From positions 1 to 23,504 of the forward strand of contig JAXGJB010000041.1 of the NCBI GenBank assembly GCA_040770465.1: a DNA stretch of 23,504 bases, written 5' to 3'. The position numbers were made by a program, and so were the translations under genes. This DNA comes from Methanothrix sp. (GTDB lineage: Archaea; Halobacteriota; Methanosarcinia; Methanotrichales; Methanotrichaceae). Position 1 is the first letter of the stretch. Every line of letters starts with the position of its first letter. Under the pieces are notes generated by a model that saw nothing but the letters and a program-made list of their open reading frames with translations, did no database searches and was not told where the DNA came from. Positions 1-23,504 of the stretch are shown here, piece after piece.

Positions 1-188
1 GTGATGAAGTCGCCTTTGGAAGTTTCGAACTCCGGAAAGCAGGCTGCAAAGAGCCCTTCGGCGCACTGCTTGGGGACTCCCACCACCTCCTTTCGGTCGA
101 TGAGGATGACTTCGTGGCCCATCTCCGAGAGAAAGCGGGCCGCGGTGCTCCCGGCGGGACCTGCGCCCACCACCGCTGCTGAATACAC
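1..188 (-). CDS. NAD(P)/FAD-dependent oxidoreductase, geranylgeranyl reductase family (5' part; runs off the window)
   Basis: Not in the ORF track. Hand translation from GTG at 188: MYSAAVVGAGPAGSTAARFLSEMGHEVILIDRKEVVGVPKQCAEG. It has the GxGxxG dinucleotide-binding motif and the GGR-type C(A/G)EG motif. Confidence 0.8.
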   Translation of the reverse strand, partial: MYSAAVVGAGPAGSTAARFLSEMGHEVILIDRKEVVGVPKQCAEGLFAACFPEFETSKGDFI

Positions 189-295
189 GTTGGTGGCTTC
201 TTTTCCAAAAGGGATCAAACTTTCGATTCGACGGCGGGACTCATTCTGTGGCGGTACCCGAAGAGTTTATCGTCTGAAAGTTCGTCCCGAGAAAT

Positions 296-1735
296 ATGAG
301 CATCGCCCGTCTCCTCAGATCGAAGCCCAAGCCGAGAATCGCCGAGAGCCCTCCGGTGAACATCCTGGAGCTGAAGAAGGACCCCTACTACATCGTCGCC
401 TCCGTGGAGGTGGGCAACAGCACCACAAAATGCATCCTCACCGCCACCAACATGAAGAACGGCCAGACCCGGATCGTCAACAAGACGGTGAAGATGACCA
501 GAGACGTGCGCAAGCCGAAGATCGGCGAGGACGTCTTCGCAAAGACCCTCTGCGGCACCCCCCTCACCCGGGAGTCGGTCTCAGAGCTCGTCCGTGACAC
601 GCTGCTTGAGAGCCACGCCAAGGCGAGGCTCTCCATCAAAGACGACCTGAACTTCGTCGTCCGATCGACGGGAGTCGTCGCCGGCTTCTCCTCCCCCGAC
701 GAGGTGGGCACCTTCATCCAGGCCCTCGCCGACGGCTGCCTCATAGCCGGCGTCCCCCCGAGGCTGATGACCCCGGCGATGGCGATCTACAACATCCCCG
801 ATCGGTTTCGGCCCTACAGCCTGATGGAGAAGATCGTATTCAACGGCCCCGTCGCCTCGGTCTTCCCCCCAAAGGGCTCGACCGGCGTTGAGATCGTCGC
901 AAACGAGATGGAGGGCGAGCTTGCCACCGCCGGGATAAAGGAGGGGTCGAAGTGGACCGACGTCGACTTTCGAAACCCGTGCCTGTCTCTAGACTTCGGG
1001 ACGACCCTCGACGGCAGGATCACCTCTGCGGAGCTCCCCTACTCGAACACCATAGGAAACTTCTGCGGCCTGGCGGGAGCGATCCCCGACGCCCTGATCC
1101 AGGGGACGGGGCTCGTCGACCCTCAGACCGGAACGACCCTCGACCTCTTTTCCGGAAAGAACGTCAAGATCGACAAGACCGCCCGGGAATACGCGAGGGT
1201 GATCGACGAGCAGATAAGGATCGAGAAGGTCCCCCTCGGCAGGACCAGGTACGGCAGCGTCCCCGTCGATCCCGCCGCCGCAGAGAAGATCGGGGTCGTC
1301 CTCATAGGCTGCGACGTCGGCGAGAACGGGAGCCAGCTCAACCGCCTCGCCCAGATCGGACGGGAGATCCACCAGGATAAGGGGCTGAAGACCCTCTTTG
1401 GGGCTATAGACGTCGCCGCGGCCATGACCGCCCGGCGTCTCGTGAAGGCGGCGATCGACGCGGGCCTCGTCACCAAAGATACGGCTATAGGGATCACCGG
1501 GAGGGCGGGGATCAGCGGAAACAAGCCGGAGCTTATCCTGGAGGAGATAGGTCAGCTAGGCCTCTACGACCAGCCGGAGAAGAACATCGTCTTCGTCGAC
1601 GACGGCCTCGCCCGGGGCGCTGCGGTGATGGCGAGGTGCATGAACTCCATGGGAACCCCCAAGCACCCTCTGGGGGGCCTCCGGGGCGGAGGCTGCATCC
1701 TCAAAAAGAGGATCGATTACGAGACGAGGACCTGA
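296..1735 (+). CDS. Methanogenesis marker protein 14 (DUF2114-like, ASKHA-type fold)
   Basis: 479 aa ORF. VASVEVGNSTTK and LDFGTTLDG resemble ASKHA phosphate-1 and phosphate-2 motifs. NEMEGEL and DDGLARGAAVMARCMNS match marker 14 as recalled. BRE/TATA-like cgaagagtttatc at about 259-271. Confidence 0.85.
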   Translation: MSIARLLRSKPKPRIAESPPVNILELKKDPYYIVASVEVGNSTTKCILTATNMKNGQTRIVNKTVKMTRDVRKPKIGEDVFAKTLCGTPLTRESVSELVRDTLLESHAKARLSIKDDLNFVVRSTGVVAGFSSPDEVGTFIQALADGCLIAGVPPRLMTPAMAIYNIPDRFRPYSLMEKIVFNGPVASVFPPKGSTGVEIVANEMEGELATAGIKEGSKWTDVDFRNPCLSLDFGTTLDGRITSAELPYSNTIGNFCGLAGAIPDALIQGTGLVDPQTGTTLDLFSGKNVKIDKTAREYARVIDEQIRIEKVPLGRTRYGSVPVDPAAAEKIGVVLIGCDVGENGSQLNRLAQIGREIHQDKGLKTLFGAIDVAAAMTARRLVKAAIDAGLVTKDTAIGITGRAGISGNKPELILEEIGQLGLYDQPEKNIVFVDDGLARGAAVMARCMNSMGTPKHPLGGLRGGGCILKKRIDYETRT

Positions 1736-1856
1736 TCGTCAGCTTATCGTCGTCTGATCATCAGGACGGTTCGACCTGACCTGACCGGATGCGGTTGCTG
1801 GCGGGATGCGAAATTGTGATGAGGAAACGCGGGAGATCGGATCGGGGATCGTCGAG

Positions 1857-2360
1857 ATGAAGGAATCCGTCGAGATGAAGGGACCTGGAGAAGGCGGCGA
1901 GGATCTACCTCTGAAGAGAGCCGAAGGACGAGGAATAGAGACCAGCTGTACCCTCCCTCCTAATTGGGGTGATGATAAGAGGCTGACGGGGCTGTACCCC
2001 AAGCCCATGGAGGGCGAGAAGATACCGATATCCTTCCTCAGCGCCGAGAAGAGGAGGATCGGCTGGTCGCCGGAGGAAGGAAAGAGCGTCCCGATCGATG
2101 GCGACACCGACGCCTCATCCCTCAAGCGAGTGAGGGATATAAACGAGGTTATGATCTTCAACTGGCTTTCAGGGAGGGAGGGGCTGATCGAGCTCTCCGA
2201 CCAGGAGATGGAAGGGCTGCTCGCGATCATCGAGGCGAAGAACGGCGAGCAGCTCGTCTATTCGCGGGAGAAGGTGAAGGGGAAGTACAAGCCGAAGTTC
2301 GACCTCGAAGAGGGAAAAGAGCCCCGAAGATGGCTTTTGTCGGAGCGGCTGAAAGAGTAG
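1857..2360 (+). CDS. Hypothetical protein (start uncertain: 1806, 1857 or 1875)
   Basis: ORF with host-like codon usage filling the gap between marker 14 and rpl15e. No family recognised. Confidence 0.65.
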   Translation: MKESVEMKGPGEGGEDLPLKRAEGRGIETSCTLPPNWGDDKRLTGLYPKPMEGEKIPISFLSAEKRRIGWSPEEGKSVPIDGDTDASSLKRVRDINEVMIFNWLSGREGLIELSDQEMEGLLAIIEAKNGEQLVYSREKVKGKYKPKFDLEEGKEPRRWLLSERLKE

Positions 2361-2412
2361 GTTGGTAGATTTGATCCATCTCTATCTCCGGAGATGCTCG
2401 GGCTTGAGGCCG

Positions 2413-2428
2413 GAAAAGGTTTATCTCC
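2413..2428 (+). promoter_or_regulatory. BRE/TATA promoter of the rpl15e-exosome superoperon
   Basis: gaaaaggtttatctcc: purine-rich BRE followed by tttat, about 70 nt upstream of the rpl15e start. Confidence 0.55.
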
Positions 2429-2448
2429 TATAAGCCGAGAGGGGCTCG

Positions 2449-2490
2449 GGTCCGGAATGTGGCCCACGTGGCCGAACCGGACTGAGGTGA
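2449..2490 (+). promoter_or_regulatory. Structured 5' leader of rpl15e (candidate eL15 ribosomal-protein leader) plus SD
   Basis: gtccgg (2450-2455) pairs with ccggac (2477-2482) and encloses the hairpin ggcc-cacgt-ggcc. SD gaggtga (2484-2490) follows directly. Confidence 0.45.
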
Positions 2491-2495
2491 AGCGA

Positions 2496-3083
2496 TTGAA
2501 GTCATTTTATGCATACATTCGTGACGCGTGGAAGACTCCCAGCGATAGCTACGTCGGCGAGCTGAGACAGGAGAGGCTCGTAGGGTGGAGGAGGGAGAGC
2601 TCCGTCCAGAAGATAGACCGCCCCACCAGGCTCGATCGGGCTCGGGCCCTCGGCTACAAGGCCAAGCAGGGCATAACCGTGGTGAGGGTCAAGGTCAGAC
2701 GCGGCGGCCGCCGGAAGTCCAGGTACATCCGCGGCAGAAGGTCCAAACACATGGGCGCAAACAAGATCACCCCCGGCAAGAGCCTCCAGAGGATCGCCGA
2801 GGAGAGGGCCGGCCGAAGGCACCCCAACATGGAGGTCTTGAACTCCTACTGGGTTGGGGAAGACGGAAAGCAGAAGTATTACGAGGTGATCCTCGTAGAC
2901 CCGAACCATCCGGCCATCGCCTCCGACTCCGACCTCGGTTGGGTCGTCGGTGGAAGCCACAGGGGCAGGGCGAACCGGGGCAAGACCAGCGCCGGAAAGC
3001 GGGGAAGGGGCCTGCGGAAGAAGGGCGTCGGAGCCGAGAAGGTCCGTCCCAGCATAAGGGCCAACGACAGCAGAGGAAAGTGA
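2496..3083 (+). CDS. rpl15e: 50S ribosomal protein L15e
   Basis: [32 protein letters not shown] and [12 protein letters not shown] are L15e signatures. Start placed at TTG 2496 after SD gaggtga. Confidence 0.97.
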
Positions 3084-3084
3084 T

Positions 3085-3501
3085 TTGATTATCAGGGTGA
3101 CCTTTCGAGCCTTCGTCGCCTCCACCGAGGACGATGGGAAGGTGAGAGAGGCCCTATCCCTCTTCGTGCCGCAGGAATCTGTATCAGAAACCCGGGCCCT
3201 AGGCCACCATGGAAACGAGATCCTCATTTTGAGTTCGTCCCTCCGAAAGAAGGAGGGGCTGAAGTTCTTCGACCGGCTGAGGGAGATCCTCCCGGAGGGG
3301 GAGATGGAGCGGCTTCGCCGGGAGATCGATCTGCGGGTCGACGACGAGTGCAACCTCCACTTCCGTCTGGACAAGCAGGCCGCCTATCGGGGCGACGCCC
3401 GGCTGACGGACTCCGGCGACGCGATAACGGTATCGGCCCATCTTGAATCTTATCCTGCAAGGCGGGAGAGGGCGCTTCTGGTCGCCGGAGACCTCTTATG
3501 A
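3085..3501 (+). CDS. Predicted RNA-binding protein (DUF54/UPF0201 family)
   Basis: Motifs STEDDGKV, GHHGNEI, LHFRLDKQAAY and ESYPA. Canonical position between rpl15e and rnp3. Confidence 0.88.
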   Translation: MIIRVTFRAFVASTEDDGKVREALSLFVPQESVSETRALGHHGNEILILSSSLRKKEGLKFFDRLREILPEGEMERLRREIDLRVDDECNLHFRLDKQAAYRGDARLTDSGDAITVSAHLESYPARRERALLVAGDLL

Positions 3502-4181
3502 TCTATTACGAGCCCAACGTCCACAGCCTTCCCGAGGGCTCGGACTCGGCGAGCAGGATGGCCCTGGCCGCAAAGAAGCTCGGCTACTCGGGGATCATCA
3601 TATCAAACCACACTTCATCGGGCCGGCCCTTCGGCCTGGACGCCGTGGGGCTTGTGACAGGGATCGAGGTCGCCATCGGATCTGAGATCACAGCCTCCGA
3701 CCAGAGATCCCTCCACGCCAGGGCCGCCTCCCTCCGGGAGAGGGCCGACTTCATCGCCGTCCATGGTGGGGACGAGAAGATCAACCGGGCGGCGTGCGAG
3801 GACCCGAACGTGGACCTCCTCGCCCACCCTCACCGGGGAAGGGCCGGGATCGGAGTGGCGGCGGCCCGGGCCGCCCGGGACAACCAGGTGGCCATAGCCC
3901 TCGACCTCTCTCCCATGATCAGGCTCCGGGGAGCTGGCAGGGTCAGATGGATGGAGGCGGTCAAAAGGGACATGGGAGTGATCGAGAAGTTCGATCTCGA
4001 CATCATGATCACCACAGGCGCCCGGTCTCATCTGGACCTGCGGTCTCCCCGAGACCTGGTGGCCATGGCGGGCCTTCTGGGGCTGGAGAGGGACCGGGCC
4101 GTCGAGGCTCTCGCCCTGCCGAAGACGATCCTCGACCTCAACCGGAGGAGGTGGACGTCGGTGGGGGTGGAGCTCCTTTGA
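3498..4181 (+). CDS. rnp3: Ribonuclease P protein component 3 (Rpp30)
   Basis: PHP-like barrel motifs LGYSGI, VHGGDEKINRAACE and DLRSPRDL. Operon context fits. Confidence 0.93.
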   Translation: MIYYEPNVHSLPEGSDSASRMALAAKKLGYSGIIISNHTSSGRPFGLDAVGLVTGIEVAIGSEITASDQRSLHARAASLRERADFIAVHGGDEKINRAACEDPNVDLLAHPHRGRAGIGVAAARAARDNQVAIALDLSPMIRLRGAGRVRWMEAVKRDMGVIEKFDLDIMITTGARSHLDLRSPRDLVAMAGLLGLERDRAVEALALPKTILDLNRRRWTSVGVELL

Positions 4182-4714
4182 GAAGCTGGCTTCCGGTCCT
4201 CCGGAATCGGAGGAGGTACATCGCCTTCGAGCTGGAGGCCGAGGGTCGGGTCAGAGGAGGGGACCTGATGGCCGAGATCAGGGCAGCTCAGACCTCCCTC
4301 TTCGGAGACCTGGGCGCGGCAAATAACAGGCTCCGGATGATCACCTTTGACGGGAGGTTCGGCCTTCTCCGATGCCATCATACCAGGACGGAGGAGTGCA
4401 GAGCCCTCCTCGCCACCGTAAGCTCGGTGGTAGGGGCGAGGGCGGCGATAAGGGTTAGAGGGATTTCAGGTTCCATCAAGGCTGCGACAGAAAAGTATAT
4501 ACCGCAATCGACCTTACAGCCCGACGAAAATAAGAGAAGAGTCGATTTAGGTCCAGTTTCTGGGTCCGTGGTGCGCGTTATTGGTCGGGAGATCGACCTC
4601 TGTCCAGACGACCGGAAGATGACTGAAGGATCAGGCACACGATACGTGGGACTGACCTCTTTTGATTTATGCGGAGAGGATATTGATGCAGATGGCACCT
4701 CAGATGGGTTATGA
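4178..4714 (+). CDS. rnp2: Ribonuclease P protein component 2 (Pop5/Rpp14) with C-terminal extension
   Basis: 3' part of ORF 3794..4714. TTG at 4178 overlaps the rnp3 stop. Motifs [19 protein letters not shown] and GISGSIKAA. Confidence 0.9.
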
Positions 4715-5444
4715 TAGGGCTATAACGGTGTTCAGCCCCGACGGGCGGCTGTTTCAGGTGGAGTACGCCCGCGAGGCAGTTAGGAGAGGCACCACCGCCG
4801 TGGGTATAAAGGCGGTCGACGGCGTGGCGGTCCTGGTGGACAAGAGGATCACGAGCAGGCTGATGGAACCCGAGTCGATAGAGAAGATCTTCCAGATCGA
4901 CCAGCACATAGGCGCCGCCACCTCAGGCCTCGTCGCCGACGCCCGAGTTCTCATCGACAGGGCTCGGGTCGAATCTCAGATCAACCGGCTCGTCTACGAC
5001 GAGAGCATCGGGGTCGAGGTCCTGGCCAAGAGGATCTGCGACTTCAAGCAGACCTACACCCAGTACGGAGGCGTCAGGCCCTTTGGAACGTCGCTTCTCA
5101 TCGTCGGCGCCGACGACGAGAGGGTCAGGCTCTTCGAGACCGACCCCAGCGGAGCCCTCCTGGAGTACAAGGCCACCGGGATCGGTGCAGGCCGGTCTGC
5201 AGTCATGGAGATCTTCGAGGAGAAGTACCGTGAGGATATGACCTGCGACCAGGCGATCCTCCTGGGCCTTGAGGCCCTCTACAAGGCCGCCGAGGGGAAG
5301 TTTGAGGCCTCCACCACCGAGATCGGAGTGATCAAGCTCGACGAGAAGCTATTCCGCAAGCTCGACGAGGCGGACGTCGCCGCCCGGGTGGCGGAGATGA
5401 AGGCCGGAATCGGCGGTGAGGGTGAGGGCGAAGGAGAGGCGTGA
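4686..5444 (+). CDS. psmA: Proteasome subunit alpha
   Basis: [25 protein letters not shown] signature. ATG at 4686 follows gagga. Confidence 0.98.
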
Positions 5445-5446
5445 GA

Positions 5447-6145
5447 ATGGTCACCCTGGAGGAGGCGGTGACGGCCAGGCTCAAGACCCACGGCACGGTC
5501 TTCGAGGTTCTGGTGGACCCTGAAGGTGCTCTTTCCTATCGTCAGGGCGACGAGGTGGACGTCGAGAAGATTCTGGCTGCCGAGGACATATTCGAGAACG
5601 CCAGCCGCGGCGATCGAAGCTCCGAAGAGGATCTGGTCCGGGCATTCGAGACGACCGACGTCTTCACGATAGCCGCCAAGATAATCAAGAAGGGCGACCT
5701 CCAGCTCACCTCAGAGCAGAGAAAGAGGATCATCGAGAACAAGAGACTGCAGGTCGTCAACCTCATAGCTCGGAACGCCATCAACCCCCAGACCGGGACT
5801 CCTCACCCCCCCACCAGGATCGAGCGGGCCATGGAAGAGGCTCGCGTCAACATCGACCCCACCAAGTCCGTCGAAGAGATGGTCACCGTCACCATGAAGG
5901 CTATAAGGCCTCTAATCCCGATAAGGTTCGATGAGGTGGACGTGGCCGTCAAGATACCGCCGTCCTACGCCCCAAAAGCTTACGGCGAGATCGCCACCTT
6001 CGGAAAGCTCCAGAAAGAGCAGTGGCAGAACGACGGGTCGTGGATCGGCGTGGTCCGGTTTCCGGCCGGGCTTCAGAACGAGTTTTACAGCCTCGTAAAC
6101 CGGCTCTCGAAGGGCGAGGCGGAGACGAAGCTTTTGAAACGATGA
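5447..6145 (+). CDS. Ribosome maturation factor SBDS/Sdo1
   Basis: Motifs ARLKTHGTVFEVLVDP, INPQTGTPHPPTRIERAMEEA and EQWQNDGSW. Confidence 0.96.
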   Translation: MVTLEEAVTARLKTHGTVFEVLVDPEGALSYRQGDEVDVEKILAAEDIFENASRGDRSSEEDLVRAFETTDVFTIAAKIIKKGDLQLTSEQRKRIIENKRLQVVNLIARNAINPQTGTPHPPTRIERAMEEARVNIDPTKSVEEMVTVTMKAIRPLIPIRFDEVDVAVKIPPSYAPKAYGEIATFGKLQKEQWQNDGSWIGVVRFPAGLQNEFYSLVNRLSKGEAETKLLKR

Positions 6146-6167
6146 CGATTTGATCGAGGATTTTAGA

Positions 6168-6845
6168 ATGGATCATAAGGACCGCAACGTGGTTGTGCCC
6201 GGAGACCAGCTCTCCGACGACCCCAAGAAGGCGGGAGAGGGCACTTACGTAAAGGACGGACGGGTCCGCTCGCTCCTCTACGGAATGGCCAGCAGCTACA
6301 AGGATAAGGTGCGAGTTATACCCCTCGCAGGAAAGTACGTCCCCTCACCGGGCGACACTGTGATAGGCACCGTCCAAGACATCGTCTTTTCAAACTGGAT
6401 CATAAACATAAATTCGCCTTACGAGGGTCTTCTCCATATATCCGAGCTGCCGAGAAAGATTGAGATGAACGAGATGTCCAAGTACCTGAGGATAGGCAGC
6501 TCCGTGATGGCTAGGGTCAAGGACGTCGACTCCACAATGAAAGTCGAGCTGACCATAAACGATCGGCGGCTTGGCATCCTGACGAGAGGACGGGTGGCTG
6601 AGATAAGCCCCACCAGGGTTCCTAGATTGATCGGGAAAGGCGGCTCCATGATTAACATGCTCAAAAAGGAGCTGAATTGTAACCTTTTCGTTGGGCAGAA
6701 TGGCAGGATCTGGGTCGACGGCAACGATGACGATATGGACCTGGCCCTGAAGACGATCCTCATCATAGAGAAAGAGGCTCATACTACGGGGCTCACCGAC
6801 AGGATAATGGAGTTTCTGAGATCTGAGAAAGAGGCCAGAAGTTGA
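6168..6845 (+). CDS. rrp4: Exosome complex RNA-binding protein Rrp4
   Basis: VVPGD N-terminal domain, S1 domain, and KH motif [11 protein letters not shown]...VGQNGRIW. Confidence 0.96.
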
Positions 6846-6850
6846 TCGGC

Positions 6851-7612
6851 ATGGAAGATAAGGTATCATTTTTCAAAGATGGATTGAGGCTCGACGGGAG
6901 GAGGCCCGACGAGCTTCGCCCCATCAAGATGGAGGTGGGCGTCCTGGCTCGAGCCGACGGTTCCTGCTACATGGAGATGGGCGACAACAGGGTTATAGCG
7001 GCCGTCTACGGCCCTCGGGAGGTTCATCCCCGGCATCTCCAGGAGGCCACCCGGGCGATAGTCCGGTATCGGTACAACATGGCATCCTTCTCCGTCGAGG
7101 AGAGAAAAAGGCCCGGTCCCGACCGGCGGAGCTACGAGGTCTCGAAGGTGAGCCGAGAAGCTCTCGAGCCGGTCATACTGACATCCTACTTCCCAAAGTC
7201 GGTGGTGGACATCTTCGTCGAGGTCCTCCAGGCCGACGCCGGCACCAGGACCGCCGGCATCAACGCGGCCTCGGTCGCCCTGGCGGACGCCGGAATCCCC
7301 ATGAAGAGCCTAATCTCCTCCTGCGCTGCGGGAAAGGTCGACGGCGAGATCGTCCTCGACCCCATGAAGATCGAGGACAACCTGGGGGAGGCGGACGTTC
7401 CCATCGCCATGACCCCCGGCGGGGATATCACCCTTCTGCAGATGGACGGACGGCTCACCCCCGAGGAGTTCAGACGCGCCCTGGAGCTGGCCAAGACCGG
7501 ATGCCAGCAGATTTACGAGATCCAGAGGAAGGTTCTGATCGACAGGTACAGCTCCATAAGTGGGTCCGAGTGCTCTGATGAGGCTTCTGCCCTGGCGGAG
7601 GAAGAGATATGA
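6851..7612 (+). CDS. rrp41: Exosome complex exonuclease Rrp41
   Basis: [24 protein letters not shown] and [13 protein letters not shown] (RNase PH phosphate site). Confidence 0.97.
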
Positions 7613-8388
7613 GTGACGTCGTGATGGCGGAGATCAGGAAGGACTATCTGTACCACCTGGTTCTGAAAGGTGAGAGGGCCGACGGCAGGGCCTTCGACGA
7701 GTACAGAGATATCGATGTCGAGACCGGTCCGATCAGGAAGGCCGACGGCAGCGCTCGCGTCAGGCTTGGAAAGACCCAGGTGATGGTGGGCGTTAAGATC
7801 CAGCCGGGAGAGCCCTTCTCGGACACTCCCAACAAGGGCGTTATCATCACCAACGCCGAGCTCGTCCCCCTCGCCTCCCCCAACTTCGAGCCAGGACCAC
7901 CCAACGAATTTGGGATCGAGCTCGCCCGGGTCGTCGATCGGGGCGTCAGGGAGTCTGGGGCCATCGACCTTGAGGCCCTCTGCATAACCCCTGGTGAGAA
8001 GGTCTGGATAGTATTCATAGACGTTCACATCCTCGACGACTGCGGGAACCTCATGGACGCCTCAAGCCTCGGCGCGATCGCGGCCCTGATGACGGCAAAG
8101 GTCCCCGCGGCCCAGTACAACCTCGGCGAAGATTACCCTCTGCCGGTGAAGGACGTCCCCGTAGCCACGACGGCCGTCGAGTTCGGCGGCGCCACAATCT
8201 TTGATCCCGACACCGACGAGGAGTCGGTGGCGGACACGAAGCTGACGGTTATAACCACCGCCGACGGGTCGGTGTGCGGAATGCAGAAGAGCGGCCCCGG
8301 ATTTATCAGCCAGGATCACATCTACCGCATCGTTGATATAGCATGTGAGAGGGCTAGGGAGATCCGGGAGAAGTTTCTGGAAGTATAA
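7609..8388 (+). CDS. rrp42: Exosome complex protein Rrp42
   Basis: [19 protein letters not shown] and [14 protein letters not shown]. Confidence 0.97.
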
Positions 8389-8391
8389 ATC

Positions 8392-8673
8392 ATGGTCAAG
8401 AAGTTCAAGAAGGGAAGGAAGACCAGGTCCGCCGGAAGGTTTGGGCCGAGGTACGGAAGGAAGATCCGAAAGCTGGTCGCAGATATCGAGGAGAGGAGCA
8501 AGAAGAGGTACGACTGTCCCGTCTGCGGCCGGCTCCGGGTGAAGAGAGAGGGAACCGGCATCTGGAGGTGTACCAAGTGCGGTCACACCTTCGCCGGAGG
8601 AACCTACATACCCGTGACTTCCGTCGGCCAGTCCGTGGCCCGGTCCGTCAAGAGGGCTGTGGAGGCTGAATAA
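8392..8673 (+). CDS. rpl37ae: 50S ribosomal protein L37Ae (eL43)
   Basis: [13 protein letters not shown]...WRCTKC zinc ribbon, FAGGTY. Confidence 0.97.
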
Positions 8674-8674
8674 G

Positions 8675-8812
8675 TTGGCCTACAGGTGCACCAGATGCAA
8701 GAAGACCGTGGAGGTCGACTACGAGTACAGCGGCATCAGGTGTCCCTACTGCGGCCATCGGATCCTCATGAAGGAGAGGCCCACCACCGTCAAGAAGATG
8801 AAAGCGGTCTGA
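8675..8812 (+). CDS. rpoP: DNA-directed RNA polymerase subunit P (Rpo12)
   Basis: Absent from the ORF track because it is short. Hand translation from TTG 8675: [45 protein letters not shown] (45 aa). Canonical position after rpl37ae. Confidence 0.96.
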
Positions 8813-9225
8813 TGCGGTTTTCCACCTCGAGGAAGCCCTCGCCCCGGACGAGGAGGCTTGCCCGAACCCTGGCAGGCTTCTTCGGCGCCGAGTACGTGAC
8901 CCGCGGCAAGGCCGGTCTCGACGACGGGGACATCTGGATGGTGGTCGTCGAGGAAGACGGAAACCCCGCCGGCCTCGCCAAACGGTTCGGAGGCGACGAG
9001 ACGGTCCTTCGTTTCACCGTCGCCGTCGAGGGCGGGTCGAAGAGGTTGAAGATGGACCGACCCGTGGTGGTGGGCGCCGGAAAGGACGCCCGCGATGTGG
9101 CGGAGTTCTTCGGCCTCGACCTTTCGGCCGAAGGCGAGGCGGGAAGGAAGATCAGGGTATCAGACCGCGAGATCGAGTTTCTCGACGGCAGAGAGCTGGT
9201 CCTCAGGCTGAACAGGACGGGCTGA
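8812..9225 (+). CDS. Brix/Imp4-like ribosome biogenesis protein (short form)
   Basis: ATG overlaps the rpoP stop (TGATG). STSRKPSPRTRRLA...YVTRGK...EEDGNP is the Brix N-terminal pattern. Confidence 0.82.
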   Translation: MRFSTSRKPSPRTRRLARTLAGFFGAEYVTRGKAGLDDGDIWMVVVEEDGNPAGLAKRFGGDETVLRFTVAVEGGSKRLKMDRPVVVGAGKDARDVAEFFGLDLSAEGEAGRKIRVSDREIEFLDGRELVLRLNRTG

Positions 9226-9269
9226 ACAGATCAGGCCGAGCAGGAAAGGCTGAGGGCCGGGATGAATAA

Positions 9270-9497
9270 ATGAAGGGCGAAGCTGAGATCGTCTTCGAGG
9301 TGGAACAGCCCGCTGGGGTCCTCGCGGCCCTGGTCCCCGAGGCCGAGGACCGGATATCGAGGAGCGAGGTTCTCCTTGCGGCCTGCGAGGAGGGGATCCG
9401 CCTCAAGATCGAGAGCGAGGACGTGGTGTCCCTCAGGGCCGCCCTGAACACGTGGATCAGATTGGTCGATATAGCAATCAAGATGGTGAATGTATGA
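9270..9497 (+). CDS. pcc1: KEOPS complex subunit Pcc1
   Basis: 75 aa with IESEDVVSLRAALNTWIRL. Sits directly before prefoldin beta. Confidence 0.9.
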   Translation: MKGEAEIVFEVEQPAGVLAALVPEAEDRISRSEVLLAACEEGIRLKIESEDVVSLRAALNTWIRLVDIAIKMVNV

Positions 9498-9856
9498 GCA
9501 CCGAATTGCCACCCCAGGTACAAAACCAGATAGCACAGCTTCAGCAGCTTCAGCAGCAGGCACAGGCGCTGCTGGGCCAGAAAAACCAGATAGAGATGAT
9601 GATCCGGGAGAATGAGTCCGCGGTAAAGGAGCTTGAGGCGAGCGACGAGGGAGCGGTTATTTATAAGAGCGTCGGCGAGGTACTCTTCAAGGCCGATCGG
9701 ACGAAGCTGATCGAGGAGTTCAAGGACAAAAAGGAGGTCTTAGACCTTCGGCTCAAGACCCTCGAAAAGCAGGAGGAGCGGATCCAGAAGAGGTTCACCC
9801 AGCTCCAGGATCAGCTGAAGGTGTCACTGGGCCAGAAGGTGCCAGAGGCGGCCTGA
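9494..9856 (+). CDS. pfdB: Prefoldin subunit beta
   Basis: ELPPQVQNQIAQLQQLQQQ, IYKSVG and coiled coils. ATG 9494 overlaps the pcc1 stop. Confidence 0.96.
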   Translation: MSTELPPQVQNQIAQLQQLQQQAQALLGQKNQIEMMIRENESAVKELEASDEGAVIYKSVGEVLFKADRTKLIEEFKDKKEVLDLRLKTLEKQEERIQKRFTQLQDQLKVSLGQKVPEAA

Positions 9857-9898
9857 AATTAATTCGATTCGATTTGGATTCGATTTCGGCTATGTAGC

Positions 9899-9973
9899 GG
9901 GCCCGTGGCTTAGCCAGGATATAGCACCGGGCTTCTAACCCGGGGGTCGTGGGTTCGAATCCCACCGGGTCCG
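9899..9973 (+). tRNA. tRNA-Arg (TCT)
   Basis: Acceptor GGGCCCG/CGGGTCC+G, anticodon arm CCGGG-CTTCTAA-CCCGG, T arm GTGGG-TTCGAAT-CCCAC. CCA not encoded. Confidence 0.97.
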
Positions 9974-10019
9974 CCTGCTACTTAAATTTGTTTAAAATGC
10001 ATTTTTCGAGGGATCTATC

Positions 10020-10202
10020 ATGTGCGAGCTATCAGTTTACATGAAGGGCGAGAAAGAGTGCCTGATGGAGGGGGTCGTCGTCCTCGTCACCAGAGGCGAC
10101 AAGGTCCAGATGGAGGACATCCTCGGCAGGACGAAGGAGGCAAAAGGCCGAATAGTCGAGGTGAACATCACGAGCCAGAAGGCTTTCCTGGAGCCGGCCT
10201 AG
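10020..10202 (+). CDS. cooT: CooT family nickel-binding protein
   Basis: 60 aa starting MCE (Cys2) with DILG...GRIVEVN, the typical CooT pattern. Confidence 0.82.
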   Translation: MCELSVYMKGEKECLMEGVVVLVTRGDKVQMEDILGRTKEAKGRIVEVNITSQKAFLEPA

Positions 10203-10215
10203 TTTCCGTCTGTAC

Positions 10216-10222
10216 TTTTTTT
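10216..10222 (+). terminator. Oligo-T terminator after cooT
   Basis: A run of seven T 13 nt after the stop codon. Confidence 0.5.
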
Positions 10223-10430
10223 CTGATCGATATCATCGCCTTAATTGCGGGCGATGAGATCGCTGTCATGATCGCGTGAGCCGTTTAAAGTCAGCTATGT
10301 GGTGATTGTGCCGGTGATGACCGTCGAATAACTTGAGCCCTGATTACAAATATGGCTCTTTTTGTCAGGGATCATAATCGTCGCCCGTTCAGCAAAGCCT
10401 TTATCAGCCAAAAGCTGGTCTCTTGCTCTC

Positions 10431-10982
10431 ATGAACCTTAAGTATGCGGTTTGCATGCTGCTCATCGCCGGGGCGGTTATGGCCGCCGGCTGCTTAAGCA
10501 AAGAGAGAGCTGGAGCCGAAGAGGCCGGGGTGCCCACCGAGAACCTTCCCGAGGGGTTCTCGCTCATCGCCGTCATCGACGACTCGACCCAGGGAATCGA
10601 CATGGAAGATGAGATCGCCGATTTCAGGGGAGACGAGGATATCGGCACCGTCGAGGCGACAGTGGGCAAGTACCGCTGGGGCGAGATGGGCAAAGACTAC
10701 GACGCGAGGGTTACGGTGATCGACTGCGAGAGTGAATCGAAGGCAGAAGCCGCCGTCGCAAACTACATCGCCCAGCCCAAATTCGAGAACCCACCCTTCG
10801 TTGGAGTTGATCGGTTCAGCACCGCCGTAGTAAACGGCCGCCAGGTCACCGAGATCAGGGATAAAGTCGGAAAAGAGCTGAAATACATCTACATCTGGAA
10901 CGACGGCAGCCGGGTGGTGCTGGTGGAGGGGAACGGCGACCGCGCCGAGAGCCTCCAGCTCGCCAGCGCGACGGGGCTCTGA
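10431..10982 (+). CDS. Putative lipoprotein of unknown function
   Basis: From ATG 10431: MNLKYAVCMLLIAGAVMAAGC, a signal peptide with lipobox AAGC. BRE/TATA-like gcaaagcctttatc about 25-40 nt upstream. Confidence 0.75.
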   Translation: MNLKYAVCMLLIAGAVMAAGCLSKERAGAEEAGVPTENLPEGFSLIAVIDDSTQGIDMEDEIADFRGDEDIGTVEATVGKYRWGEMGKDYDARVTVIDCESESKAEAAVANYIAQPKFENPPFVGVDRFSTAVVNGRQVTEIRDKVGKELKYIYIWNDGSRVVLVEGNGDRAESLQLASATGL

Positions 10983-11087
10983 GGGCTCCGTCCCTCCTTC
11001 TCTTTTGACCGTCTTCGATCAGTTTGTCGTACTTGATATTCGTCTTCGACCTTCTCTCTTCGGTCTTCTGTGCTCTTCCGCACGTCC

Positions 11088-12137
11088 CTATTTTATCTCC
11101 TCGTAGACGAGGGAGAGCTCCTCCCCCTCCCAGGAGTAACGGGGCGGCCTCCTCCGCCGGGTCCCGCTCTTGTCCAGGGCGTGGACGACGATAGGAAGAG
11201 CGATCGTCGCGTCGACGAAGACCTGGATCATCCTCGCCTCCTTCGCTATCTTCCCCCAGGATACCCCCTCGCTGAAGGTGCAGCCGGAGAGGCCGCCGAA
11301 GTGGGGGGAGTCGATGGTGTACTGGATGGCGTAGTTGTGGCCTCCGCGGTACCTGCCGCAGAGGTCTGCGATGACCTTCGTCTGCTGGATGAAGTTCTTG
11401 GGGACGCCTCCCCCGACGAAGACGACCCCTGTCTGAGAGGACTTCTCCGTGATCGAGCTGATCTCGTCGACGTCTTTGATCTGGTCGACGACGATCCTGT
11501 GCCCCTCCCTCCAGGCGAGGACCATCCCGATCCCGATGGAGCTGTCTGAGAGGGCGGGAACGAATATGGGAACCCCCGCCCGGCTGGCGCTGCCGAGGAT
11601 CGTATCCTCCGGCATCCTTCTGCCGAGCATCTCCATCATCTCTCGCGAGGAGTAGCTTCTGCCGAGGTCCAGGGTCTTGACGAACTCGGCGATGTACCGG
11701 TCCCCCCTCTGGAGCCCGGCCTCGGAGACGTAGACGTCGTATATCCGATCGATCCCCTCCTCTCTCAGGGTTGCGTCGTCGGCGTGAGGATCGCCCCGAT
11801 AGTGGACGACACCGAGCCCCTCGCAGAGGTCGTGAAAGAGGTTTGCACCCGTGCTCACCACGCAGTCGACCATCCTCTTTGATATCATGGTGGCTATGAG
11901 CTTCCGGAGGCCCGCCGGGACCATCGCCCCCGCGAGGCCAAAAAATATGGTGATCTCCTCCTCGGCGAGCATCCTCTCCCAGGCCTCCACCGAACGGCCG
12001 AGCTGGCCTGCCTGAAACCCGAGCTTGGCCATATCTCGCGCAAGCTCGCGGACGCTCCGATCCTCCATCCCCATGGTGGTGGCGAGCTCCTCGATCTCCT
12101 CTGAACGATCGTCGTGTTCTTTTGCCGTCATTTTCAT
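11088..12137 (-). CDS. dys: Deoxyhypusine synthase family protein (possibly SpeY-type homospermidine synthase)
   Basis: GFQAGQLG, STGANLFHD, IDRIYDV, PALSDSSIG, GGGVPKNF and GGLSGCTFSEGVSWGK, which retains the catalytic Lys. Confidence 0.9.
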   Translation of the reverse strand: MKMTAKEHDDRSEEIEELATTMGMEDRSVRELARDMAKLGFQAGQLGRSVEAWERMLAEEEITIFFGLAGAMVPAGLRKLIATMISKRMVDCVVSTGANLFHDLCEGLGVVHYRGDPHADDATLREEGIDRIYDVYVSEAGLQRGDRYIAEFVKTLDLGRSYSSREMMEMLGRRMPEDTILGSASRAGVPIFVPALSDSSIGIGMVLAWREGHRIVVDQIKDVDEISSITEKSSQTGVVFVGGGVPKNFIQQTKVIADLCGRYRGGHNYAIQYTIDSPHFGGLSGCTFSEGVSWGKIAKEARMIQVFVDATIALPIVVHALDKSGTRRRRPPRYSWEGEELSLVYEEIK

Positions 12138-12164
12138 CCCGCTCGGCGAAGGTCGTCCCCAGGA

Positions 12165-12229
12165 CTATTAAACGTTGTCACCCTCGGGCGATTTTTATAA
12201 AACAGGTCGACATCGAAGTTTTATATATA
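12165..12229. promoter_or_regulatory. Divergent promoter region for dys (-) and speA (+)
   Basis: Minus-strand tttaatag at 12172..12165, near-palindromic tttttataaaa at 12192-12202, and plus-strand cgaagttttatatata at 12214-12229. Confidence 0.55.
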
Positions 12230-12408
12230 GCGATGGCCCTCAATGCCAGGCTCAAGTTCGATTGAAGCTCCGAATCACAAACTCGGACGCGGGATCTCAG
12301 GGGTTGACGATCTTATGACGAAATTATGCGGTTATTGCTGGTCAAAGATGGAAGACGATATCAGAAGGATGCAGCTCGGTCTGGTCGGGATCTGCAGGAG
12401 GAGGATGG

Positions 12409-14286
12409 ATGTGGACGGTTGACGACTCGGTCAGCCTTTACGGCGTCGACGGCTGGGGCAACGGGTACTTCACCATAACCGAGGGGGGAAACCTCGCGGT
12501 ATCGCCCCGGAAAGAGGCGGGGGGGACCGTCGACATCATGGAGATCGTCGATGAGATCAACAGGTCGGGGAACGTCCAGTTTCCCATCCTCTTCCGGTTC
12601 CCCCAGATCCTCGAAGACCGGCTCCAGGAGATAAACGGCGCTTTTCTCGCCTCCATGAGGGAATTGGATTATCGGGGCGGGTACAGGCTCGTCTTCCCCA
12701 TGAAGGTGAACCAGAAAAAGGAGGTAGTGGAGTACATCGTCAGCGGCGGACGGGAGCTGAACGTCGGCCTGGAGGTGGGAACTAAGGCGGAGCTTCTCGC
12801 GGCCCTCTCCCTGGGCCTCGGCCCCGAGGCCCTGATCATCTGCAACGGCTACAAGGACCAGGATTACCTCAAGCTCGCCCTCAAGTTCGGCGAGACGAAC
12901 AGGATCGTCATCGTCATCGACGTATTCGAGGAGATATTCGACCTTCTCCGGTGTTCAAAAGAGCTTGGCGCAAAGCCGATCCTGGGCCTGCGGACGAAGC
13001 TATTCTCTCGGGGAAGCGGCCGGTGGGAGGAGTCTGGCGGCGAGCTATCCAAGTTCGGCCTCTCCACCGCTGAGATCCTGGAGTCGATCCGGATCCTCTC
13101 GGAGAACGGGATGATCGACCGGCTGAAGATGCTCCACTTTCACATAGGCTCTCAGATAACGGACATCCGGAAGATCAAGATCGCCATGAACGAGGCGGCA
13201 AGGATCTACGCCAAGGTGAGAAAGGTGGCCGACGTGGAGTACTTCAATGTCGGCGGCGGGCTCTCCGTCGACTACGACGGAACCCAGACCGCGACTCCGG
13301 CCAGCGCCAACTACACCCTCCAGGAGTACTCCAACGACGTCGTCTACACCCTCCAGAGGACCTGCGACGAGGAGGAGGTCCCCTGTCCCACCATAGTCTC
13401 CGAGAGCGGTCGGGCCATCGCCGCCTACCATTCATTCCTCGCCTTCAAGGTGATCGGAAAGAAGAACTCGAAGGAGGGGCTGGAAGTCACGCCTTCCGAG
13501 GACGACCCCGTCCAGATAGAGGATATGCGCCAGGCCCTGGATAATATGGACCTGGAGAACTACCCCGAGTTCTATCACGACGCCCTCCACTACCGGGAGG
13601 AGCTCTTCGACGCCTTCAACCTGGGGAACATCGGGCTTGAGGAGAGGTCGAAGGGCGACCTCCTATTCTGGAAGGTCTGCCAGAAGGTGGCCTCCTTCGC
13701 CGAGGCCGACGAGAACGACTCCGAGGAGTTTGAGAGCTTGAAGAAGCTTCTGAGCAAGAAGTACATCGGAAACTTCTCCCTCTTCCAGTCGGTCCCGGAC
13801 ATGTGGGGGGTCCAGCAGATCTTCCCCATCATGCCGCTTCACAGGCTCGGCGAGGAGCCTAAGGTGAGAGGGACGATCGCAGACATCACCTGCGACTCCG
13901 ACGGCGAGATCAGGTCCTTTGCTGGAGAGAACGCCGACTTCATAGCCCTCCACGATCTGAGAAAGGACGAGGACTACCACCTGGGCACCTTCCTTCTTGG
14001 GGCGTACCAGGACACCCTGGGAGACTTCCACAACCTTCTCGGCTGCGTCAACGAGGTTCACGTCACCGTAGAGGACGAGGACGACGGCTGGAGGATATCG
14101 AAGGTCGTTCGGGGGGATGTCTGCGAGAAGCTCCTCCGGTTCTTCAACTATGAGCCCGAAGAGCTCCTGGGCGAGGTGGCGTCGCGTTGCTGCGGCGGCG
14201 AGGCCGAAGGTGAGAGGGCTAGGGAGACTATCCAAAAGGCCCTCGGCGAGTACTCCTACTTCAAGAACAGGTACATCAGATCTTAG
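12409..14286 (+). CDS. speA: Biosynthetic arginine decarboxylase (PLP-dependent, alanine-racemase fold)
   Basis: YGVDGWGNGYF, FPMKVNQ (PLP Lys), CNGYKD, HFHIGSQI, VGGGLSVDYDG, SESGRA, DITCDSDG and GAYQDTLGDFHNL. SD aggaggagg. Confidence 0.96.
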   Translation: MWTVDDSVSLYGVDGWGNGYFTITEGGNLAVSPRKEAGGTVDIMEIVDEINRSGNVQFPILFRFPQILEDRLQEINGAFLASMRELDYRGGYRLVFPMKVNQKKEVVEYIVSGGRELNVGLEVGTKAELLAALSLGLGPEALIICNGYKDQDYLKLALKFGETNRIVIVIDVFEEIFDLLRCSKELGAKPILGLRTKLFSRGSGRWEESGGELSKFGLSTAEILESIRILSENGMIDRLKMLHFHIGSQITDIRKIKIAMNEAARIYAKVRKVADVEYFNVGGGLSVDYDGTQTATPASANYTLQEYSNDVVYTLQRTCDEEEVPCPTIVSESGRAIAAYHSFLAFKVIGKKNSKEGLEVTPSEDDPVQIEDMRQALDNMDLENYPEFYHDALHYREELFDAFNLGNIGLEERSKGDLLFWKVCQKVASFAEADENDSEEFESLKKLLSKKYIGNFSLFQSVPDMWGVQQIFPIMPLHRLGEEPKVRGTIADITCDSDGEIRSFAGENADFIALHDLRKDEDYHLGTFLLGAYQDTLGDFHNLLGCVNEVHVTVEDEDDGWRISKVVRGDVCEKLLRFFNYEPEELLGEVASRCCGGEAEGERARETIQKALGEYSYFKNRYIRS

Positions 14287-14434
14287 ACTTCGAGCCCGGG
14301 TAGACGTTCCGGGCTCGGTCGCCCTCCCACCAGGAAGCGGAAGCATACGGGTACTTGTAGGTCCTCGCCCCCCCATTCGCCGTGGACTTCACCTTCTCCG
14401 CCGTGTAGACGCTCAGGTCCATCAGTCGCGCCCT
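14276..14434 (-). pseudogene. Degenerate remnant of a small basic protein gene
   Basis: Hand translation (RARL)MDLSVYTAEKVKSTANGGARTYKYPYASASWWEGDRARNVYPGSKSKI*. A tandem 6-bp duplication gives ASAS. It resembles, from memory only, a small Methanothrix family with YxYWxASWREGxxxRNVHLGS. Confidence 0.45.
14291..14317. terminator. GC-rich hairpin just after the speA stop
   Basis: cgagcccgg-gtagacgtt-ccgggctcg, a perfect 9-bp inverted repeat. No T-tract follows, so function is uncertain. Confidence 0.35.
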
Positions 14435-14528
14435 CGGGGGTCATTGACTGGAGATGATCTGTTCCGCTCTGTTCGCTTTCGCTCAGGTAGAACTCTGCTA
14501 TTGTTCTATGGCCCGCCTGATGTTCCTC

Positions 14529-17525
14529 TCATCCTTTGCTCTTAATCTCGCGTTCAAGAGCATCGATGTTGCCTTGCACCGTCGCCGTGCGGGGGTGGTT
14601 CTCGCCCATCCGATCCCGGAATATTTTGAGAGACCGCTCGAAAAGCTCTTTAGCGCCAGCGAGGTCGCCCATGTCCTTCAGGACCCCACCGAGGTTGTTT
14701 ACATCTCTTGCCACGTTGGGATGGTCGGGGCCGAGCGTCTTCTCGTCGATCTTGAGGGCACGCTCGAAAAGCTCTTTGGCGCTAGCGAGGTCTCCCATGT
14801 CCTGCAGGACGTTACCGAGGTTGTTGGCATAATTGGCCACTTGGGGATGATCGGGACCGAGCGTCTTCTCGTCGATCTTGAGGGCACGCTCGAAAAGCTC
14901 GTTGGCACCAGCGAGGTCTCCCATGTCCTGCAGGACCATACCGAGGTTGTTGGCATAAATGGCCACTTGGGGATGGTCGGGGCCATACGCCTTCTCGCCG
15001 ATCTTGAGGGCCCGCTCGTAGAGCTCTTTAGCGCCAGCGAGGTCTCCCATGTCCTTTAGGGCTAATCCGAGGTTGTTGGCACAAGTGGCCACGTGGGGAT
15101 GGTCGGGGCCGTACACCTTCTCGCCGATCTTGAGGGCCCGCTCGTAGAGCTCTTTGGCGCCAGCGAGGTCTCCCATGTCCTGCAGGATCGTACCGAGGTT
15201 GTTGGCATAAATGGCCACTTGGGGATGGTCGGGGCCGAGAGCCTTCTCGTCGATCTTGAGGGCTCGCTCGAGATGCAATTTGGCGCCCTCGAGGTCGCCC
15301 ATGTCCTTCAGGACCATTCCGAGGTTGTTGACCCTGATGGCCACGTTTGGATGGTCGGGGCCGAGAGCCTTCTCGTCGATCTTGAGGGCTCGCTCGAGAT
15401 GCAATTTGGCGCCCTCGAGGTCGCCCATGTCCTTCAGGACCATTCCGAGGTTGTTGGCTATCGTGGCCGCGTTTGGATGGTCGGGGCCGAGAGCCTTCTC
15501 GTCGATCTTGAGGGCTCGCTCGAGATGCAATTTGGCGCCCTCGAGGTCGCCCATGTCCTTCAGGACCCCACCGAGGTTGTTGACCCTGATGGCGACGGTG
15601 GGATGGTCGGAGCCGAGGGTCTTCTCGTCGATCTTGAGGGCCCGCTCGTAGAGCTCTTTGGCGCCCTCGAGGTCGCCCATGTCTTGCAGGACCAAACCGA
15701 GGTTGTTGGTGTCTCTGGCCACGTTGGGATGGTCGGAGCCGAGGGTCTTCTCGTCGATCTTGAGGGCCCGCTCGTAGAGCTCTTTGGCGCCAGTGATGTC
15801 GCCCATGTCCTTCAGGACCCCACCGAGGTTGTTGATTATGGTGGCAACCTCCTGGTGCTCTCGCCCGTAAACAATCTCGGCGATAAGCAAAGCCCGTTCA
15901 TAAAGGGCCTCCGCCACTTTGAACTCAGCTCGCCCATTTAAGTAAAGTCCAGCTTGATTCAATAAATGCTGTGTTTCTTTCTTGGCAGCTCCGAGCCCCT
16001 CCGCATGCCCCGCCGCGGCGATGGCGTGGGGCAACAAAAGCGAGCATTCAGGCCAGGTTCGAACGTCTAGGCCCTCCTGAGGGAAGGCGTCGTTCACTAG
16101 CTGGACCGCGGCCTCGGCCCACCTTTTCCGCTCTTTCTCTGGTAATTGGTCCCGCACCACCGCCTGGACCAGCCGATGGACCGATATGGAATCGTTGGCG
16201 ACGGTCAAGAGAGAGTATCGCTTCGGTGCGGCCACAGCGCCGTCAAACTCAAGCGGAGTTTTCACCGCGGAGGCTAAAGGCTCAGGCAGGCGCTCGGCGC
16301 CCGCCACCAGAAGTGGCTTGGGTATGTTGTCTGGGGCCAGGAAAGCGCAGAGGCGGAGGAGGTCAGCGCCCGCGTCGGATTCGTCCTGGACCATCTTGAA
16401 AGAGATCTCCCAGGTGGTGGCGACGGTAGCTGGGTAAGATGAGGGGTTGCCACGTTTTAGAACCTTCGTCTGCTCTTCCTGGAACCGTTCGAGGTAGTCA
16501 GAGAGAGTTATGCCCGTCTCCTCGATGTAAGCCCCGGCCTGCTCCAGAGCCAGGGGGAGGTCTCCGAGGGCGTCAGCAAGGGCTTCGGCCCCGTCCTTCC
16601 CCCCGGTCCGTTTGCGGAGAAATTCGATGGACTCCTCTCGGCTGAAGACGTCGACGGGTAGCGTCTTTGCTGTGCCGCCCCAGTTGGACTCCCGGGAGGT
16701 GATGATCACGTGACCCCCGCTTACTTTGGGCAGGTAGTCCTTGATGTCTTCGGGGTTCTGGGCGTTATCGAAGACCAGGAGCCAGCCGTCGTTTTGCTCC
16801 AGCCAGCTCTTCACCGCCGCGATGATTACGCTCTGGTCCCGAGAGGTCTTCTCGGGGAGGTCGAGCTTCACGGCCAGACCGGCGTAATCAACGGCTAAGG
16901 TGGCGGTATCCTCGGATCGGACCCACCATATGACCTTGTAGTTGCCCATATGGCGGTACGCATACTCAAGGGCGAGCTGGGTTTTGCCGACACCGCCGAG
17001 GCCGGTGATGGCCTGATAATCGGTAACTGCTGCGCGCTCTCCCGACCTCAGGGCTTCCTGGAGCTTCTCCAAAAGGTCCACTCGGCCGGTGAAGTTGGGG
17101 TTGTGGGATAGGGGGATGTTGCGAATTGACTCAGTAGTTATAGAGGTATTTTCTTCAGTAGTTAGCCGTTTATTTTCGATACGTCTCTTATAAAGGAATT
17201 CATAAATTGCTATCAAAGCGCCAATGGTACCTATGATGGCTAATACCCAACTAAGAATATATTTGATTGAGTCAGATGTTTTAGTTGTGGTGGATTTTTC
17301 CGTCAGTGTCTCCTCAGGCGTGCTTTTGTTGGGGCTGGCTGTAGCGATAGGTTCTGGGTTTGCTGAGGTTACGTTATCTTCATTTCCAACTCCCATCTGA
17401 CCTGTGCCGCTCTCATTGCCCGTCGTTTGAGCCAGCGCGGTTGCAGCTACCGATAGCATCAGCACCGCCAGGACGATGAGCGGCTTCGATCTCGTCGAGT
17501 ATCCCTCCTGCCAAATGCCACACAT
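14529..17525 (-). CDS. Membrane-anchored STAND (NB-ARC-like) NTPase with C-terminal TPR array; FxSxx-COOH-system-TPR-like, NLR-like architecture
   Basis: Signal peptide RSKPLIVLAVLMLSVAATALA|Q, Thr/Ser/Asn-rich stalk, TM YILSWVLAIIGTIGALIAIYEFLY-KRR. Then NPNFTGR, Walker A GLGGVGKT, Walker B WLLVFDNA, sensor-1 IITSR, GDLPLAL, VHRLVQ and 42-aa TPRs. The ORF-track start 17732 overlaps the divergent gene; the real start is probably 17525 or 17495. Confidence 0.9.
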   Translation of the reverse strand: MCGIWQEGYSTRSKPLIVLAVLMLSVAATALAQTTGNESGTGQMGVGNEDNVTSANPEPIATASPNKSTPEETLTEKSTTTKTSDSIKYILSWVLAIIGTIGALIAIYEFLYKRRIENKRLTTEENTSITTESIRNIPLSHNPNFTGRVDLLEKLQEALRSGERAAVTDYQAITGLGGVGKTQLALEYAYRHMGNYKVIWWVRSEDTATLAVDYAGLAVKLDLPEKTSRDQSVIIAAVKSWLEQNDGWLLVFDNAQNPEDIKDYLPKVSGGHVIITSRESNWGGTAKTLPVDVFSREESIEFLRKRTGGKDGAEALADALGDLPLALEQAGAYIEETGITLSDYLERFQEEQTKVLKRGNPSSYPATVATTWEISFKMVQDESDAGADLLRLCAFLAPDNIPKPLLVAGAERLPEPLASAVKTPLEFDGAVAAPKRYSLLTVANDSISVHRLVQAVVRDQLPEKERKRWAEAAVQLVNDAFPQEGLDVRTWPECSLLLPHAIAAAGHAEGLGAAKKETQHLLNQAGLYLNGRAEFKVAEALYERALLIAEIVYGREHQEVATIINNLGGVLKDMGDITGAKELYERALKIDEKTLGSDHPNVARDTNNLGLVLQDMGDLEGAKELYERALKIDEKTLGSDHPTVAIRVNNLGGVLKDMGDLEGAKLHLERALKIDEKALGPDHPNAATIANNLGMVLKDMGDLEGAKLHLERALKIDEKALGPDHPNVAIRVNNLGMVLKDMGDLEGAKLHLERALKIDEKALGPDHPQVAIYANNLGTILQDMGDLAGAKELYERALKIGEKVYGPDHPHVATCANNLGLALKDMGDLAGAKELYERALKIGEKAYGPDHPQVAIYANNLGMVLQDMGDLAGANELFERALKIDEKTLGPDHPQVANYANNLGNVLQDMGDLASAKELFERALKIDEKTLGPDHPNVARDVNNLGGVLKDMGDLAGAKELFERSLKIFRDRMGENHPRTATVQGNIDALEREIKSKG
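14604..15863 (-). repeat. Ten tandem 126-bp (42-aa) TPR-coding repeats, preceded by one degenerate unit (15864-15989)
   Basis: Consensus PDHPxVAxxxNNLGxVLxDMGDLxGAKELxERALKIDEKxLG. ccgaggttgtt recurs on the plus strand at 126-nt spacing. Confidence 0.95.
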
Positions 17526-17676
17526 CTTTATGTACAAAAAGTTTCGGGAGGAAAGACGCGTCTGGACCAGAAACCTCCTTTTGGCCCGACCACTTTTATT
17601 CAGGGCATCGGCCTGACCGCGCCTCGTGAGGCCCCAGCCGGTAAGGTCTTGTATCATCGGGCCAACCCACCACCAG

Positions 17677-18114
17677 ATGTTCTTCGGCCGGAAGAGAGGC
17701 GGCGAGGGCGAGATCAAGGCCTTCGTCTCCATAAACTATGGAAGTGATAGGATCAGGCACCAGAAGGTTAAGCTTGCCTCCGGGGCCTCTGTCCTCGACG
17801 CCCTGAGGGCTTCGGCCGAGGTCGTCGCCACCCCGGACGAGAGCGCCACCGGCCACCTGGGATCGATGGTGACGGTAATAGACGGTTTTTCAAACGACAT
17901 CGACCACGCCTGGCTCTACTACGTCTTCGAGCGGGGCGATGCTGGCTGGCGGATCCCAATGGAGATGCCCGATAGCCTCGCGGTCTCAGACGGCATGAAG
18001 ATCGGATGGAGGCTCTACAACTTCGGGGAACGGGGGCCGGTCCCAAGGGAGGGCCCCCTCTGGTCGAGCCGCTGCGCCAGCAAGACCAGGACCTGCGCCC
18101 GCCAGTTCCCTTGA
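17677..18114 (+). CDS. DUF4430 / transcobalamin-like beta-domain protein
   Basis: From ATG 17677: SINYG...SVLDAL...MVTVIDG...WLYYV...VSDGMKIGW, the DUF4430 pattern. No signal peptide visible. Confidence 0.7.
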   Translation: MFFGRKRGGEGEIKAFVSINYGSDRIRHQKVKLASGASVLDALRASAEVVATPDESATGHLGSMVTVIDGFSNDIDHAWLYYVFERGDAGWRIPMEMPDSLAVSDGMKIGWRLYNFGERGPVPREGPLWSSRCASKTRTCARQFP

Positions 18115-18264
18115 AGGAAAGGCCGCAAACCGCTGAGACCCGCCACCGAGGGATCGCCCTGATTTCTTCATCCCAATTATGGGAAGAAGACTAGGCGTTT
18201 CGGACGATGCCCGATAGAACTAAGTACGTTACAGCCTTACTTAATTGCTGGAGGAATCCGGCAT

Positions 18265-18663
18265 ATGACTGATTATTGGGCAAGGTGGTGCGAGAAACTT
18301 CAGCAAATCGCGAAGCCCTACGAGCCTCTCGATGTGGAGATGGCTCCTCCAATACTTCCCAGAGAGGGCCTACTCGAGTATTACAGGTGCCTTGAGAGCC
18401 TTTTGAGGCCCCTCGACCTCCTCCAGGAGAACAGGGAATCACCCGGTGACCGCCTGATCGAGAACTACGAAGCCCTGGAGGAACGGCTCGTGAGCCTATC
18501 TGCAGTCCATCCGTGGTTCTCAGAGGACGAGTCCACCCAGGAGCTGATCGCTCTTCTTGAAGTCCTCACCGCCAATCGGAGCGTCGATTGGGAGCTATTC
18601 GATGAGAAGATCAAGATCCTGAAGAGGAGGATCGAGGAGCTTGAGAGGAGATCGGGCTCCTGA
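18265..18663 (+). CDS. Hypothetical protein, acidic and predicted helical
   Basis: 132 aa ORF with SD ggagg upstream and a coiled-coil-like C-terminus (FDEKIKILKRRIEELERR). No family recognised. Confidence 0.7.
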   Translation: MTDYWARWCEKLQQIAKPYEPLDVEMAPPILPREGLLEYYRCLESLLRPLDLLQENRESPGDRLIENYEALEERLVSLSAVHPWFSEDESTQELIALLEVLTANRSVDWELFDEKIKILKRRIEELERRSGS

Positions 18664-18716
18664 TTGCCCGACAATAGAAGATGCTGACGATGAGGGATGC
18701 TCATAAGGACGGCGCA

Positions 18717-18862
18717 TAAAAGAGTCGAGGATGCCCGGCCCCGTCGAGGGGTCGGGGCACCTCCTCTGCCATCAAGGCAGCGGTGATGTCGTGCGTCTCA
18801 CCGCATGATGGCGGGCTCGGTTGCGGTTCTTCTATGGATAGATGGAAACGCTTTACACGACA
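18717..18862. ncRNA. Candidate structured small RNA
   Basis: Three abutting hairpins at 18727-18763, 18766-18780 and 18780-18804. Minus-strand BRE/TATA cgaaaagtttatta at 18897..18884 has no convincing CDS behind it. Confidence 0.35.
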
Positions 18863-18968
18863 AACTGAGATCATACCATTTAGTAATAAACTTTTCGATT
18901 GAACTGCTACGAAAGTCGAACGTCCCTGACCTTCGAGGCAGGAGATGGGATATAGGATCAGAAGAGAA

Positions 18969-18994
18969 GGGCGCAAGTTTCGATGCTTGCGCCC
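18969..18994 (-). terminator. Hairpin downstream of the tRNA-Tyr/tRNA-Asp pair
   Basis: gggcgcaag-N8-cttgcgccc, a 9-bp stem followed on the minus strand by ttctcttc. Confidence 0.5.
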
Positions 18995-19003
18995 CCCATT
19001 CAG

Positions 19004-19076
19004 CGCCCGGACCGGGAGTCGAACCCGGGTCGAAGCCTCGACAGGGCTTCATGATAGGCCTCTACACTATCCGGAC
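19004..19076 (-). tRNA. tRNA-Asp (GTC)
   Basis: Acceptor GTCCGGA/TCCGGGC+G, anticodon arm AAGCC-CTGTCGA-GGCTT, T arm CCGGG-TTCGACT-CCCGG. Confidence 0.97.
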
Positions 19077-19087
19077 TCAAAGCAAGG

Positions 19088-19194
19088 TCCCGCCTCCCAG
19101 ATTCGAACCGGGGACATCGCGGTAGCCGCACGGTGCGCCTTCTGGCGCGAAACCTACTACAGCCGCGCACTCTACCAGGCTGAGTTAAGGCGGG
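19088..19194 (-). tRNA. tRNA-Tyr (GTA) with 33-nt intron at 37/38 (intron 19124-19156)
   Basis: Acceptor CCCGCCT/AGGCGGG+A with the archaeal Tyr C1-G72 pair. CGCGG-CTGTAG[intron]A-CCGCG. Bulge-helix-bulge: CUGU pairs with intron GCGG, bulges AG^U and CU^A. Confidence 0.96.
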
Positions 19195-19361
19195 TCCAAC
19201 GATGCAAAGCCATTCTCGTATTTAGCCCTTTCGATTAGTATGGGCTTGGCGCATATCCGTTTCTGAAAGTGGAGCGTCAAAAGCTATAAACGAGGATCAC
19301 TGTCTTTCTCCGGGCTGTCAAGCCCAAAGACCCTCCCTCCTGGCAAAAGGTTTGTGATATC

Positions 19362-19895
19362 ATGCTGATTGGTCTAATGTCCGACTCCCACGACAACTTC
19401 CCCGGCCTTCTGGAGGCCGTGGCGATCTTCAAGAAACGGAACGTCGAGATGATCCTCCACGCCGGCGACGTAATAGCCCCCGGAATGTGCTACGCCTTCG
19501 AGGGGTGGACTGGGGAACTCAAGCTTGTCTACGGGAACAACGATGGCGACCGAACTGGCCTCAAGCGCGACTTCGGTCGGGTGGGGGGCGAGTTTCTCGA
19601 GGATTTCGGCGAGGTCGAGGCCGACGGCAGATCGATCGCCCTCCTCCACGGAACCTACGAGCCCCTGGTGACGTCTCTCGTGGATTCGGGCCGCTACGAC
19701 GTCGTCGTCCGGGGGCACGACCACCACGTGAGGGTCGTTCCTGGAGACTCCCTGATGATCAACCCCGGGGAGGTCTGGGGCCACTTCACCGGCCGGAAGA
19801 CGGTGGCGATCCTGGATACAGAGTCGCTTGCAACGGAGATCGTCGAGATGGGATCTCGCCCCTCCATCCTCGACATGACCGGTCGGCGTCCATAA
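19362..19895 (+). CDS. Metallophosphoesterase (YfcE/MJ0936 family)
   Basis: SDSHDN, HAGD, GNND, LHG, GHDH and INPG motifs. Confidence 0.92.
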   Translation: MLIGLMSDSHDNFPGLLEAVAIFKKRNVEMILHAGDVIAPGMCYAFEGWTGELKLVYGNNDGDRTGLKRDFGRVGGEFLEDFGEVEADGRSIALLHGTYEPLVTSLVDSGRYDVVVRGHDHHVRVVPGDSLMINPGEVWGHFTGRKTVAILDTESLATEIVEMGSRPSILDMTGRRP

Positions 19896-19947
19896 TCGGG
19901 AAACGGGAGCGGATCGTGGCCTATCTTGTGGAGGCGTGACGAAAGGC

Positions 19948-20400
19948 ATGACAGAAGGCATCTTTCTTGAGCCCCTCGGCGTCTATCTCCTGGTGGAGAG
20001 GCGCGATGGCCTGATCGGGAAGACCAGATTCTCCGCCGAGAGGCCGGGGGGCTCCGTCCCGCCGGAGGACGAAGAGGCTCTTCTGAGATGCTGGCCTGGA
20101 GGCGAGGAGGTCCCCTGGGACCTCCTAGACCTCTCGGGTCTCACCGAGTTTCAGAGGGGGGTTTTGGAGGTCACGTCCAGGATCCCTCTCGGCGAGAGCC
20201 TGACCTATGGCCAGGTGGCCGAAAGGCTCGGCAGGCCCAAAGCCGCGAGGGCTGTGGGCCAGGCTCTGGGAAAAAATCCGTTCCCGCTGATAATTCCATG
20301 CCACAGGGTGGTGGGATCGAGGAGCATCGGAGGCTACAGTTCCGGCGTCGAGCTGAAACGGAGGCTTCTGGAGATCGAGAGGGAGATCTGCCAGAAATAG
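19948..20400 (+). CDS. ogt: Methylated-DNA-[protein]-cysteine S-methyltransferase (alternative start GTG 19936)
   Basis: TYGQVA, AARAVG, NPFPLIIPCHRVV (active-site PCHR), GGYS and KRRLLEIE. Confidence 0.95.
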   Translation: MTEGIFLEPLGVYLLVERRDGLIGKTRFSAERPGGSVPPEDEEALLRCWPGGEEVPWDLLDLSGLTEFQRGVLEVTSRIPLGESLTYGQVAERLGRPKAARAVGQALGKNPFPLIIPCHRVVGSRSIGGYSSGVELKRRLLEIEREICQK

Positions 20401-20434
20401 GGAGGCTAATAGGGAGTCTTTTTGGGACGACGTC

Positions 20435-21151
20435 TCAGACGGGCGAAGGACGCGCCCAGGATGGTGAAAGTTCCCCCCTCAGAATTCGGCGCTTCACATC
20501 GTTTACATGCTGATCTGCCAAAAAACACGGCTCAGGAAGCTTGTGGTTCCGGAGGTACCGCCGGGCGAGGTCCAGGGCGGCCTCGACCGAAACCCGGTGA
20601 CCTGGAGCCACCACGATCGGTCTGCACCTCTTTTTTGATAAGAACACGTACCCCACCGTTTCTCCCTGATGGACCAGGGGCGAGGCGTCCCCCACCCGAC
20701 GGGGCGGATCGAAGGTGCCGCAGAGGACGTTCTTGCTGACGCCCACTGTGGGCATGTCCAGGGCGACGCCGATCATGCTCGCGAGCCCCGCCCTCCGGGG
20801 ATGGTTGATCCCGCAGCCGTCGACGAAGAGGACTGTGGGGGCCGGGTCGAGCCTCCTCGCTGCCTCCACCGCGGCAGGTCCCTCCCGGAAAAAGAGAAGA
20901 CCGGGAATGTAGGGAAAAGTCGTTTCGATGACCGCCCAGGATCTGGATGGAGGCTGGAGGGACGAACCTATGGCGACGGCCCCGCTGATCACCAGCTCTT
21001 CGCCGTCGTTTTTGGATATGAAGGCCTGGTCGACTCCGGCTATCACCTCTTCGGAGAACCGGTCCACCAGGACGACCCTGGCTGCGACGTCGTCCTGGAG
21101 GGAGAATAAACGCCTCCTCTCTTCGGCGGAGGGGGCCGGAGAGGAGGGCAC
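20435..21151 (-). CDS. nfi: Endonuclease V
   Basis: GVDQAF, FPYIPGLLFFREGP, VDGCGINHPRRAGLAS, PTVGVSK, PGHRVS and KLPEP. Confidence 0.95.
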   Translation of the reverse strand: MPSSPAPSAEERRRLFSLQDDVAARVVLVDRFSEEVIAGVDQAFISKNDGEELVISGAVAIGSSLQPPSRSWAVIETTFPYIPGLLFFREGPAAVEAARRLDPAPTVLFVDGCGINHPRRAGLASMIGVALDMPTVGVSKNVLCGTFDPPRRVGDASPLVHQGETVGYVFLSKKRCRPIVVAPGHRVSVEAALDLARRYLRNHKLPEPCFLADQHVNDVKRRILRGELSPSWARPSPV

Positions 21152-22153
21152 CTACTTCGCCCCGGTGTAGGGGACGGTCTGGCTGAGGTTTATGGCGAGC
21201 TCGCCGATGTTTTTGATGTAGTCGAGCATACGCTCGATGCTGGTGGCCACCATCCTCAGGAGGGCGTCCTCGTGTTCGTCCGATGAGCTGGCGGCCGATA
21301 CCATCGTGTTGATCTGTCTTCGGAGCTGCCGGGAGAGCTCGATCACCTCGTTCGCCTTCACCGAGTTGAGCAAGACAAGGGACGATATCGAGTCCTCGAT
21401 GAGGCCCATAAGCTGCGGCGATATCCGGCTCATCTCATCGATTATGTCGGCAGGAAGGGTGCAGTCGCACTTGAGGATCATCTCCGCAACCTTGGCAGCG
21501 TGGTCTGCCATCCGCTCGAGGTTTGTGGCGGCCCTGGTGTAGTTGAAGGCGGTGATGGGGTCGAGGGACTCCTGCTTCACCGAGCCGGACCTCAGGATCT
21601 CGGTGAACTGGCGCGAGACGAGCAGATAAAGCCTGTCTACGTCGTCGTCCCTCTGGATGACGTCGGCGGCCATCTCCCGGTCGTTGGTCAACATGGAGCC
21701 GAGGGCGTCCTGGATCATCGACCTCACCACCGTCTTTATCCTCCGGAGGGCCCGCTCCGACTGGAGCTCCTCGGGGTCGATCAGATCCTGTATCAGGACC
21801 TTGTTCACCGTCTCCTCCAGGATCTCCGGGCCGATCAGCTTCTGAACGATCGAGTGGATGTCCCTCTTCTGGTCTGCGGTCATGTGGGTCGAGGCGACCT
21901 CGATCGTCCTGTACCCTGAGACGTAACAGCCGATGATGTCCCTCACCAGGGCGTCACCAACTTTGTCGGCGATCTCAAGCCTGGTGGCCAGCTCCCTCTC
22001 GGACCTGTCGGGGGTTAGGACGAGAGCGCCGTTCTCGCTCTGGTTGATGTAGATCAAGGAGCCTGGCTGGATGTCGTTTTTTACCGCCCAGAGCTTGGGG
22101 AGGGAGACGATGAATGTCGACTTTCCCGTCCGCTGAACTTTCCTGGTCTCCAT
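21152..22153 (-). CDS. phoU: Phosphate uptake regulator, AbrB-like N-terminus plus PhoU domains
   Basis: METRKVQRTGKSTFIVSLPKLW (AbrB-type), then DDDVDRLY and LERMADHA (PhoU). Confidence 0.92.
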   Translation of the reverse strand: METRKVQRTGKSTFIVSLPKLWAVKNDIQPGSLIYINQSENGALVLTPDRSERELATRLEIADKVGDALVRDIIGCYVSGYRTIEVASTHMTADQKRDIHSIVQKLIGPEILEETVNKVLIQDLIDPEELQSERALRRIKTVVRSMIQDALGSMLTNDREMAADVIQRDDDVDRLYLLVSRQFTEILRSGSVKQESLDPITAFNYTRAATNLERMADHAAKVAEMILKCDCTLPADIIDEMSRISPQLMGLIEDSISSLVLLNSVKANEVIELSRQLRRQINTMVSAASSSDEHEDALLRMVATSIERMLDYIKNIGELAINLSQTVPYTGAK

Positions 22154-22166
22154 AAAACCCGCTCAA

Positions 22167-22841
22167 TCAGTTGAGATGTTCCCGCTTCGCCTCGACCATG
22201 TATATGATGCTCTCGCATATGTTGCATACGTGATCTGCGATCCTCTCCAGGTGCTTGTTGACCAGGAGAAGGGGCGTTGCATCCTCGATGAGGTCGGGGT
22301 TACCTCCGATGATCTTGAGGAGGGTGTCTCTCACCTTCTGGTAGAGGGAATCCACCTCGTAATCCCATTTCGTCGTCTCCCGGGCGAGTTCAGCATCGTT
22401 CTCCTTGAAGGCACGGTTGGCATGGACCAGCATCTGCCCTGATATCTCCGCCATCCTCGGTATGTTCTTCAGGCTCTTGACGTGGACCTTGTTTTTGGAG
22501 TGGACCACGATCCGAGCTATGTCCACCGCAAGATCGCCGATCCGCTCAAGGTCGATATCGATCTTAAGGGTGGTTACGATCAGCCTGAGGTCTTTTGCCA
22601 TGGGTTGCTGGAGGGCCAAAAGCTGCATGCAACGCTTCTCTATCCTCAGGCTCAGATCGTTGATCATCTGGTCGTCTCTTATGACCTCTCGCGCCTTATC
22701 CACGTCGTACTCGCGGAGGGCATCCACCGACTTGGCCACCGCCACGCCGACCAGATCCACCAGATTCTCCGCGTCTATCTTGAGCTCTTCAAGCTCCTTG
22801 TGATAACGCTCTCTATAGGGACTCATCTCACCCCACTCCAT
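22167..22841 (-). CDS. phoU: Phosphate signalling protein PhoU (start 22841 or 22826)
   Basis: LALQQPMAKDLR, DLERIGDLAVDIA and LERIADHVCNICE. Confidence 0.95.
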   Translation of the reverse strand: MEWGEMSPYRERYHKELEELKIDAENLVDLVGVAVAKSVDALREYDVDKAREVIRDDQMINDLSLRIEKRCMQLLALQQPMAKDLRLIVTTLKIDIDLERIGDLAVDIARIVVHSKNKVHVKSLKNIPRMAEISGQMLVHANRAFKENDAELARETTKWDYEVDSLYQKVRDTLLKIIGGNPDLIEDATPLLLVNKHLERIADHVCNICESIIYMVEAKREHLN

Positions 22842-22849
22842 CGATTAAC

Positions 22850-23504
22850 TCATCCGAACCGGCCCGTTATGTAATCCTCTGTGCTCTTCTTTTGGGGGTT
22901 CTCGAAGATCTCTTTCGTCTCGCCGAACTCGATCAGCTCGCCGAGGAGGAAGTAGGCGGTGTAGTCGGAGACCCGAGCCGCTTGCTGCATGTTGTGGGTC
23001 ACGATCACCTGGGTGTACGACCCTCTCAGCTCGTCCATCAGCTCCTCGATCTTCCCCGTCGATAAAGGGTCCAGAGCGCTGCAGGGCTCGTCGAAGAGGA
23101 TGACGTCCGGCTTCATTGCCAGGGCCCTGGCGATGCAGAGCCTCTGCTGCTGACCGCCGGATAGCCCCATGGCAGGCTTATCGAGCCGGTCGGAGACCTC
23201 GCCCCAGAGGGCGGCCTTTTTGAGGCTCTCTTCAACGATCTTGTCCACGTTCTTCACTCCGTGAATCCGAGGGCCGTAGGCGATGTTGTCGTAGATGGAC
23301 ATGGGAAAGGGGTTTGGCTTCTGAAATACCATACCGATGTTCTTTCGAAGCTCCACCACGTCCGTATCTTTGTCGTAGATGTTGACGCCGTTGTAGAGGA
23401 CCTCGCCATCGATACGGACGATGTCGACGAGGTCGTTCATCCGGTTGAGACAGCGGATGAATGTGGACTTCCCGCACCCCGAAGGGCCTATCAGCGCCGT
23501 GATA
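22850..23504 (-). CDS. pstB: Phosphate ABC transporter ATP-binding protein (5' end outside the window)
   Basis: The frame stays open to the window edge: [24 protein letters not shown]. Also [28 protein letters not shown] and YITGRFG. Confidence 0.97.

Follow-up and report, generated by a model that had tools for sequence, protein, structure and literature searches.

The window, the whole 23,504-nt stretch of Methanothrix DNA that was analysed, carries a gene for a STAND NTPase of NB-ARC (AP-ATPase) type, whose C-terminal part is a tetratricopeptide repeat (TPR) sensor. It is a solitary gene amid housekeeping genes, with deoxyhypusine synthase, arginine decarboxylase, tRNA-Asp, a metallophosphoesterase, MGMT, endonuclease V and PhoU as neighbours in the window. 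Its features, with the evidence for each, are as follows.

14274..17644, no strand: 3.37-kb segment (the gene with its flanks) that is absent from the matching locus in related genomes, where about 110-165 nt stand instead
14529..17525, minus strand: whole coding sequence, 998 aa plus stop, comprising leader, stalk, transmembrane (TM) helix, NB-ARC and TPR (stop-free translation)
17430..17525, minus strand: signal-peptide-like leader of Sec type, residues 1-32 (hydrophobicity scan; helix 15-31 in the AlphaFold2 model)
17262..17429, minus strand: stalk, residues 33-88 (56 aa), of low complexity in T/S/E/N/P and predicted to be extracellular (composition and sequons)
17190..17261, minus strand: predicted single TM helix (YILSWVLAIIGTIGALIAIYEFLY), residues 89-112 (Kyte-Doolittle maximum 2.29; within model helix 85-122)
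17106..17189, minus strand: KRR stop-transfer, followed by a short cytoplasmic linker that runs to the junction motif NIPLSHNPNFTGR, residues 113-140 (sequence)
16086..17105, minus strand: NB-ARC module (NBD, HD1, WHD), residues 141-480 (Pfam, NCBIfam, AlphaFold2, Foldseek)
16980..17003, minus strand: Walker A, G175-L-G-G-V-G-K-T182 (canonical in sequence)
16764..16784, minus strand: Walker B of 'DN' type, W248-L-L-V-F-D253-N254 (F252, D253 and N254 invariant in 46 sequences)
14532..16085, minus strand: TPR superhelix of 24 helices, residues 481-998 (AlphaFold2 pLDDT 94.6, pTM 0.89)
14626..15834, minus strand: tandem array of 126-nt (42-aa) TPR units (Tandem Repeats Finder, 9.6 copies, 86% matches)

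The reading frame given in the initial annotation (14529-17525, minus strand) is intact over its 998 codons. The open frame extends 5' of the ATG at 17525, as far as 17732, and the gene call in the database (P0002) uses a 1042-aa form. The ATG at 17525 is nevertheless the best start, because homologue N-termini (MEESPTRSRP..., LEESTTRSKP...) begin within a few codons of it. Three metatranscriptome runs from one anaerobic-digester study contained 0.13, 0.06 and 0.00 of the sampled words. Their contigs on 14300-18800 fall at 14300-14426, 17714-18078, 17740-17906, 18412-18714 and 18514-18669; none lies on the gene, a result that speaks neither for nor against its expression.

Domain anatomy of the protein

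A rule-based reading divides the leader into an n-region with R12 and K14, an h-region at 15-29 and the sequence A30-L31-A32|Q33. Together with the model helix at 15-31, this ALA|Q end fits the signal peptide that had been proposed at the outset. Sixteen distinct homologue copies preserve the leader at both the protein and the DNA level, and their pairwise differences at codon positions 1, 2 and 3 number 406, 161 and 555, a coding-type pattern of substitution.

The stalk is rich in T (12), S (7) and E (6), with G, N and P also abundant. It was originally described as about 55 aa with three N-glycosylation sequons and is in fact 56 aa long, with sequons at N37-E-S, N51-V-T and N66-K-S. AlphaFold2 models it as disordered (pLDDT 32-40), with residues 32-84 lacking structure. 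The 29 distinct stalks of this kind contain 57 sequons in a total of 926 aa (6.2 per 100), compared with 84 in 17157 aa (0.49 per 100) of cytoplasmic parts and with 17.7 expected from composition-preserving shuffles. This enrichment, 12-fold over cytoplasmic parts and 3-fold over shuffles, exceeds chance, although the stalks are mutually related and so are not independent samples. The stalk is probably Sec-exported and N-glycosylated.

A Kyte-Doolittle scan of the 998 aa (19-residue window) finds hydrophobic stretches solely at 16-34 and 89-107. The latter, the only one beyond the leader, corresponds to the single TM helix of the initial annotation, and the claimed KRR follows directly on its C-terminal side as K113-R114-R115. 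The N-terminal part of the AlphaFold2 model likewise has helices at 15-31 and 85-122. An ESM Atlas search with residues 1-135 gave no usable match. Because the N-terminal slot would hold a Sec-exported stalk and one TM helix, the mature product is predicted to be a type I membrane protein. The cytoplasmic placement of the NTPase and TPRs, as first suggested, fits both the positive-inside rule and the distribution of sequons. If the leader were left uncleaved, the N-terminus would form a two-helix hairpin, and the NTPase would still be cytoplasmic.

The NB-ARC-like NTPase recognised in the initial annotation is borne out by Pfam NB-ARC (PF00931) at residues 151-313 (26.5 bits, cut-off 23.5) and by NCBIfam NF040586 over residues 141-840 (684.1 bits, cut-off 300); Pfam DUF7779 matches at 381-465. 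The full AlphaFold2 model has a pLDDT of 78.8, exceeding 85 over most of residues 180-530. Foldseek matches it to Apaf-1 (3sfz, E 1.6e-13; 1z6t, 2.5e-12), NRC2/3/4, CED-4, ZAR1 and Roq1, and the modelled core fold is like that of Apaf-1, CED-4 and plant NLRs. Walker A residues G175, G177, G178, G180 and K181 are invariant in 46 aligned sequences, as are S277-R278, L320/P324/L327/E328 and H450, which, following NB-ARC usage, we take to include the sensor-1 Arg and the GLPL-type and MHD-type residues, respectively. Both Walker motifs had been called intact. Walker A is indeed canonical and the Walker B Asp is kept, but the second acidic residue of Walker B is replaced by Asn, making it 'DN' rather than 'DD/DE'. 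The motif is predicted to be intact for Mg2+ binding, and ATP turnover may be slow because of the 'DN' type. Going by NB-ARC proteins in general, nucleotide-dependent switching would still be allowed.

As originally read, the C-terminus consists of TPRs: Pfam TPR_12 and TPR_10 match in 11 stretches each, and the model forms a superhelix of about 11 TPR hairpins that Foldseek matches to the TPRs of APPBP2, OGT and kinesin light chain. The nine TPR units compared are 75-95% identical to each other in nucleotide sequence. Unit positions with four to five residue types (16, 19, 20 and 26) are all in helix A. Moreover, comparing two collinear contigs (C41 and C43) in 50-aa bins gives 84-98% identity throughout residues 1-400, while the TPR arrays fail to align; the second contig has an intact version of 795 aa. 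Variation focused in helix A, and an array that differs between these contigs, constitute sensor diversification.

Exchange of the N-terminal slot and accessory status

A search of genome contigs with the single protein as query returned no relative, and with an alignment (A1) as query it returned 80 loci. Among 120 relatives listed, with core identities of 53-62%, 47 carry the membrane module, 45 carry TIR_2 and none carries both; a further 20 have another N-terminus of at least 100 aa and eight a short one. One relative (P0094) carries HNH. The window's own genome encodes a TIR_2 copy (on C1, residues 17-133, E 1.3e-28) with 59-60% core identity and, additionally, an NB-ARC-TPR protein with two TM helices. 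In membrane, TIR and coiled-coil forms alike, the junction with the core lies immediately ahead of the NPNFTGR motif. The idea that a membrane module occupies the effector slot is thus upheld, as the same core carries either it or TIR_2.

The initial annotation had also called for a tabulation of N-terminal domains in Methanotrichaceae homologues. Of 30 distinct N-termini from Methanotrichaceae loci, 19 combine leader, stalk and TM helix; 16 of them pass a threshold for two hydrophobic segments and three were judged by eye. Two of the 19 come from the window's genome. Another six, from a different genus, have leaders of unrelated sequence and stalks rich in N and S. In the core tree these six fall within a separate clade of seven rows (support 100), apart from the window's clade of 46 rows (support 96). 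Residues at -3 and -1 are small in both leader types (A-L-A in the window's type; S-L-A, S-F-A and S-Y-A in the unrelated one). TM helix and stalk sequences vary across the family while the arrangement stays, and the predicted architecture, not the sequence, is what the family conserves. In many homologues the cytoplasmic linker from TM helix to NB-ARC bears a conserved motif that the window's protein lacks.

We surveyed 101 Methanotrichaceae genomes, namely the window's and 100 others. At E <= 1e-20, the core is present in 42 of them (1-6 copies each) and absent from 59. The window's N-terminal module is nearly restricted to its own genus: it occurs in 13 of 15 other genomes of that genus, in none of 55 in the largest other genus, and in one of three and one of two genomes of two further genera.

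Relative to each of the four same-genus genomes that showed both flanks, the gene is an insertion. A mobile-element signature was looked for and rejected: the two insertion boundaries have no direct repeat of at least 8 nt, and the only two 8-nt inverted matches there are of a kind expected by chance. Truncated, frameshifted or stop-bearing relatives exist, and in one same-genus genome (G022, 99% complete) the gene is reduced to relics. At the window and four homologue loci we found no shared partner gene and no defence-island context; the neighbours are all housekeeping genes. Patchiness, relics and insertion make up accessory behaviour typical of conflict genes.

Relation to known systems

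The core belongs to NF040586, the 'FxSxx-COOH system tetratricopeptide repeat protein', which has the same combination of NB-ARC, DUF7779 and TPR_10/TPR_12. This family is widespread in Actinomycetota, Chloroflexota, Acidobacteriota, Chlorobiaceae and Myxococcota, and Streptomyces, Frankia, Nonomuraea, Sorangium and Chlorobium are among the named genomes that encode the core. The window's protein differs in having a leader-stalk-TM module at its N-terminus rather than TIR. An FxSxx-COOH RiPP system was considered and rejected: the best candidate for the radical-SAM/SPASM maturase FxsB (TIGR04269) in this one genome, which is 94.85% complete, lies on another contig and scores 128 bits against a cut-off of 370. 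Because no FxsB exceeds the cut-off in the genome, the word 'system' in the family name does not apply.

Avs and bacterial NACHT proteins that have a transmembrane module at the N- or C-terminus share the tripartite layout of output module, STAND NTPase and repeat sensor. A figure legend on Avs7 includes TM among the modules fused to its sensor, bacterial NACHT architectures include a TM module, and the introduction of the Tmn preprint names 'pore-forming membrane proteins' as STAND effectors. In contrast to these, the window's NTPase is of the NB-ARC/AP-ATPase clade, and its gene is archaeal and outside any defence island. Its membrane module consists of a predicted cleavable leader, a sequon-rich ectodomain and one helix. 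The proposed check for a known defence system came back without one, as no defence-system model in PADLOC-DB, Avs included, matched, and the only matches were to two generic TPR models (E 4e-12 and 5.5e-5). The original suggestion of an undescribed system was too strong, because the core is a named family and fusions of TM segments to STANDs are already in print, to go by the Avs7 legend and the NACHT architectures. What is still new is the type I form (leader, sequon-rich stalk and one TM helix) and its recurrence in Methanotrichaceae. We found no description of either in the literature, where the supplements of the Avs7, NACHT and Tmn papers may list such forms.

Bell-domain/BASS amyloid-signalling NLR pairs belong to multicellular prokaryotes. 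According to the 2020 preprint of Dyrka et al., these NB-ARC/TPR NLR-like proteins are found preferentially in prokaryotes that form filaments or aggregates, Methanosarcinales among them, have a membrane-targeting output, and include a Bell protein from Methanothrix soehngenii. Bell/BASS is a two-gene system, in which the N-terminal motif of the NLR matches a motif at the C-terminus of the Bell protein, whereas the membrane module is fused in the window's protein and the linker has no such motif. Such a pair was rejected here: there is no adjoining small partner gene, and a genome search for the relatives' linker motif found one site, inside the C53 paralogue itself.

By sequence, just one protein of solved structure was matched, Streptomyces AfsR (SARP-NB-ARC-TPR; PDB 8k60, 8jke), at E 8.8e-6 over query residues 14-223. 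AfsR is a transcription activator with a DNA-binding SARP N-terminus, and its way of acting would be impossible for the window's protein because the latter is predicted to be membrane-anchored. Plant CC-NLR resistosomes (ZAR1, Sr35, NRC2/3/4) match at the level of the NB-ARC fold (Foldseek E 1e-9 to 1e-10). The idea that may be shared is the gathering of N-terminal helices at the membrane by oligomerisation, a likeness in possible mode of working and not in family membership. Plant CC helices are soluble before activation and insert into the membrane afterwards, whereas the window's helix would be inserted co-translationally with the N-terminus exported, and its sensor is TPR, not LRR.

Candidate mode of action and alternatives

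We favour, with a probability of about one half, an NLR-like conflict sensor made by one gene, in which oligomerisation would cluster TM helices already inserted in the membrane. An invader-derived protein, probably viral, would be bound by the A-helix face of the TPR superhelix, and the closed, ADP-type state of NB-ARC would thereby be released. Oligomerisation of the NB-ARC modules would then gather the inserted TM helices into a bundle and make the membrane leaky, so that the infected cell of the filament stops growing or dies. The protein would thus resemble a plant CC-NLR resistosome with its helices inserted in advance. Against this conflict-sensor reading, one TM helix per protomer would be a minimal effector, and the variable TM sequence is no less to be expected of a simple anchor than of a specific pore. 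The missing PADLOC defence model, the housekeeping neighbourhood and the 'DN'-type Walker B also count against it. We know of no solved STAND with an effector of one TM helix per protomer.

NLR-like STAND proteins embody an immune logic common to plants, animals, fungi and bacteria. To our knowledge, archaeal examples are almost unstudied and none from a methanogen has been tested. The window's family has the merit of simplicity: a single gene, with an output module that appears to be only an exported stalk and one membrane helix. If oligomerising so minimal a module arrests or kills the cell, it would show how little an NLR effector needs, and would be a prokaryotic parallel to resistosome channels. 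More speculatively, Methanotrichaceae may repeatedly have built NLR-type receptors as type I surface glycoproteins, in which a cytoplasmic ligand would induce an NB-ARC oligomer and then an ion-conducting helix bundle. Were this tentative extension true, that bundle would be the archaeal equivalent of the plant resistosome channel, and one that resides in the membrane constitutively. Clustered glycosylated stalks might also mark the infected cell, or signal its state, in the sheathed filament. Methanothrix is a key acetate-using methanogen of digesters and wetlands, and its virus-defence repertoire is therefore of practical interest.

Is the membrane module an effector at all? The leader, stalk and TM helix could merely place the NB-ARC-TPR part at the inner membrane face, where viral entry or egress proteins appear, while another protein kills or signals. 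One candidate route, by analogy with plant sensor and helper NLRs, would be mixed oligomers with the TIR-bearing paralogue. The free variation of TM and stalk sequences within a kept architecture is consistent with such tethering, as is the presence in the same genome of the TIR-NB-ARC-TPR copy and the 2-TM protein. The linker motif of many homologues, though not of the window's protein, could recruit a partner. We nevertheless think tethering unlikely: no neighbour gene is conserved at the window or the four homologue loci, and the mutual exclusion of membrane module and TIR among the 120 relatives listed is as expected if each is itself an output module. Should the module be an anchor only, NLR-type sensing in these archaea would still be organised at the membrane.

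Nor need a STAND switch be immune. Like the regulators AfsR and MalT, the protein could be a membrane-anchored switch or scaffold, for example in building the envelope or sheath, in organising the filament, or in the recognition of kin or self between cells. AfsR is its closest solved relative by sequence and MalT is among the fold matches, the neighbours are housekeeping genes, PADLOC gives the protein no defence model, and a Nature 2026 survey describes non-defence STAND clades interspersed with defence clades. However, the gene is dispensable and patchy, given the core's absence from 59 of 101 genomes, the gene's own absence from the syntenic site in four of four relatives and the relics in G022. 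The closest cores bear TIR or HNH, and the TPR array is replaced between the two collinear contigs, all of which makes a non-immune role improbable. Finally, the gene could be a recently inserted copy that is silent or decaying, out of use like its truncated relatives, several of which are fragmentary or stop-bearing. We consider this very unlikely, as the 998-codon frame is intact with every NB-ARC motif present, the leader has coding-type substitutions in its 16 copies, and the 795-aa version on the second collinear contig is also intact.

Architecture of the 998-residue protein

The window's gene is an accessory, single-gene NLR-like protein with a membrane module in the output position. 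Its 998 codons run without interruption (translation of 14529-17525, minus strand), and the open frame reaches farther upstream, to 17732; one database gene call (P0002) uses a 1042-aa form. The start chosen in the initial annotation, ATG 17525, is best supported because homologue starts fall a few codons at most from it (e.g., MEESPTRSRPLIVL and LEESTTRSKPLIVL) and because the leaders of two homologues (L040 and L050) lack an internal Met entirely.

A Kyte-Doolittle scan (19-residue window) finds only two hydrophobic stretches, residues 16-34, preceded by R12/K14 and ending in A30-L31-A32/Q33, and residues 89-107, followed by K113-R114-R115. Between them lies a 56-residue stalk (33-88), of which the 55 residues counted (34-88) include 12 T, 7 S, 6 E, 5 G, 5 N and 4 P, with sequons at N37ES, N51VT and N66KS. 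The scan and the sequence thus agree with the earlier prediction of a leader, a stalk with three sequons and one TM helix followed by KRR. The AlphaFold2 model, built from a 46-sequence alignment, has a helix at 15-31, an unstructured segment at 32-84, a helix at 85-122 and a confident globular part after. Sequons number 57 in the 926 aa of 29 distinct stalks, versus 17.7 expected from shuffles, a comparison that is no formal test since the stalks are related to each other, though the set includes stalks without detectable mutual similarity; cytoplasmic parts hold 84 sequons in 17157 residues. Pairwise differences among 16 distinct leader copies number 406/161/555 at codon positions 1/2/3, as would be expected for coding sequence kept hydrophobic. 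In these 16 copies the leader DNA (about 17430-17495 in the window, and its homologues) is far more conserved than the adjoining stalk, for which gene conversion among copies or constraint on the mRNA 5' end could account.

The NB-ARC-like NTPase and TPRs initially annotated are borne out by Pfam matches (NB-ARC at 151-313, over cut-off; DUF7779 at 381-465; TPR_12 and TPR_10 in 11 stretches each) and by the modelled fold. The best structural matches of the model are Apaf-1 (E 1.6e-13), NRC2/3/4, CED-4, ZAR1 and Roq1, with MalT and the bacterial STAND-TPR protein 6mfv ranked lower; AfsR is the sole solved relative found by sequence alone. All 46 aligned sequences share, unchanged, Walker A, the Walker B Asp, S277-R278, a GLPL-type motif and H450. 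The claim of intact Walker motifs needs one amendment: the Walker B motif (residues 252-254, nt 16764-16772) reads D-N instead of D-D/E, with the Asn invariant in 46 of 46 aligned members, and ATP hydrolysis may be slow across the whole family. Against the NCBIfam model NF040586, 'FxSxx-COOH system TPR protein', the match reaches 684 bits (cut-off 300); the name describes no system here, because no FxsB maturase in the window's genome reaches its own cut-off.

The C-terminal 518 residues are modelled as a 24-helix TPR superhelix (pLDDT 94.6), which resembles TPR domains found in APPBP2, OGT and the kinesin light chain. At 14626-15834 Tandem Repeats Finder detects an array with a period of 126 nt (9.6 copies, 86% matches), and nine 42-aa units are 75-95% identical to each other in DNA. 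The unit positions at which four or five different residues occur (16, 19, 20 and 26) all lie inside the modelled A helices, which are 16 residues long. The A helices of TPR proteins form the concave surface that binds ligand, and a few variable positions amid high between-repeat identity, as in this array, have been described for the repeat sensors of fungal and bacterial NLRs.

Alternative N-termini on related cores

A search with residues 1-480 found 6682 proteins at E ≤ 0.001 among 8000 candidates scored. Among the best 120 of the 6682, 47 show either a hydrophobic module at the N-terminus or the leader motif, a query containing the N-terminus having favoured membrane forms near the top; TIR_2, an effector-type domain, occurs in 45 (precomputed Pfam lists), another N-terminus of at least 100 aa in 20, and a short one in 8. 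No protein among the 120 matches listed combines the membrane module with TIR_2, and one (P0094) carries HNH, also effector-type. Several of these forms occur within the window's genome, and the junction of every form with the core falls just ahead of NPNFTGR.

Further versions in the window's genome, by contig of the same assembly
C43: second copy, sharing the window's module
C53: third copy, same leader, different stalk and helix
C1: TIR_2 version, core identity 59-60%
C55: short version
C31: more distant two-helix version

Contig C43 is collinear with window positions 13933-23503 through housekeeping genes (87-97% identity), interrupted by one indel of about 8.4 kb; it is probably a co-binned second strain (mixed assembly) or a large duplication, so 'paralogue' counts for this genome are to be read with caution. 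The C55 type is an NB-ARC-TPR protein of about 560 aa with no N-terminal module and about 40% core identity; most genomes of the genus have one match apiece, and it looks like a stable orthologue, in contrast to the variable membrane forms.

Among 100 other Methanotrichaceae genomes, residues 1-115 were matched in 13 of 15 from the window's own genus (g1), none of 55 from the largest other genus (g2), and one of three and one of two from the further genera g6 and g12. Matches to the NB-ARC core at E ≤ 1e-20 occur in 15/15 g1 and 18/55 g2 genomes, and in 42/101 overall with the window's genome counted in (1-6 per genome). Tabulating the N-termini of the family's NB-ARC homologues, as the initial annotation had proposed, gave leader, stalk and TM in 19 of 30 distinct N-termini (sixteen by a two-hydrophobic-segment threshold, three by eye), and two of these 19 are from the window's own genome. 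Another genus contributes six of the 19, with unrelated leaders (such as ...SLA/DNNSS and ...SFA/NNSS) and sequon-dense stalks rich in N and S. The other eleven comprise three TIR, one coiled-coil, one single-helix, five short and, called by eye, one nucleoside phosphorylase-like N-terminus.

In a tree of 135 cores built with FastTree, one 46-row clade (support 96) contains all 33 g1-type rows and a separate 7-row clade (support 100) is formed by the g2-type rows, with two-helix and single-helix forms in clades apart; labels change 28 times, versus 72.8 when shuffled. The tree is quick, midpoint-rooted and has long branches, and we use it solely to conclude from these sequences that the membrane forms are not one single group. 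Two MAGs, one of Methanothrix sp. and one of an uncultured Methanotrichaceae member, supply the closest named relatives that include the N-terminus; the core without the N-terminal module extends to many bacterial phyla.

Genomic setting and candidate mechanism

The gene lies among deoxyhypusine synthase, arginine decarboxylase, tRNA-Asp, metallophosphoesterase, MGMT, endonuclease V and PhoU proteins. Both flanking genes were located in 4 of 5 same-genus genomes, where they are 1.4-1.9 kb apart versus 5.1 kb in the window. By blastn, 14274-17644 has no counterpart in two sampled genomes of the genus (G050 and G022), which have about 110-165 nt in its place; no repeat was found flanking this insertion. 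Three further genomes of the genus have homologues at another site, syntenic among the three and flanked by a 336-aa ORF and a DUF3307 gene, where the 99%-complete G022 has leader relics only, and more relics and frameshifted copies are present elsewhere. In the window's genome, a 113-aa frame on contig C6 (about 39370-39530) encodes the leader and stalk start and then a stop, just upstream of an apparent tRNA gene per translation. It is 57% identical to residues 11-64 and appears, from its sequence, to be a relic of another copy.

Two small ORFs near the gene match no Pfam or NCBIfam family:
17677-18114, plus strand, small ORF
18265-18663, plus strand, small ORF
Both are kept at the same locus in some relatives and covered by metatranscriptome contigs.

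In 50-aa bins, identity between the proteins of the window and C43 is 84-98% through residue 400 and falls to 52-70% over residues 401-500, and their TPR arrays do not align. We suggest an induced-proximity mechanism in which a ligand would be bound by the TPR array, the NB-ARC would change nucleotide state and then oligomerise, and the resulting clustering of pre-inserted helices would lead to loss of membrane integrity; we give this reading as a whole a probability of about 0.5. Its main rival keeps all steps but the last, the membrane module being an anchor alone with the effector elsewhere. We consider a role outside immunity less probable, given that the gene can be dispensed with, that its cores are common to TIR and HNH forms, and that the sensor array has been replaced between collinear contigs.

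Relation to described STAND proteins

In the available portions of the sources, a 2026 Nature survey of prokaryotic STANDs describes a tripartite logic and includes 'TM' among modules fused to the Avs7 sensor, a bacterial NACHT preprint gives TM modules among others, and the introduction of the Tmn preprint names pore-forming membrane proteins as STAND effectors. For multicellular prokaryotes, Methanosarcinales and Methanothrix soehngenii among them, passages of Dyrka et al. (preprint) report Bell domains as well as NLR-like proteins of the NB-ARC/TPR kind; those of Kaur et al. 2020 mention TM segments in other components only; and those of a DGR paper discuss some STAND-associated targets of a bacterium that have signal peptides and TM segments. 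We found neither a leader-stalk-TM form of an NB-ARC-TPR protein nor any account of this family in Methanotrichaceae in the literature searched, whose supplements may contain such architectures. Judged against these portions, the initial label of an undescribed system goes too far, as TM-fused STANDs are already in print, and would apply to the leader-stalk-TM form at most.

The membrane module can evidently be multiplied, judging from the sequence of the relative P0036, in which the TM-helix unit and its flank occur in three to four tandem copies, with four hydrophobic segments ahead of the NB-ARC. Many relatives (P0004, P0005, P0009, P0013, P0035 and others) share, in the cytoplasmic linker that joins TM helix to NB-ARC, a conserved motif of about 30 aa (...DSAISFGDxSPxIKADRIEGGVHITY...), which may resemble the strand-rich motifs known at NLR N-termini. 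The window's protein lacks this motif, and its one occurrence in the window's genome is in the C53 copy.
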